From IMG/VR virus record IMGVR_UViG_3300025828_000014: a stretch of DNA of 64,000 nt. One strand, written 5' to 3'. A model generated the notes under the pieces. That model saw nothing but the letters and a program-made list of their open reading frames with translations. It ran no database searches and had not been told where the DNA came from. Source of the stretch: a virus. Both the position numbers and the translations under genes were made by a program. Positions 1 to 64,000 of the stretch are shown here, in pieces (the stretch's first letter is position 1; every line of letters begins with the position of its first letter).

Positions 1-653
1 ATCTTATCATCCGGATCAAACATATCTTGCGATGCATATGTATGGTTAGTTGCAACTAGTCCAACGTTGTGTGAACCAAACATGTTTACACAATTACGGA
101 CCAATGCAGTAAGTGCCTTGGGCTTTCTACCCATGTCACCTTTCATGTCACCTTTGCTAAACTGATCAACATCAGTAGGTGTCAACAACATACCTAAACT
201 ATCAATAACAAATAATACTTTAGGACGATCGTCTTCATCCATGCTTTTGTAATCTGCCATAAATGTTGATACTGTTTTAGCAACGTCATCGATCATTGAC
301 ATGTTTAGTTTAAGTAGTTTGCTCTCAGATGTATCTACATCAAGAGCTTGCAACCATGCTTCGTCTAATGCATTTTCGCTGTCAATAAGAACAACAAAAA
401 TACCTTGATCTTGTGCATGTTTTACAATATTTCCAGAACAAAAGTAACTTTTACCTGCGCCACTTTCTCCTGCAAAAACAGACACTTTACCTAGTGGAAT
501 ACCTTTTTTAAAGTCTCCACTAATTAAATAGTTAAGTGCATAAGAACCTGTGCTGATCCAATCTGTTGGATCATTAAAGCCTGCACTCATACCAGTGATA
601 CTCTTTGTAAGTTGTGTCCTAAACTTACTAGGATCAAAAGATTTTGTAGCCAT
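1..653 (-). CDS. uvsX: UvsX/RecA-like recombinase (runs off window start)
   Basis: Not in ORF track. Manual translation from ATG at 653: MATKSFDPSKFRTQL...STGSYALNYLISGDFKKGIPLGKVSVFAGESGAGKS (Walker A)...LFVIDSLG (Walker B); AGGAGG SD upstream. Confidence 0.93.
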   Translation of the reverse strand, partial: MATKSFDPSKFRTQLTKSITGMSAGFNDPTDWISTGSYALNYLISGDFKKGIPLGKVSVFAGESGAGKSYFCSGNIVKHAQDQGIFVVLIDSENALDEAWLQALDVDTSESKLLKLNMSMIDDVAKTVSTFMADYKSMDEDDRPKVLFVIDSLGMLLTPTDVDQFSKGDMKGDMGRKPKALTALVRNCVNMFGSHNVGLVATNHTYASQDMFDPDDK

Positions 654-677
654 ACATACCTCCTAAAAAGCGTAAAG

Positions 678-713
678 GCTGTAGACTTGTTTACTAAAAA
701 ACAAGCCTACAGC
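678..713 (-). terminator. 15-bp stem-loop between gp32 and uvsX (terminator or mRNA stabiliser)
   Basis: Minus strand GCTGTAGGCTTGTTT-TTTAGT-AAACAAGTCTACAGC with one G-U pair; only a short U tail. Confidence 0.6.
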
Positions 714-720
714 GTTGTTT

Positions 721-1701
721 TTACTGATTTTGACGTGCTCTGATCATTGCAAGAATGTCGCTTGCGCCGCCTGCAGATTCAGCAGGTGCTGCTGCTGGAG
801 CAGGTGCTGCTTCTGCTGCTGCTTCTTCAGTTGACTTAAAAGGAATGTCATCTTCTACTGGAGAAGGTGTTGGTGCTGCTGGTGCTTGTGCTACTGGGTC
901 ACCTGTTCGTGCAGCCATTCCGCTAGGACGGAAATAATTGCTCCAACGATCTGGATCATATACTTCACCGTCTACACTTGCTTCAAACATTTCAGTAAGA
1001 ACTTTAAGCTCAACTTCGCCTGGTTTTTTAGGAAGGAAGTCGTTTAGATTAAACAGACCGTGTGTGTTTACTGCTGCCATCTCTGCATCACCTAGTGGAC
1101 GCTCTCTACGTGCCCAATTACTTGCGCCATAATCTGCATAACCGCCTTTGGTTCCTTTTGACAAACGGAAATCTACACCAGCAGTATAATCTGTTGGTAG
1201 TTCTTCCATATCAGGATCCATTAGTGCTGCTTTGATTAATTGGAAAATTTGTGGACCAATGATGAATCTACGAATGGGATTCTCTGGTTGAGAATCTTCT
1301 TTTAATGGATCATCTACAACAAAACCTTGGAAGATGTAAGAACGCTTTTTCCAATACTTACGACCCATGTCTTCAAGACTTGGATCTTTGAACCAACCAC
1401 GCACCTCTTGTAGGATTGGGCAAGATTCACCATACATTTCCATACATGGAACTTGCACTTGAACTGGGCGTGAACTTGTATCGCCTTTTACACCCGCAAA
1501 TGGAAGTTTGATCATCAAACGTTCTTTCCAGAAGAAAGTGTTTGATGCATCGCCATCAGGCAAGAAACGCAACGTTGCAGTGTCGCCTTCTTTCATATTC
1601 CAAAATGGGTAAATTGCGTTGTCGCCGCCGCTTGAACTTGTGCCTGATGCACGGTTCTCTTGTTCTTTTAGTTTTGCTCTAATTTCAGCTAATGATGCCA
1701 T
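721..1701 (-). CDS. gp32: Single-stranded DNA-binding protein, T4 gp32-like
   Basis: IYPFW..LRFLPD..FW..CPI..YWKKRSY motifs, acidic/Ala-rich tail, next to uvsX. Confidence 0.92.
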   Translation of the reverse strand: MASLAEIRAKLKEQENRASGTSSSGGDNAIYPFWNMKEGDTATLRFLPDGDASNTFFWKERLMIKLPFAGVKGDTSSRPVQVQVPCMEMYGESCPILQEVRGWFKDPSLEDMGRKYWKKRSYIFQGFVVDDPLKEDSQPENPIRRFIIGPQIFQLIKAALMDPDMEELPTDYTAGVDFRLSKGTKGGYADYGASNWARRERPLGDAEMAAVNTHGLFNLNDFLPKKPGEVELKVLTEMFEASVDGEVYDPDRWSNYFRPSGMAARTGDPVAQAPAAPTPSPVEDDIPFKSTEEAAAEAAPAPAAAPAESAGGASDILAMIRARQNQ

Positions 1702-1761
1702 AGTTATGCCTCCTTATAATTGCCTATGCATTTGTGCCTAAGTGTGTAGCACATAATAGTT

Positions 1762-1790
1762 ATACTACACAATCTATTTATCATTGTCAA
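1762..1790 (-). promoter_or_regulatory. Sigma70-type promoter of gp32 with nested late TAAATA box
   Basis: Minus strand TTGACA-17nt-TAGTAT; TAAATA at 1775-1780. Confidence 0.7.
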
Positions 1791-1826
1791 GTGTTTTTTT
1801 GACAATAATATTAAAAAGTTAGCCGA

Positions 1827-3773
1827 TTAACTTAAACCGGCTAACGATTTTAATCTATCTAGTGCGCCTGGTTTTTTTGGTTCTTGTGCTTTTGGTAGCT
1901 CTGCTGATTTTTCAGTGTCTTGTGCTGCCATACGTTTTTTGTCTCTGACAAGTTCCATATACTTAGCACCGTCAGTAGCAATTAAGTCTAATTTTTCTGC
2001 GTCTGCGCTTGCTCGTTTACCATGACCTAATGGATATGTTCTTTTCACTTCCATTGTAGTTGGATCATACAATACGATGCTATTTCTGTATAATTCAAAT
2101 TGTGAACGTTCGCCAATTTCGCCTTGTTTAGCCAGTTCAGTTTCTGGATAGCGGCTGTTTGCCGTTTCTTCAGCCTTTTTGTGTGCTATAGTAGTTTCTA
2201 CTTTTTTCATAAATTTAGCAGCCGGTTCAACATATTGCTCGCCGTATTGCTTTTCTACCATGGTTAATACTGCTGTTTCGCCTTTAGGAAATGTTCCGTT
2301 TTCTCTATCAAAGTAAGATAGAATGAACTCTCCAATTGGTAATTCTGGTTGTTGAGGTTGATCCATTGGTTCCATGCCTTGTGGGCCTACTTTGACATCC
2401 ATTGTATCATCGTCTGATTCTTTTTTATCTTTATTACAATCACAGTGTTCGCATGTTGGAGCACATGTGCAATCTTCTGCTTTTACGTCTGCACCACAGC
2501 AATCGTCTGAGCAATACCCTGGTTTTGCTTTTGCTTCGTTTACTTCTTCAGCAAACTGACCCATTAGTTTATCAATTGCTAATTCTACAATTCTATTGTA
2601 GTCAACTTTGTTTGTTGATTCAAATGCATCAGGAACACCATTGCCGTCTGCGTCTCTCCACCACGAACCAGTTTCGTCATGAGAATCATGTGAACAATCA
2701 CATCCTGGTTTACAGTTGTGCATTTGGCATCCGCAGTCTTTACAATGATATTCTTTATAGCCTTTCATATAGCCTTCGTCTAATATATCATCTAAGTCAA
2801 TTGTTTCTACTACGCTTGTGCCTACTAAATTATAAATGTATGGAAACACATCTTTTAATTCTTCGTTAAACTGCTTGATAGTAAGTTGATCAACCCATGC
2901 ATCAGATACATTGGTTGGAACTTCTTCCATGACAGCAACTTCATAGTTTTCACTTGCTTCTTTGTAATAGCCTGGTTTTTGTAAGTTTTGTATTTCTTGT
3001 CTTACTTCTTTGATACGCCCTTTTACAATATCTGTGTAGCCTTCTAATGTTTCTGCCATTACACTACTGCGATTCATGTATTGGCTAAACTTGCGCAATT
3101 TAGACATTTCTTCTGACAAACCGGAGATGTATTTGCCAAAGTCGTCATACATATGACCGCCTTCGTTTACATGTAATGCCATTGCTCTTGCACCAGCTAA
3201 ATGCTTGTATGGATATTTAAATCTTTCACCTGTTGGTGATTCAATATAAATTGAGCCAATTTTGCTGGTTCTGCTATTAGAACTTTCTACATTGATTGGA
3301 GCAGAATGCTTGATTGCTATTCTTGCCTTTCCAATTTTTTGATAACTTCTTGTTTCGTTACCATACATTTTAGATTCTGACATTGTATTTTCTCCGGGGC
3401 GATTTTGCGCTAAGTATTCATAATCTCTTTTGTCTAGGTTTGATTTGTTAATATCTCTAACGTCAAATTTAAGCATACGTTTTTTGGCAAAATATCTTAA
3501 TTCTTTTAAAAAATTATACCAATCATCTTGTATTGCTTCTACTTGATTTAACACTAAATCTTTTGCAACAATTACTGTTACGCCATTTTCTTCGTCTAAC
3601 GATACACTTACTTTGCCCAATTCATTGCCTTGAGCGTTGTAACTGAACTCAAAAAACCTTGCATCCTCAGGTATATTTGTTACATTACCATTTTCGTCAC
3701 CAATGGTAACGTCGGTAAAACGTCCTCTAATTTTATTGAACATATCAGATGCAAATGTTTTAAACTTATTCAT
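1827..3773 (-). CDS. Hypothetical 648-aa protein, probable head-internal/prohead protein with Cys-rich inserts
   Basis: Late TAAATA box upstream; LxE-type candidate protease sites; C-terminal LKSLAGL similar to scaffold C-terminus; position beside terminase. Confidence 0.6.
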   Translation of the reverse strand: MNKFKTFASDMFNKIRGRFTDVTIGDENGNVTNIPEDARFFEFSYNAQGNELGKVSVSLDEENGVTVIVAKDLVLNQVEAIQDDWYNFLKELRYFAKKRMLKFDVRDINKSNLDKRDYEYLAQNRPGENTMSESKMYGNETRSYQKIGKARIAIKHSAPINVESSNSRTSKIGSIYIESPTGERFKYPYKHLAGARAMALHVNEGGHMYDDFGKYISGLSEEMSKLRKFSQYMNRSSVMAETLEGYTDIVKGRIKEVRQEIQNLQKPGYYKEASENYEVAVMEEVPTNVSDAWVDQLTIKQFNEELKDVFPYIYNLVGTSVVETIDLDDILDEGYMKGYKEYHCKDCGCQMHNCKPGCDCSHDSHDETGSWWRDADGNGVPDAFESTNKVDYNRIVELAIDKLMGQFAEEVNEAKAKPGYCSDDCCGADVKAEDCTCAPTCEHCDCNKDKKESDDDTMDVKVGPQGMEPMDQPQQPELPIGEFILSYFDRENGTFPKGETAVLTMVEKQYGEQYVEPAAKFMKKVETTIAHKKAEETANSRYPETELAKQGEIGERSQFELYRNSIVLYDPTTMEVKRTYPLGHGKRASADAEKLDLIATDGAKYMELVRDKKRMAAQDTEKSAELPKAQEPKKPGALDRLKSLAGLS

Positions 3774-3786
3774 AGTAAAGTATTTA

Positions 3787-5373
3787 TCAATAGTTGCTGC
3801 TAACGAAGATAGGCATTGGCATTTCGTAATCTTCGTCTATAGAGGATTCCATTTGTGTGAAACTATTATAGATTGATGGATCCCAATCTTTCATCACTCC
3901 AATCATACGTAATGCAAGTAACATACTGCTAATCAAATCGTCAGTTGCACCCGGTTTTGCTTGATAGCTACTTCCTGTTGCAACAAATGTTTTGAGTTCA
4001 CTTATAAATGGCTTGCTATGTATTTTTAATTTTTCATTTTCAATCATAGTTTTCATTCTTGCACATGCAGTGACTTTTGCACTATGAGTTGTATTAAACC
4101 CTTTACGAAACTTGCGCACATGACCTTTGCGTATAGGTTCGCTTATAAACAGTCCTGGAATATTTTCTTCGCCTAAATCTTGAATGACAAGTAGTGCAGC
4201 TTCTCCAAGACCGTTGTTTTCAACGCTCCAATAAATTCCATTATCGTCATGTCTTTCTGTTTCTAAGTATGTGCATATGTCTTTAAGCACACGAATTTGT
4301 CCTGGTATACTGGTTGTATTATGCTGCCATTCAGCTACTTGTTCATAACTTGGTAACTCTACAACTTGTATAGCGGCATTATCTCCTCCAGTGCCCATAC
4401 TTGGATCTAGTGCTACAGCGTAATTTTTTCCTGGTTCTGGTTTTTTATACCAACGTGTTTGTCCCATGTTTATTACAGGAGAAACACCTTCCATTACAGT
4501 AAGGTGCAAACTACTAATTAAAGTTTCATCAAATACTAAAAATTCACAGCCATATTCACGTCTAAATTTTTCTTCACCAATACGCCCAATTTCTTCTGCT
4601 TTCCATTTATCGTCACGATCAGGATGTTCCCACCAGTCTGCCCTAAATGCATGAAATCCGTTTATACCAACATTATTTTCATTACCGTATTCGTCAAATT
4701 TATCTTCTGCTTGTTTCCAAATAGTAGCAAAAGTATCTTCGTCTGAGTTAGGTGTGCTAGTAATAATAGCACGACCACCTGTTGCTAGAGTAGGAGATAT
4801 TGAAGTCCAAAACTCTTCCGCAATGTTAGGTTGCACAAACGCAAACTCGTCACAGTATAGTAAGGAAATAGATAAACCACGTCCTGTATTACCTGTAGTG
4901 GTTTGGCTAATAATACGTGATCCGTTTTCAAATTCTATGCTGCCTTTGTTATAACTTGTAACACCTGCACGGATGTAGTTTGGACAGGTTTCGTATACAT
5001 ATCTAATACGTTGCATGATTTCTTGAGCACCTGTGTATTTGTGTGCTGCAATAAGAATAGTTTGATCTGGATTAAACATAGCATACCAACACAAATAGAT
5101 ACTTGCACATGTAGTCTTTCCTGTTTGTCTAGGCATCATATTAATATTAAATCTAAAATTATGATAACTTTCTAATAATCCTAATTGATACTCATATGGG
5201 TCAAAAAGTAATTGTCCTTTTACAGGATGTTGTATATGAGCAAAGTGTTCTGCAAAATACAAATATCCATCATCAGGATCCATACACTTTAGTAAGTGTT
5301 CTACTTGTGCTTCTGTAAATGTTTCTTGTTTGTTGGCTTTTTTAATTAATACGCCGTCTAATGATGTTGCCAT
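3787..5373 (-). CDS. gp17: Terminase large subunit
   Basis: PRQTGKTT Walker A, LLYCDEFAF Walker B, ITSTPN, nuclease ALDPSMGTGGD and DDL motifs. Confidence 0.97.
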   Translation of the reverse strand: MATSLDGVLIKKANKQETFTEAQVEHLLKCMDPDDGYLYFAEHFAHIQHPVKGQLLFDPYEYQLGLLESYHNFRFNINMMPRQTGKTTCASIYLCWYAMFNPDQTILIAAHKYTGAQEIMQRIRYVYETCPNYIRAGVTSYNKGSIEFENGSRIISQTTTGNTGRGLSISLLYCDEFAFVQPNIAEEFWTSISPTLATGGRAIITSTPNSDEDTFATIWKQAEDKFDEYGNENNVGINGFHAFRADWWEHPDRDDKWKAEEIGRIGEEKFRREYGCEFLVFDETLISSLHLTVMEGVSPVINMGQTRWYKKPEPGKNYAVALDPSMGTGGDNAAIQVVELPSYEQVAEWQHNTTSIPGQIRVLKDICTYLETERHDDNGIYWSVENNGLGEAALLVIQDLGEENIPGLFISEPIRKGHVRKFRKGFNTTHSAKVTACARMKTMIENEKLKIHSKPFISELKTFVATGSSYQAKPGATDDLISSMLLALRMIGVMKDWDPSIYNSFTQMESSIDEDYEMPMPIFVSSNY

Positions 5374-5387
5374 AGCAATATTTATTC

Positions 5388-5414
5388 AAAAAAATAGCGC
5401 CAACAGGCGCTATT
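5388..5414 (-). terminator. Rho-independent terminator
   Basis: AATAGCGCC-4nt-GGCGCTATT followed by a T run on the minus strand. Confidence 0.8.
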
Positions 5415-5434
5415 GAAGTATCTGGGGGGATGAG

Positions 5435-5920
5435 TTATTTCTTAAACTGCGGAGGCATTTTGCCTTTTTTTGCTTTTTTATCTTTGATGGCTTTTTTCAT
5501 TGGTTCTTTTTTATCGCCATCTTTGTCCATATCTAAGAAGTCTGGTTTTGCTTTTTTTTCTTCTAATGCTTGCCATAAACGATCTTTGATTGATTCCATT
5601 GCCATTGGATTATCGCCTTGGCTTGCTGGTGGATACATAGTTTTCTTTTTATGCAAGTCATCACCGCTTGGTAGCACATCGTCAAGATCCATATATTCTT
5701 CTTCTGGCTCGTTGTCATATTCTTCAACTTCTTCTTCTTGTGCTTCAGCATTTTGCACCATTTGTAGTGCTTGAAGTAGTTGTGCCATTTGTTCTGCATC
5801 GTTTAATGCAATGTTAATACTTGGTTGTTGACCCATTTGTCCATCAGCTTCCGGAGGACATTCTGCAACTGATTTTTCAACTGCATCAAAGTTTCTTAAG
5901 ATATCTAACATATTGCTCAT
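5435..5920 (-). CDS. Hypothetical acidic/basic protein, probable prohead core or internal protein
   Basis: Acidic middle, Lys-rich C-terminus with PDFLDMDKDGDKKE (DxDxDG loop). Confidence 0.55.
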   Translation of the reverse strand: MSNMLDILRNFDAVEKSVAECPPEADGQMGQQPSINIALNDAEQMAQLLQALQMVQNAEAQEEEVEEYDNEPEEEYMDLDDVLPSGDDLHKKKTMYPPASQGDNPMAMESIKDRLWQALEEKKAKPDFLDMDKDGDKKEPMKKAIKDKKAKKGKMPPQFKK

Positions 5921-5922
5921 AA

Positions 5923-6471
5923 TTAGCTCCCTATTGTGCTTTTGTTATTTTGTGGATCTTCTTTTGTTGTTTCCATTTTAAATCCATCTTGTGCATCTGC
6001 TCTTTCTTTACGTGCAGTTTCTAATTCTTTTAGCAAATCCATAATACGTGATTCGCCTGCTTGGTCCTGTGCAGAAACGCCTTCTAACTCTTCTTTGGTT
6101 AACATAGGCTCATACGGACCATCATCTTTTTTCTCTTGATATTCTTCTCTTGGATCGGTAGGACTTCTTACAATGATATGACTTTGTTCAATACCGCAAC
6201 AGTTTCCAATATATTCTTGAATATAGTCTGGGGTGCTTGGATACTGTAATTCTGCTTCATAGTAATACACTTCGCAGTTTTCCAATTGTGGAAAGTCTAG
6301 TGGACGCTCTTGAATCGGAGTTTTCTTTGGCGCTGACAAACTTTTTACAGCATATTTTTCAAGGCATTTTTTAAGATTTTCTTCACACTTGTCAGGAAGT
6401 TCTCCTGCAATGCCAATTTTAAATGGATACACTTTATGTGTTTCTGTTAGATATTCTGTAAAACTTTTCAT
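5923..6471 (-). CDS. Hypothetical head-associated protein with capsid-targeting-like N-terminus
   Basis: MKSFTEYLTE resembles T4 internal-protein capsid targeting sequence (MKTYQEFIAE); late promoter at 6492-6497. Confidence 0.55.
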   Translation of the reverse strand: MKSFTEYLTETHKVYPFKIGIAGELPDKCEENLKKCLEKYAVKSLSAPKKTPIQERPLDFPQLENCEVYYYEAELQYPSTPDYIQEYIGNCCGIEQSHIIVRSPTDPREEYQEKKDDGPYEPMLTKEELEGVSAQDQAGESRIMDLLKELETARKERADAQDGFKMETTKEDPQNNKSTIGS

Positions 6472-6490
6472 TGTAATTTTCCTATATAAC

Positions 6491-6988
6491 TTATTTATCT
6501 TTATCTAGCCCTTTAAGACGTTCTAACAAGCTATTTCTGTCTGTGACTACATAGCCTTCGCCTTCGGTCATTCCGGTAGGACTAGCAAAATTATCTCTAT
6601 CCATTTTTTCTTTTTTAAGTTGTAGTTCTACCATTTTAAGTTTTTTATCTAATTTTGCAACTTTAGCATCAAGGTTTGTTTTAAGCATAGTGCCTGCAAC
6701 TTCAAATACTCTACCACTGTAACGGCTTTCAACATTCATACCGAGGTCCATTAAATCTTCATATGCTTGCATTGCTTTTTCAGATACTTCGTTGAGTTCT
6801 GCATCTGCTAATTCGCCTAAACCTTTTACCTGCGGTAGTGCAGCTTCAATTTTATCTAAGTCAGCAATATCTCTCACAGTATCTTGATGTGCTGCAGGCA
6901 CAGATTGTGTTTTTTCTTCTTCAATTATTTCTTTAGAATCAGGTAAATTTAACAAATCTTCAAGTTTTTTAGTCATAATAGTTTCCAT
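6491..6988 (-). CDS. gp16: Terminase small subunit, gp16-like
   Basis: Helical core AYEDLMDLG..SGRVFEVAGTMLK, coiled coil, C-terminal VTDRNSLLERL; near gp17. Confidence 0.7.
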   Translation of the reverse strand: METIMTKKLEDLLNLPDSKEIIEEEKTQSVPAAHQDTVRDIADLDKIEAALPQVKGLGELADAELNEVSEKAMQAYEDLMDLGMNVESRYSGRVFEVAGTMLKTNLDAKVAKLDKKLKMVELQLKKEKMDRDNFASPTGMTEGEGYVVTDRNSLLERLKGLDKDK

Positions 6989-7017
6989 TAAATACTACTA
7001 TTATTTAGTATAAAATA

Positions 7018-7452
7018 TTATCCTCTTCTTCCTGTATGAAAGATATCATTTTCAGTAACTACTCTAAAGCGTATTTTATTTTGTTTACAATATGCATTTG
7101 CAGCTGACCATTTTGCTTGATTTAACAAATAATGTGCTCTATTATTTTTGCTTGTAGCTTTTTCTTGAACTGTTTGATTAAACGGTTTGACTTCTATTAA
7201 TTCAACATGCTTTTTACTGTTTGCATCTGTGTATACAATAAAAAAGTCAGGCACATATATAGTTTGTTTTCCAGTAAATGGATTTCGATAAGGTATTTTT
7301 ACTGCTTCACTTGCCCATTTTTCTACACTTGGATGTTCATCGCAAAAACGCATGAATGCAAACTCCCAACTACTACGATAAGTTGGTGTTCTATTTGACA
7401 TATATTTTTCAGGGTTTTTTAGATTATATTTTCCTTGAGCATATTTGGCCAT
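7018..7452 (-). CDS. gp4: Head completion nuclease (gp4, TnsA-like PD-(D/E)xK)
   Basis: QGKY..NPEKY..YRSSWE..WASE..YVPDF..IEVKP..NQAKWSAA..FRVVTE. Confidence 0.9.
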   Translation of the reverse strand: MAKYAQGKYNLKNPEKYMSNRTPTYRSSWEFAFMRFCDEHPSVEKWASEAVKIPYRNPFTGKQTIYVPDFFIVYTDANSKKHVELIEVKPFNQTVQEKATSKNNRAHYLLNQAKWSAANAYCKQNKIRFRVVTENDIFHTGRRG

Positions 7453-7817
7453 TATACTATGATGTTTCTTGCTGTTAAATTCTCTGCACTGTTATTGATT
7501 TTTTTCACACCAATTTTGCTAATTTTTGATCTATTAGCATTTAGTATAGCTGTAATTAAATCAGTAAGTTTAATTCTGTCAAGTGTTTTAATATCTTCTA
7601 AAAGTTCCATAATATTTACACCATCAACTTTAGCTTGTGTCAACAACACACTTGCAACACTTTGAGCAGCAGTAGTTTCAAATCCACGTGATTGAAAAAA
7701 TCCAACAACAGCATCTACTGAATTACTTGGAAAACTTATTGATTTTTTGTTTTGATTACTGAAAACTTCTCTAGTTTCTACTAAAGAGTCTTGTAGTATT
7801 TGTTGAATTTCTGTCAT
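7452..7817 (-). CDS. Hypothetical protein
   Basis: Open frame tightly coupled to neighbours in the late operon. Confidence 0.6.
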   Translation of the reverse strand: MTEIQQILQDSLVETREVFSNQNKKSISFPSNSVDAVVGFFQSRGFETTAAQSVASVLLTQAKVDGVNIMELLEDIKTLDRIKLTDLITAILNANRSKISKIGVKKINNSAENLTARNIIV

Positions 7818-7819
7818 AA

Positions 7820-8905
7820 TTAAAATACCTTAGGTCGTGCGTTTGTAACACCTCTAGAGGATGCTGCACTTGTAAAATTTGCATTGCCAACAGCATCAAC
7901 TAATAAATTTTCTCCCCCAGCAATTACTTCAGACACAAGACTACTAAAACTTAAATTCCTTGCGTTTCTAAAAGTATTAGCACCAGTAATTAGAGCACCT
8001 AAAACATTACCTTGCTGGAGATTGTTAATGGTAGCAGTTGTTCCTGCTAACACACCTCCAGTTCCAAAAAAACTACTTGAGCCGCCGCCGTTTATACTCA
8101 AAGGACTAGGTGAGGTGTCGTATCTTGAATCTCCAAATCCTGCCGGCACTACACCTACATCAGTGAAGTTTCTGTCCATAATGACTGCTTCATAACTGAA
8201 TCTCATTGAGTTTGAACTAAACGCTGTAGATGCTGTATCAGCTTGCTGATGATCCCAACTGTCTACTAGAGGATTAATATATGTAAAACTTGTGTTTGTT
8301 GGTTTGCCATCTTGTGGGTGCAATTGAAAAACTTGTATGCTTGTAAAAAAATTATTAACTTTACCAGGTCTATCCAAACCAAATTTATAGTTTTGAAAAA
8401 CACTTCCTGTTCCATAGCCGGTGTTTCTGCCTGCTTCTCTTAGATATGCAGGATCTCCTATTTCGGGACTAGTTCCATTTGATGTTGTATGAGTAGCATC
8501 ACTGAAATAATAATTAAAATAACTTTGCCATAAAAAATTACTTATACCAGCATTATCATCATGCCATTCCATGCTAACTGGAGAGTATTCAACTCCTGTT
8601 TGCGTGACTTTTTTCCTATTATACTGGTTTAGTGTTGTTGTAGAAATATTATAGGTTGGTAAGTCGATTCTTTTACAAAGTAAATTTATTTCTCTTTTTA
8701 CTGAATTGTTAAATGTTCCAAAATTACTTAGAGTTATTTGTGGATTAATATTTAAAACTACATGAAATAAGTTTTCGTTTTTTGGAGCAAGACGCATGTT
8801 TCCGTCTACAAAAACATTAGATGCGTGAGAATAGTCTCCTAAATTACCTTTAGGACTTAACGCACCTTTAATTAAATTATCAAAAAAACCACTGAATATT
8901 GCCAT
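7820..8905 (-). CDS. Tail-tube-like baseplate protein (gp54/gp19 paralog)
   Basis: LLCKRIDLP..LNQYNRKK..YSPVSMEWHDD..MRFSYE tube-fold motifs; next to gp19. Confidence 0.7.
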   Translation of the reverse strand: MAIFSGFFDNLIKGALSPKGNLGDYSHASNVFVDGNMRLAPKNENLFHVVLNINPQITLSNFGTFNNSVKREINLLCKRIDLPTYNISTTTLNQYNRKKVTQTGVEYSPVSMEWHDDNAGISNFLWQSYFNYYFSDATHTTSNGTSPEIGDPAYLREAGRNTGYGTGSVFQNYKFGLDRPGKVNNFFTSIQVFQLHPQDGKPTNTSFTYINPLVDSWDHQQADTASTAFSSNSMRFSYEAVIMDRNFTDVGVVPAGFGDSRYDTSPSPLSINGGGSSSFFGTGGVLAGTTATINNLQQGNVLGALITGANTFRNARNLSFSSLVSEVIAGGENLLVDAVGNANFTSAASSRGVTNARPKVF

Positions 8906-8940
8906 ATTGTATTTATCACTTATTTAAACTGCGTATAAAA

Positions 8941-8976
8941 TAAAAAGGAGTATATATTTCTATATACTCCTTTATT
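8941..8976. terminator. Bidirectional hairpin terminator after tail tube gene
   Basis: AAAAGGAGTATATA-tttc-TATATACTCCTTTT. Confidence 0.75.
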
Positions 8977-9001
8977 ATAATAGCAATCTGTATTTTAAGT
9001 A

Positions 9002-9625
9002 TCAGCCACCGCCTGTGACGTTTGTGCCTAACGATCTGCCTACTAATGTTCCAACACCTGTGTTTTCAGGAGTTTGAATTGCATTGTCGTATTGAATACT
9101 TAATGTAATATTTACTGGTTCGTTGTTTGCATAAGCAAGTGAGTTATAGTTTGCTTCAGTAATAAAACAACCATAACATTCCCAAGTCTCTAAAACATTC
9201 ACGCCAAGTGCACCATTTCCGCCATCTAATATTTCGATGCGAGTGACGAATTTGTAATCCTGTCCTGAGTTTGCACTTGCTTGTTCCATAAAGTCAAACT
9301 GTTTCTGTAATTGTTCACCAACTAGTTTTTGCACATTGTTGTTTACGTCTTCACGTAGATTTAAACTCAATGGACTCCATGTGTGTTTACCAGCTAGATA
9401 AACTTTACTGTTATAGATTGGTATTTCCATGTTTTCAAATGTTAGCGTAGGACGAGTTATATCCATAACTTGTTTTGTTAACTCTGTAGTTGGAGTTGAT
9501 ACGCCAAAATTTTCAAGTGTAACACGGAAACGATATTGCAGTTTTGGCATTAACAAACCTTGACTGCTTGCGCTGTCATTTGTTGCTAATGGAACTGTTA
9601 ATTTTGATAATGATGAGATTGCCAT
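9002..9625 (-). CDS. gp19: Tail tube protein
   Basis: PKLQYRFRV..RP..YLAGKHTW..ETWECYGCF..ISIQYDNA-like motifs; directly downstream of sheath. Confidence 0.88.
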   Translation of the reverse strand: MAISSLSKLTVPLATNDSASSQGLLMPKLQYRFRVTLENFGVSTPTTELTKQVMDITRPTLTFENMEIPIYNSKVYLAGKHTWSPLSLNLREDVNNNVQKLVGEQLQKQFDFMEQASANSGQDYKFVTRIEILDGGNGALGVNVLETWECYGCFITEANYNSLAYANNEPVNITLSIQYDNAIQTPENTGVGTLVGRSLGTNVTGGG

Positions 9626-9657
9626 TTATTACTCCTATTCACAAGTATTTATCATTT

Positions 9658-9683
9658 GTAGGGGATTATCAAAAACCCCCTAC
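9658..9683 (-). terminator. Hairpin after sheath gene
   Basis: GTAGGGG...CCCCTAC inverted repeat. Confidence 0.5.
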
Positions 9684-9692
9684 TTTATGATA

Positions 9693-12600
9693 TTATAGAC
9701 TTGCAATTTCTCCTGTGTTTTTAAGACGTAGTGGAATGTAGATAAATTCTACTGCTTTCACTGGTTCAATAGCAATATCTACATAAAGCTCGTTTCTGTC
9801 AATTCTTGCAGGTGTGTTGTTTGTTTCGTCACACACTACCAAGTAGTCAAAAATTGCTCTAAGTCCTACAAGTTCTACCATCAAACTTTCAACCTGTTGT
9901 TTAATTTCATCACGTGTGATTTTGTCATTTGGTTCAAAGATATATGGTTTTGCAAGTTTCTTAAGTTGGCTGCGTAGATATACTGTTAGACGTGCAACAT
10001 TGATTCTGTCTAATGCACTTGCATTAGCAGCTCTTGTTTTCTGTCCAAATACAACTAACCCAGCACCATTAATAAATGTAATTGGGTTTACTGCATTACT
10101 GTATAGTGTATCTCTTTGTCCTTCATTAAGTGCTACACTTACAAATTCGCCTTCGCTATTAACATAACCACTTGCTGTTGCGTTAGTAACACTACCACGT
10201 CTTGTGCCTGCTGGTGCAAACCATGGATACGCAACTTGGTCGTTAAGTGCAATAGTTCTTAGTGCCATGTGTGATGGTGGAACTACAACGTTGTTTCCTG
10301 CATTGTCACTTGTAAATCCACTTGGATAGTATACACCCAAATATTCATTTCTTGTAACAAGTCCGTTGTCATTGTCTTCTACTGCAAGGTTAACATTAGA
10401 ACTCCAGTTTTGTAAATCGGTTGTTGAAGATGCAAGTCTAAATGGTGAGTCACCAACAACAAATGCTGTTAAGCCTCTGTCAGTGTTAAGTGAGTTCATT
10501 TCACCAATTAGTTCTGGATATCCTGGTGCAGCAATCAAGTTAAAGTTTCTTGATTCATCATCGCGGATGTCTTCGTTGCTGTTTACACTTGCTTGTAATG
10601 CTTGCACTACAACTTTACGCTGTGCATTGCGTCCAAAGCTACCTGAACCGTCTGCATTATTTGCACTTTCTGTAACCCAACGATTTGCATGATAACCGCT
10701 CATTGAGGCATCACTTTGTCTTGGGTTTGTGCCGTTTACATCAATGTAATCACGCTCATAACGTTTTACATTGAATCCACTTCTACGTGTGTTCCAAAGT
10801 AGCATGCCTTTTGGATATAATGCTGGATCTGGAGCATCTGGATCTAAGAAGTTGTTGTCAATCAAATCTGCAATAGCACCTGCTTCGTTGCTGTTAGCAC
10901 CTGTAGTGTTGTAACGTGCATCAGCAAAAAGCACACCTGCTTCTGTTGTTTGATCAGTTTTGTCAACTAATACCCATTTACTTGTATCACCGTTATACTT
11001 GTAAATTGTAGGATAGTTTTCAAGATCTGCTGTGCTAATCCACAAGTCTCCGTTCTGTAATGCAGTTGTTCCGTCACTTTGTGTTGTTGGTTCGCTTGCA
11101 CTTACAATTGGACCGTTATCGTCAATTGCACTTGATGCTCCTGTGTTTCCGTCGCCGGCATGATCAAAGTTTCTATAACCTACCCAAGTAGTTCCGTTAT
11201 GAATCATCATATCTACTTCATCAATTACGCTGCTATACCAAAGTTGTCCTGTAGCTGGTGTTGCTGTAGGAGCAGTTGCTTTGGCTGTGTATGTAAGCAC
11301 ATTCCAATTACTTGCATTGAATTGTCTTGGTGATGTATTAGTATCTGTGCCTGGTGTAAAATAGAAATTGTTGGTTGAATTTGGATTTGTTGAATCATAC
11401 ACTGTAAACATAGTGTTTAATGGTGTGTTTGTTCCGTCAACAAATCTAATTTCGCCGCCATTTGCATGTGAAACAATAACTTGGTTTTTGCTATTTACAC
11501 TTGCACTTACATTAGCAACTCCTGCGCCGTTGATTGCTCCTGCAATTTCGTCAGCGTCTGTTGTTGCGCCAGTAAATGTCATGCTAACAGTAGTAAGTGA
11601 ACTTAGACTTGCACTTCCTGTTGAAGTTGCTTGCATTTGGAAGTTTGCAGCGCCTGCTGGGAATGTAGATGATGTGATTGCAGCACTTGTGATGCTTGTT
11701 GCACCTGATGCTGCTCTTACCATAATTTGGAAAGTTGCTTTGCCTCCTAACACATCTTCTGCAACGTTTGATCTTACATATACGCTACCTGCTGCAATTC
11801 CTGAGCCGCCGTTGCTTGAATCTAAAGCTGCAATAGCAGCATGGCTTGTTGCATACATTGGAGCACTTACTGTAGTCCATGCGTCTGCTGAAGCACTATA
11901 CTGTTTTACACTCCATTTTGCACCCAAATTTGGATCGGTTGATTTAAGCCATACGCTACCTGTTGGTGCTGGACTTGAATCACGTGTTTTCCATTCTGGA
12001 ACACTTGTATGTGGTGCATTTGCAAAACTTGTATATCTGTAAGTGCCTACAGCAATACCGCAATCAGTTAATACGTCACTTGTGGTTGACATTACAATTG
12101 TATCTACTGCTGTTGTACGCCCATCATAAAACAAATTCAATTTGTTTCCTGTTGAACTTGCACTAATACCTACTCCTGCACCGGCTGTGTTAATATCTGA
12201 AACAATTTGTGTCACAGTTGTGCCAGTTGTTGTTACTGCTGTTGCAACACCGTTAATTGTAAATGTAATTGTGCCTGTGCTAGAAGCACTTGCTCCTGCT
12301 GTTCCGCTTGCAAATGGCCAGCTTGCTCTCCAAGCATCAGAACCTACCTCTACCCAAGCACCTGAGCTATTTTTATACCATAGACGGTTTACATTGGATA
12401 CTGCAACAACAGCGTAGTCTCCAATTGCACCTACGCTTGTTTTTGGAGTGTAAGGAGCACTGCCGCTTGTTTGTGACGAATCTGTAATAATTGTTGGAAC
12501 TTTATTTGAGAAAGTTTGTCCGTTTGTTGTGGTCGCTGCTGCGCCGTTCCATTCAAACACGCCATATCTTGTATCATCTGTATCATACCACCATGCACCA

Positions 12601-12995
12601 TCTGCTGGTTTGCCTGCTGCCTCGGTCGCACTTCCTGAGATTTCATTTAAATCTAAATCTGCTCTAACTACATACGCTCTGTTTGCTACTCCTAAGAATG
12701 AGTATGCTGCCTGTAGTCCGTATTCGTTTTGTTCTCCGGCATGCACTGGGTTGTTACTTGCATCAGTTATGAAAACTGGATCCCCAAATGTTTCTGATAG
12801 TTCACGTTGTGAACTCATCAAGTAAACTTTACCTGCATTTGCTTTTGTTGTGCCCGGGGCTACACCTGTGCCTCCTGGGTTTGTCTTATCTTGTGCAGTT
12901 GCTACAAAGATAAGAGGTGTTGTGCCTGGTTCTGCTGGAGTGTAAAAACTCTCGTCTATAACGCTAACCTGAACACCTGGTGATGTTAATGCCAT
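9693..12995 (-). CDS. gp18: Contractile tail sheath protein (enlarged, 1100 aa)
   Basis: MALTSPGVQVSVID start; PWFAPAGTRRG, NPI, ALDRINVARL, FEPND, VCDETNNTP, PVKAVEFI. Confidence 0.96.
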   Translation of the reverse strand: MALTSPGVQVSVIDESFYTPAEPGTTPLIFVATAQDKTNPGGTGVAPGTTKANAGKVYLMSSQRELSETFGDPVFITDASNNPVHAGEQNEYGLQAAYSFLGVANRAYVVRADLDLNEISGSATEAAGKPADGAWWYDTDDTRYGVFEWNGAAATTTNGQTFSNKVPTIITDSSQTSGSAPYTPKTSVGAIGDYAVVAVSNVNRLWYKNSSGAWVEVGSDAWRASWPFASGTAGASASSTGTITFTINGVATAVTTTGTTVTQIVSDINTAGAGVGISASSTGNKLNLFYDGRTTAVDTIVMSTTSDVLTDCGIAVGTYRYTSFANAPHTSVPEWKTRDSSPAPTGSVWLKSTDPNLGAKWSVKQYSASADAWTTVSAPMYATSHAAIAALDSSNGGSGIAAGSVYVRSNVAEDVLGGKATFQIMVRAASGATSITSAAITSSTFPAGAANFQMQATSTGSASLSSLTTVSMTFTGATTDADEIAGAINGAGVANVSASVNSKNQVIVSHANGGEIRFVDGTNTPLNTMFTVYDSTNPNSTNNFYFTPGTDTNTSPRQFNASNWNVLTYTAKATAPTATPATGQLWYSSVIDEVDMMIHNGTTWVGYRNFDHAGDGNTGASSAIDDNGPIVSASEPTTQSDGTTALQNGDLWISTADLENYPTIYKYNGDTSKWVLVDKTDQTTEAGVLFADARYNTTGANSNEAGAIADLIDNNFLDPDAPDPALYPKGMLLWNTRRSGFNVKRYERDYIDVNGTNPRQSDASMSGYHANRWVTESANNADGSGSFGRNAQRKVVVQALQASVNSNEDIRDDESRNFNLIAAPGYPELIGEMNSLNTDRGLTAFVVGDSPFRLASSTTDLQNWSSNVNLAVEDNDNGLVTRNEYLGVYYPSGFTSDNAGNNVVVPPSHMALRTIALNDQVAYPWFAPAGTRRGSVTNATASGYVNSEGEFVSVALNEGQRDTLYSNAVNPITFINGAGLVVFGQKTRAANASALDRINVARLTVYLRSQLKKLAKPYIFEPNDKITRDEIKQQVESLMVELVGLRAIFDYLVVCDETNNTPARIDRNELYVDIAIEPVKAVEFIYIPLRLKNTGEIASL

Positions 12996-13090
12996 TTTAA
13001 TTTCTCCTCGTGGATATGTTGTTGCTATTAATATTTATCAGTATGCGGTGAAAATACCGCGATTTTAGCGGTTATATGCGTAGTTTATGC

Positions 13091-13119
13091 TTGACAATTG
13101 TAAAAAACTCTGTTATATT
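13091..13119 (+). promoter_or_regulatory. Sigma70-type (early) promoter
   Basis: TTGACA-17nt-TATATT with TG extension; GAGGAG SD follows. Confidence 0.8.
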
Positions 13120-13143
13120 AAATGATACTAAGAGGAGCATTAT

Positions 13144-13419
13144 ATGAACATTGATTATAAGTTTGACGAAAACAAATACATTGAAGAATTTTCAAAATAT
13201 ATTGATAAAACATACGATGGGCATTACAGCAGTAATAAATTTCAGTCAACAGAAGTAATCATTGATAGAGGTCACGGAACTGGCTTTTGTATGGGGAATG
13301 TTGACAAATATGCAAACCGTTATGGAAAAAAAGGAACCCGTGATGATGCTCGTAAAGATTTGTTAAAAATTTTACATTACGCACTAATACAACTTTATGT
13401 GCATGATAATGATCTTTAA
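13144..13419 (+). CDS. DUF3310-like protein (related to T7 gp1.7 nucleotide kinase)
   Basis: HY...GFCMGNVDKYANRYGKKG...DLLKILHY motif. Confidence 0.75.
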   Translation: MNIDYKFDENKYIEEFSKYIDKTYDGHYSSNKFQSTEVIIDRGHGTGFCMGNVDKYANRYGKKGTRDDARKDLLKILHYALIQLYVHDNDL

Positions 13420-14174
13420 CCTATAAGAAATCCGTAGCCTGTTCCACCAGCTAATGCTAGTGCAGCTTCAGCTTCTAGTTTTTCCATTTCACTTTGTGCT
13501 TCTGCTTTAAGACTCGCTCCATTAAGGCTAGTGCCGCCTTGAGGACCTGCGATAGTCGCAAACTTTTCACGTGCCTCTCCTAGCATATATTTACAACCAG
13601 CAAGTGTATAATCTTTGATCCATTGTTTGGCTCTATAATCGGTTAGCAATTGACTATCTGGTCTATAATTATAGCACCATAGTAACACTTCTTCGTTTGC
13701 TCTAGGACGTTGTAAAATTGTTAACAACTTTGTTGAGCTATTCCATGTAAATTCAATAAAACTACCAAACATACGTCCAACTAATTCTTGACGTTGAGCA
13801 AACAATTCATACGAAGCTAGTCCTCCTACTCCGCTGGCTGCTAACAAATAAGTGTTAGTGTAAGCTAAATTGAATGGCTCAAATAAGGAACCTCCGTCAC
13901 CACCGCCAGTGCGTGAGCCTACACTACGTCTATATATTTGTCTAACTTCTTCAACTTCGTGTGGCAATGTATAGTTGTTTTTATCTTCTTCTAATTTTAG
14001 AGAAATATAACTTTCTTCTACGCTGTGTTCTGTGCGTTGTCTATATTTTGAAAGTGCCTTAATCAAAGCACTTTCGTAATGTATAGGATCAAGTTCCACA
14101 TCGACCATGCCTCCGCCTAAGAACGCATTTACATAATCAAATATTTCTTGTTTTTGTGTTACTAAATCGGCCAT
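13416..14174 (-). CDS. gp13: Neck protein gp13-like
   Basis: LGGGMVDVELD..WIKDYTLA..KF..GPQGGTSLNG..C-terminal FLIG. Confidence 0.9.
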   Translation of the reverse strand: MADLVTQKQEIFDYVNAFLGGGMVDVELDPIHYESALIKALSKYRQRTEHSVEESYISLKLEEDKNNYTLPHEVEEVRQIYRRSVGSRTGGGDGGSLFEPFNLAYTNTYLLAASGVGGLASYELFAQRQELVGRMFGSFIEFTWNSSTKLLTILQRPRANEEVLLWCYNYRPDSQLLTDYRAKQWIKDYTLAGCKYMLGEAREKFATIAGPQGGTSLNGASLKAEAQSEMEKLEAEAALALAGGTGYGFLIG

Positions 14175-14190
14175 TGATCTTCTCCAATAG

Positions 14191-14205
14191 TATTTATGCT
14201 AAATA
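14191..14205. promoter_or_regulatory. Back-to-back late promoters for gp13 (-) and gp14 (+)
   Basis: TATTTA-tgc-TAAATA, each matching the core of the T4 late TATAAATA box. Confidence 0.75.
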
Positions 14206-14210
14206 TACAT

Positions 14211-15368
14211 ATGCCACGTTTATCATTATATAGACCAAATAAAACAAATGACTACGAATTCTTAGATAAAATTATCTATGAACAGTTTAGTATTGGCGGC
14301 ACTGATATTAATATTCACAAATATTTAGGGTCAGTCAATCCAAGCGATGTAGATGCAACTGCAACAACACCACAATACGATGCTGTAAAAGAAACAAATA
14401 TACAGGATTTGCTATTTTTAGAAAATCGTGATAGAAAATATGACACTGATGTTTATACTATGCGAGCAATTTATAATGTTGCAGACACTGATTTTAATTT
14501 AAGTCAATTTGGACTATTTTTACAAAATGATACATTGTTTATGACAATACATATTAATAGCAGCGTGAAGACTCTTGGTAGAAAAATTTTAAGTGGTGAT
14601 GTTATAGAATTTCCTCATTTAAAGGATGAATATGCACTTAATGATTATAGTGTTGCTTTAAAAAGATATTATGTAGTAGAAGATGTAAATCGTGCAGCAG
14701 AAGGTTTTTCACAAACTTGGTATCCTCATTTATATAGAGTAAAATTAAAACAAATTTATGACGGACAAGAATTTAGCGAAATTCTTGATTTGCCTGCAGG
14801 TGACGAAGAAGGAAACACATTACGTGATGTGTTAAGCACGTTTGAAACGGAAATGAATATCAATAATGCTATTGTTCAACAAGCAGATGCAGATTCAGCA
14901 AAAAGTGGATATGATACAAGTAATTTATATACATTACAAGTAGACAACACTGGAGTTCCTGAGCTTGTTACAGCAGATATTAATACGCTTGATGTATCTC
15001 AAAAAAATATACTAGCTGATAGAATAAATCAAACACCTGCTCGAGAAGGATATAAAGGTTATCTCATAGGAGATAATATTGCTCCTAATGGTGAAGCATT
15101 TGGTAGTGGTATAACTTTTCCGACATCTAGTTTTTCAGGAGACTATTTTTTAAGAACAGATATGTTTCCAAACAGACTATTTAGATATGACGGAAGTAGA
15201 TGGGTGAAAATGGAAGACGGCGTCAGAATGACATTAAGTAACACAGACGATCGTAGAACACAAAAGACCTCTTTTGTAAACAATACAACTACATCGACAA
15301 TAGGTGGTGAAAGTGTTACAGAAAGACAAAGTATAAGTAAAGCGTTAAAGCCAAAGGCAGATAACTAA
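14211..15368 (+). CDS. gp14: Neck/head-closure protein gp14-like (extended C-terminus)
   Basis: IQDLLFLENRDRKY..LSQFGLFL..GDVIEFPHL..WYPHLYRVK; likely start MPRLSL at 14211. Confidence 0.8.
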   Translation: MPRLSLYRPNKTNDYEFLDKIIYEQFSIGGTDINIHKYLGSVNPSDVDATATTPQYDAVKETNIQDLLFLENRDRKYDTDVYTMRAIYNVADTDFNLSQFGLFLQNDTLFMTIHINSSVKTLGRKILSGDVIEFPHLKDEYALNDYSVALKRYYVVEDVNRAAEGFSQTWYPHLYRVKLKQIYDGQEFSEILDLPAGDEEGNTLRDVLSTFETEMNINNAIVQQADADSAKSGYDTSNLYTLQVDNTGVPELVTADINTLDVSQKNILADRINQTPAREGYKGYLIGDNIAPNGEAFGSGITFPTSSFSGDYFLRTDMFPNRLFRYDGSRWVKMEDGVRMTLSNTDDRRTQKTSFVNNTTTSTIGGESVTERQSISKALKPKADN

Positions 15369-16858
15369 TGCAACATTTTTATGACGGACAAATTAGAAGA
15401 TATATTACACAAATTATTAGATTGTGTAGTAACTTTACATATAAAGATGGCAATGGAACAATTAAAAGTATTCCTGTCACCTACGGTGATTTAACAAGAC
15501 AAGTTGCAAATATTATTAGAGACAACAGTGAAAATAAACTGCCTAGTGTTCCACGTATGGCTGTATATATCACTAACTTAGAATTAGATAGAGAACGTTT
15601 AGCAGATGCTAGTTATGTAGAAAAAGTTAATATCAGAGAACGTGCATACGACGAAAACGGTAATGAGTATTTAAACACACAAGGCAAAAATTATACAGTT
15701 GAACGTATTATGCCTACACCTTATATGTTGAGAGTTAACTTAGATATTTGGAGCAGCAACACTGATCAAAAATTACAAATTATGGAACAAATATTAATGA
15801 TGTTTAATCCAAGTTTGGAAATACAGACAACTGATAATTATGTAGATTGGACAAGTTTGACTGCTGTATATTTAGAACAAATTAGTTTTTCTAACAGAAC
15901 ACAACCGATTGGCGTAGACAGTGAAATTGATGTAGGCACACTTTCTTTTAGCACACCTATCTTTATTTCACCACCGGCTAAAGTTAAAAAACTTGGTGTT
16001 ATTACTCAAATTGTTACAAATATATTTGACGAAACTAGAGGCACAATTAACTTAGGTGACTCATTTCCAGAACTTAGTGCATATGCAGATACTCCTGTGC
16101 CTATTAAGAAAACCACTTCAATAAATAGCGATCCAGCAACTAAAACAGATATTACAGCGACAGTATCACAAAGGTCAACAGTGGCACACAATTATAGAAA
16201 TTATGGTGTTTATATTTTAGGAACCACAGCTAGATTAATTGATAAAAATGTAGTTGGTAAAACCAATTGGAGAACAGTAATTGAATCTTATCCTGGAACA
16301 TATACAGCCGGATTAAGCCAGATACGTTTGCAGACAGCAAGTGGTAGTTTTGTAATAGGAGATATTACACTAAACAGTTTAGACGAAACGCAATTGGTTG
16401 TCAACTGGGATACAGACACTTTACCTACAGGAGATATTATTGAAGGACCTGCAAGAAATTCAAACAGCTACACAAGTTTTGATAAAATTGTTGAACCTTC
16501 GATATACAATCCAACTAATGATAAAACACCTGGACTCAGACTGCTATTGTTAGAACCATTAAATCCAAGCGAAAATGTAGGAGGAGACGTAGGTGATACT
16601 CCATATAACTATCTATATGATGGTCCAGACGCTTGGAAAAATTCCAACGGCACAGATTTTGTAGCAAATGCAAATGATGTTATTGAATGGGACGGAAGCC
16701 GTTGGCACATTGTAATTGATAGCACAGATAGCACAAATGGTATTAATCAAAGAAATTTAGCCACTAATGTTATGTATACATGGACAGGCGAAGAATGGAT
16801 ACAAAGCTACGAAGGTGAATATTCAGTAGGAACATGGGAAATATACCTTGATCCATAA
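15368..16858 (+). CDS. gp15: Tail sheath stabiliser/terminator gp15-like (extended)
   Basis: MQHFYDGQIRRY..IPVTYG..VPRMA..PTPY..QIMEQILMMFNP. Confidence 0.88.
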   Translation: MQHFYDGQIRRYITQIIRLCSNFTYKDGNGTIKSIPVTYGDLTRQVANIIRDNSENKLPSVPRMAVYITNLELDRERLADASYVEKVNIRERAYDENGNEYLNTQGKNYTVERIMPTPYMLRVNLDIWSSNTDQKLQIMEQILMMFNPSLEIQTTDNYVDWTSLTAVYLEQISFSNRTQPIGVDSEIDVGTLSFSTPIFISPPAKVKKLGVITQIVTNIFDETRGTINLGDSFPELSAYADTPVPIKKTTSINSDPATKTDITATVSQRSTVAHNYRNYGVYILGTTARLIDKNVVGKTNWRTVIESYPGTYTAGLSQIRLQTASGSFVIGDITLNSLDETQLVVNWDTDTLPTGDIIEGPARNSNSYTSFDKIVEPSIYNPTNDKTPGLRLLLLEPLNPSENVGGDVGDTPYNYLYDGPDAWKNSNGTDFVANANDVIEWDGSRWHIVIDSTDSTNGINQRNLATNVMYTWTGEEWIQSYEGEYSVGTWEIYLDP

Positions 16859-16866
16859 TTATATAT

Positions 16867-17301
16867 ATGAGTCAAATTATTTGTAGTGGTGCACTATTTT
16901 ATACATTAGATACACAAAGATTTTTATTCCTACATAGAACACAAAGTAAGAATAAAAACGTGTGGGGTCTTGTTGGTGGAACCAACGAAGACAAAGAAAC
17001 TGCTTGGGAAGGTTTACGTAGAGAAATCAGAGAAGAAATAGGCAGTATTCCTGAAATCAAAAAAACAATACCATTAGAAACATTTATAAGCAAAGACGAA
17101 AACTTTTTATTTCATACATATCTTTGTGTAATTGAAAAAGAATTTATCCCAGTTTTAAATAATGAACACAACGGCTATGCTTGGGTATCATTTAACAGTT
17201 GGCCAAAGCCTCTGCACAACGGATTAGCAAATACATTACGCAGTAAACAAAACCAACAAAAATTACAAACTGTTTTTGAACTTATTGAATTGTTCGTATA
17301 A
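16867..17301 (+). CDS. NUDIX hydrolase
   Basis: Nudix box GGTNEDKETAWEGLRREIREEIG; LNNEH..YAW. Confidence 0.92.
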   Translation: MSQIICSGALFYTLDTQRFLFLHRTQSKNKNVWGLVGGTNEDKETAWEGLRREIREEIGSIPEIKKTIPLETFISKDENFLFHTYLCVIEKEFIPVLNNEHNGYAWVSFNSWPKPLHNGLANTLRSKQNQQKLQTVFELIELFV

Positions 17302-20300
17302 CCAATCAAAGTCATTAATTTTATTTAAATAATCTAAGTTTTTCGCAGCATATTCACCGTATTTTTTGCCTTGATTAGCACCGTTAATCGCCGCATTACC
17401 AAACGGTTTATCTTTACCTCTTGTGCACCAAGCATTCAATCTAAATTCAGTTTCTTCATCTAGTTGTCCGTCAATTGCACGTGAACTTAACTTTACACAT
17501 TCTCTAAAGGCACTGCGCCATGTGCTGAATTCGTCTGTATCAAATTTTGTAATATTAGAAATCTTGTTTACTACTTTGAACAATGGACTTATACTTGTTG
17601 TCATATCAGGTTTGTTAGTATCCATATTCAATGTTAACTCTCTAGGCAATAGTTTTACAGCACCATAACCATAAATTAGTCCATTTATTGGATTTTTAGA
17701 TTTCCAAACGTGAACGGTGCGTTTGCTATCAGGATCGTAATTAGGAATGTAGTAATCAAAGTTAAAATCATCTACAATTTGTGCATCAGCATCTACTACA
17801 TAAAACATCTCAGTTTCAGCAGTTTTTGCAGCCATGATATGTGCTTGATGAATGCCTTCAATGCCATGAACTCTGTGTATTGTTTTGTCTGGAAATTGAT
17901 TTAATAATCTTTCAAAGTTTTCATCTGCACTTTTTTCATCTTTGCTAATAAACACAATATCATAAGGTTTTGGTTGACTAGCTGTAATATTGTATTCTTT
18001 TTTGTTTGCAAAAAACCGCATTTGAATTTCTCGTTCTGTAATATTAGATTTTTTGCTTACTAGTGCTACACCATCCCAAGCATTGCCATTTTTAAACACA
18101 TGATTTGTAGATCTTTCAAAATCTTGGTCATGTGAAAAATACAAGTCAAAATCAAAATTAGGTTCTATATTGACTTCTCTTGGTATAATCCAAAACATTT
18201 CTGTCTTTGACATGTTATATGCTTTTTTGTAATCGTTATATGTGTTAATTGTAAACCTATCATACACTACAGGGCCACTAGCAACAATATCCCATTCTTT
18301 ACGTCTACCTATAGTTCTATACTCAATTTCTTTTTGTGTTAACGGTGCATGTTTTGTAAACAAAAATAATCCGTTGTATTTTTCTTTACCGTTCACGCTA
18401 TGCTTAAAAGCATGGTTAATTGTTCTATCATAACTGTTGTGTATATCAATATACATGCGCATATCAAAATCTTCACGTATTTTAATATTAGGTGTAGTTC
18501 CCCAGAACATATTTGACGGTGATTCATCAAATGCATTGAGATAATCATTATATGTTTCAATATTATATACAGGAAAAGGTTTTGGTGTGCTTGCAACTAC
18601 ATCATGTTTCTTACTGTTAGCATAAAATCTATGCTCAACTTCTTGCTGTGTCACAGGAGCATGTGTTGACATAAGAGCAATGCCATCCCAAAATTTGCCA
18701 TTTTTAAACACATGATTTGTATTCCTATCAAAAACATTATCATGAGTAAAATACATTTCAAAATCAAAATCAATATCAACTTCCACATCACTAGGTATAG
18801 CCCAAAACATTTCAGTTGTTGCACTGTCCATTGCAGACAAGTAGTCAGTGTAGTTGTTTACTACAAATCTTTCGTATTTTACAGGTATACTAGCAACCAC
18901 AGGCCAATTTTTTGCTTTTACTAAATGTCTGTGTTCAATTTCTTTTTCTGTAACAGGTGCGTGTTTGCTGAACAAAAACAAACCGTTTCTATATCCTTTG
19001 TCATTAACTTCATGTAAAAATGTATGGTTAATTTTTCTATCGTATTCATTATCGTGAGAGAAATAATAATCAAAATCAAAAATACTTGTATCAATGTTAT
19101 TTGATAATCCCCAGAACATTTCTGTATCGCTTGCTTTTAAAGCATCTAAGTATTGACCATATGTTTCAATAACAAATTCATCATACATACATTCTTTACT
19201 GGCAACTATATCCCAATGTTTTGCATCAACTATATGTCTATATTCGATTTCTTTTTGTGTTACTGGTTTGTGTTTGCTTAATAAAAATACACCATTATAC
19301 AATTGCATTCCTTTTACTTCATGTATAAATGCATGATTTGTAAATCTATCAAATCTATTGGTATGGTCAAAATGTAAATCAAAATCCCAGTTATCAGTGT
19401 TAATGTTTCTACTTACCGCAAAAAATAATTCAGTAACACTTTTTTCCATTGCTTCTAAATATTCATCGTATGTATCTATAAAGTGTATATCATACTGAGC
19501 ATATCTGCTTGCAACAACTTTCCATTCTTTTACATTTAAAATGTGTCTGTGTTCAATTTCTTTTTCAGTCACAGGAGATTTTTTACTAAACAAAAAATAT
19601 CCATTGTAATTTACACTGTCAAATCCTTGATTGAGAAATGCATGATTTATACTTCTATCATATTTGTTATCGTGTGTAAAACTCAATGTAAAATCAAAAT
19701 CTTCGTCATCTTCTAAATTACTACACACTCCCCAGAACATTTCGGTTTTGCTGTGCGTAAACGCATACAAATAATCGCTGTATGTGTCAATGATAAATTT
19801 ATCATACTTTACAGGAAAACTTCCTACAACACTATGCTGTTTGACATTAACAAGATGCCTATGCTCAACTTCTTTTTGTGTTAAAGGGCTGTGTTTACTA
19901 CATAAAAATAATCCATTATACAAACAACCAGCATGATCATCTACTTTGTGTAAAAATGCATGATTGATATTCCTGTCATATGTATTGCTATGTTCTAACA
20001 CAAAATCAAAATCAAAACCACTTGTATTGATATTTCGACTGCTCATCCAAAACATTTCTGTCCTTGAAGTTTTAAGTGCAGTTACATATTCGTCGTAATC
20101 GTCAATTTGAAAATATTCATAAGGTGCAGGCACACTCATAATTGTGTTGTGCTCTTTCCTGTTTACAGGATGTCTATGTGATATTTCATTTTCAGTTAAT
20201 TTTATACTTTTAGGAACTAACATAAGCCCATTAAAATTTGAAATACCATCGTGGTCGTGCTCAAACACATGAACTTGATTTCTGTCTATGATATCATGAT

Positions 20301-21753
20301 GACTGATATAAAATTGATCTCTTGCGCTTTGATAATCGTTTATTTGTGGACTAGAAAGCCAAAACATATCTGTTGTAGCAGAACTTTTTGCATGTATATA
20401 ATCTTCGTAAGTTTCTACTTCAAAAACATCAAAAGGTTTTGGTATACTATAAACTTCTTCCCATTGTTTCTTCTTAGAATAAAATCTGTGTTCTACTTCT
20501 TTTTTTGATAACTTTGTATTAACATTGTATAATACAACGCCGTCGTAGGTTTTTTTATTTAGAAAAACATGTGTAATATTTCTGTCGTATTGATTGTGAT
20601 GTGAAAAATATAAATCTAATTCTTTCACTACATCTACATCACTTGGTATACCCCAAAACATTTCTGTGGTTGTATTTTCCATAGCACGTTTGTAGTCAGA
20701 CCAAGAATTAACTACAAACGTATCAAACTTTTTTGGCCGGCTTGCTACCACCTCGTGTTCTTTTTTCACTACAATAAATCTGTGTTCAAATTCTTTTTTT
20801 CCTATAGGACAATGTTTACTGAACAGCATAACACCGTCATAACTTTTGTCATTTAAGAACACATGATTTATATGCCTATCGTATTGATTCATATGATCTA
20901 TATAAAAACTTAGATCAAAGTTTTCTTCAAGTTCAACGTCATTAGGTATCCACCAAAACATATCACCCTCGATATTATCTAATACTTTTCTGTATTCTTC
21001 GTATGAATTAAAATTGTATTGTGGGAATTTTTTTGGTTTACTTGCTACAATGCTTACATCTTTTTTCTCAGCGTAAAATCTGTGCTGTAATTCGTTAGTT
21101 GTGGGATTATAATATTTACAGCCTAAAATGATTCCATCTTTACTACGTGCAGAACCATTGCTGAACACATGAATATACTGTTGACTCCAATCATCGGGCA
21201 TATATGAAAATTTAAAAAATTCACTGACTTCAACATCATTTGGCACTAACCAAAACATATCAGTATCTGATTTATTTTGTGCATCGTAATAATCTTGTGC
21301 AATTTCAATGTTTGGAAAACGTTTGATTAATTTTTGATATTCATCGTCGGATTCTTTACCAATAAAAAATATGTTGAAACTTTCTTCGCCACATAAAACG
21401 TCATATTTTGCACAAATATGTTTTTGTTCAATTCTGTGTTCTGTATCAATTTTTGTAGGAACCAGTTTAACTTTGTCCCAACTTATTATTCTTTTACTAC
21501 GTTTATACACATACGGAAAACAATGAATTCCAACTTCTGTAGGTCTAAAATGCCAAGGAAAAGTGCGTAATGTTTCTATATTTTTATCTACTATCCATAC
21601 ATAATCATGATCTTGATAATCTTTTACAACAGAATAATCCATTGTATCTTTTGTGTAATGTATAGGATATGAATGTAAAAAATGATTTTTTAGAACATCT
21701 TGTCCGTTGTAAATTTTTTGTCCATAGCGTTCAAATCTATCAAATGCTCTCAT
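17263..21753 (-). CDS. Giant repeat protein with C-terminal GT-A-type glycosyltransferase-like domain
   Basis: ~12 tandem ~100-aa repeats (TEMFW...FDF...H.F...YNG..L.SK...EIEHR) and a terminal domain with YVVDADA. Confidence 0.7.
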   Translation of the reverse strand: MRAFDRFERYGQKIYNGQDVLKNHFLHSYPIHYTKDTMDYSVVKDYQDHDYVWIVDKNIETLRTFPWHFRPTEVGIHCFPYVYKRSKRIISWDKVKLVPTKIDTEHRIEQKHICAKYDVLCGEESFNIFFIGKESDDEYQKLIKRFPNIEIAQDYYDAQNKSDTDMFWLVPNDVEVSEFFKFSYMPDDWSQQYIHVFSNGSARSKDGIILGCKYYNPTTNELQHRFYAEKKDVSIVASKPKKFPQYNFNSYEEYRKVLDNIEGDMFWWIPNDVELEENFDLSFYIDHMNQYDRHINHVFLNDKSYDGVMLFSKHCPIGKKEFEHRFIVVKKEHEVVASRPKKFDTFVVNSWSDYKRAMENTTTEMFWGIPSDVDVVKELDLYFSHHNQYDRNITHVFLNKKTYDGVVLYNVNTKLSKKEVEHRFYSKKKQWEEVYSIPKPFDVFEVETYEDYIHAKSSATTDMFWLSSPQINDYQSARDQFYISHHDIIDRNQVHVFEHDHDGISNFNGLMLVPKSIKLTENEISHRHPVNRKEHNTIMSVPAPYEYFQIDDYDEYVTALKTSRTEMFWMSSRNINTSGFDFDFVLEHSNTYDRNINHAFLHKVDDHAGCLYNGLFLCSKHSPLTQKEVEHRHLVNVKQHSVVGSFPVKYDKFIIDTYSDYLYAFTHSKTEMFWGVCSNLEDDEDFDFTLSFTHDNKYDRSINHAFLNQGFDSVNYNGYFLFSKKSPVTEKEIEHRHILNVKEWKVVASRYAQYDIHFIDTYDEYLEAMEKSVTELFFAVSRNINTDNWDFDLHFDHTNRFDRFTNHAFIHEVKGMQLYNGVFLLSKHKPVTQKEIEYRHIVDAKHWDIVASKECMYDEFVIETYGQYLDALKASDTEMFWGLSNNIDTSIFDFDYYFSHDNEYDRKINHTFLHEVNDKGYRNGLFLFSKHAPVTEKEIEHRHLVKAKNWPVVASIPVKYERFVVNNYTDYLSAMDSATTEMFWAIPSDVEVDIDFDFEMYFTHDNVFDRNTNHVFKNGKFWDGIALMSTHAPVTQQEVEHRFYANSKKHDVVASTPKPFPVYNIETYNDYLNAFDESPSNMFWGTTPNIKIREDFDMRMYIDIHNSYDRTINHAFKHSVNGKEKYNGLFLFTKHAPLTQKEIEYRTIGRRKEWDIVASGPVVYDRFTINTYNDYKKAYNMSKTEMFWIIPREVNIEPNFDFDLYFSHDQDFERSTNHVFKNGNAWDGVALVSKKSNITEREIQMRFFANKKEYNITASQPKPYDIVFISKDEKSADENFERLLNQFPDKTIHRVHGIEGIHQAHIMAAKTAETEMFYVVDADAQIVDDFNFDYYIPNYDPDSKRTVHVWKSKNPINGLIYGYGAVKLLPRELTLNMDTNKPDMTTSISPLFKVVNKISNITKFDTDEFSTWRSAFRECVKLSSRAIDGQLDEETEFRLNAWCTRGKDKPFGNAAINGANQGKKYGEYAAKNLDYLNKINDFDWLYEQFNKFKNSL

Positions 21754-22325
21754 AATGTAAAACTCTTTGTTCCATAATGTGCTACATTATTACTTAATGT
21801 AGCGTCTACAAAAATGTCAAATCCTGCATCGTTTACATTTTTGCAAAAGTATATATCTTCACCCATCAACGATTGTGTTGCCTTATAATCAACATATTGA
21901 TAATACGGTTGTTCTAAATATTCATATACTTTAGTGTTTACTAACATACAACCCATTCCTACTGCCCAAACTTTATGTAATCCATTTGTTTCAGTAAGTC
22001 TTTTGTTAAAGTCATTAGAATCTACAAATGCTACGCTTTGATGCGGCGGCATACGTGTGCTATAGGTTGCTGCTACTATTTCTTTATCATGCGCTAATAA
22101 TTTTATTGCTGTGCTTTCAGGAACATGCATGTCGCTGTCAAGCCATAATATATGTGTGGCATTTTTTTCTAATGCTTCTTTTACCAACTGATTGCGTTGT
22201 TGTGGAATGATGGTTCCTAAGTTAATTAAAATTTCACAATCAATTGTTTTAGATATTTTAGCTAGAGAAAGAGCAAATCCTGCATGAACAAGATCTCTTG
22301 CCGGCACACATATAGCAAGTTTCAT
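21750..22325 (-). CDS. GT2-like glycosyltransferase
   Basis: RNQLVKEAL..THILWLDSDM (DxD)..GMGCML..GEDIYFC..H. Confidence 0.85.
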   Translation of the reverse strand: MKLAICVPARDLVHAGFALSLAKISKTIDCEILINLGTIIPQQRNQLVKEALEKNATHILWLDSDMHVPESTAIKLLAHDKEIVAATYSTRMPPHQSVAFVDSNDFNKRLTETNGLHKVWAVGMGCMLVNTKVYEYLEQPYYQYVDYKATQSLMGEDIYFCKNVNDAGFDIFVDATLSNNVAHYGTKSFTL

Positions 22326-22702
22326 TAGGTAATTTTTTCAGAAATTGTATCAGTGTTTAGTGTTGCCTCTGCGGCTACTGTTTGATCGTTGAGTGTTCTT
22401 GCTTTTCCAACTGCTAATGCGACTGCTTCTGTAAAATCTTCTTCTGATAGTGCTGCCATTTCTACCATATTTTCTGGTTGCACTTTTCCTAAAGCAAGTA
22501 GGTCTGCTGCTGCTTTATGTGCAATGACATTGATCCAATGATATCTGTCGTCATCTTCTGGAATATCCATTGCATTAACCATAGCAGTAGCTTCGTCAAA
22601 TGTAATTTGATCAAGTTCTAATGCTGCTAATTTTGCATGTTTACGTGCTTTAGTATATTCTTGCGCCAAGTCAATATTCATGACTTCGTATAAACTTTTC
22701 AT
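22325..22702 (-). CDS. Hypothetical protein
   Basis: AGGAG SD; coupled to the GT gene. Confidence 0.6.
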   Translation of the reverse strand: MKSLYEVMNIDLAQEYTKARKHAKLAALELDQITFDEATAMVNAMDIPEDDDRYHWINVIAHKAAADLLALGKVQPENMVEMAALSEEDFTEAVALAVGKARTLNDQTVAAEATLNTDTISEKIT

Positions 22703-22716
22703 AATATAATATGCTC

Positions 22717-22881
22717 CTATGTTCCTAGGCCACCAAATGATGCGCTTAAACTAATCGAACCAGAAGAAATACCAATATAAGCACCTAACGTGCCTCTTAA
22801 TAAAATAGGCGTAGCAGTGCCACCAAAGTAATTTCTTACTTGAGACATTGTAATTGTATTTCCTGTGTTCGGTAACGCCAT
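22717..22881 (-). CDS. 54-aa small virion protein (fibre-tip/adhesin N-terminal-like), absent from ORF track
   Basis: MALPNTGNTITMSQVRNYFGGTATPILLRGTLGAYIGISSGSISLSASFGGLGT; AGGA SD; TAAATA at 22912-22917. Confidence 0.7.
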   Translation of the reverse strand: MALPNTGNTITMSQVRNYFGGTATPILLRGTLGAYIGISSGSISLSASFGGLGT

Positions 22882-22929
22882 TTAGATTCCTATTTTATAA
22901 TAATAACATACTATTTAATGTGTGTCAAC

Positions 22930-22958
22930 GGTGTTGCCGGATTATTCCGGCATACACC
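22930..22958 (-). terminator. Hairpin directly after giant fibre gene
   Basis: GGTGT-TGCCGGA-ttat-TCCGGCA-t-ACACC inverted repeat. Confidence 0.55.
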
Positions 22959-25900
22959 TATTTATCGAGTAGTTTTTTCACCATTTCTTTCAATTCTGCA
23001 ATTTCAGCTGCTTGCGCTTCAATCTTAGCATCTTGTTCTTTGATTGCTTCAATAAACAACGGAGCAAGTTTTTCATACTTAACTGTGATATAGTTTTCGC
23101 CTGATTTACTCTTATACTCTTTTGCTTCGCTATCCCATTCTGTATCAAATGGTGCTTTCGCAATTGCTTGTGGTAACACTGCTTCAACTTCTTGTGCAAT
23201 AACACCAGCATCGTTTTTCATTGTTACTGGATGGAAACCTAAATCATTAACTTCTGCTTTCCAATCAAAGTTTACACCATGTAGAGATTTTACTTTATCC
23301 AATGCGTTTTCAATTGGAACAATGTTTTCTTTGAGTCGTCTATCAGATGAATAAGCAGTAACTTCGCCTACAGCACTAAGACTACCACCCATTTGAGCAT
23401 TGTTGTTTGTTAAGTTCCAATAAGCTGGCCACTGACTGTTTACCTGTGTCCAACTGGTTGAGTCATCTGCACCACGTAGAATATAGAACAAGTCGCTATT
23501 GGTATGTAGCATAGCAACATTGTGATCAGTATCACGGAAATATAATGTTGGTGATGTATTTCTGATGTAAATGTTTTGACTTGCTGTAGCAGTGCTTCGT
23601 ATAAAGCCTGTGCTGTCAATACCATCGAGTGTATCAGCATCAGAAGCTGTAACACCAGTAATACCACTACCGTCACCTGTAAATGTAGCGGCTGTTATAT
23701 TGCCAGTAATGTTGATACTACCTGCGCCGCTGATTGTTCCAGAGAAGCTGTCGTTTGCATCACTGCGTAAGAAACTACCGCTATCTACTCCGTCCAATGT
23801 ATCTGCATCTAGTCCACTTGCAGAGCCATCATTACCAGCATGCCAAACTGTATAATTTGTTCCGCCAACATTGTAAGTTAAACCATTTACACCACTGTTG
23901 ATATCAAGATATTCATCAGTTCTATCATTGTAGATACGCATTGCTCCACCATTTACATACTGAATATAACCTCTGCGAGTTCCTGCTTGATAGAAACTAA
24001 TGTATGGACTTTGTGTCGAACCTTGTGTTTGCAAACGTAGTTGCTCACTGTTGTTGCGATTTATTGTAAGCAATCCTGTTGTAGTATCGTTTTCATCACT
24101 GCGTAAGAAACTTGCGCTATCAATGCTGTCTAGGGTAGCAGCATCAACACTAGTTAATCCACTACCATTACCAGTAAATGTGCTTGTGCCAATGTTGATG
24201 TTTCCAAAATTACTGGTAATGCTACCTGCATCAAGTGCACCAGTTCCTGTTAAGTTGCTGTATGTTCCGTCAATACGTGCATTTGGAACAGTTCCTGTGC
24301 CTAAGTTGCTTGCATTTAGGCTTGTAAGTCCGCTACCGTTACCGTTGATTGTGCCATTTACATATACATCTTTAGCAATGCCAACACCACCGTCTACAAT
24401 AAGAGCACCATTTGTTGAAGCTGTTGATTGTGTTGTATTATCAATGTTAACAACTGTTGAACTGTTAAAGTTAATGCTTACACCATTGTCTGCACCAATT
24501 GTATCCAATGCAATGCTACCAACATTAGTAATGTTATTATCGTTAAAGCTGGTTGCACCTAAACTTACACTACCTGTCGCTGTAAGATTATCAGCACCAA
24601 TATTAATTGAACCAAATCCGCTAGTGATACTACCTGCATCAAGTGCGCCTGTGCCTGTAATATCTAATTGGTGCTGAACAACACTGCTTGAACTGATTCT
24701 ACCATCTGGAACAGTTCCGCTTGTCAAATTGCTTGCATTGAGTGCAGTTAAGTTTGTGCCTACACCACTGAAACCATTTGTTCCGCTATATGTAAAACTT
24801 GTGGTAGTAACAGTTGTGTTAACACCAGGAATACTTAAACTATTGTTTGATGCATTACCAATTTGCATAAAGTTGCTTGTTGTGTTTGTAGCAGTTTCAA
24901 TACCTTTACCAATCAAGATATTGTTACTACCCGAAGTAAGTGTTCTACCTGTGCTTGCACCAAGCACTGTGTTATCACTACCTGTAACAATCTCAAGAGC
25001 TTGATATCCTACACCGGTGTTATCATCACCAGCTGTGCTGTTTGCCATTGTGTCTGCACCAACACTGGTGTTGTTATTACCTGCATTGGTTCTTTGTTCT
25101 TGGCTGTCTGAACCAATAGCAGTGTTATTGTTAGCACTTGTAAGTGCGCTCAGTGCCACATAACCTACAGCAGTGTTTTTATCACCGCTTAGAGCACCAT
25201 GTATACTACCACTACCAATACCAGTATTATATTGTGCACCAGTAGTAATACTATCACCATCGCCAAATATTAAGTTGGTTGATTCAGCTAATGCACCTTG
25301 ACCAATTCTAAATCCATTTACAGTAATATCGCTTGTAAATGTTTTACCTGCTTGACTAGTTGGCAATCTAGCATCGTTTACAGTTCCACTTGACAAGTTA
25401 GTTGCATTAAGTGTTGTGAGTCCGCTACCGTTACCGTTAAGTATTCCACCTACGTGTAAGTTTTTAGCAATACCAACACCGCCATCTACTATAAGTGCAC
25501 CATTTGTTGAAGCTGTTGATTGTGTTACATTGTCAATGTTTACAACAGTTGAACTTGCAAAGTTCATACTTGAACCATTGTCTCCGCTGATTGTATCAAG
25601 TGCTATGCTACCTACATTAGTAATATTATTATCACCAAAACTTGTAGCACCTAGTGTAATAGTTCCTGTTGCTGTAAGATTGCTTGTTCCAATATTAATG
25701 TTACCAAAGTTGCTTGTAATACTACCACCGTCAAGTGCGCCAACATTTTGCAAACTACTGTTAATAACATTTGTTCCAAGTGTATTTGCACTTAGAACTT
25801 CTGTGTTATTAATGCGATACACTTTTCCGCTTATGATGTTTACATGCTCACTGAAGTCCCAACTATCGTTAGCATTTGACCATGTAATAGTATGATCTGT

Positions 25901-28900
25901 TGCGCCTTTAAGTGTAATACCGCCGCCATCTGCTGTAGTATCAGTTGGAGTAGCGACAGTTCCTAATTCAATGTTTTTGTCATCAATTTGTAGTGTAGTT
26001 GAATTAAGAGTAGTTGTTGTTCCGTTTACAGTTAAGTCACCTGTTACAACAACATCACCAGCTATGTTAGTGTTACCAGTTGCATATGCAATAGTAAATT
26101 TAGTTAAACTATCTCCAAAACCTAAATCACCAGTTGCACCAATTTGCATACGCTGAGTGCCTGCTGTTAAAAAATCGAGCTCGTCATTATCGGCACCAGC
26201 ACTTGTCTCTGGTCTAATAAGTGTGTCTTGGTCAACGTCTTTAACACCACCTAGTGAACCCCAGTTACTTCCATCGTAACCTTCAAATGTGCTGTCGCTT
26301 GTATTATAGCGAATTTGACCTTGTGCAGCAGTTACATATATACCTGCTTCACCTGGACGCTGCGCACTTGTTCCTACAGGAACTTTTATACCAGTTGTAT
26401 CTGTGAACTTTGTATATCCAGTTACAGTCATAACACCTTCTGTATCAATACGCATACGCTCTGTAATGGTTTGTAGTGCTTCTCCTGTAGTGCTTTCTTC
26501 GCCAGTTTCAACAATAAAGTCGCCGCCGGTTGCATTACCAGTTCCAATGCCTGGACGTAGCGTCAAAGAACCGCCGCCTATATTTGTGCCAATGCCGCCT
26601 TCGCCTTTAATTAGTGCAGGTAATGGACTTGTTCCGAATTCACCACCACCAATTACAACGTTTTGGTTTTTAATAACAATAGTATTTTCTTTTGATATTG
26701 TTCCAATCTGTGTCACAGCTGGATTAGCGTTTACGTTGTTGTTTGTTCTAATTGTAAAAGAAGTAGCATTTTCAGTTGCACCAATAACCGGCCATTGTCC
26801 GTCAAGATTTGCAATCCCACTACTTGCAACAATAACTGTATCTCCTACTCTAACACCAAGTGTTAATGGTGTATTTGTAAAAGTAATAGTTGTTCCTGTT
26901 AAAACACTACCTGTTAAATCTTGGCTTAAAAATACTTCGTCATCTGTGATACCAGTTACAGTTGTGTTAGCTGGAATACTACCACTACCGGCCACAGTCA
27001 TGCCAAATGCAACTTGAGAGGTATCACCAAACAACAATACCTTTTCGCCGTTTGCACTTGCAGAAGAAGTTGATAAATTAATAGCTGATAAATTAACAAC
27101 TACATCTTGAGTGTTAGTTGCTTCATATGTATCAACACTTGTGCTAATATTTCTGCTATCACTGTTTTTACCTATTTTTACATTTTCAGCATCGCCACCA
27201 ATTTCGAGTGTAGAAACGTTTTGATTGTAAACTTGGCCTAGTGATGTGCTGCTAGAACTTAGTTTAGCTGATCCAACATCCAAACCTTCTGCAAGATCAA
27301 GTGCTGTGCCCCATTCGGGGGTAACACCATTTGATTTTAAGAATGTGTTAGCTCTACCAATGTTAAGTGTATTCAAACTTGCAGCTGATTGTGCATACAA
27401 AAGATCACCAATTGCATAAGTTGTGATATTGGTTCCACCTCTATTAACTGGCACAGGACTAGTTAGGTTAGCAGGGTTTAAGAAATAAGCACTATCCAAG
27501 CTGTCCAAGGTTCCTGCATCTACAACACCGTCTTTGATGAAAACTTCACCACTACCGTTTGAGTTAACATCAAATTGGGTTTGTAGGAATCTACTTGTTC
27601 CAAGTGTTGAGAATGTTCCAAGTGGATCGTAGTCAGCGTTAGCTATACCAATGTTTACTGGATCACCGTAGAATTCAGCATTTGAACTTGATCCTGTTAA
27701 GGTGATTGGGTTATCTGTTGTGTTTGCTTTTTTTAGACTTTGAACAACAGTGTCATATCTGCTATCACCAAATAGAACTGTGTCGCTATTAGCAACCCCA
27801 CTTGAACCAAGTCTACTTGGAGAAATAGTTCCAGAAATAATGTTTTCTGCATCAATATTTGTAGCAGCTAGTGTGTTCCAGTTTGACTTAATTCTACTTG
27901 AAGTGTTTACAATTTCAGTTACTCTTGTATTACTTGGCGTAATTCTTGCAGCACCTACACCTTTTGTTCCGATGTCTTTTCTGTTTGTAACAAGTCCGTT
28001 AATACTACTCAACGCATCTGAACGTAGTGTGTGTAATGTAAACGAGTTTGTAGTTACTGATCCTACAAAGAATCTTGATCCGTCTACAATTTCTTTACCG
28101 TCAATGTTTGGAAGAGCGTTAGAAGTAGACCCATCTGTTAATGTGTTAATTCTTATAGCATCAGCTGTTGTAAGTCCGTGGTTTTGAACTATAATACTAT
28201 CGTCTGTTAAGTTAACAGCATGTCTACTAAAATTATGATTGTTGTTTAACGGAGTTGTTAGGAATTCAATTTTATTTAACAAACTGTAATCTTCGTAGAC
28301 TTCGATAGTATCGACATCAATGCGTTTAGCATAATACACACTACCATTTAAAAGACCGCCAATAGCAACATTGCCCAATGTATCGTATGTAAGCGGATCG
28401 CCGTCTAGCAATCCGTGTCCAGCAATAGTAATTCTGTTTGTAGTGTAATCAACACTACCACCACCTGCAGTTGTGCCTGCTAAGAAGTTCAAGCTAATTA
28501 CATTGTCAAGTCCTATATCAAATGAATTGTTTACAGCATCAACGTCTTCGATAAAGTCAATACTTGAACTAGATGCAACAAACAATTCTCCGCCAAGAAT
28601 ATTTACATATATACGTTTTTCTATAGCAGATACATCTATTTCAAAACTACTACCTGTGCCACCTATGTCTGCTGCGTTTGCACTTAATCTATCTCCAACA
28701 ACATACCCTGTGCCACCTCTCCTAAGGTCTACATCGCTTACTGCGCCTGCCGTTACAGTAATATCTGCTTTTGCACCTGATCCAACACCTGTTATACTTG
28801 TTAAAGAAACATTTTCGTAAATTTTATTACCTTGTGTTGGAGTATACCCGCTACCGCCAGTGATATTTGCGTTGTCTACATTAACAGCAACACCGTATCT

Positions 28901-31900
28901 TTCTTCTGTAACTGCACCTTGTGCATTACCGTCAGCACTTGTTACAACACTGAAAACATTGCCTGTTCTACTAATAGTTGAAACATCTATACCAATATTA
29001 GCAATCGTAAAAGAAGTCGATGTAGGAGTAGATAAAACTTCGCCGTTTACGTTGAATGTCTCGTCTTCAACACATTCGACTCTTACTTGGTTACCAACAT
29101 ATAATCCATGAGCAGAACTTGTAACAATAGTTTGAATATTACTTGCTCTAGATACACTACTTAGACTTACAATTGTAAAATTATAATCAAGAGAAGGATC
29201 TAATATCAAATACTGACTGGTGTTGGAACTTTTTAGGAAGTAGTTGTCAATAATAGCAGTTGATGCACCTTTGCTTGTTGGATAAACTCCTGAGTCTACA
29301 CCATCAACAAACAAGTTTAAGTTGTTTGTGATATCCCAAGGATCGCCAACACTGTCGTCTGTTTCGTCCCAAGCAAGTCCTGTTGTTGCAACTAAAATAT
29401 TTCCACTGGTGCTAAATGTTCCTTTTGCGTATCCAGTAGCACCAGTTACACCTGGTTGTGTAATAACTGCACCATCTGATGCTGTGATATTGCCACTAAG
29501 AGTCAATTGGACTTGTTCAAAGTTTTCTGTTCCGATATCACCAGCAGACAAATTAACTGCTGGAATTTCGTCGACTTGTGTTAGTCTTGAATTATATCCT
29601 TCTGTGTTTGTGTTGGTAAACTGACGTGTTGCAGGAATAAGTTCGCCGTTGAGCTGACCATTTGTGTTCAACTGAACAATAGCACCTGGAACAGCAGCAG
29701 TTGACACAGTTTTGTCAACAAAGCCACCTAACCTGTTTGAAATAAAACTTCTTACTGCTAATTGTGTTGAAAGTCTAGCATTACTCGGGCCGCCAATTTC
29801 GTCATCACCCAAGTTCACATCTGTTGAAATTTCTTCAATAGCAACATTAGACAGACTTAGTTTTAGAGCATCTAGTTCGTCCACCTGAACTTTGTTTCTA
29901 AATGTAATGTTACCAGTTCTGTTAAACGCTGTAATAAAGTCACCAACTTTAAAGTCACCAAGTTCGTTTGTTCCTGATGAATAAACTCGTCCTGGCAATT
30001 CTTCGTATTGTTCGTATTCTGCTCTTGTGTTACCACCGTTTTGTGGAAGTGCGTTATAGTCTGTTCCTGAACCAGCATATTCCCAAGTGTGTGCAGATGA
30101 GTTAACAATACTCGGTCTGTGGAACCATATTTGTTTTTCTGGTAGATTGGCAGTATTTGTAACACTGCTACTACCGTCTGTAGCTGTAATAGAGAATGTT
30201 GCTGTGCCTAATCCAGTTTTTGCAGATACTTCATTGATTGCAATAGTTGTATTTGGACTAGGAGAATGGTCTTGTGTAATTGTGCTGGTTGCATCAAATT
30301 GAATTCTCAATACGCTTGATCCTACAGCTACTTCTTCAATACTTACAATAAGTCTACGTTCTTCTGGTTCCCAACTATGCACAAATGCACTGTTGTTGTT
30401 TGCACCTGTTGTTCCTTGAATTGCTCTACCAGGAACAAAATAATAGCTTTCAGATCCTGATTCGAGAATCAATGTTTGATATGTTTGGTGTGAACTTAAA
30501 ATTTCTTCAACATAGAATTCTATAATGTCTGTTCTAAAAATATGTGTGCCACTATTTGTAGCATTTGTAAATAGATCTACTGGAAATTCTAAGCTGTCAT
30601 CAAATGTTAAACTGAATGTATTTTCATCTAACACATTAGCATAGTATGTTTGTTCGTCGTTTAAACCACCAATAGACGGATTTCCATTGTTATCGTAAAT
30701 TAATTTTTCGCCGTTTGTAAATCCATGTCCGGTAATAGTAAACACACCTGTGCCTAAATTAATATCTGTGGCCGCATTAAAGTTTGTTGTAGTAGGAGTT
30801 GGAATAAAGCTGTTTGTTATATCGCCTTCACTTGTTACTTCTGCAGGTGATGGAATTTCTTCTGGAGCTCTAATTGCTTCACTTACAATATTAAATCTAC
30901 CTTGGACAAAATCTTCAATAGCAGTTGTAATTCCAGTTTTACCTGTAATCACTGCATTTGTATAAGTAGCAGCTTGTTGGATAGCTGCAATTGTTTGCAA
31001 TTCTTCGCCTGCAAATACACTTCTAGTTGAGTCTGCTAGGTTGGCAGTAAAGTAGCTTAAACCTGCACTACGAGAATATCTATTACCTGTATCCCAAGTG
31101 TCTTTTGCTACTGCATCAATAATTAATTTTGTATCACGTAAACATTTGCTTTGATCGTATGTAAAGTTATACCATTTTGCTGCATCAATACTTTCGTTAA
31201 TATAACGTGTGACTCTTTGCGCAATGTTTGCTTGTCCAACTGCGTCTAATCTGATAAAGTCATCTTGTAATGTTTGTGATACACCTAATGCATTTAAATC
31301 AGGCTCAATTAGAGTTATATCAACTGTGCCATCTTGATCTAAATAGCCAACAATTTCTCCAATTCTTGCTTCAACAAAAGACTCTTCAGTTACAGTTGCT
31401 GGTGTTCCGCTAGTGTCTTGTGTTAAAACGTTTCCTGTTGAAACTGCTACTGCTGTTTCTGTAACAATTTCACCAACAACAATTTTTAACCTATTGTATG
31501 CTGCAATAGTTTCATCTTTTTCACCTGACCCAAATTGTGCATTTGTTCCAACAAAATATTGTATAGCTGCATCTATAGTTTGTAAGTTACCATTAGTAGA
31601 TAAGTCATACACAAGTGCATCAATAATCAAACCAACATCATTTTCACATTTTGCTGCGTTGTATGTAAACGTAGTTGAGAATGGAGCAGTTCCTGCTGAA
31701 ACTTGACTTGCAATCCATGCAGTAATTTCTTTTTTAATAAATTCTTTGTTTGCAATAAGTTGGTTTCTTGCATTTAATGCATTTGTATTAATTGCAGTTG
31801 GTAATACTCTAGCGTCTACTAAATCATCTCCAGCAACACTTGCACTACTTCCAGCATCTAATACTTCTACTATTTCGTCCCAAAGTGCATCAGATCTTGA

Positions 31901-33661
31901 TTCAAAAGTTGCATCTTGTATAATTTGTGCTGTAAATGTTTTAGCATTTTGGTAAGCATCAATATGTTGCTCTTTTTGAGTAGCAAAAAGAGTTGGATCA
32001 AATCTACCGTTGAAGTAAGTTAATACAGATGAAATAGTTCTAGCATTAGAATTTAATGCAGCGTCATATCTAATAGCATCTACTAATAGCCTTGTATCTC
32101 TTGCGCATTTTGCTTCGTTATAACTAAATCCTGCGTAGATACTTGGCGAGCCAGCTGCATTAGAAACTTGTAAGTTTACCCAATCAACTACATCTTGTGC
32201 AATTTCATCTCTTTTATTATCAATTAATAGTTTTGCAAATTTATAACCAGGATCTCTAAAACGCAAAACAAATTCTTCAACTGGAGCATCTCGATTTATA
32301 CCCGTAATAGTAATAGTTTGTTTACCTTCACTAGCACCAGTTGACACAACATGAGCACGGTCAAATTCAAATGCTTTAGGCGAATAGCCTGAACTTCGTA
32401 GCGCATATAAACCAAAGTTTGTAGCAGAGTTGGTAATAGAACAATATCCGCCTGATTGTGTATAAACACCATTGAGTAGGAAAATTTGGAAACAAGACAC
32501 GATCTGTGCATAAGCATCGTTAAGTAGTCGCCAACCTGTGCCTCCAAATGAAAGCATGGTATATGCGTTAGCAACCATTGATTTACCTTGTTCAGGTATA
32601 GAACCAATGACTGGATTCTCAGCCTCAATATTGTAACGTGGAACGTTTGGAGATTCAACTAATGCACCGTCAATTTTAGCACCACTACCTCCTAAGAACG
32701 AAATAATTGAACAGTTCTGTGTATATGGAGAAGTAACAATTGTTGGTTTTGTATTTGGCAAGTTTGTATATTCAGCACGGTCAGTTACATCAGTAGCATT
32801 TGGATCGTCAAACACTGTAGCGTAATCCCATGTAATCAACGGAACTTGGTTATCATCAACCCCGTCTCTAAATGTAAATTCACCAAAGTAACATGCGTTA
32901 CGAACACGTAGCATGTCCAAGTTAGCATTTGCAGGACGGATAATACAACCACGCAAACCGTCACCTTTGATAACAACGTTATCAGGAACAATAACTGGGT
33001 TATCTTCTGTGTAGTCACCAACAGCAACTTTAATGTTTACTCTAGTTCCGTTGACTAAGCCGCTAGGGTTATAAACTAATGCGGAAGCAAGTTTACATGC
33101 TCTTTTAACAGTTTTTACCGGAGCACTCTGTCCGTCATTAGCGTCATCACCTTGTTCAGCAGAAACGTAGATAACGTTACCACCAAATACGTCAGCATCA
33201 GCAAATTCTAGTTGTCCGTTACCATCTGTTTTAAGTATTTGTCCAACAGTTCCATTGACAAGAGGCAGAGTCAAATTATAACTATTAGGCAAGTTGTAAG
33301 GTGCTTGAATACTAATACCATCTTCACCAGATGCAATACTTTCACGCCAAGTAATTTTACCAAAATCTTCCATGTCAAGGTCGTCTTTGATATTGAAGCC
33401 TGCGTTAGTGACTGTCATTTTTTCGTCGCCGTTGACAGTCATGCTGATTTCAGCACTTGCACTATCTAACAAGTCATCTACTCTAACTTCAGTATTTCCT
33501 TCAAAAATTCTTTTTGTGATATCTTGGACAGTGTTATCATCTCTAAGTAGATAAACTTTACCGTCTGCTGTATTGATGGCTAATTCGCCGGATTCAAGTT
33601 GTGCTACACTAGGTTGATTACCAGCGACCGCACTTCGCTTGTGTCTAATTGTTGTTGCCAT
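22958..33661 (-). CDS. Giant tail fibre protein (3567 aa) with C-terminal peptidase S74 intramolecular chaperone
   Basis: N-terminal TIRHKRS..GELAINTADGK fibre motif; beta-helix-like domain; three KCx(R/N)D helical repeats; ADTLDG.DS..FLRSD repeats; YSSDRRLKEN..GVIAQEVE..V.YEKL coiled-coil end. Confidence 0.88.
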   Translation of the reverse strand: MATTIRHKRSAVAGNQPSVAQLESGELAINTADGKVYLLRDDNTVQDITKRIFEGNTEVRVDDLLDSASAEISMTVNGDEKMTVTNAGFNIKDDLDMEDFGKITWRESIASGEDGISIQAPYNLPNSYNLTLPLVNGTVGQILKTDGNGQLEFADADVFGGNVIYVSAEQGDDANDGQSAPVKTVKRACKLASALVYNPSGLVNGTRVNIKVAVGDYTEDNPVIVPDNVVIKGDGLRGCIIRPANANLDMLRVRNACYFGEFTFRDGVDDNQVPLITWDYATVFDDPNATDVTDRAEYTNLPNTKPTIVTSPYTQNCSIISFLGGSGAKIDGALVESPNVPRYNIEAENPVIGSIPEQGKSMVANAYTMLSFGGTGWRLLNDAYAQIVSCFQIFLLNGVYTQSGGYCSITNSATNFGLYALRSSGYSPKAFEFDRAHVVSTGASEGKQTITITGINRDAPVEEFVLRFRDPGYKFAKLLIDNKRDEIAQDVVDWVNLQVSNAAGSPSIYAGFSYNEAKCARDTRLLVDAIRYDAALNSNARTISSVLTYFNGRFDPTLFATQKEQHIDAYQNAKTFTAQIIQDATFESRSDALWDEIVEVLDAGSSASVAGDDLVDARVLPTAINTNALNARNQLIANKEFIKKEITAWIASQVSAGTAPFSTTFTYNAAKCENDVGLIIDALVYDLSTNGNLQTIDAAIQYFVGTNAQFGSGEKDETIAAYNRLKIVVGEIVTETAVAVSTGNVLTQDTSGTPATVTEESFVEARIGEIVGYLDQDGTVDITLIEPDLNALGVSQTLQDDFIRLDAVGQANIAQRVTRYINESIDAAKWYNFTYDQSKCLRDTKLIIDAVAKDTWDTGNRYSRSAGLSYFTANLADSTRSVFAGEELQTIAAIQQAATYTNAVITGKTGITTAIEDFVQGRFNIVSEAIRAPEEIPSPAEVTSEGDITNSFIPTPTTTNFNAATDINLGTGVFTITGHGFTNGEKLIYDNNGNPSIGGLNDEQTYYANVLDENTFSLTFDDSLEFPVDLFTNATNSGTHIFRTDIIEFYVEEILSSHQTYQTLILESGSESYYFVPGRAIQGTTGANNNSAFVHSWEPEERRLIVSIEEVAVGSSVLRIQFDATSTITQDHSPSPNTTIAINEVSAKTGLGTATFSITATDGSSSVTNTANLPEKQIWFHRPSIVNSSAHTWEYAGSGTDYNALPQNGGNTRAEYEQYEELPGRVYSSGTNELGDFKVGDFITAFNRTGNITFRNKVQVDELDALKLSLSNVAIEEISTDVNLGDDEIGGPSNARLSTQLAVRSFISNRLGGFVDKTVSTAAVPGAIVQLNTNGQLNGELIPATRQFTNTNTEGYNSRLTQVDEIPAVNLSAGDIGTENFEQVQLTLSGNITASDGAVITQPGVTGATGYAKGTFSTSGNILVATTGLAWDETDDSVGDPWDITNNLNLFVDGVDSGVYPTSKGASTAIIDNYFLKSSNTSQYLILDPSLDYNFTIVSLSSVSRASNIQTIVTSSAHGLYVGNQVRVECVEDETFNVNGEVLSTPTSTSFTIANIGIDVSTISRTGNVFSVVTSADGNAQGAVTEERYGVAVNVDNANITGGSGYTPTQGNKIYENVSLTSITGVGSGAKADITVTAGAVSDVDLRRGGTGYVVGDRLSANAADIGGTGSSFEIDVSAIEKRIYVNILGGELFVASSSSIDFIEDVDAVNNSFDIGLDNVISLNFLAGTTAGGGSVDYTTNRITIAGHGLLDGDPLTYDTLGNVAIGGLLNGSVYYAKRIDVDTIEVYEDYSLLNKIEFLTTPLNNNHNFSRHAVNLTDDSIIVQNHGLTTADAIRINTLTDGSTSNALPNIDGKEIVDGSRFFVGSVTTNSFTLHTLRSDALSSINGLVTNRKDIGTKGVGAARITPSNTRVTEIVNTSSRIKSNWNTLAATNIDAENIISGTISPSRLGSSGVANSDTVLFGDSRYDTVVQSLKKANTTDNPITLTGSSSNAEFYGDPVNIGIANADYDPLGTFSTLGTSRFLQTQFDVNSNGSGEVFIKDGVVDAGTLDSLDSAYFLNPANLTSPVPVNRGGTNITTYAIGDLLYAQSAASLNTLNIGRANTFLKSNGVTPEWGTALDLAEGLDVGSAKLSSSSTSLGQVYNQNVSTLEIGGDAENVKIGKNSDSRNISTSVDTYEATNTQDVVVNLSAINLSTSSASANGEKVLLFGDTSQVAFGMTVAGSGSIPANTTVTGITDDEVFLSQDLTGSVLTGTTITFTNTPLTLGVRVGDTVIVASSGIANLDGQWPVIGATENATSFTIRTNNNVNANPAVTQIGTISKENTIVIKNQNVVIGGGEFGTSPLPALIKGEGGIGTNIGGGSLTLRPGIGTGNATGGDFIVETGEESTTGEALQTITERMRIDTEGVMTVTGYTKFTDTTGIKVPVGTSAQRPGEAGIYVTAAQGQIRYNTSDSTFEGYDGSNWGSLGGVKDVDQDTLIRPETSAGADNDELDFLTAGTQRMQIGATGDLGFGDSLTKFTIAYATGNTNIAGDVVVTGDLTVNGTTTTLNSTTLQIDDKNIELGTVATPTDTTADGGGITLKGATDHTITWSNANDSWDFSEHVNIISGKVYRINNTEVLSANTLGTNVINSSLQNVGALDGGSITSNFGNINIGTSNLTATGTITLGATSFGDNNITNVGSIALDTISGDNGSSMNFASSTVVNIDNVTQSTASTNGALIVDGGVGIAKNLHVGGILNGNGSGLTTLNATNLSSGTVNDARLPTSQAGKTFTSDITVNGFRIGQGALAESTNLIFGDGDSITTGAQYNTGIGSGSIHGALSGDKNTAVGYVALSALTSANNNTAIGSDSQEQRTNAGNNNTSVGADTMANSTAGDDNTGVGYQALEIVTGSDNTVLGASTGRTLTSGSNNILIGKGIETATNTTSNFMQIGNASNNSLSIPGVNTTVTTTSFTYSGTNGFSGVGTNLTALNASNLTSGTVPDGRISSSSVVQHQLDITGTGALDAGSITSGFGSINIGADNLTATGSVSLGATSFNDNNITNVGSIALDTIGADNGVSINFNSSTVVNIDNTTQSTASTNGALIVDGGVGIAKDVYVNGTINGNGSGLTSLNASNLGTGTVPNARIDGTYSNLTGTGALDAGSITSNFGNINIGTSTFTGNGSGLTSVDAATLDSIDSASFLRSDENDTTTGLLTINRNNSEQLRLQTQGSTQSPYISFYQAGTRRGYIQYVNGGAMRIYNDRTDEYLDINSGVNGLTYNVGGTNYTVWHAGNDGSASGLDADTLDGVDSGSFLRSDANDSFSGTISGAGSINITGNITAATFTGDGSGITGVTASDADTLDGIDSTGFIRSTATASQNIYIRNTSPTLYFRDTDHNVAMLHTNSDLFYILRGADDSTSWTQVNSQWPAYWNLTNNNAQMGGSLSAVGEVTAYSSDRRLKENIVPIENALDKVKSLHGVNFDWKAEVNDLGFHPVTMKNDAGVIAQEVEAVLPQAIAKAPFDTEWDSEAKEYKSKSGENYITVKYEKLAPLFIEAIKEQDAKIEAQAAEIAELKEMVKKLLDK
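24290..25745 (-). repeat. Internal duplication of a ~120-aa fibre segment (about 24290-24650 and 25380-25745)
   Basis: GALD.GSITS.FG.INIG..NLTATG..LGATSF.DNNITNVGSIALDTI..DNG..STVVNIDN.TQSTASTNGALIVDGGVGIAK twice, with shared DNA such as gcaccatttgttgaagctgttgattgtgtt. Confidence 0.85.
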
Positions 33662-33767
33662 TATGGCTGCCTCCTATATAGGTAACGGGTCAGGTCCTAA
33701 GACGCCCAATTAAAAACGATAGAGATCGTTACTACTATTTATGAAGGAAAGTAAAGTAGTAGCTTAA

Positions 33768-36700
33768 TTAAAAGCTACCACCGTCAATTGTGTCAGTCCA
33801 AACTGGAGTTGCATCACTACCACTTGTTACAGTAAGAATTTGGAAACTGTTACTTGCGTCACTTGTTCCTGCTGCTGGAGTAACTTGAATTGGATTTTGT
33901 GCATTACCATACAAAATACCGTCTGTAGTAAATGTGCTTGCACCCGTGCCTCCGTATTGCACTTCAAGGTCGGTTACAAGTGTCAGTGTGCCTGCATCAA
34001 GATTTGTAACAATAATTCTATTGTTAACAGCATCAAGCATTTCTGTGCTATCGTCTGCAAAAATACTACCTCTAAATCCTGCTGCGTCAAGTATACCAGT
34101 TACAAACAAGTCTTGATCGATTTGAACATTAGTTGTAAACGTGCTTGTTGTTTCACTTAGTCTAAGTTTTTCAACACTTGCACCTGCAATTCTTGTTGTA
34201 AACACCATGTCAAAATCTTCGTCACCAGTGGTAACATCAGTGCTTATAACATCTATTCTACCAGCAGTAACATAGTTGTTATTTGTAATTTCTTGTTCAA
34301 ATGGTAGTCCTATGCCTGCGCCAACTGCTGCACCGCCTGTTTGGTTATGGTGAGCAAGTATAATTGGATCAACTATGTTATCCGCAGCACTATCTGATTC
34401 GTTGCTAATAATTTTAAAGCTATCAGTTGTTCTAATAGTGTTAGCTGGAATAAAGATTTCATCTGTGGCTTTTTCAGTAAGTTGTAATACATCATTTTCG
34501 TTACCACTGATATAACCTCTAACATGTAAGTTTCTTGCTATTCCTACACCGCCTGCTACTGTCACTGCACCAACATTGTATGCTGTGCTTTCAGTGGTGT
34601 TATCAAATTCTGTTAGAATTGAATCTTTAATACTTAATGTTGTTGGATCAAGTGTAATTCTCTCAACACCGTTTGTAAAGAATTCAAGTGTATCTTCGTC
34701 TGCGCCGGGTGAAGTTTCTGGACGAATAAATGTATCTTGATCTACATCTTTAACACCGCCTAATGTTCCCCAGTTAGCACCGTCATAACCTTCAAATGTC
34801 TCGTCTGTGGTATTGAAACGTATTTGTCCAATTGCTGCTGTTGAGTCGGCTCCACGTTGTGCTGTTGTTCCTACTGGAATCTGTAGTGTGCCAACACTGT
34901 TGAATATTACAATTTCACTGTTTACTTGGAATACACTGTCTGTTGACACAGCACCCATTGTAATAGTAGTTGCATCTCCAAATGCATTTACAGTTTGAAC
35001 ATTTGCATTCAGCAAGTTAAACGTATCAATTCGGTTTGTTGTAATATCACCACCGTCAACATTTAGATCTAAATCAATATCAACATTGTGTTTGATATTT
35101 GTAGTTCCGATACCAACTGCACCAATTGTTAAGTTTGTAGTGCCGCCGGCAAAGTTTAATATGTTAGCATTGTCATTTAACAAATTAAACGTAGTGCTTG
35201 TAGTTGTAATATCGCCGCCGTCTACTGCAAGATCAGCATCAATTTCTACATTGCCTAATACAGTTCCACCTGTGAGTTTGTTGAGATATCTATTTTCAAC
35301 ATAGTTTACAACTGCAACTTGTGTTGGAACAGTGTTAATGTCGCTTGCACCTGTGCTTGCTCTCAAATCTGAACTGTTGCTAACTTCTTTAAGTTCAACA
35401 CCAACTGGAATACCAAAACGTTTAAATGGTCCAATACTTGCAATACCACTTAAACTAATTTCCTCTGCATTAAGTGTAATAGCACCAGTAAGTGCGTTTA
35501 CGTTAAAGAAGTTACCAACTCTAAAGTTACCAATTTGGTCAACTGTTCCGCCTGCAAATACTTTACCGTTGTCTGTTTCTGTAATTTCGTTTTCTGCTAT
35601 AGCACTACCGCCAAAGAACGGAAGTGCGTTATAAGTAACGCCAGCACCTACATATTCAAAAGCATGTCCTGATGTTGAAACAGTTGAAACGTTTTGCATA
35701 CTACCAAGTGTGTTTTCTGCAACATATGTGATTTGTGGAAATACATCAAGTTCTGCTACACCACCATATGTTAAGTTTAATAACCTTATTGCTTCATCTT
35801 CAATTGCTTGTGCGTCTGCTAATACTAATTCACGCTTTGCGTTTGCACTAGTTTCTGCATTTGCTGCATAATCATGGTCAATTTCATTTGGTAAAACTGG
35901 ATATATGCCTTGAGATATAACTTCGGCTATCTTAGTAACATTGTTTTCAATTGACAGTGTTGCACTTGATGTTCCACCTGTTGGATTATAGGTTTGTGTC
36001 AAACTATTGTCGTCACTTGCTACAACTTTTTGGTTTTGGCCAATCTTGCTCATTATGCTTGCAAGATGTTTGTAAGCAAATTCTGTAACTCCTTCTTGGT
36101 CAGCGTTACTACCTGCTGTAGTAATACCTGCAAGAATTGTTCCTGTATAGTATGCTTCTCCTGCTCTGCGAGTTTGTTTGTTACCACCATACATCATATC
36201 GTAAAGTGCAGCATCAATTATGTATTTTGTATCTCTTTCACACTTTGCAACATTGTAGCTAAATCCAATAATGTTATCTCTAATAAAGTCAATCACGCCT
36301 TGTTGTATTGTTGTATTTGCAGTTGAAAGTGCATCAAGTGCAATATTTGTTGACACTGTTACCCAACTTGTGTCAGGTTCTTGATCGTTTGGTGTGCTCA
36401 ACAAGTTGCCTGCTGTAATAGCATCGATTGTAATGTTGAACAAGTTGTTAGAAGTTGTAGCTTCAGCACTTGTTCCATATGGTCCAACCAAAGACTGTGT
36501 TTCAGTGTTTCCTGCAGTTGGTGTTACTGTTATACCTTGAATTACTTGAGCAGCAACAGTTTTAACTCTTGTAATAGCATCAGCTGTTTCGTTTTCTTGT
36601 CCGTATACTTGACTATCTCCGTTAAGGAAATAGCTTCTTGCAGTTGCCAACGAACTTACATTTCCTGTATACAATAGATCGTGTGTTGTTGATTCAACAA

Positions 36701-39700
36701 GATATCCAATATCTCTGCGACATTTAGCTTGATCATAACTAAATCCATTTTGATTTGTATTGATATAATCAATTACACCTTGGACTAAATCAGCACTAGA
36801 GCTGTCGCCAGTTGATTGTATTAAATCTCTGCTTGCAATTCTTGTGGAAGACGCACCTGTTTCGTCAACAGCAGTTTCAGTTGGCAATATTTCAAGTGTG
36901 TTTGCCCTAACTACATCCTCTACAATAGTAGAAAGCACGTTGACTTGTGTAGCTTCGGTAGCACTTGCATTACCAGCACTTGTATTTTGTCCTGGATAAG
37001 TTCCAACAACAATCTGTTGTAAAATTACCCCTAGCTGATTAAGTGCGTCTGCTGTGCCATCTCTTTGATCATATGGTAACACACTTGCACTGCCTTCAAA
37101 GTAAGATCTTGCATTTTGAATACTTGCAAGGTTAGTGTTATACATAATATCATGACTTACTGCATCAACAATATATCCTGTGTCTCTTTCACATTTTGTT
37201 TGATCGTAAGTTAAATTTGGAAGATTTGTAGTAATCCAACTTATTAATTCACTTATAATAAATGTTCTATTATTTTGTAGTTGCAGTTGTGCATTATTTC
37301 TGTTTGCATTTCCAGAAGGATTAGGAAAACTCAATGCGTCTGCATTGCCTGTGCCGTTTTGTATAATGTCAATTATTTCATCAAATAATGCATTACAAAT
37401 TGCAACACTTGCACTATCTGATGCAATTAAATTAGCAACTTCGCCTTTTAAATGTGTAATTGCTGCAATTGTTTGTGTTATTTGATCGCTAATAACATAT
37501 GCGCTCACTGCTCTGTAGTAAGACAATCCTGCTGTGATACTGTTATAATTTGACCCTGTAATTAAATCATTGCAAACTGCATCTAGAATTAATTGTGTAT
37601 CTCTAGCACACTTTGCACTGTCGTATACAAAGTATTGATTGTTAATGTATGCAATTGCTTCTTCTTGCAAGAATGCTTTGTTTTCTTGTAGCTGTCTAGC
37701 TGCATCAATAAGTTCTTGACTTGCTGGCACTGGTGCTGGATATGTTTGTCCTTCACTTGGCAGTGTTTGGTATTCGAGTAGTGTTAATACAGTATCAAAA
37801 CCGTCTGTTACTCTAGTTGTAGCAGTTGTGTCAGTAGTTGTATATGTGAGTGCTAAACGTTTTGCTTCTCTAATTGCAAGTATAGTTGCAGGCAATTGGT
37901 CATCTTTCACTGTAGATGCATTTGCTCTAATGTATGCTTGTCCTGCTACAATAGCATTATGGTTTGTGTTTAATCTTGCATCTCTTACTACCGCATCAAT
38001 AATTAAACCTGTGTCACGTTTACATTTTTCTCTATCGTATGTAAAGTTTGGATAATTTGCAAGGATCCAAGTTGTTGATGCAGCGGCAAAGTTATCTTGT
38101 TGACCAAATATAGAACCAAATGCTGTTTGCAAGCTGGCGTCTGCCCAGTCAGTGACTGCTCTATTTGTAGCAGGTAAACTGTCAAGATTACCCGCAGTCA
38201 AAACATCGATAATGATTTGTATTAAACTAGTTGCGCTGCCTACTTCTGTTGCACTTGCAGGGTCACCTGCTGTGTTTTGTATTTCGTTGTTTCCAGGACT
38301 TTTTGTTAATGCTGATTCTAAAAGAATGCCTGTTACAACACCTTGCAAATGTGTATATGCTTGTATTGTAGCAGTTGTTTCATCTGTGCTTCCTAATTGG
38401 CTTGAAGTTCCTACAAAATAACTGGTTGCAGTTTGTCTTGTAGCACTATTGCCTTCATATAAAATGTCGTATATTAAAGCATCAACAATGTATCCAACGT
38501 CTCTTTCACATTTGTCAGCATCATATGTTAATGTTGGATTTTGTTGATTTACATAAGCTCTTACTTCTTTTTTAATAAAAGTTCTGTTTGCAATAAGCTG
38601 ATTTCTTGCGTTTATTCTGTTTGTAATTACACCAGTTGGTAATGGATATGTAATTGCATCAGCATTAGTGATATTACCAATTGTAATTTCTTTAATTACA
38701 GTATCTTGAATAGTTGTTTTTGCATTTTTCCAACTATTAACATCAGTTTGAATACCTGCTGCTGCCCATGTGTATGTTGGTTCAACAAGTGCTGGCATGC
38801 CGCTAACACTATTTGCTGTAATTACATCAGCAATAATTTTTACTAAACCTTCTGCATCATCTACTTCATCTGAACTTCCTAAATTTCCTGTAGTAGTTTG
38901 TCCAGGATAGTTTTCAATAACAATTTGACTTACAATATTACTTGCTAAGTTGTTATATGCAGCCGCAGTAATTGCTCTTTGACTTTCTGGTAGCTGGCTT
39001 GTTGTGCCTTCAAAATATGCATCTGCTGCTCTGCGGGTTGCAAAGTTGCCTCCGTATTGAATGTCAAAACTTATTGCATCTACAATGTATTTTGTATCTC
39101 TTGTGCATTTTAATGTATCATAAACAAAAGTAGGATAATTAGCTGAAATCCACGCATTTACTTCGCTTGCAATAAAATCTCTGTTTGCTTGTAATAGAAT
39201 TCTTGAATTTGTTGCGCTACCGTTTGTTCCTGGATCTGTCCAAGTAATAGTGTCTGCTGAAACATCTGTGCTGACTTGACCATTCTCTAAAATATCTAAA
39301 ATTTCATCAAACGCTGCATCTGATCTTGCTTCAGCAGTCGCATTTGACATGTAAGTGCCAGTTGCAAGTGTTTTCATATATTGATAAGATGCTTTTGTCT
39401 GTTCAAACTGAGCACTCAAAACGTATGCACTATTTGCACGTTGATATGATAATCCTGTAGTAACAGCATTGTAATTTGTTCCAAGTGCTACATCAAATGC
39501 AACACTATCAACAATATAACCAACATCTCTTCTACAAGTAGCAGAGTTATAAGCTCTACCTGTAATAATGTCAATAACTTCGTCCCATGCTGCTGTGACT
39601 CGTGTTGTTGCTGTTGAATCAGCAGATACATCAGATAATGCTAATGTTAATCCTTTAAGGTAGTTGTAAGCAGCTACCGTTACAGTAGTTTGAGATCCTG

Positions 39701-41630
39701 TAGTTGAAGAAGTAGTGTTATAAACATCAGCACTTGCTCTTGCATATGCAAGTCCTGCTGTAACACTATTATAGTTTGTTCCGAGAACAGTGTCGTATGC
39801 AACTGCTTCGGTTATAAGTCTTACATCTCTTTCGCATTTTTCTTGATCGTATGACAAGTTTGTAAATTGTTCTGCAATGTATTTTATTGTTTCTTCTACA
39901 ATAAAATCTTTGTTTGCAATAATAGCATCTTTTGCAGCAACAGCACCTGGGCTACTTGCATTTGTATCATCGTATACAATATCAGGTGCAGCACTACTGT
40001 CTTCGTTTGCAATAAAGTTTGTAATGATTGCAGTTTTTTCAATTACATCGTATCTATACTGTTCATTTGCAGGATCACTGTCAGGAATACGTGCAAGTAT
40101 TTCGTCTCTAGTTGCTTCAATTCCGTATATAGTAGGCGCCAACTGTTGGTTAAGAACTTTTGCACTATTTGCTCTAAGATAGCTTCTACCTGCTGCGATA
40201 CTTTGATAATTAGTTCCTAGTGCAACATCACCCATAATTGCATCAATTATTCTTGCAACATCTCTTCTACAAACAGTTTCGTCATATATAAACGGCTGTT
40301 GTGTGATATTGTTGCCAGTTACATAATATACTGTTGAGTCGCCTTCAAACTTTATAATACTACCGGTTTGTGGAATATCACGCAAACTGTTCACTTCTAT
40401 AGTTTGGTTTTTAATAAGGTTAGCTGTTGCAGTTGCTAGTGAACTAAATCCGCCACCCACGAGTGTGATAGTTGGCACACTTCTATATCCGCTACCAGGA
40501 TCGTCAACTGTAATACTTGTTACTTCTCCTCGCAACAAATCAACACTTGCTGTGCCTTGTGCAGTAGTTCCTCCTGGTTCTTCGGGTGGATCAAATACTA
40601 CTGTAGGTGTTCCTGTGTATCCAGCACCTGTGCTGTTTACAGTTACACTACCTACATTTGATGTATATGTTTGTGATGGTCTTGCAGTTGTATATACTTT
40701 GTCAAACAATCCATCAGCAATAATACCATATGTGCCAAAGTCGCTAACTGAGTTTGAAATTGATAAGTAGCCACCTTTTGTAGCCATAAATCCAATACGG
40801 GTGAAAACTGTAAAGCAGCTAACAATCTGTGTATAGCCAAAGTTTGTAATATGGAAACCAATACCACCTTGAGCAATTTGCGTAAAGGCATCAGCAACGA
40901 AACTGAACACCAAAGAACGTTGATCATAATCATTACCATCAACCAACATACCATTGCCGCCGCCGTTAGTATTAACACGTTTTGCAAGTGGAACATTTGG
41001 ATCGTTTTCTATTGGTCTTGCTCCTGCTGGAACACCTTCGATTTGTTCTGTAACAAAAGGAGTAAACTCTGTTCCATCGTTTAACCAAGGACCGTTCATG
41101 TTTGTGCAGTTTTGAACATATGGAGATACAGTTACTAATGCACCTTCTCTAATTCTTGCACACCAACCTGGATCTCTCAAACCACGAAATGTTACTTGGA
41201 ATATATAACAAGCATTATCCATTAAGAAAATATCTTTAGTAGGATTGTTTGGATAAATTTGACAGTTACGTAAACTATCACCTCTAACAGTCATACGCTC
41301 TTTTAACGTAATTGGATTGTCTTCGTAAAAATCGCCTGGTGCAAGTTGAATAGTTGCACCTGCTGGTGCTGCTTCAACTGCTGACTTAATTGTTCTTTTG
41401 GCTCTTGATGCGCCTGCACCTTTACCATCGTTGTCATCGCTACCTTCTAAAGAAACATAGTATATAAGATCGTTAGTTGGACCTGAGCTTGATCCAGTAA
41501 CTTTCAAGTCACCTGCAACTTTCACTGTTCCTGTGGACGGTGTAAGTTCAATCGTGCCGTCATTGTTAATGATCAACTCGTTGTTGTCAATTTTTCTCTG
41601 ATATATACTCTGTTTCTTTACGTATTCCAT
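33768..41630 (-). CDS. Giant virion structural protein (2620 aa), paralog of the 3567-aa fibre, with ten CxRD helical repeats
   Basis: YYVSLEGSDDNDG..TIKSA beta-helix start, SPYVQNC, GHAFEYVGAG..NALP, GQIRFNT..FEGYDG..WGTLGGVKDVDQDT shared with neighbour; C-terminal IDGGSF. Confidence 0.8.
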   Translation of the reverse strand: MEYVKKQSIYQRKIDNNELIINNDGTIELTPSTGTVKVAGDLKVTGSSSGPTNDLIYYVSLEGSDDNDGKGAGASRAKRTIKSAVEAAPAGATIQLAPGDFYEDNPITLKERMTVRGDSLRNCQIYPNNPTKDIFLMDNACYIFQVTFRGLRDPGWCARIREGALVTVSPYVQNCTNMNGPWLNDGTEFTPFVTEQIEGVPAGARPIENDPNVPLAKRVNTNGGGNGMLVDGNDYDQRSLVFSFVADAFTQIAQGGIGFHITNFGYTQIVSCFTVFTRIGFMATKGGYLSISNSVSDFGTYGIIADGLFDKVYTTARPSQTYTSNVGSVTVNSTGAGYTGTPTVVFDPPEEPGGTTAQGTASVDLLRGEVTSITVDDPGSGYRSVPTITLVGGGFSSLATATANLIKNQTIEVNSLRDIPQTGSIIKFEGDSTVYYVTGNNITQQPFIYDETVCRRDVARIIDAIMGDVALGTNYQSIAAGRSYLRANSAKVLNQQLAPTIYGIEATRDEILARIPDSDPANEQYRYDVIEKTAIITNFIANEDSSAAPDIVYDDTNASSPGAVAAKDAIIANKDFIVEETIKYIAEQFTNLSYDQEKCERDVRLITEAVAYDTVLGTNYNSVTAGLAYARASADVYNTTSSTTGSQTTVTVAAYNYLKGLTLALSDVSADSTATTRVTAAWDEVIDIITGRAYNSATCRRDVGYIVDSVAFDVALGTNYNAVTTGLSYQRANSAYVLSAQFEQTKASYQYMKTLATGTYMSNATAEARSDAAFDEILDILENGQVSTDVSADTITWTDPGTNGSATNSRILLQANRDFIASEVNAWISANYPTFVYDTLKCTRDTKYIVDAISFDIQYGGNFATRRAADAYFEGTTSQLPESQRAITAAAYNNLASNIVSQIVIENYPGQTTTGNLGSSDEVDDAEGLVKIIADVITANSVSGMPALVEPTYTWAAAGIQTDVNSWKNAKTTIQDTVIKEITIGNITNADAITYPLPTGVITNRINARNQLIANRTFIKKEVRAYVNQQNPTLTYDADKCERDVGYIVDALIYDILYEGNSATRQTATSYFVGTSSQLGSTDETTATIQAYTHLQGVVTGILLESALTKSPGNNEIQNTAGDPASATEVGSATSLIQIIIDVLTAGNLDSLPATNRAVTDWADASLQTAFGSIFGQQDNFAAASTTWILANYPNFTYDREKCKRDTGLIIDAVVRDARLNTNHNAIVAGQAYIRANASTVKDDQLPATILAIREAKRLALTYTTTDTTATTRVTDGFDTVLTLLEYQTLPSEGQTYPAPVPASQELIDAARQLQENKAFLQEEAIAYINNQYFVYDSAKCARDTQLILDAVCNDLITGSNYNSITAGLSYYRAVSAYVISDQITQTIAAITHLKGEVANLIASDSASVAICNALFDEIIDIIQNGTGNADALSFPNPSGNANRNNAQLQLQNNRTFIISELISWITTNLPNLTYDQTKCERDTGYIVDAVSHDIMYNTNLASIQNARSYFEGSASVLPYDQRDGTADALNQLGVILQQIVVGTYPGQNTSAGNASATEATQVNVLSTIVEDVVRANTLEILPTETAVDETGASSTRIASRDLIQSTGDSSSADLVQGVIDYINTNQNGFSYDQAKCRRDIGYLVESTTHDLLYTGNVSSLATARSYFLNGDSQVYGQENETADAITRVKTVAAQVIQGITVTPTAGNTETQSLVGPYGTSAEATTSNNLFNITIDAITAGNLLSTPNDQEPDTSWVTVSTNIALDALSTANTTIQQGVIDFIRDNIIGFSYNVAKCERDTKYIIDAALYDMMYGGNKQTRRAGEAYYTGTILAGITTAGSNADQEGVTEFAYKHLASIMSKIGQNQKVVASDDNSLTQTYNPTGGTSSATLSIENNVTKIAEVISQGIYPVLPNEIDHDYAANAETSANAKRELVLADAQAIEDEAIRLLNLTYGGVAELDVFPQITYVAENTLGSMQNVSTVSTSGHAFEYVGAGVTYNALPFFGGSAIAENEITETDNGKVFAGGTVDQIGNFRVGNFFNVNALTGAITLNAEEISLSGIASIGPFKRFGIPVGVELKEVSNSSDLRASTGASDINTVPTQVAVVNYVENRYLNKLTGGTVLGNVEIDADLAVDGGDITTTSTTFNLLNDNANILNFAGGTTNLTIGAVGIGTTNIKHNVDIDLDLNVDGGDITTNRIDTFNLLNANVQTVNAFGDATTITMGAVSTDSVFQVNSEIVIFNSVGTLQIPVGTTAQRGADSTAAIGQIRFNTTDETFEGYDGANWGTLGGVKDVDQDTFIRPETSPGADEDTLEFFTNGVERITLDPTTLSIKDSILTEFDNTTESTAYNVGAVTVAGGVGIARNLHVRGYISGNENDVLQLTEKATDEIFIPANTIRTTDSFKIISNESDSAADNIVDPIILAHHNQTGGAAVGAGIGLPFEQEITNNNYVTAGRIDVISTDVTTGDEDFDMVFTTRIAGASVEKLRLSETTSTFTTNVQIDQDLFVTGILDAAGFRGSIFADDSTEMLDAVNNRIIVTNLDAGTLTLVTDLEVQYGGTGASTFTTDGILYGNAQNPIQVTPAAGTSDASNSFQILTVTSGSDATPVWTDTIDGGSF

Positions 41631-41960
41631 TTATACTTCCAAATAACTTATAGTTGCGCTCAATCTATTTGAGTCAGGGCTATTCAAGACTACAGAGTCT
41701 CCTTCCTCTAAAATTAGACGTTCAGTGTTAAACGAAAATGTTTCCTGAGCTGGCATATCAATTGTATTCAATACTTTGTTAGCGTTGCTTTTTGAACTAC
41801 CACTTGGTATCACATGCATGTTAAAACTACTATTAAAACTTACATCACTTGTTGTAGCGTAGTTGCACACTACTATTGTTGTAATTGCATATTTTTTGCC
41901 AGCAGGGACTAACAGTATCGTTGTGTCTGTTGCTAATATTAGGTTACTGTTAATTGCCAT
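41631..41960 (-). CDS. Small virion structural protein
   Basis: Beta-rich; AITTIVVCN..ETFSF..ERLILEEGD..ATISYLEV; in fibre operon. Confidence 0.65.
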   Translation of the reverse strand: MAINSNLILATDTTILLVPAGKKYAITTIVVCNYATTSDVSFNSSFNMHVIPSGSSKSNANKVLNTIDMPAQETFSFNTERLILEEGDSVVLNSPDSNRLSATISYLEV

Positions 41961-41971
41961 TTGCTTTTCCT

Positions 41972-43009
41972 TTAAAATATAATACTATACAATAGTGCTT
42001 TGTTTCTACTAATAATTTCGTCTTGCGTTGAGTTTTCGTTTATAAAATATATACCAGTTCCTCCGTCTGCTTCGGTTTTTGCGTAAATTTTTACGCCATC
42101 ACTTGGTGCTACTGGATCTGTAATTTTTGGAAACAGAGCCGGAGTGCCAAATTCAACACTACCTGTTCCAGTGCCTTCTATAACAACGTTTGAGTTTAAG
42201 TTTATAGTTGAAATTCTATTTGTTTCAATTTTAACTTCTAATAACTCTATACTTGCTTGATAAAATTTTGCAACTTCACTGCTATCTACAGTAATCATTG
42301 CTAAACTTTGACTACTGGTTTCGTCTTGATCAGCAACAGATACAGTTGTATCTCCGCTTTCAATTGTATCAGTAAAGTTATAGGCGTTGTATGCTTTTAC
42401 ATAATCTTTTACTGCTCTAATGTTTGGAATAGCATCATCGTCATATGGAGCAGAAAGTCTATCTTCTAAGTTTACATTTGGAGTTATGTCATCTCCACTA
42501 TAAGGCCATAGTTGTTTCTCATAAGATACTGTTCCTCTAACAGAAACAACATTTTGTCCTTCGCCTAGTAAAACTAAATCGTCATCAGCAAACGTTCCGA
42601 CAAAATTGGTAAAAATACCTATTGTTTGATTATTGTTGTCTTTAAATACCCAACCACCTTTGTTAGCATCAACACCTCCAGTTCTTGAATCATACCAAGT
42701 AACATCTTCGTCATACAAAAGTTTTGCATCTGGAAAATTACCTCGATCGATTATAAATCCTGCTGTGTTTAATGTAACACCATTTCCGGTTTCACCATTG
42801 TTAAGGACAATTACATTATCTGTGATATTTAAATCTTGGCTATCTAAAGTTGTTGTAGTGCCAACTACGTTTAAATTGCCGTAAAAATTAAATGTTCCTG
42901 TGGTCGCAGGAGTAAGTCCGTCTCCAGCACGGAAATCTACAGTTCCACCATCATTAATTTTTACTCGATACAGATCAACGTTGTATTCACTTATCTTGGC
43001 GCTAGGCAT
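41972..43009 (-). CDS. Virion structural (baseplate/fibre-associated) protein
   Basis: GNLNVVGTTTT..ITDNVIVLNNGE..GFIIDRG fibre module. Confidence 0.65.
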   Translation of the reverse strand: MPSAKISEYNVDLYRVKINDGGTVDFRAGDGLTPATTGTFNFYGNLNVVGTTTTLDSQDLNITDNVIVLNNGETGNGVTLNTAGFIIDRGNFPDAKLLYDEDVTWYDSRTGGVDANKGGWVFKDNNNQTIGIFTNFVGTFADDDLVLLGEGQNVVSVRGTVSYEKQLWPYSGDDITPNVNLEDRLSAPYDDDAIPNIRAVKDYVKAYNAYNFTDTIESGDTTVSVADQDETSSQSLAMITVDSSEVAKFYQASIELLEVKIETNRISTINLNSNVVIEGTGTGSVEFGTPALFPKITDPVAPSDGVKIYAKTEADGGTGIYFINENSTQDEIISRNKALLYSIIF

Positions 43010-43025
43010 TTAAGTAACTCCTAAC

Positions 43026-43487
43026 TTATGACTGGCGAGGTAATGCTACACTAAGAGTCGTATTAGGGTTGTTACTATCTTCTAAAGCACTTGCGTCATA
43101 ACCAATGTTATAAATTGCTCCGTCTCCTGTAGTCACAGTTGCCGCTCCGCCGCTGCCTTCTAATTGCACAGTTCTATTGCGTAATTTTGTTACTTGATAA
43201 ACTGTTGAATCTGAACCTACAGCATCGATTCTAAATTCGCCTGCACTCATTGCACCGTTTGCTTTGTTTACAAGTGTCATTATTTCGTCGCTTGCTGCTG
43301 ATCCTGCTGCTGGTGAAAAAGTTCCTGTTGCATCAGAATCTAGTCTGATCATGAATTTTGCATCTCCAACTTGTTTTACAATGTGTGCTGCTGTTGTTGC
43401 TTCTGACCCGCCTGTAAAATAGTGGCGACTTACTGCGATACGGCCTGACCCGTATCCGATTTTATCTTTATTAATTGGACGTCCCAT
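43026..43487 (-). CDS. Hypothetical virion protein (start MGRPINK at 43487)
   Basis: AAGGAG SD before ATG 43487; the ORF-track extension to 43565 is more likely 5' UTR. Confidence 0.65.
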   Translation of the reverse strand: MGRPINKDKIGYGSGRIAVSRHYFTGGSEATTAAHIVKQVGDAKFMIRLDSDATGTFSPAAGSAASDEIMTLVNKANGAMSAGEFRIDAVGSDSTVYQVTKLRNRTVQLEGSGGAATVTTGDGAIYNIGYDASALEDSNNPNTTLSVALPRQS

Positions 43488-43596
43488 TTTTTTCTCCTTT
43501 TGACGTTCTAGGTCTACGCGGGTGGGTCCGCATAAGTCCTCATCGAGAGGCTCTCCTCTTGACACATGTATTTAGCCTTTTTGTAAAAATGGGTTA

Positions 43597-43788
43597 TTAT
43601 GTGTCATGTTCTAATACAACCGCCCAACATCTACCATTTTGCAGTTCGTATGTAAACAAAACTTTATCACCTATTTTAAATTTTTTTTCTGTGTTTTTAA
43701 ATAAAACATCTTGTCTAGATTGTCCAAACTCTTTAGGTCTAATACTTCCTGTGTTGCCAGTAAATTTGTATACTTGTCCTTTAAACAT
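43597..43788 (-). CDS. Divergent cold-shock-domain-like protein
   Basis: KGQVYKF...GSIRP....DVLF......IGDKVLFT.....GR..AV pattern of CSD OB-fold; AGGAG SD; late promoter at 43806-43811. Confidence 0.6.
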   Translation of the reverse strand: MFKGQVYKFTGNTGSIRPKEFGQSRQDVLFKNTEKKFKIGDKVLFTYELQNGRCWAVVLEHDT

Positions 43789-43818
43789 TGCGATTCTCCT
43801 TGCAGTATTTACTCAATA

Positions 43819-43842
43819 AAATAGGCCCCGTAGGGCCTATTT
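43819..43842 (-). terminator. Terminator after major capsid gene
   Basis: AAATAGGCCC-cgta-GGGCCTATTT. Confidence 0.8.
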
Positions 43843-43867
43843 GTTAAGTTTTTAAAGTTTGTATAAC

Positions 43868-45040
43868 TTAGCTGAAGCTTAGGTTTGCAGTTGTTACTGC
43901 AACTTTGCTTAGGTAATCAGCTGCGTTACCAAGAGACGAAGCTGTGTTGTTTAACTCAACATATCCGTAACGAGTCATAAATGATACAACTGGCTCGAAT
44001 GTGTCTGGGTCAAGCACAACACCACTGCTCATCAATGGAATGTATGGGCAGTAGAACGCTGCTGCGTCTGATTCGCTTGTGCCTTTGTAGCCAACAAGAA
44101 CATCATCTGAAGATGCATATGTGTTTACATATACTTTCATTGCGTTGTTCAATGTTCCAACTAGTTTTGTGTTAGTTGGTGCTTCAAAAGTTCCTTCAGT
44201 TGTTCTTGCGAAAGCTGAAGTTGTTGCTGATTGCAGGATTGTCAATACAGTTGGTGAAACAACAGCCCAGTTACCTGCGCCTCTGCGTGTGCGCTGAGCA
44301 ATTAGGTTTGACACTTTGTTGATTTGAACTGCAAGAGCTGCATGTTCGTCGCCAACAAATGTTGCTGTCCCTGATACACCTGCTTGGTTGTATGTTTCAG
44401 CTGCTGAGCCTGCCAATGATGTTAGGCTTGCAATTACTTCTTGGTCGATTTCAGCAGTAATCTCTTGAGCAAGTGCTGCCATGATTTCTGCTTCTACGTC
44501 GATACCATGCTGTGACTGAGCGTCTTGAGCTGCTTCGAATGTCCAACGTGCGCTTAGTTTGCGTGATTTGGCTTCGACTGTTTGCTTCAAGATTTGGATG
44601 CTTAGTCTGTTACCAGCTGCACCTTCAAGTGCAGATGTAGCTGCTGCTTTATCATCAGCTGCACCAGAATAACCTTCAGCAATTTTGAATGGGCTAAGAG
44701 CTTCATCGCCTGCTGCGGCATCTGTTCCACTTGTTGAGTTGAATGCGTCTGCATAACGAACTCTCAATGTGTGGATTTGACCAACTGGACCAGTCATTGG
44801 CTGAACGCCGACCAACTCGTTAGCAATAACGGTTGGCATAACACGTCTGATCACTGGGAGGATCACACGGTTTAATGTTGCGACATTACCAGCAGAAGTA
44901 GCACCAGCTGTTGCAGTCTCCATCAAATGCTTACGAGTATTTTCAAGAGTTGTTTCCATAACAGCTTTTTTGTTGCCTTTTAGGCCTTCAGTCAAGGCAC
45001 TTTTTGTCTCCTGCCAGCGACTTTCTAATAGTTCTGACAT
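43868..45040 (-). CDS. gp23: Major capsid protein
   Basis: VIRRVMP..GVQPMTGPVGQI..AKSRKLSARWTFEAAQD..EITAEID..FYCPYIPL..FMTRYG. Confidence 0.98.
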   Translation of the reverse strand: MSELLESRWQETKSALTEGLKGNKKAVMETTLENTRKHLMETATAGATSAGNVATLNRVILPVIRRVMPTVIANELVGVQPMTGPVGQIHTLRVRYADAFNSTSGTDAAAGDEALSPFKIAEGYSGAADDKAAATSALEGAAGNRLSIQILKQTVEAKSRKLSARWTFEAAQDAQSQHGIDVEAEIMAALAQEITAEIDQEVIASLTSLAGSAAETYNQAGVSGTATFVGDEHAALAVQINKVSNLIAQRTRRGAGNWAVVSPTVLTILQSATTSAFARTTEGTFEAPTNTKLVGTLNNAMKVYVNTYASSDDVLVGYKGTSESDAAAFYCPYIPLMSSGVVLDPDTFEPVVSFMTRYGYVELNNTASSLGNAADYLSKVAVTTANLSFS

Positions 45041-45050
45041 TTTCTTCTCC

Positions 45051-46136
45051 TTATATTCCAGCCAAGCGTTTAATGTCTACGACATTGTGATCGCTTGGTG
45101 AGTTAGAACTTTGTGTTTCTTTATTGCCTGTAATTTCTTTTGCCTCTGTAAGCTGTGCCTTCTGCTTTGCTGGACTATTGCCATCAATTACTGATGGAAG
45201 ATACTTATCAAATGCAGAACGTAGTTTTGCAGTTTGAACTGATTCCAGTAAGTCTGTCATAATGTCTTTTTGGTCCTTGCTTAAAGGTCCAATAAGTTCG
45301 TTCATTACTTTTGAACGTTCTTGTGCTTCGACTAGACGCTTAACCTCTGCATCTCTTGCTTCTGCAATAGTTTTAGCTTTTATTGCTAATTCTTTTGCTT
45401 CTGCAATTTGTTTGTCTTTCGCATCAACAACTTTCAATAACTTTTTGGCTTCTGATTTTTCGTTTAGGTGTGAACCCATGTATTCATTAGCAAATGCTTC
45501 AAAAATCTTTCTACCAAAATCATTTTGACGTGCTGCGTCAATATCTTCTTTAAGTTGACTAATTTCTCCACGTAGGGCTGAGTCAACTGTTTCAGAGATT
45601 GCTTTAGCACTTCTTTCGATAAAGTTTTTGCGGACTTTATCGAAGTGTGCCTTACCTTCGCGCACTAGGCGCACTTTTGTTTCAGCAAGGTCTTTTTTGT
45701 CTTCATTAAACTCTGCAATTTCTTTTGCAAGTTGTTCAACAACAAATTCTTCAAGCACGGTAAACTTGTTAGCCATAGCTTTTTGATCTTCGTGTAGTTC
45801 TCCGACCTCTTTAGCTAATGTTTCTGTTACAAACTTATTCATCAAGTTTGCATTTTCTTTCATAGCTACTGCATATTTTGCTTTTTGTTCAGCAAGTTGC
45901 TTACGGTCTTCTGCAAACTCAGCCATTTCTTCAGTTAACTTTTCAGTTACCATAGTATCAATAGCTTCAATCATCACACCTTTATCGTGCTCATATTTTT
46001 TTGCAAATTCCTCACGAAGTTCACTAGTAACAGCAAGGCGGTTTTCTTCCACTTTACTATTCCACGCTTCTTCAATTTCTTGTTTCATTGCTTCTGAAAT
46101 TACATCGCTTTCTAAAAGGGATTTTAGTGCTTCCAT
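45051..46136 (-). CDS. gp22: Prohead core scaffold protein
   Basis: Long coiled coil, FGRKIFEAF, between gp21 and gp23. Confidence 0.85.
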   Translation of the reverse strand: MEALKSLLESDVISEAMKQEIEEAWNSKVEENRLAVTSELREEFAKKYEHDKGVMIEAIDTMVTEKLTEEMAEFAEDRKQLAEQKAKYAVAMKENANLMNKFVTETLAKEVGELHEDQKAMANKFTVLEEFVVEQLAKEIAEFNEDKKDLAETKVRLVREGKAHFDKVRKNFIERSAKAISETVDSALRGEISQLKEDIDAARQNDFGRKIFEAFANEYMGSHLNEKSEAKKLLKVVDAKDKQIAEAKELAIKAKTIAEARDAEVKRLVEAQERSKVMNELIGPLSKDQKDIMTDLLESVQTAKLRSAFDKYLPSVIDGNSPAKQKAQLTEAKEITGNKETQSSNSPSDHNVVDIKRLAGI

Positions 46137-46147
46137 TATTTTCTCCT

Positions 46148-46774
46148 TTATTGGAGCCTGCTTATTATGTTTAATAAGCTCTCTGCAATGTATTTTTGTG
46201 CCTTTGGATCGCCTTGAACTTCTCTACTTGTGAGAAATGCCTTATATCCACCTCTTTCATTCATGAGTTGTTCGTAAATTGGAGTTGGATATGCACCAGG
46301 GGCGCTGGGCTGAGCCACAACGTCCACAGTGATTATTTCAAAACCTTGGACATTACCTTGGTTATCAACTTCACCACTACCTCTCGATGAAACACCTAAT
46401 TTTACTCCGCTTTCAAGCATTGTTTTAACTAGTTGTCCCATCGGAGTTGGTAAAATCTTCAACTTACCATAACCGTTTGGGCCATCCATCCACATATCTG
46501 TGATCATATGGCTTACACGATCTAAGTTAATATTAAGTCCTTCAGGATGATCGACTTCACCGCACACTGAGTATCCGTTAGCTATCTGCTCATTGAGCGT
46601 GGTGACAGCCCTGCCAATTTCTTCTACCGGATAGACACGCTTATTTGCGTTAAGAACTCCACCCTGGATAAAGATGCCTTTCATGTGCAAATCTTTACCG
46701 CCTGTATCGTTTTCAGCAGACTCAACGACCATTCTAGCTTGGTCAAAACTCAGACATTCAGTTAATCGAAACAT
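46148..46774 (-). CDS. gp21: Prohead protease
   Basis: GIFIQG..NANKRVYP..GEVDHP..LGVSSRGSG..DVVAQPSAPGAY. Confidence 0.96.
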   Translation of the reverse strand: MFRLTECLSFDQARMVVESAENDTGGKDLHMKGIFIQGGVLNANKRVYPVEEIGRAVTTLNEQIANGYSVCGEVDHPEGLNINLDRVSHMITDMWMDGPNGYGKLKILPTPMGQLVKTMLESGVKLGVSSRGSGEVDNQGNVQGFEIITVDVVAQPSAPGAYPTPIYEQLMNERGGYKAFLTSREVQGDPKAQKYIAESLLNIISRLQ

Positions 46775-46791
46775 CTAAACTCCTTAACTTA

Positions 46792-47712
46792 TCAGCCACC
46801 CATTACAGGTTTTTTGTTGGCTGCTTCTCCAGCTTTCGCTGGGCTTTGCGACTTCATTGATTTTGAAGCCTTACCGCCTGGAGTGTTAACATTCCCTGCG
46901 CTATCTTCTTTTGGTGCTGCTGCGCCTGTTCCGCCTTTTTCATCAGCTGAACCTTGTGCGATATTTGCAGATGTTCCGCCCATATCGTTTTTACCTGCTA
47001 CTGCTGATTTTGTGCCGTTTGTGCCAGTATCACCCATTTTTGGTGTGATTTTTTCTACATACTCACGCATTTGTTCGCTTGCTGTTTTTGCCTCTTTTGA
47101 CTCTTCAACTTCTTCGTCAGCTGCTTCTTCAACTTCTTCGTCAGCTGCTTCTTCAACTTCTTCGTCATCTGCTTCGAATGCCATTGCTTCTTCTTCTGGC
47201 TCTTCGTCGCCTGGCTCTTCGTCGCCTGGCTCTTCGTCACCCATCATTTTTTCAAATTCTGCTTTTAATGCTTCTAGTGCATCTTCTAGATCAGCCATTG
47301 CTTCTTCTGGACCTTCGGCTTCTTCGTCGTCGTCGCCTTCGTCGTCCATGTCCATGTCGCCTTCGTCGCCACCTTCAATGTCACCTATCATGTCCATTGC
47401 TGGATCTGCTTCCATTTCTGGCTCATCTAGTCCAAACATTTCGTCTAGATCGTCATCTTCTGACTCGTCAACTTCTTCATCAGTTGCTTCATCTAGATCG
47501 TCATCTTCTGACTCGTCTACTTCTTCGTCAGTTGCTTCATCTACTTCTTCATCTGTAGTCTCTTCAACTTCTTCGTCAGCTTCGTCTAAAATGTTTTGAT
47601 AAATTTCTCTTGATTTTTCTACAACGATTTCGTGGAATAGTGCTTCTGCGCCATCACGGTCCTCGTTAACTAGTTTTTCGAGCATTTCCTCGAATTTTGT
47701 TTGATCAGTCAT
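46792..47712 (-). CDS. Highly acidic prohead core protein (gp67/68-like)
   Basis: Asp/Glu-rich with EEAADEEV repeats; AAGGAG SD before ATG 47712; between portal and protease. Confidence 0.65.
   Translation of the reverse strand: MTDQTKFEEMLEKLVNEDRDGAEALFHEIVVEKSREIYQNILDEADEEVEETTDEEVDEATDEEVDESEDDDLDEATDEEVDESEDDDLDEMFGLDEPEMEADPAMDMIGDIEGGDEGDMDMDDEGDDDEEAEGPEEAMADLEDALEALKAEFEKMMGDEEPGDEEPGDEEPEEEAMAFEADDEEVEEAADEEVEEAADEEVEESKEAKTASEQMREYVEKITPKMGDTGTNGTKSAVAGKNDMGGTSANIAQGSADEKGGTGAAAPKEDSAGNVNTPGGKASKSMKSQSPAKAGEAANKKPVMGG
47101..47585. repeat. Short tandem coding repeats (24-, 15- and ~48-bp units)
   Basis: tcttcaacttcttcgtcagctgct x~3; tggctcttcgtcgcc x3; tctagatcgtcatcttctgactcgtc x2. 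Confidence 0.85.
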
Positions 47713-47808
47713 GTCATTCTCCTTTATTGTCAAGGCTGTCAGTTATATTTACACTTTATAGGAAAATATACGCAGAAATGGGCTCAAACGAGCCTATTTT
47801 GTGCGCAC

Positions 47809-48570
47809 TTATGATAATTTTAAAGATTTTTTAAATTTTTCTATAGTAATGTGTCTTAAATTATCGTGTCCTTCTAAACTTTTTGGAGTAAAAAATCCTT
47901 CTTCAGGAACTACTCTTATATATCTAATTTTTGGATTTTTTTGAATTACACTTGCTGTTTGTCTTTCCCAATTTCCAAAATAAGTTGCTCTATCATTGAT
48001 GTTTTTATAGTTTTCGGTGCCAGCATACATATTGTTTACCAATTCATTTCTAATACCTATGCCTTGATAGTCAAAACCAAGAATGTATATTTCTTTGGGT
48101 TTTTGTTGACTTGCAAAGTTCAATGCAGTAGGTCCACTGCTCCAACCAAGATTAGGTTGAAATAGGTTTATATTTTGCACACTTCTACTATACTTGTTAG
48201 GATTTGTCCATACTGGATACTTGTGTTGATAACCGTTAGTTGATATTTCCCTAATCATTTTTGTATCAACTGCTACCAAATAATCAGGAATAAACTCTCT
48301 ATACAAAGCATTACAACCATAAATTGTGCCAAGCGGGCGTAGTTCTTCTAAAATTATGCCTTTTCTACTGGTTCCATTGCCTAATACAAAACAAGTGTCA
48401 TTTTGTTTTATTTGATCACTAGGACCTGGGCTTATAGGTGGCGGAGGAGGTTTAGGTAATTCTCTTACCCGTGCATGAAGTTTAGCTGCTTGATTTATAG
48501 CTGCTTTCTCTTCTTTTTTTCTTGCTTTTCTTTGAGCTTTAGTTTCGCCAGGAATATATACTTTGGGCAA
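47809..48570 (-). CDS. Maf/DUF115- or sialyltransferase-like glycosyltransferase with basic, Pro-rich N-terminus
   Basis: CFVLGNGTSR..IYGCNALYR..PDYLVAVD..SSGPTAL..IYILGFDY. Confidence 0.6.
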   Translation of the reverse strand: MPKVYIPGETKAQRKARKKEEKAAINQAAKLHARVRELPKPPPPPISPGPSDQIKQNDTCFVLGNGTSRKGIILEELRPLGTIYGCNALYREFIPDYLVAVDTKMIREISTNGYQHKYPVWTNPNKYSRSVQNINLFQPNLGWSSGPTALNFASQQKPKEIYILGFDYQGIGIRNELVNNMYAGTENYKNINDRATYFGNWERQTASVIQKNPKIRYIRVVPEEGFFTPKSLEGHDNLRHITIEKFKKSLKLS

Positions 48571-48580
48571 TAATTGACTC

Positions 48581-48832
48581 CTATGCTACTGCTTCTTCAC
48601 CACCTTGAGCAGCTAGTCCATACATTGCCCTAACATATAGTAAGTCTTTTTCAGCTTCTCTTTTATGAGCATCGTCTGCCCTACGTGCCCTGTTTATATC
48701 TTTTAGCGTGAGTCTAGTTTTTCTTGTATCATCCATTGAAATTGGTGTTTCATCGTCGTCGGCGATGTATCTCTGGTCCTCTTTGGGTTCCATAGTCTGT
48801 TTATCAAAATAATATAACTCACGTAGTATCAT
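48581..48832 (-). CDS. Small hypothetical prohead-associated protein
   Basis: Directly after portal; MILREL start; DTRKTRLTL..MYG. Confidence 0.6.
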   Translation of the reverse strand: MILRELYYFDKQTMEPKEDQRYIADDDETPISMDDTRKTRLTLKDINRARRADDAHKREAEKDLLYVRAMYGLAAQGGEEAVA

Positions 48833-48840
48833 AGTATTAT

Positions 48841-50550
48841 TTATGCCTCTGTTGCAGTATCGTCTGCTCCTACCGCAGTTTCGTCACCTCCAGCTGCAAT
48901 ATCGTCAGTTTCTACTTCATCTCCTGCTGTAGCTTCTAAATCATTATTGATGTCGCTTCCGGTGATACCTGCATCTCTTAATTGTGCTGCCGCATCAACA
49001 TCACCTGCATTAAAGTATTCGTCGTTTTCTTCACGCCACAGTCTTTCGTTTTCTGCAATTTCCTCTTTGCTCAATCCTAAGAAACGTCCAAGAGCAAATC
49101 TATTGGAAATAAACGGAATTTGTTGCATTTGTGCAAAAGTTGATATTCTGTTGTTATCAAGTTCAGCTTGTCTATAACTTGCAAAGTTTTGCGGAGGTTG
49201 CAGTTTTAGATCAAACATAGCAACATCGACATTGATACCTTTCTTATTGAGATACAGTTTGAATTCATTGTTAAAAACATCAGTAATCATGCTTTGCAAG
49301 CGTTCGCAATAATTGTTGAAACGCAATTCTTGAATATACGCTGTGCCCACTCTACCATCATTGTATTGGCTTGCACTGTCATCTGCGCCAGTTGGCAAGT
49401 AGCTCGAAGGAATACGCAAGCCACGTAGTAATTTGTTTGTAAAATACTTTAAATCGTCAATTTCTCCCAGATTTGTTCCGCCTGGTAGTGTTTCAACCTT
49501 ACTGCCGCGGCCTTCAGCAGTTTGAGGAAAGAAGTAGTCTTCGTTAATTGATAGCGGGTTGTAACTGCTGTCTATGACTGTTTGGCCACCGCCTGTCTTG
49601 GATGGGATTCTTCTTTGATGAATTTCCGTTTTTACACGCTCCACAAACTGCATAGCAAGGTGTGATGGCATGTTGCCCACATCAACGTAGAATACTCTGC
49701 GCTCAGGCGCACGTTGGACACGATAGATAATAATCGCATCTTCAAGCAGTTCTTTTTGCTTGTATACTTTGAAAATACTTTCTAGCAAACTGTTGCCAAA
49801 AGGAAAGTTTTGGTCTAATCCTTCGCTCATTGACAAGTGAACCACATGTTGTGCATCAACTGCTGTTTCATTTGCTTCGTTGCCAAATCTACTGTTGTTG
49901 CTGTCAGGTGTTCTTCCTGTCATATATTTTTGATCAAGTGTTTGATAGCCAGCGCCGCCGCCTGGGCCATATGCTTGATTTGTGTTGATTTTTGTTGCAC
50001 TCAGTGCTTCAAAGGCAATGTTAATGTCTTTGACAATATACTGTTCTGGACGTTTGCCTTGTGATTCGTTAACAATAATTTTAGTTACATTGGCTGGATC
50101 AACATGAAACCACTTTTGTGTTTCTGGATCTCTAATAAAGAACTGATCGCCAAACTTAAACACGTTTCTAATAATTTTAAAGATACGCTTTTCAAATTCT
50201 TGTATCTTGCACCACTGTTTAAGATACTGGCCAATTACTTGAACTTCAGTGTTGGTTGGTGCTTTGCTGAATACCAGTTTAAATGGAGTTTGATTTTCTT
50301 TGTTTTTCTGTGAACAAAACTCTGCAAGTATATCAAGAGCAGCATTTACTTCACTGTCGTTATCCATGGTGTTGTATTGACCATAGCGTTCAATACGGTT
50401 TGGTGAACCAACATAAACATCTGGTAAGTGAGAACTGTAGTTTGCTGCTGCTGGACCTACGCCTTGGCCTTTGTTAAAGCTAAAAGGCGAATAGCTACCG
50501 CCAACATTCATACTTGTGGCTACTGGAGTAAAGTGTTTCTTCCAACTCAT
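48841..50550 (-). CDS. gp20: Portal vertex protein
   Basis: LLEDAIIIYRVQRAPERRVFYVDVGNMP, EDYFFP..GRGSKVETLPGG.NLGEIDD. Confidence 0.97.
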   Translation of the reverse strand: MSWKKHFTPVATSMNVGGSYSPFSFNKGQGVGPAAANYSSHLPDVYVGSPNRIERYGQYNTMDNDSEVNAALDILAEFCSQKNKENQTPFKLVFSKAPTNTEVQVIGQYLKQWCKIQEFEKRIFKIIRNVFKFGDQFFIRDPETQKWFHVDPANVTKIIVNESQGKRPEQYIVKDINIAFEALSATKINTNQAYGPGGGAGYQTLDQKYMTGRTPDSNNSRFGNEANETAVDAQHVVHLSMSEGLDQNFPFGNSLLESIFKVYKQKELLEDAIIIYRVQRAPERRVFYVDVGNMPSHLAMQFVERVKTEIHQRRIPSKTGGGQTVIDSSYNPLSINEDYFFPQTAEGRGSKVETLPGGTNLGEIDDLKYFTNKLLRGLRIPSSYLPTGADDSASQYNDGRVGTAYIQELRFNNYCERLQSMITDVFNNEFKLYLNKKGINVDVAMFDLKLQPPQNFASYRQAELDNNRISTFAQMQQIPFISNRFALGRFLGLSKEEIAENERLWREENDEYFNAGDVDAAAQLRDAGITGSDINNDLEATAGDEVETDDIAAGGDETAVGADDTATEA

Positions 50551-53315
50551 ACTGTTAACGCTCCTTTCAAGAAGTCGTTGCTAATTCCGCGAACTCCGCG
50601 GTTGGTTTGATTTGTTGCTGCGAGTAATTGCATGGTAGTAGTATTTAACCGATTTATGGCAGCAACCACATCAGACTGACGAGTCATATTAGCTTCGCCT
50701 GCTGGTATAATCTGTTCTCCTCTATGCACAAACTGTAATCCATCTTTTTGTTCAAACGGATTTCCAGTTGCTCTTAATGTGCCAACTCTTTTGTTTGGTA
50801 ATGCTGCATTTAGTTGTCCTAATAGTTCTAACGCTTCATTAGAAATTGTTCCTTGTTGATTTTGTATTCTCAATTCATCCAATGCTCTGCTTAAATCGCC
50901 AACAGTTCTATTGTTACTCCACGAATTTTGGACGTTGCCAGCCCAGAACCCAGTGTCTAAGCCGCTTGCTGCGAATATCTTATTTACTAATTCTTGTCCA
51001 CCCACTTCATTAACATCTGTTAATCCGTATAATCCAAATTTAGCAAGATCGTCAAAATTTAATAGTCCATCTCCTTGAATGTCATTTAATATAGTTTCTG
51101 CTCCAGCACTATCGGGTGTACCAGTAACTGATGTTCTTTTACCTTCTCCGGTAACAGCTTTTACCGCAGCACTTACTGCTGTGCTAATTAATGTTGGTAT
51201 CTTTTCATTTATAATATCTAAAATTGAATTTGTCAAGTCTGTGACTAGTGAGGTTAATTTTTGTGTAAACGTTTCACCTGGAGACATACCAAGCCAGTCA
51301 CGCAGACTGGTTTCTACAGTATCCATTGCATTTGATATAGCATCTGACATTGCTTGTATTACAGTATTGTTCTTCATAAAATCACTAAAGGCAGTGCTTA
51401 CACTAGAAATTACACCTTGATCAGAAAAAATACTTGAAATTGCATCATTAATTTTTGTAATAAACCCTTGATCGCTTGTTAAGTCTGTGAATATTTTAGT
51501 TACTGCATTACTGATGTTTGTTATAAAACCTTGATCGCTTGTTAGGTTTGTAAAAATGTCAGTGACACTTTTTGTTACATCACTTATAAATGTTCCGTCT
51601 GCTGTTAGTTTTTCGTATACACCTTTAATACTATCACTGATACTAGTTAAAAAATTACTTGCACCGTCTCCGCTGAATGCATTTGCTATACCGTCTGTGA
51701 TTTTTTTAAGTATGCCGCCAGCTCGTTGTCCTCTGTTTGGACCTCCAGGTTCACTTTCAATAGGACCTAACAAATAGTCAGCAATAGCATTACCTGCTTC
51801 TGTGACTTTCATTTTCAAAAATTCTAAAGGTGTTCCGCCTTCTGCACTAAAGTTATTAAAATCATCTATAAATGCTTGTAACGGTTGAGTAATATTTTCA
51901 ACAAACCATGTATCAATTGTTGTTGTAAAATTTTTAATGCCTTCGCTTGCATTAGCAAAAGCACCGCTTTCACCTTGTTCGCCAAACAATTGTTTGAATG
52001 TCTCAGACAGGCTGTTGCCAATTCTTTTCAAAGATTCAAACGTTTCACTGTTCAAAAATTCCTCTAAGATAAATGATGACAATCTTGATATTGCATCTGA
52101 AAATCCTGCAAACAATTCTGTTAGTTTATTACGTTGTTCTTGTTCTTTTTCAGCTGCATCAGGATCAATGTTTGCCATTGCTCTAAAGGCAGGCATCGCA
52201 TCAAACAGTGCAGCCAAAGGACTACCTTGTGCTCTCAATGCTCTAATCTGTGCTGGATCCATTGCTGCAACAGTATTACCAATAAGAGGACCAAGTTGCT
52301 GCATGTTTCTTAGGAATTCAGTATTGCTCATACCTTCCATGTTTCTAATCAAGTTAACCATTTGTTGACCAGCAGCACTTTGACTCAAACCTATTTCTAA
52401 TTGGCTACCACGCAATCCACTTGCCATGTCCATGATGTCGCCAGTAAAGCCTGGTAAGAAACTTGCAAGACTTGCCATGTTGCGTTCCAGTTGTCCTGCA
52501 CCGTCAGCACTTGCTCTTGCTTGCAATGCCTGGAATGCTGCACTGTTTTGCAACTCGCTGGTTTGATTCAATAATTCTTGTCTGTTTTTGCCTGTTGCTT
52601 TTGCAAGCAAGTCAATTTCTTTTAGATAGTTTGCACTGCCTTCAATTAACTCTGCATTGCTCATGCGTTGCAATAATCCTTGGCGTTGCATGTTGTTTGA
52701 ATAAGACAGAAAGCCTTCGTTGATATCTTGAGCAGTAAATCCTAATTGTAAAAGTCTTTGACCAAGATCACTTTGACGGATACCTTTTGATATTTCTGAG
52801 AAACGTTTTGCACCGTCTGTGACTGTGCCGCCTAGCATCCTTAACACTTCACTGTTGCCAGATATAGTTTCGTAAAACTGTGTCATAGCCATGCCACTGG
52901 TTGCAGCAACTTTGTTCATTTCAAAAATACTGTTGCTGAATCCTGCACCAACTTGGCTTAGTTCTCTAAATTGATGTGTGCTTTGGTCAGCATATTCAAC
53001 TAGTCTTTGTAGTGCGCTGTTGCTGCCTAAAATGTATTTGCTAAAGTCGCTTACACCACTAACACCGTGTTGCAAAACATTGGCATACTTGTTTAAACCT
53101 TTTCCAGCTAGGTCAGCTGCTTTACCAAGTAGTCCAAGTTCTTTTGTGCCTTTTGCTACAGAATCATTGTGTGCTTTGCGTAGTCTAGCTTCAGCTTGAG
53201 CCGCAGCATTGGTGCCTCTTTGCATTGATCTTGTTAATTCAACAAGTCTCATAAGAGTTGCTTCACTGGCTACACCATCTGGTCCACCTACATTACGAAT
53301 ATCTGTATCAGTCAC
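50547..53315 (-). CDS. Tape-measure-like protein (gp29 equivalent)
   Basis: Long helical Ala/Gly/Gln-rich protein with amphipathic repeats and VHRGEQIIP near the C-terminus; divergent from gp26. Confidence 0.7.
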   Translation of the reverse strand: MTDTDIRNVGGPDGVASEATLMRLVELTRSMQRGTNAAAQAEARLRKAHNDSVAKGTKELGLLGKAADLAGKGLNKYANVLQHGVSGVSDFSKYILGSNSALQRLVEYADQSTHQFRELSQVGAGFSNSIFEMNKVAATSGMAMTQFYETISGNSEVLRMLGGTVTDGAKRFSEISKGIRQSDLGQRLLQLGFTAQDINEGFLSYSNNMQRQGLLQRMSNAELIEGSANYLKEIDLLAKATGKNRQELLNQTSELQNSAAFQALQARASADGAGQLERNMASLASFLPGFTGDIMDMASGLRGSQLEIGLSQSAAGQQMVNLIRNMEGMSNTEFLRNMQQLGPLIGNTVAAMDPAQIRALRAQGSPLAALFDAMPAFRAMANIDPDAAEKEQEQRNKLTELFAGFSDAISRLSSFILEEFLNSETFESLKRIGNSLSETFKQLFGEQGESGAFANASEGIKNFTTTIDTWFVENITQPLQAFIDDFNNFSAEGGTPLEFLKMKVTEAGNAIADYLLGPIESEPGGPNRGQRAGGILKKITDGIANAFSGDGASNFLTSISDSIKGVYEKLTADGTFISDVTKSVTDIFTNLTSDQGFITNISNAVTKIFTDLTSDQGFITKINDAISSIFSDQGVISSVSTAFSDFMKNNTVIQAMSDAISNAMDTVETSLRDWLGMSPGETFTQKLTSLVTDLTNSILDIINEKIPTLISTAVSAAVKAVTGEGKRTSVTGTPDSAGAETILNDIQGDGLLNFDDLAKFGLYGLTDVNEVGGQELVNKIFAASGLDTGFWAGNVQNSWSNNRTVGDLSRALDELRIQNQQGTISNEALELLGQLNAALPNKRVGTLRATGNPFEQKDGLQFVHRGEQIIPAGEANMTRQSDVVAAINRLNTTTMQLLAATNQTNRGVRGISNDFLKGALTV
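51415..51610 (-). repeat. 21-aa (63-bp) tandem repeats in tape-measure-like protein
   Basis: IFTNLTSDQGFITNISNAVTK / IFTDLTSDQGFITKINDAISS / IFSDQG. Confidence 0.8.
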
Positions 53316-53390
53316 TTTTGATTCCTAAATTAACTACGCACTTAATTAAATATGGTATATACTGTATAAGTTATTTATCCGGAGAAAAAT

Positions 53391-54245
53391 ATGAGCGAAA
53401 TAACAGCAAATCCGCTGATGAAACATTTTCGTCAGCCCAAATTGTTTATCGATTTACCTAGTAAAGGGTTGTTCTATGCACCTGGATCGCTAGAAAAAAC
53501 AGAAAACAATCAATATGCAGTTTATCCTATGACGGCAAAAGACGAAATCATGATCAAAACGCCTGATGCATTGCTCAACGGACAAAGCACAGTCAATGTG
53601 ATTCAAAACTGTGTGCCTGCTATCAAGAACGCATGGATGGTGCCAAGTATTGATCTTGATGCACTGCTTACAGCAATTCGTATTGCAACTTATGGTGAAA
53701 TGTTAACTATGGATATAACTATTCCAGGCACAGCAGAAGAGCGTAGCTTTGAAACAAACTTAGTTGAATTACTAGACGAACTTAACAGTCAAACTTATGA
53801 TCCAATCTTTGAACACAACGAGTTTAAAGTAGAAACACAACCAATGAACTATAGACAGTTTACAGATGTTGCACTCAAAACATTCGAAGAACAGCGTATT
53901 CTTCGTATTGTTGATGACGAAAAATTGAGTGAAGTAGAAAAACTATCTCAGTTTAATGAAACATTCTCAAGACTCACAGAAATGAATCTAACAAGTGTGT
54001 ATTCAAGTGTTGTAAGCATCACAGTAGGTGATCAAACTGTAACTGATAAAAATCACATCATGGAGTTTTTACAGAACGCACCTGTTGAATTTTACAAGTC
54101 ACTGCTTGACCATGTTGATAATCAACGCAAAAAATTTGCTGTAAAACCAAGAAAAATTGTCACAACAGAAGAGGATAGAGCAACTGGCGCTCCTGAAACA
54201 TTTGAAGTGCCTATTAACTTTGACGCTTCAAATTTTTTCGCATAA
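53391..54245 (+). CDS. gp26: Baseplate hub assembly protein gp26-like
   Basis: NPL..FRQPKLFIDLPSKG..PMTAKDE..IRIATYG..C-terminal NFF. Confidence 0.85.
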   Translation: MSEITANPLMKHFRQPKLFIDLPSKGLFYAPGSLEKTENNQYAVYPMTAKDEIMIKTPDALLNGQSTVNVIQNCVPAIKNAWMVPSIDLDALLTAIRIATYGEMLTMDITIPGTAEERSFETNLVELLDELNSQTYDPIFEHNEFKVETQPMNYRQFTDVALKTFEEQRILRIVDDEKLSEVEKLSQFNETFSRLTEMNLTSVYSSVVSITVGDQTVTDKNHIMEFLQNAPVEFYKSLLDHVDNQRKKFAVKPRKIVTTEEDRATGAPETFEVPINFDASNFFA

Positions 54246-54250
54246 GGATC

Positions 54251-54469
54251 TTGGCTCTCCCCGTGGAGAAAATATTACAAGAGGTCAAGGTCCAAGAAGA
54301 AGAAATTAAACAACTCCGCTACGATTTAGCCAAAATGGTTTGGCACATGCGTGGTGGTTTGAGTTATGATGATGCTTTTATGCTGTCTCCAGAGGACAGA
54401 GAAGTTATAGCTAAACTTGCCGAAGATAATTTAGAAGTTGCTAAGAAAACACAACAGCCGTTTTTTTAA
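54251..54469 (+). CDS. gp51-like hub chaperone, possibly made as a -1 frameshift extension of gp26
   Basis: WHMRGGLSYDDAFMLSPEDRE motif; TTG start with no well-spaced SD. Confidence 0.7.
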   Translation: MALPVEKILQEVKVQEEEIKQLRYDLAKMVWHMRGGLSYDDAFMLSPEDREVIAKLAEDNLEVAKKTQQPFF

Positions 54470-55143
54470 TCTTTAGTTACAGTGTAACCTGCTTTTTTCA
54501 AAAGTGCAATTGCTTTTTGTGTTGCATCACCTGGTGCACCCTGAGCAGACTTAAATGTTGCAGGTGGTTCGTCACCAGCAAATTTACCTTTTGAATATCC
54601 TGCTTTGCTAGTAAAGCCTTTTCTTACAACTTGGTCAATAACACTTTTGATTTGTCCGCCGCTTAATACATCGCCTGCTGCTGCTTCATCGTATTGACTT
54701 GCTGCTAGTCTTGCAATCTTCTGTTGATCAGCTGGCATCTTGTTAATGCTTGCTGCACTTCCTTGATTGCCTAAACCAGCTGCGGCTGCTGCTTGACCAG
54801 CTGCTGTCTTTTGTGCTGCTGCTTGGGCTGCTGCTTTTTTATCCTGTGCAGCAGCTTTTGCTCTCATCTTGCTGCCTTTGCTTGGTAGTGCTTTAATAAT
54901 AGCTGCTGCTTCTGCTCCGTAACCTTTTTGCTTCAAGTAATTTAACAGTGTGCCAGCAGTTGCAGGCTGCTTGCTTGTTTTAAGAAATGCGTTAAACTCA
55001 ATACGCAATTGATTTACTTCGTCTTTTATACTTTGTTTGCCAGCTTTATTTGCTGCACGTTGTTGACGAGCAAGTTTTCCAAACGGATTTAATCCAATTT
55101 CATCTAATTCATTTTGTTCTGCAATAACTTGAAATACTTTCAT
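54466..55143 (-). CDS. Hypothetical Ala/Lys-rich protein, probable internal head protein
   Basis: MKVFQVIAE..LDE capsid-targeting/cleavage-like N-terminus; late promoter at 55165-55170. Confidence 0.55.
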   Translation of the reverse strand: MKVFQVIAEQNELDEIGLNPFGKLARQQRAANKAGKQSIKDEVNQLRIEFNAFLKTSKQPATAGTLLNYLKQKGYGAEAAAIIKALPSKGSKMRAKAAAQDKKAAAQAAAQKTAAGQAAAAAGLGNQGSAASINKMPADQQKIARLAASQYDEAAAGDVLSGGQIKSVIDQVVRKGFTSKAGYSKGKFAGDEPPATFKSAQGAPGDATQKAIALLKKAGYTVTKD

Positions 55144-55163
55144 GAGAGTTTCCTTAATATAAA

Positions 55164-55649
55164 TTATTTATCTTCTGCATATATTTGTTTTAACTTTTCA
55201 TCAGCAAACACTTCTTTGCCACCTCTATCCTTGAAACCTAATCCAAGAATAATTTTATCACGTATTTCACAGGTGCTGCTCCAACTCAATGTGTTTGCTG
55301 CTTGAATAACTTTACCTGTTATCACAGCATTACCTAAAGTTGACTCTAACAGCAAAACAATTCGTGGCAATCTACTAGTGTCACTAGTAACTCTACCAAC
55401 TGGCAATGTCCAACTTTCTTTGTATATATTTTTTATCTCTTTTTTACGAGTGATAGTTTCATATTCATATCCTTTAAGCATATCAAGGAGTATGTTTAAA
55501 TCTTTTTCATCAATATGAAACACGCCATCTTCTTCATCACTTGCCCAATTGCGTTCACACTTACCACACTGTCCACTATTAGGTGTTCTCCAACACATTT
55601 GTGGAGTATTTGCTTTTTTTACAATATTTCTTACTAATTCTGTTGCCAT
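55164..55649 (-). CDS. Hypothetical protein (start MATELV at 55649)
   Basis: TAAATA 4 nt before ATG; ORF-track extension to 55703 lies in the hairpin region. Confidence 0.6.
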   Translation of the reverse strand: MATELVRNIVKKANTPQMCWRTPNSGQCGKCERNWASDEEDGVFHIDEKDLNILLDMLKGYEYETITRKKEIKNIYKESWTLPVGRVTSDTSRLPRIVLLLESTLGNAVITGKVIQAANTLSWSSTCEIRDKIILGLGFKDRGGKEVFADEKLKQIYAEDK

Positions 55650-55664
55650 ATTATATTTACTACT

Positions 55665-56035
55665 ATTAAGATGAACTACGTTCATCTGTGTTTTCGTTGT
55701 CACTCAACACATATTTGTTTATCTTAAGTGCGAAGCACTGTAGTTTCATACAGATTAATTGGTCAGACGGAACCTACTAGCGGTTCCATCTTCTCAAAGC
55801 TTCATACGAGTAGCATGGCCGAGATCGGAAGTAGGTATTTGACTATGCTACTGGGCTCTGACCTTTCCCAACCTACGTCGACATCACGCAAAATGCGCTA
55901 TCCCCCGCTTCGTTCCTAGTGCTAAGGGGTTTTCGTAGCATACAGCCTGTTGGACTTCACCAGTATCTGATCACGTGGTTACGTGAAGCTCAAGGTGGAT
56001 CGAACAATTCCGATCAAACAGTGTCCTGATGTGCC
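55665..56035 (-). ncRNA. Unidentified large structured non-coding element (probable RNA)
   Basis: About 50% GC in the core (55801-55980) within AT-rich surroundings; more than 10 helices, several crossing; mismatches read as G-U on the minus strand. Confidence 0.7.
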
Positions 56036-56448
56036 TTTAAATTTTCTCTAAGTATTTTTGAACCACCAACTCGAACGTTTATAATACCATTGTAGTATTC
56101 ATCTGTTTCTAAAACTCTACGTTCAAATTGTTCTCGTGCCTCTAAGTATGACATTTCGCCTCTAGATTTACAAAAGTAAAGTATTTCTCTAGTGAATTTG
56201 TTTTCGCCTAATTTTTCTACGTCTGCTATTAGTTTATCTGATGATCCCCAATAGTCTCGCCAATCTGATTCTTTGTGACCTCTGCGTTTGTTCTTTTTGC
56301 CTTTTAGAGGTGGCTTGGTTGTTTTAAATTTAGCTAGTTTTTTGCCTACATATTTGCGATTGTCTGTTAAATTGGTTATAAGGTAAACGAATCCTTCATA
56401 TTCATCCGATATTTCGGTTATTTCTTTACCTTTGTAAGTCCAATTCAT
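56014..56448 (-). CDS. Stand-alone GIY-YIG endonuclease (DenA/Seg-like)
   Basis: GFVYLITN....KYVGKK..YWGSS..F.REIL..E..YYN. Confidence 0.9.
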   Translation of the reverse strand: MNWTYKGKEITEISDEYEGFVYLITNLTDNRKYVGKKLAKFKTTKPPLKGKKNKRRGHKESDWRDYWGSSDKLIADVEKLGENKFTREILYFCKSRGEMSYLEAREQFERRVLETDEYYNGIINVRVGGSKILRENLKAHQDTV

Positions 56449-56455
56449 ATAATAG

Positions 56456-56698
56456 TTACTTGTTTGTCTTTGCTTCTCGTGCCTTTTCTGGATTATTTTT
56501 TGCTCTGCCGTCTTTTACATGCCTAATATGTTCTTGTAGTATTTCTTCTCGCCTAACATTGCATAGATTGCGTAGTTCAGATAGCTTTTTACGCACCTTC
56601 CTGCGTTTTAATTCTGCAGGACGATGGTTGAATATTTCGTTTAGTTCAAAATATTCAAGCACAGCAAGTATTATTTTATCGTGTGTATCCGAATCCAT
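56456..56698 (-). CDS. Hypothetical basic protein
   Basis: Start overlaps gp46 stop; RKVRKKLSEL..RREEI. Confidence 0.6.
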   Translation of the reverse strand: MDSDTHDKIILAVLEYFELNEIFNHRPAELKRRKVRKKLSELRNLCNVRREEILQEHIRHVKDGRAKNNPEKAREAKTNK

Positions 56699-58476
56699 TA
56701 ATCTACTATGTCAATATCTGTTGCATAACTTGTAAAGCCGTTTTCTTTAACAACTCTTAATACATTATTCACTCTGCCTACTAGTTCATCCTTGTGACTA
56801 ATCAAGAAAACGTTCTTATCACGCTCTCTAGTCATCTTTTTCAGTATGCCTATGCTGTTTTCTACGCCTGCTGTGTCCATTCCGCTATCAATAAGCTCGT
56901 CAATGAACAACAAGTTAATGCCTTGATATAAACTTTCCCAAACATCGCGGAATGCAAAGGAAAGACCGAGTATTAGCCTGTTACGTTCGCCACGTGACAA
57001 GTTATCAAAGTCTAAATCCTGTCCTAGCTGTGTAATTTCTACGTTTAAATCATTTTGGAACACAACTTGATGCGGTAAGCCTATTTTATCTAAGTAGTAA
57101 GTTAGCCTATTGTTTAGATATGCTAAGTTTTGATCAATAATCTTCTTTCTAATAAACGAATCTTTGTTTGTAAGTAACTTCAACAAGAAGTCTTGATGCT
57201 CTTTTACATTGTTTAGTTCGTTAATAGGTGCCCAATTGATCTCTTGTAATGCTGTATTGGTTAAATCGTTAATTTGTGCCTGGTAAGGATCTTCTTCTTG
57301 CTGTTTACTTAGCAAAGATTTCTTCAAATTATCTACATTGTTTCTATGTTCATATGCTTCTTTTACAGTTTCATAAAATGTTGTAGGACGACCGTTGATA
57401 TCACCAATTTTGTTAAGACCTTTAACAACATCATCTAATTTTCCAGCAACTTCTGTCTGATATGCCATAGAATCTTGCAAATCTTTGCTTTTAGTTGCAA
57501 GAATCTCTGCTTTTTTGTCTTCATGTAGTGCTTGTCCACATGTATAACAAGTAGCATCGTCAAGTTCTGCAATATCCTTGGTTGCGTTATCTACACTTTT
57601 GTTTGCTCTCATTAGAGCACTTTCTAATGTGGCTTTTTCTTTGTTAAGTGCAGCAATTGCAGCGTTTAACTCAGTCCAATTTTGCAATTTTTCATGACTA
57701 TCTAATTCTGCATCAATATCTAGTTGTTCTAGCTCTATAATAGCAGACTCTAAACGTTCAATATCGGTATTATGCTTGGCTTTCCATGCACGTTGCGTTT
57801 GTTTTAGATTGTTAATAGTGTTTTCAATGCCTTCGTTGGCTTTTTGTATAGCTTCTATCTTTAATGTTTCTTCTGTAATAGTATCTTTTGTTAATCTGAT
57901 ACTGTCTTTTAATAAATTTGCCTTTTCTGTAAGTATTGTAATACCAAGTAGCTGTTCAATAATAGCTCTTTGGTCATTTGCTCGCATACTTAGGAAAGGT
58001 TCTGTGTATGTATTAAGTGCAACAATGTGTTTGAACATATCATGACTCATATCCAACAAGTCATTGATAGTTTCTTGTGTTTTTCTACTGTCGCCTTGAC
58101 TGTTATCTTCTAATTCATCAAGTTGTTCACTGTCGTTTACGTAAAACTTTAGTATGTTAGGCGATCTACCACGTTCAATGCGGTATTTGTTACCACCTTT
58201 TTCAAAGTTTAGTGTAACCAACATGCCCTTGCTGTTGGTTTTGTTTATCAAGTTGTTACGCTTGATATTTGTTAGTGCTTGGCCGAACAAGGCGTAAGAT
58301 AATCCATTGATTATTGTAGTTTTGCCTGTTCCGTTTCGTGATCCAGTGTCGTCACCTCCTTGATCTAAATTTTCACCAAGCACTAGAGTGAGTTGATCCT
58401 CTTGGAAATCAACTGCTTGGGTAACATTACCCACACTCATAAAGTTTTTTACTGTAAGATCTTTTAATTTAATCAT
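56698..58476 (-). CDS. gp46: Recombination exonuclease ATPase subunit (Rad50/SbcC-like)
   Basis: KNFMSVGN, NGTGKTT, CYTC zinc hook, LSRGE signature, LFIDE, ISH. Confidence 0.96.
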   Translation of the reverse strand: MIKLKDLTVKNFMSVGNVTQAVDFQEDQLTLVLGENLDQGGDDTGSRNGTGKTTIINGLSYALFGQALTNIKRNNLINKTNSKGMLVTLNFEKGGNKYRIERGRSPNILKFYVNDSEQLDELEDNSQGDSRKTQETINDLLDMSHDMFKHIVALNTYTEPFLSMRANDQRAIIEQLLGITILTEKANLLKDSIRLTKDTITEETLKIEAIQKANEGIENTINNLKQTQRAWKAKHNTDIERLESAIIELEQLDIDAELDSHEKLQNWTELNAAIAALNKEKATLESALMRANKSVDNATKDIAELDDATCYTCGQALHEDKKAEILATKSKDLQDSMAYQTEVAGKLDDVVKGLNKIGDINGRPTTFYETVKEAYEHRNNVDNLKKSLLSKQQEEDPYQAQINDLTNTALQEINWAPINELNNVKEHQDFLLKLLTNKDSFIRKKIIDQNLAYLNNRLTYYLDKIGLPHQVVFQNDLNVEITQLGQDLDFDNLSRGERNRLILGLSFAFRDVWESLYQGINLLFIDELIDSGMDTAGVENSIGILKKMTRERDKNVFLISHKDELVGRVNNVLRVVKENGFTSYATDIDIVD

Positions 58477-59486
58477 TCTAAACCGTTGTAAATGTTTAAC
58501 AACAATGCCTTATCAAAGTTGTCACTGTCAATTGCCATAATTTCGTTGCTAACAATTTGATCAACACTTTCAAACTGTGCAATGTCAAGTTCTGTGTTTA
58601 TTTCTTCAAGTTGTTTGTGTGGAATAAGTGTTATTTCACGGCAATCATAATCTCTAATAAATGTTTCTTTAATGAAACTAGCTTCTTCATAACTTACTGG
58701 CAAGTCTAAGGTAACTCTTAGATACATTTTGCTTTTTAGCATTGTATCTTTTTCATCGATCAACTGAGATAGCCTTACAGTTCTATACTTAGGGCAGTCT
58801 AGCCAGTTGATATACTCTGGTTCTGCACCATTCTCACGGTCTAATATCATCATACCGCGGTCATCATCCCAAGCATCTGCATAGTTGTGTGGGAAAGCAT
58901 TACCAATGTAGTGGATCTTGCCTTGCTTCTGACGCTTGTGGAAGTGTCCACTGAACACATACTCTTGATTTACAAAGTGTTCGCTTTTCAGTTCGCCGTG
59001 ATCTGGCATTTGCACCATAGCATTCATGTAAAAACTAGGAAGTTCAAAGTGTCCAAACAGATACTTTGCTTCAATGCTACTCATACGTTTCCATTCGTCA
59101 CCTACTAACCAAGGCACTAATGCAACGTCATCTTCGATATGTATATCTTCAATAACTGTCACACCAGGTATATGTCTTGCAAATTCAGTAGATTTTACGT
59201 CACGTTTATCCTTGTAATACAAATCGTGATTGCCAGCAAACATATAAAACTTGTCAAATGCTGCACCTAGCTTTTCTAAACTGCGTATACCAGAATCCAT
59301 AGTTGTTAAATTTAAGCTGTTTCTGTTGTGATTCCAGTCACCAGTAAACAAGGCTGTTTCACACCCATGTTCTTTTGCAGTTTTGATAAACCAATCTACA
59401 TATTCTTCACAATCTTGGTTATGAACTCGCGAATTACCCTTCAATCCAAAGTGGATATCCGTAAAGACAGCGGCTTTTTTAAACAA
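58473..59486 (-). CDS. gp47: Recombination endonuclease subunit (Mre11/SbcD-like)
   Basis: TDIHFG, GDW, GNHD, GHFE, SGHFH. Confidence 0.96.
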   Translation of the reverse strand: MFKKAAVFTDIHFGLKGNSRVHNQDCEEYVDWFIKTAKEHGCETALFTGDWNHNRNSLNLTTMDSGIRSLEKLGAAFDKFYMFAGNHDLYYKDKRDVKSTEFARHIPGVTVIEDIHIEDDVALVPWLVGDEWKRMSSIEAKYLFGHFELPSFYMNAMVQMPDHGELKSEHFVNQEYVFSGHFHKRQKQGKIHYIGNAFPHNYADAWDDDRGMMILDRENGAEPEYINWLDCPKYRTVRLSQLIDEKDTMLKSKMYLRVTLDLPVSYEEASFIKETFIRDYDCREITLIPHKQLEEINTELDIAQFESVDQIVSNEIMAIDSDNFDKALLLNIYNGLE

Positions 59487-59511
59487 ATTGTTATTCCTTC
59501 TACCAACTTGT

Positions 59512-59540
59512 AGTATAAAACATTATTTTGAGATTGTCAA
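59512..59540 (-). promoter_or_regulatory. Sigma70-type promoter for gp47-gp46 operon
   Basis: TTGACA-17nt-TATACT. Confidence 0.8.
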
Positions 59541-60361
59541 TTACTTTCTTTTTCTCTACGCAAGGCTGCTTCCCATTCGCCTTGGTGCATTCTAGTATGA
59601 CTTGGGTTAAGATCGTTCATTTCTAGTATATCGTCTCTAATATTTTGGTTACGTTTTTCCAAATTAATCACTCTAACAAAGCTATTTGTAACTGCGGCTG
59701 TGTAATATGCAAATGGGTTTTGTGATTTTGATTCATCAAACTGCAAACCAATTTGTGCAAGTTGCAATATTGCTTGACCTTTCATTTCGTCATTATAAGT
59801 ATATCCACGAACATTGCCTCTAGTAGCATATCTATCTACAAGTTTCATCCACATCATAGCAAGTTTGTTAGTTGCCTTACCGTGATCTTTTGAAAAATGT
59901 CCATTTTCCATGCCACCAACCCAATGACTTTTGCCTACACAAATTAAATTATCGTTTTCATCAAACTTGTAGTGCTGATAAGGTGGAAAAGGTAGTTTTG
60001 TTTTTTTATCTGCTTCTGTTTTAGGGTTTTTCTTACGTCCTGGCTCTTCAGGAATGTGTTCAAATGTCATAATACGAAATATTAGTTCGTCTTTTTTGAT
60101 TTTTCTGTAATCTACTTCGCATTCGGCTTGTTTAACTTTTTTACCATTTGCTTTAGCTTGTTCATAAATTTCATTTGATTGTTTTTTTGCTTTTGCACGT
60201 TTTGCTTCAGCAATAGTTCTAACATTGATTTTATCAATACTATTCAAAATTAAATCGTAGTCTGCATGTTCTTTTTCTAAATAACTTGCAAATGAATTTT
60301 TTGATCTATGTATCTCAATTAACATGTCTTTGTTGTTGAGATAATTAACTCTTCTTGCCAT
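59537..60361 (-). CDS. gp55: Late-transcription sigma factor
   Basis: NYLNNKDM..RGYTYNDEM..FDESKSQNPFAYYT..SFVRVINLEKRNQ; upstream of gp47. Confidence 0.9.
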   Translation of the reverse strand: MARRVNYLNNKDMLIEIHRSKNSFASYLEKEHADYDLILNSIDKINVRTIAEAKRAKAKKQSNEIYEQAKANGKKVKQAECEVDYRKIKKDELIFRIMTFEHIPEEPGRKKNPKTEADKKTKLPFPPYQHYKFDENDNLICVGKSHWVGGMENGHFSKDHGKATNKLAMMWMKLVDRYATRGNVRGYTYNDEMKGQAILQLAQIGLQFDESKSQNPFAYYTAAVTNSFVRVINLEKRNQNIRDDILEMNDLNPSHTRMHQGEWEAALRREKESN

Positions 60362-60377
60362 GAGGTCTCCTTACTTG

Positions 60378-60418
60378 TATTTATAATAAACTACGTAGAT
60401 AATTTTGTCAACTAAATA
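60378..60418. promoter_or_regulatory. Divergent control region: sigma70 and late promoter for gp55 (-), late promoter for baseplate operon (+)
   Basis: Minus strand TTGACA-17nt-TATTAT overlapping TATAAATA; plus strand TAAATA at 60413-60418; CTACGTAG palindrome in the spacer. Confidence 0.75.
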
Positions 60419-60436
60419 CTATATAGGAGATTGAAT

Positions 60437-61321
60437 ATGTCTGTAATAAATGTAGTTGGTCAGCTGGTAAACACTGTGCAAACAGCTTTTAATAGTAATC
60501 CAATTGTAAAAACAGTGCGCACAATTGATGCTGCAAGAAAGGTATTTTCTTCTGGCAATGCAGAAGACTTTATTACCTTTGTAAGCCAGGGTAGATTAGG
60601 AACACAAGTAAGCTACGGTGCTTCACCTAATACTGCAACAGTAAGACAAGCAAGATTAGCCGCAGGTAATCAACAAAACGGCGAAGATTGGCGTGTGCGT
60701 ATTCATCTTCCTGCTGCACCGGATTATTTTACGCAAAGTCAAATTTTGTCACCTCTTTTTTTAAGTGATTACAGTTTAGTTTTTCCTACAACACCACAGA
60801 TTCTTTTGTCTAGCATGGCAAATTATGATCAAATACAACCTGTGCATACAAACTATCCTTATCATGTATATGAATCAAGTAGGATAGAAGATATCACAAT
60901 TAGTGCAGAATTTCCTGTAGAAAACGAAAGAGACGGAGCATATTGGGTAGCAGCAGTGCATTTTTTAAGAAGTATTACAAAAATGTTCTATGGGCAAGGA
61001 CCTTTGCAAGGTCATCCACCGCCTAGAGTGGCATTATCTGGATATGGTAATTTTATATTTGACCATACACCTGTTATTGTAAAGATGTTTAACCTAGATT
61101 TACCAAATGCAGTAGATTACATCAAAGTTCCTTTAGAAGATCAGGTATCACTTGATGATCAAATAAATGTGTCTGGTAATTATTGTTACGTTCCTACATT
61201 AAGCACTATTAACGTAACAGTTGCTCCAGCATACAGTAGAACAGCACAAAAGAATTTTAACTTAGAATCATTTATTAAAGGTGATTACATTGGCAATAAA
61301 ACTAATGGAGGATTTATCTAA
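60437..61321 (+). CDS. Baseplate tail-tube cap/initiator (gp48-like)
   Basis: DWRVRI..LVFPTTP..HTNY..HFLRSITKMFYG..PPP..LSGYG..PV. Confidence 0.7.
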   Translation: MSVINVVGQLVNTVQTAFNSNPIVKTVRTIDAARKVFSSGNAEDFITFVSQGRLGTQVSYGASPNTATVRQARLAAGNQQNGEDWRVRIHLPAAPDYFTQSQILSPLFLSDYSLVFPTTPQILLSSMANYDQIQPVHTNYPYHVYESSRIEDITISAEFPVENERDGAYWVAAVHFLRSITKMFYGQGPLQGHPPPRVALSGYGNFIFDHTPVIVKMFNLDLPNAVDYIKVPLEDQVSLDDQINVSGNYCYVPTLSTINVTVAPAYSRTAQKNFNLESFIKGDYIGNKTNGGFI

Positions 61322-61620
61322 TGGCAAAATATTCAGCTTCAAGTCCTTACTTTGAAACACCTATAAATGAAAGTTACATGGATATATACCAACCAAGATT
61401 TTTACCCGCAGTAGAAAATGATGTAACATATACTATTGAACCGCAATATACATATAGACCAGATTTGTTAAGTTTTGACTTATATGGTAATGCAAAATTA
61501 TGGTGGGTATTTGCTCTACGCAACATGGATATTATCAAAGATCCAGTCTTTGATTTTAGAGCAGGAACAACTATTAAATTACCGCAAAAAACTACACTTG
61601 ACTCTGTGCTTGGAGGATAA
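61321..61620 (+). CDS. gp53: Baseplate wedge protein gp53-like (LysM-type)
   Basis: YRPDLLSFDLYGNAKLWWVFA..N..DPVFDF..G..IKLP. Confidence 0.85.
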   Translation: MAKYSASSPYFETPINESYMDIYQPRFLPAVENDVTYTIEPQYTYRPDLLSFDLYGNAKLWWVFALRNMDIIKDPVFDFRAGTTIKLPQKTTLDSVLGG

Positions 61621-64000
61621 ATGGCATTAGAAAACCCTTTAAACAGTTTTGCTACCTACAACTATAACTTTGAATTTGGTGTTTTAAACGCTAGACAAGC
61701 CAACGGCGAACAAAGTTATAAAGATGGTGCAGCAGTTACCATTATCAAGTCTGGAGGGTTCTCTGACAAAAGTATAACTACAGCTATTGAGGACGATACT
61801 GGAACAAATGTTGAATTTTTTATAGACAATGTTAATGCAAGCTACTTGCCTACTGCTAATCCAGGAACTAGTTTTTCAAATGCAATACAAATTGATTTTC
61901 AAGTAATAGAACCAGGTAGCGTTGGGTTATTTTTTCAAAGTTTAAGTATTGCAACTGAGCAAGCACTTGGTGTTGGTGTAAGTTATTTGAATGCACCATT
62001 TTTATTCAAATGCACATTTAAAGGTTTTGATGATAACAATAATACAAAAATATTGCCATCGCACAATTTAGTATTGTCTTTGATAAATGTAACGTTTGAA
62101 GTCACAGCAGCAGGTGCTATGTATCAAGTGAGTGCTATACCTTGGAATCACAAAGCCTTTTTTGATCAAATATGTAGAATACCAAACGATGCTGCTTTAA
62201 AAGGGGGAAGTGTAGGAGAAATCTTATCTTGGGGAGAATTTAGTTTAGAAGAGCATCTAAACAAAATTGAAACTGAAAAAGCTAGACAAGATACAAATTA
62301 TATTCCGCATGAATTTAGAATAGATTTCCCACAAGATATTAGTTTATTAAATTCGGATGGAGCTTATGTAACTACTTCTAGACAATACGAATATTCATTA
62401 CAAGATAGAGCTAGAAGACAAAGAGATATTGCTGAAGAGCAAAGACAAACAGCAGTATCAGATGCTAGATTAATTCGACAAGCAAACCAACCTAGAGTTA
62501 CAGCATTAGAACAAACACTCTCTGGATTTGCAGATCCGTTTGAAAAACTACAAGCTGAAAGAAATCTAGCACAAATCAATAGACAAATACCAAATCCTCG
62601 TAGTATAAGAGCAAATGCAGTTATAAATGAAAACGAAAACGAATTAGGACAAGCACTTATTACAGATGATCAATTTGCCTACGGAAATATTCCTTTTAAA
62701 ACATTAGTTGACGGTCAAATAAGAGAAAACCCAGACGGAACAAAAGTGATTACTAGAGGATCAATGACATTTGATCCAGATAATAGAGAATTTCAATTTG
62801 GTGTTGGTGAAAAAATTGAAAAAATTATTGAAGGTGTTTTACTTGGAAGTGCATGGGGAAAGGCTAAAGCAGATGAACTTGCTGTAATAGATGGTTTTGG
62901 AGATCAAGGAGAAATAACTTGGTTTAAAATTCATTCTCGTAGCGAAATAATTGATCCAAGTATGATGGCAAAAACAGGTAATCCTGCAATGCGTTATACT
63001 TACATTGTGACACCGCAGAGCATTCATTCAAGTAGAATTACTGGACTAGCACCCCAAACTTACAGTCCTCAAATCAAAAAAGCAGTAAAACACTACAATT
63101 ATGTGTATACAGGACTTAACACAGATATTATAGATTTTACTTTTAATATTAACAATGCATTCTACAAAGAAATGACTAGACTTGGATCACAAGGCGGTCA
63201 GGACACTATGCAAAATTCAGGTAATAGGGCAGTAATAGAACCTACATCACAAAGTGTTTCAAGTGTTGGCCCAGGATTTTCAGTTACAGCCAGCGAAGAT
63301 TTTTCTAATCCGTCTGGTAATGTAGCCACAGGCAGTGGCACAACATCACCGTCAGGCGGATCTGGTGACGATAGCGGTAAAAGAAGAATAGCAGAACATT
63401 TTAACAAGTTAATTCTCAACAGTGACCAAGATAATGTTATGCTTGATTTAAGAATTTGGGGAGATCCTTTTTATTTTACTGAAGCTGACTTTGGCAACAA
63501 TCATCCTCAATCTAGTGCAATTGGTGTAACAGACAAAGGACATCTTGATATTACAAGAGGCGAAGTTTTTGTTTTGATTAGTTTTAGGACAAGTGTAGAT
63601 TTTGTTGGCAACCTTACTGCATTAGATCCTGCAAATGCTTTTAGCGGCGTATACAAGATTGTAACTTTCCGTAATGAATTTGCAAACGGAACATTTACAC
63701 AAACTTTGAATTTAATGAAAATGCCAGGACAAACATTAGAAGATCAAAATTTATCTAATAGTTTAGTTTTATCAAATCTTTATTCTAATCCAAATTTAGT
63801 TTTAGGAAATATCAACAGAAAAATTGCAAGTCAATCAGTTGCAACACAAGCTCTTTTACAAAAAACTGAATATGGTATAAACTCATTATTAACAGGATTT
63901 TCAAACAATCAAATTGATAAAATTCCTGAATTGTTTAGTGGCACAGCAATAAATGATATAGCACAAAATGTTTTTAGTGCATTTAATCAAATTAATTTAA
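61621..64000 (+). CDS. Large baseplate hub protein (gp27-like), runs off window end
   Basis: Not in ORF track. MALENPLNSFATYNY..FFIDN..IEPGSVG..YNYVYTGLNTDIIDF..IWGDP..FSGVYKI..F.NG.FTQTL; GGAGG SD; frame open at window end. Confidence 0.7.
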   Translation, partial: MALENPLNSFATYNYNFEFGVLNARQANGEQSYKDGAAVTIIKSGGFSDKSITTAIEDDTGTNVEFFIDNVNASYLPTANPGTSFSNAIQIDFQVIEPGSVGLFFQSLSIATEQALGVGVSYLNAPFLFKCTFKGFDDNNNTKILPSHNLVLSLINVTFEVTAAGAMYQVSAIPWNHKAFFDQICRIPNDAALKGGSVGEILSWGEFSLEEHLNKIETEKARQDTNYIPHEFRIDFPQDISLLNSDGAYVTTSRQYEYSLQDRARRQRDIAEEQRQTAVSDARLIRQANQPRVTALEQTLSGFADPFEKLQAERNLAQINRQIPNPRSIRANAVINENENELGQALITDDQFAYGNIPFKTLVDGQIRENPDGTKVITRGSMTFDPDNREFQFGVGEKIEKIIEGVLLGSAWGKAKADELAVIDGFGDQGEITWFKIHSRSEIIDPSMMAKTGNPAMRYTYIVTPQSIHSSRITGLAPQTYSPQIKKAVKHYNYVYTGLNTDIIDFTFNINNAFYKEMTRLGSQGGQDTMQNSGNRAVIEPTSQSVSSVGPGFSVTASEDFSNPSGNVATGSGTTSPSGGSGDDSGKRRIAEHFNKLILNSDQDNVMLDLRIWGDPFYFTEADFGNNHPQSSAIGVTDKGHLDITRGEVFVLISFRTSVDFVGNLTALDPANAFSGVYKIVTFRNEFANGTFTQTLNLMKMPGQTLEDQNLSNSLVLSNLYSNPNLVLGNINRKIASQSVATQALLQKTEYGINSLLTGFSNNQIDKIPELFSGTAINDIAQNVFSAFNQINL

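What the first reader, a model, noticed from the sequence alone, without database searches (positions are those of the whole stretch)
55665..56448. Large pseudoknotted non-coding element starting at the stop codon of a stand-alone GIY-YIG nuclease
Seen: the largest intergenic gap in the window (~365 nt) is GC-rich and almost entirely pairable. Local hairpins (plus coordinates): 55998-56015, 55971-55986, 55886-55898, 55766-55790, 55738-55753. Long-range helices: 55984-55991/55797-55804, 55871-55876/55831-55836, 55867-55870/55852-55855, 55926-55929/55902-55906. Crossing pairs: 55845-55852/55809-55816 (8 bp), 55857-55863/55761-55767 (7 bp), 56008-56015/55823-55830 (8 bp). Imperfect pairs are G-U on the minus strand, so the polarity matches the nuclease mRNA. 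The 144-aa nuclease has a Lys/Arg-rich insert (KPPLKGKKNKRRGHK) but no DNA-recognition domain. Established: nuclease ORFs tied to large structured RNAs (IscB/TnpB omegaRNA, HEARO) can be RNA-guided. Inference: a candidate GIY-YIG ribonucleoprotein, a ribozyme or a replication/recombination RNA at the end of the gp47-gp46 operon. I do not recognise it as a known family.
Basis: partly seen in the sequence, partly recalled or inferred. Interest (0 to 1): 0.85.

Follow-up and report, generated by a model that had tools for sequence, protein, structure and literature searches.

The report
Twin-box phage RNA beside small nuclease
The gene-free stretch behind a small DNA-cutting enzyme gene of this uncultured marine phage encodes a real, knotted RNA of about 340 bases that is common in marine phages, absent from RNA catalogues, and carries one 7-letter word twice; it does not look like the enzyme's guide, and its job is still unknown.

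Summary
Window 55669-56013 (minus strand) is a conserved structured RNA. G-U pairs occur only in the sense of the nuclease gene.

The RNA belongs to a large family: more than 120 IMG/VR contigs share an exact 20-mer, and 72 more carry a second architecture (class II). It matches no Rfam 15 family, tRNA or tmRNA, and I found no paper on it. Earlier agents of this scan found the same family on other DNA ("twin-box RNA").

Its oddest trait is a 7-nt word after CUC (55801-55807) that recurs after UCU (55745-55751). The two copies are identical in 94 of 96 RNAs, across 13 word variants, with no complementary partner in cis.

The RNA-guided nuclease reading is not supported:
- Adjacency is total in this phage clade, but that clade is one syntenic block (gp46, small ORF, GIY-YIG, RNA).
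- The RNA occurs without the nuclease in a small phage contig rated 85% complete.
- A 72%-identical nuclease sits in the complete Melnitz genome, which lacks the RNA.

Best reading: an independent trans-acting phage RNA, with a Seg/I-TevI-type nuclease as its habitual neighbour. The mechanism is inferred, not shown.

The parts
56014..56448 (-). Stand-alone GIY-YIG nuclease gene (144 aa, catalytic domain only, K/R-rich beta-hairpin insert)
   Evidence: Pfam PF19835, E 2.5e-34. AlphaFold2 model pLDDT 91.6. Best fold match is the I-TevI catalytic domain: Z 8.5, rmsd 2.6 A over 82 residues; T4 EndoII scores Z 5.5. 92 distinct intact ORFs of about 140-152 aa were found in relatives. Many residues are invariant, including those I align by eye with the GIY, YIG, Glu and Asn positions of I-TevI.
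55669..56013 (-). Whole twin-box RNA, class I, from the nuclease stop codon to the terminal hairpin (about 345 nt)
   Evidence: 97% identical in L003 and about 70% identical in L004-8, where the flanking 161-aa protein is only 53% identical. More than 120 IMG/VR loci share an exact 20-mer. No Rfam hit and no tRNA or tmRNA.
55998..56015 (-). Hairpin overlapping the stop codon
   Evidence: Present in the sequence. A differently spelled hairpin, AAUCAAG...CUUGAUU, sits at the same place in L216/L217.
55972..55985 (-). 5' domain hairpin H1
   Evidence: Covaries among window-type relatives: CAUGG/CCAUG, CAUAG/CUAUG, GUAGC/GCUAC.
55935..55945 (-). 5' strand of long-range helix H2; pairs with 55843-55851
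   Evidence: At least 12 different complementary pair types across the family. Native duplex energy -10.6 kcal/mol against -6.15 for swapped partners, with 6.6% of swaps as good.
55902..55929 (-). Helix H3 (55925-29 with 55902-06) enclosing an 18-nt loop, UAGCACUAGGAACGAAGC, in which GGAACGA is invariant and most other positions nearly so
   Evidence: 4 of 5 pairs change on both sides. Loop conservation seen.
55884..55900 (-). Variable hairpin H4, the site of insertions of up to about 100 nt in relatives and GNRA-capped in short forms
   Evidence: Alignments.
55852..55884 (-). 33-nt core strand, invariant at 29 of 33 positions and at least 90% conserved at the rest. It carries the 5' strands of H5 (55871-76) and H6 (55857-63) and both strands of H8 (55867-70 with 55852-55).
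   Evidence: Invariant and nearly invariant columns in 50 sequences. The 20-mer inside it is exact in more than 120 contigs.
55843..55851 (-). 3' strand of H2
55831..55836 (-). 3' strand of pseudoknot helix H5 (ACCUAC)
   Evidence: 100% of cells paired. Compensatory GCAGGU/ACCUGC in L210-213 and GCAGGU/ACCUGU in L046 and L080.
55801..55807 (-). Twin box, copy 1 (GUAUGAA, preceded by CUC)
   Evidence: Identical to copy 2 in 94 of 96 unique RNAs. Thirteen word variants over both classes.
55769..55787 (-). Hairpin H7 (GGAACC...GGUUCC)
   Evidence: 99.7% of cells paired, with one compensatory pair and G-U variants. Class II has GCCCG/CGGGC at the same place.
55761..55767 (-). 3' strand of pseudoknot helix H6 (UCUGACC)
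   Evidence: 100% paired; six pairs never vary and the end pair alternates G-U and G-C. Class II keeps GGUCA/UGACU.
55745..55751 (-). Twin box, copy 2 (GUAUGAA, preceded by UCU)
55727..55739 (-). Hairpin H9, variable in sequence and length in relatives
   Evidence: relatives carry different hairpins at this place.
55687..55711 (-). Hairpin H10: covarying stem, tandem G-A pairs, a 2-bp GC clamp and a 4-nt GNNA loop that is GNRA in many relatives
   Evidence: 76 of 80 RNAs have at least 5 of 6 stem pairs, with 24 different strand pairs.
55669..55687 (-). Terminal hairpin, taken as the 3' end of the RNA
   Evidence: Every relative has a stable hairpin here (-5 to -13 kcal/mol). In many relatives a TATAAATA-like word follows it. 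The terminator scan flags it only in the plus sense.
56456..56698 (-). Small basic ORF (80 aa) between gp46 and the nuclease; part of the conserved gene order
   Evidence: Found by tblastn in 93 loci at 28-99% identity. No Pfam or PHROG family.
59512..59540 (-). Sigma-70-like promoter upstream of gp47 (TTGACA, 17 nt, TATACT); probable start of the transcript that ends in the RNA
   Evidence: Matches 11 of 12 positions. No promoter-like site lies between the nuclease and the RNA.

Best explanation
What it is (shown). Window 55669-56013, minus strand, is a member of a large uncatalogued family of structured RNAs of marine phages. These RNAs are about 330-450 nt long.
- The fold is built on a 33-nt core strand that is invariant at 29 positions.
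- A long-range helix H2 encloses H3, H4 and H8.
- Two further helices, H5 and H6, cross H2 and make a double pseudoknot.
- A 3' domain of three hairpins follows.
- Two 7-nt boxes about 56 nt apart are kept identical to each other while the word itself changes between phages.

How it is made (inferred). It is transcribed as the tail of the gp47-gp46-ORF80-GIY-YIG operon, from the promoter at about 59512-59540, and ends at its own terminal hairpin.

How it works (inferred, low certainty). It acts in trans and on its own, not as the nuclease's guide. The two boxes are twin recognition words that must both fit one single-copy partner, either a nucleic acid or a co-evolving protein. A change in that partner forces the same change in both boxes.

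The nuclease. It is a Seg/I-TevI-type catalytic domain that moves between phage lineages. In this clade it has settled next to the ultra-conserved RNA gene, perhaps using it as a landing or cutting site. That would also explain why RNA alleles are shuffled between otherwise near-identical phages.
For: Structure and polarity.

Family size and absence from catalogues.

Twin boxes:
- Identical in 94 of 96 RNAs.
- Further word variants in class II, L046 and L210.
- The best covarying partner of each box position is the same position of the other box.
- No 7-nt complement within -900 to +700 nt in 96 loci.
- The gp46 tree needs at least 13 changes of the word, and ACGUGAA and GUAUGAA each arose in distant branches.

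Independence from the nuclease:
- The RNA is in a 25.6-kb record rated 85% complete that has no GIY-YIG homologue, upstream of the terminase genes.
- The RNA follows a radical-SAM-like gene in L214.
- The covariance model finds nothing in Melnitz or in two cyanophage genomes that carry nuclease homologues.

Mobility of the nuclease: it is 72% identical to the Melnitz copy, while gp46 has no cultured relative above 48%.

Mosaic RNA alleles: L119 and L063 have nearly identical gp46 but different RNAs. Class I and class II alternate among phages with gp46 77-85% identical to the window's.

Operon: promoter found.
Against: - No transcript data, so neither the ends of the RNA nor its existence as a stable species is shown.
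- No partner for the boxes was found. The complement of the window's word occurs only at scattered, unremarkable coding sites.
- In this clade the nuclease and the RNA are never apart (232 of 233 informative loci; the exception, L046, is a different phage). The nuclease has no DNA-binding domain and is at least as conserved as gp46, so a functional tie in this clade cannot be excluded.
- The phage records that carry the RNA without the nuclease are incomplete (85% at best).
- The terminal hairpin has no U-tract in the RNA sense.
Confidence: 0.5

Rival explanations
1. Ribonucleoprotein or RNA-guided nuclease. The domain-less GIY-YIG protein binds this RNA, and the RNA, possibly through the twin boxes, supplies target recognition.
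For: - The gene pair is adjacent and co-oriented in every informative locus of this clade, across two RNA architectures.
- The RNA starts at the nuclease stop codon.
- The protein is the catalytic domain only, with a nearly invariant K/R-rich insert.
- The nuclease is conserved as well as or better than gp46. In L082 it is 74% identical against 53% for gp46.
- The boxes are short variable words, as seeds would be.
Against: - All linked loci share one gene order, so the linkage counts as one observation.
- The RNA occurs without the nuclease.
- A 72%-identical nuclease occurs in complete genomes without the RNA.
- There is no hypervariable end segment. Seven nucleotides is very short for a DNA guide.
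- No target for the boxes was found.
Confidence: 0.1
2. Ribozyme. The near-invariant unpaired nucleotides and the double pseudoknot form an active site, for example for self-processing of the operon transcript, with the two CUC/UCU-box junctions as paired reaction sites.
For: - A 33-nt core strand invariant at 29 positions, and a loop in which GGAACGA is invariant, both largely unpaired.
- A pseudoknot topology like P3-P7 of group I introns, with an A-rich joiner after H2.
- GNRA-capped peripheral hairpins.
- Two sites with the same word in the same local context.
Against: No match to any ribozyme family of Rfam, group I and GIR1 included, even at E up to 10 on 400 nt. There are no flanking exons. 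Nothing shows cleavage or ligation. Identity of two reaction sites is not needed by any known ribozyme.
Confidence: 0.15
3. Cis-acting end of the operon. The element is a 3' UTR that stabilises the mRNA or an attenuator for the genes downstream, with the two boxes as alternative pairing partners of one strand.
For: Same strand as the operon, no promoter of its own, and a terminal hairpin. In attenuators two like segments compete for one complement.
Against: The shared complement is missing. Downstream genes differ from locus to locus and can lie on the other strand. In relatives a late-promoter-like word follows the hairpin. The RNA keeps its core in unrelated gene contexts. The conservation is far greater than 3' stabilisers need.
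Confidence: 0.07
4. DNA-level or R-loop element. The sequence serves as an origin, priming site or packaging signal, and the boxes are direct-repeat protein sites.
For: It lies beside recombination genes in this clade and beside terminase genes in the small phage. Direct repeats that co-vary are typical of protein-bound DNA sites. An earlier agent of this scan guessed an R-loop primer.
Against: The helices covary with G-U pairs in one sense only, which points to RNA. There is no repeat array, and the boxes are only 7 nt long.
Confidence: 0.05
5. Group I intron carrying its homing endonuclease ORF.
For: A GIY-YIG ORF next to a pseudoknotted RNA. H2/H6 cross like P3/P7, and the joiner is A-rich.
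Against: No RF00028 hit at any threshold used. The element lies between a stop codon and unrelated genes, and downstream genes vary. H8 and H5 have no counterpart in group I introns, and P7 is not followed directly by P3'. The RNA exists without any ORF.
Confidence: 0.02

Closest known systems
Free-standing GIY-YIG homing endonucleases of T4-like phages (Seg proteins) and the I-TevI catalytic domain
   Same: GIY-YIG catalytic fold (Pfam SegE_GIY-YIG; Z 8.5 to I-TevI). It is a phage gene lying between conserved genes and occupies different loci in different phage lineages.
   Different: It has no linker or DNA-binding domain. It is fixed and strongly conserved in this clade rather than sporadic. 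It carries a K/R-rich hairpin insert. Homing has not been tested.
Large ornate non-coding RNAs of unknown function often carried by phages (GOLLD, ROOL; my own knowledge of the Breaker-lab literature)
   Same: Several hundred nucleotides, many covarying helices and pseudoknots, highly conserved unpaired nucleotides, phage-borne, found by comparative analysis, function unknown.
   Different: No sequence or structure match (Rfam scans). It is smaller, is not next to tRNA genes here, and has twin boxes that those RNAs are not known to have.
   Same: A small nuclease gene abutting a large structured RNA on the same strand.
   Different: A different nuclease fold. No transposon ends and no terminal guide segment. 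The RNA and the nuclease each occur alone. HEARO does not match.
Group I intron core
   Same: Crossing long-range helices (H2/H6, like P3/P7), an A-rich joiner, variable peripheral hairpins that accept insertions, and company of a GIY-YIG gene.
   Different: No exons and no covariance-model match. It has the extra helices H5 and H8, and nothing suggests a G-binding site or splice sites.
Paired nut sites (boxB of nutL and nutR) of lambdoid phages (my own knowledge)
   Same: Two copies of a short RNA element in one phage that are alike within a phage and differ between phages, because both must fit one phage-specific partner.
   Different: The nut sites are hairpins in two separate transcripts, bound by N protein. 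Here the words are 7-nt stretches within one RNA and the partner is unknown.
Polynucleobacter-1 RNA motif (Rfam RF01718), named as closest by earlier agents of this scan
   Same: An uncharacterised RNA motif from aquatic metagenomes (table in PMC2864571).
   Different: No hit to RF01718 on the window or on four other family members at E up to 5-10. I see no basis for kinship.

Membership tests
RNA-guided nuclease system (OMEGA/HEARO-like) | The RNA and the nuclease always occur together | tested here: not met
   The RNA occurs without a GIY-YIG homologue in L046 and L207-209 (record rated 85% complete) and in L214. The nuclease occurs without the RNA in Melnitz and two cyanophage genomes.
RNA-guided nuclease system (OMEGA/HEARO-like) | A variable guide segment at one end of an otherwise conserved scaffold, matching a target | tested here: not met
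   The variable parts are hairpins that covary internally. The only free variable words are the two internal 7-mers, and no complementary site was found.
RNA-guided nuclease system (OMEGA/HEARO-like) | The protein binds the RNA and cleavage depends on it | not testable with these tools
   Needs purified protein and RNA.
Group I intron (Rfam RF00028) | Match to the family covariance model | tested here: not met
   No hit at E up to 1 on 4 kb, up to 10 on 401 nt, or up to 5 on five relatives.
Group I intron (Rfam RF00028) | Interrupts a gene whose exons join into one reading frame or RNA | tested here: not met
   It lies between the nuclease stop codon and an unrelated ORF. Downstream genes differ among loci.
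Seg-type free-standing GIY-YIG homing endonuclease | GIY-YIG catalytic domain with the conserved catalytic residues | tested here: met
   Pfam E 2.5e-34. Fold Z 8.5 to I-TevI. Invariant Y22, Y33, G35, E103/E106 and N120, and nearly invariant R55/R56. The assignment to catalytic roles is by eye.
Seg-type free-standing GIY-YIG homing endonuclease | C-terminal DNA-binding module | tested here: not met
   Only 144 aa, one Pfam domain covering residues 3-123. The model ends in a single helix.
Seg-type free-standing GIY-YIG homing endonuclease | Sporadic, mobile distribution | tested here: inconclusive
   Fixed within this clade (48 of 48). Yet it sits at other loci in Melnitz and cyanophages, and is far more similar across lineages than gp46 (72% against 48% or less).
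tmRNA or tRNA | tRNA-like domain recognised by ARAGORN or Rfam | tested here: not met
   No gene in the whole window. No Rfam hit.
Polynucleobacter-1 motif (RF01718) and any other Rfam 15 family | Match to the covariance model | tested here: not met
   Only chance-level snoRNA-type hits.
Twin-box phage RNA (working name of this scan; no published definition) | Core strand ...GUAGGUUGGGAAAGGUCAGAGCCC... with helices H2, H3, H5, H6 and H8 | tested here: met
   The model R1 scores the window at 138 bits.
Twin-box phage RNA (working name of this scan; no published definition) | One 7-nt word after CUC, repeated after UCU about 55-70 nt downstream | tested here: met
   GUAUGAA at 55801-07 and 55745-51.

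The most novel reading that the evidence does not exclude
The twin boxes are two copies of a programmable 7-nt recognition word. With it the RNA, alone or loaded on the domain-less GIY-YIG protein of this clade, picks a nucleic-acid target. That would be a new kind of RNA-directed system in phages, with the word re-set in both copies whenever the target changes.
Probability: 0.12. Interest if true: 0.9.

Novelty: categorically new. Interest (0 to 1): 0.7.

Why it matters
Large, elaborately folded RNAs with invariant unpaired cores are rare, and in the past they have turned out to be ribozymes, riboswitches or the hearts of RNA-protein machines. This one sits in several hundred marine phage contigs of at least two phage types and has escaped the catalogues.

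Its rule that two 7-nt words stay identical while the word itself drifts is not explained by ordinary base-pair covariation. That rule points to an unknown partner that could be sought directly. It also gives a clean experimental handle: change one box, then both.

For the nuclease, the result is a caution. Perfect gene linkage within one phage clade did not survive a look outside the clade.

Tried and rejected
- **Rfam:** scans at permissive thresholds on the window and on five relatives gave only chance snoRNA-like hits. ARAGORN found nothing.
- **Cultured phages:** blastn of the element against 50,697 phage records found no match.
- **tmRNA idea:** it came from the Melnitz paper (PMC9004378). 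That tmRNA lies elsewhere in Melnitz, and this RNA has no tRNA-like domain.
- **Glutamine riboswitch:** GGAAGUAGG and GGAACG words are present, but on opposite strands and in the wrong order, and Rfam gives no hit. Rejected.
- **RNase P-like P4 resemblance:** by eye only, with no model hit. Dropped.
- **Small ORF starting at the AUG inside the boxes:** lengths run from 2 to 55 codons with no conservation, and some word variants lack AUG. Rejected.
- **Box-to-box pairing through the CAUG palindrome:** fails for CAUA, CAGA, CAGG and AAUA variants. Rejected as a general rule.
- **Cis partner of the boxes:** none found by mutual information or by complement search.
- **Avoidance or enrichment of the word or its complement in the window:** none.
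- **T4 endonuclease II (DenA) orthology of the nuclease:** suggested by the position after nrdB in Melnitz and cyanophages. The fold match is weaker (Z 5.5) than to I-TevI (Z 8.5), so it is left open.
- **H10-like pattern hit in cyanophage S-SRM01:** it lies in a coding region, so it is chance. One class II 20-mer hit (L273) is likewise a chance coding match.
- **Cellular genomes:** the only three hits are phage contigs with gp46, binned into metagenome-assembled genomes. They give no host clue.
- **Full structural model:** I did not reach one for the 5' domain or for the stretch between H5 and box 1.
Full report
**The locus**

The window is part of a 97.8-kb IMG/VR virus record. On the minus strand the genes run as follows:
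- gp55-like sigma factor
- gp47 (58473-59486)
- gp46 (56698-58476; PHROG 77, SbcC-like)
- an 80-aa basic ORF (56456-56698)
- a 144-aa GIY-YIG ORF (56014-56448; Pfam SegE_GIY-YIG, E 2.5e-34)
- about 363 nt without a conserved ORF
- a 161-aa ORF that starts at 55649

The gap is richer in G+C (45-50%) than its surroundings (about 33-36%). A strong sigma-70-like promoter sits just upstream of gp47. None lies between the nuclease and the gap.

**Is the element real?**

Folding the single sequence gives only a modest signal (z -2.0 for the minus strand, -1.3 for the plus strand). Comparison settles the question.
- The gap is 97% identical in L003. It is about 70% identical in L004-8, although the flanking 161-aa protein there is only 53% identical.
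That gave 96 distinct RNAs.

When partners are slid the figure is 34-49%, and no shuffle out of 500 reaches the observed covariation score.
- H3 changes on both sides at 4 of 5 pairs.
- H5 changes from GUAGGU/ACCUAC to GCAGGU/ACCUGC in L210-213.

It folds at -10.6 kcal/mol against -6.15 for swapped partners.

H10 in the 3' domain covaries as well. The wobble pairs are G-U only in the minus sense, so the structure belongs to a transcript of the nuclease strand.

H2 encloses H3, H4, H8 and the 5' strands of H5 and H6, whose partners lie downstream. That makes a double pseudoknot.

**What it is not**

- No Rfam 15 family matches the window, a class II member, the L046 type, L214 or L210 at permissive thresholds. 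That covers group I introns, GIR1, HEARO, RNase P, tmRNA, the glutamine riboswitch and Polynucleobacter-1.
- ARAGORN finds no tRNA or tmRNA.
- No cultured phage record contains it.
- The tmRNA reported for the nearest cultured carrier of the nuclease, phage Melnitz, is a different gene at another place (PMC9004378).
- Two literature searches found nothing on a GIY-YIG-linked or marine-phage RNA of this kind.
- It is not an intron. It lies between a stop codon and genes that differ from locus to locus, sometimes on the other strand.

**The twin boxes**

The 7 nt after an invariant CUC (box 1, window 55801-07) and the 7 nt after an invariant UCU (box 2, 55745-51) are identical in 94 of 96 RNAs.

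The word itself takes 13 forms:
- ACAUGAA, ACAUAAU, ACAUGAU, ACGUGAA, GUAUGAA (this window), ACAUGAG, GCAUAAA, GCAUGAA and ACAUAAA
- GAAUAAU and GAAUGAU in class II
- ACAGAAA
- ACAGGAA

Other findings on the boxes:
- Each box position covaries best with the same position of the other box, and with nothing else.
- No complementary 7-mer lies within -900 to +700 nt in any of 96 loci. The few complements further out are scattered.
- On a gp46 tree the word must change at least 13 times. ACGUGAA and GUAUGAA each turn up in distant branches.
- The boxes are not start sites of a conserved small ORF.
- The CAUG palindrome cannot explain the non-palindromic variants.

Identity of two words, rather than complementarity, is what one expects if both must fit one single-copy partner: a change in the partner then forces the same change twice. 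I could not find that partner. This is the main unexplained feature.

**The link to the nuclease**

Seeded on the RNA, 117 of 118 loci have the GIY-YIG gene directly upstream on the same strand. Seeded on a class II 20-mer, 67 of 67 informative loci do. Seeded on gp46, so blind to both, all 48 informative loci have the nuclease. Of these, 31 have the class I RNA, and every long one of the remainder that I inspected (11 loci) has class II.

That looks like strong linkage, but every one of these loci has the same gene order: gp46, small ORF, nuclease, RNA. It is therefore one observation repeated down a clade.

Outside the clade the pair falls apart.
- **RNA without nuclease.** The RNA, with compensatory H5 changes and its own box word, sits upstream of the terminase genes of a small phage (L046, L207-209). 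The 25.6-kb record behind L209 is rated 85% complete and has no GIY-YIG homologue. In L214 the RNA follows a protein with a radical-SAM-like cysteine motif.
- **Nuclease without RNA.** The nuclease is 72% identical in the four complete Melnitz genomes, where it follows nrdB. It occurs in hundreds of cyanophage records next to unrelated genes. A covariance model of the RNA core scores the window's genome at 138 bits but finds nothing in Melnitz or in two cyanophage genomes.

**The nuclease itself**

- Its model is confident (pLDDT 91.6).
- It superposes best on the I-TevI catalytic domain (Z 8.5). T4 endonuclease II scores lower (Z 5.5).
- The conserved GIY, YIG, Arg, Glu and Asn positions are kept.
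- It has no DNA-binding module.
- It is far more similar across phage lineages (72% to Melnitz) than gp46, whose best cultured relatives are jumbo phages at 47-48%. That fits a gene that moves horizontally.

**Mosaicism**

L119 and L063 have almost identical gp46 but clearly different RNA alleles with different box words. Class I and class II RNAs alternate among phages with gp46 77-85% identical to the window's. The RNA gene is thus exchanged between related phages. A neighbouring homing-type nuclease would promote exactly that, but this link is inference.

**Verdict**

- **Shown:** a real, large, pseudoknotted RNA of a new family, with the unusual twin-box rule. The same family was reported before by this scan on other DNA.
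- **Inferred:** it is the tail of the gp47-gp46 operon transcript. It works in trans and independently of the nuclease. Its boxes are twin recognition words for one partner.
- **Not supported:** It is not fully excluded for this clade, and I give it about 0.1.
- **Other rivals:** ribozyme 0.15, cis-acting operon end 0.07, DNA-level element 0.05, group I intron 0.02.

Noticed in passing
L140:5951-6450 and 71 further loci (L223-L293): A second architecture of the RNA (class II) sits at the same place behind the same nuclease. It has a different 5' core (...GUAGGGGGAUACAGGUCAACCGCCUCC...) but the same 3' half, and twin boxes GAAUAAU or GAAUGAU. Model R1 detects it only weakly (E 6e-4 to 0.2).
   Followed up: partly
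L046:1384-1700 (minus); also L207-L209: The RNA occurs in a small phage of about 30 kb, 0.4-1 kb upstream of the terminase small and large subunit genes, preceded by a 65-aa ORF. The record, rated 85% complete, has no GIY-YIG gene.
   Followed up: partly
window 56456-56698 (minus): An 80-aa Lys/Arg-rich ORF lies between gp46 and the nuclease in 93 loci. It has no known family. A small basic protein next to a structured RNA could be an RNA binder.
   Followed up: no
upstream of the nuclease ATG in most relatives (for example L038, L120, L028): The word GGUAAGUA recurs 5-8 nt before the nuclease start codon in many loci. The window has AAGUAACUA. Its meaning is unknown.
   Followed up: no
L119 versus L063: These two contigs have almost identical gp46 but different RNA alleles (different H4 and different box word). 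That is local mosaicism right beside the nuclease gene.
   Followed up: partly
window 56698-58476 (minus): The best cultured relatives of gp46 are jumbo phages (Sinorhizobium phage Phosso, Pseudomonas phage PA5oct) at only 47-48% identity. Related contigs reach 236 kb, so this may be an uncultured jumbo-phage lineage.
   Followed up: no
L215, L216, L217: Phage contigs with gp46, the nuclease and the RNA are binned in metagenome-assembled genomes named Crocinitomicaceae and Neomarinimicrobiota. One of the contigs is 335 kb. This is probably mis-binning and not a host signal.
   Followed up: no
window 55669-55739: Another first-stage note read the hairpins here as single-stranded-DNA signals. 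They are H9, H10 and the terminal hairpin of this RNA, and H10 covaries as an RNA helix.
   Followed up: yes
downstream of the terminal hairpin in many relatives (for example L063, L087, L051): A T4-late-promoter-like TATAAATA word follows the RNA. This suggests that the next gene has its own late promoter.
   Followed up: no
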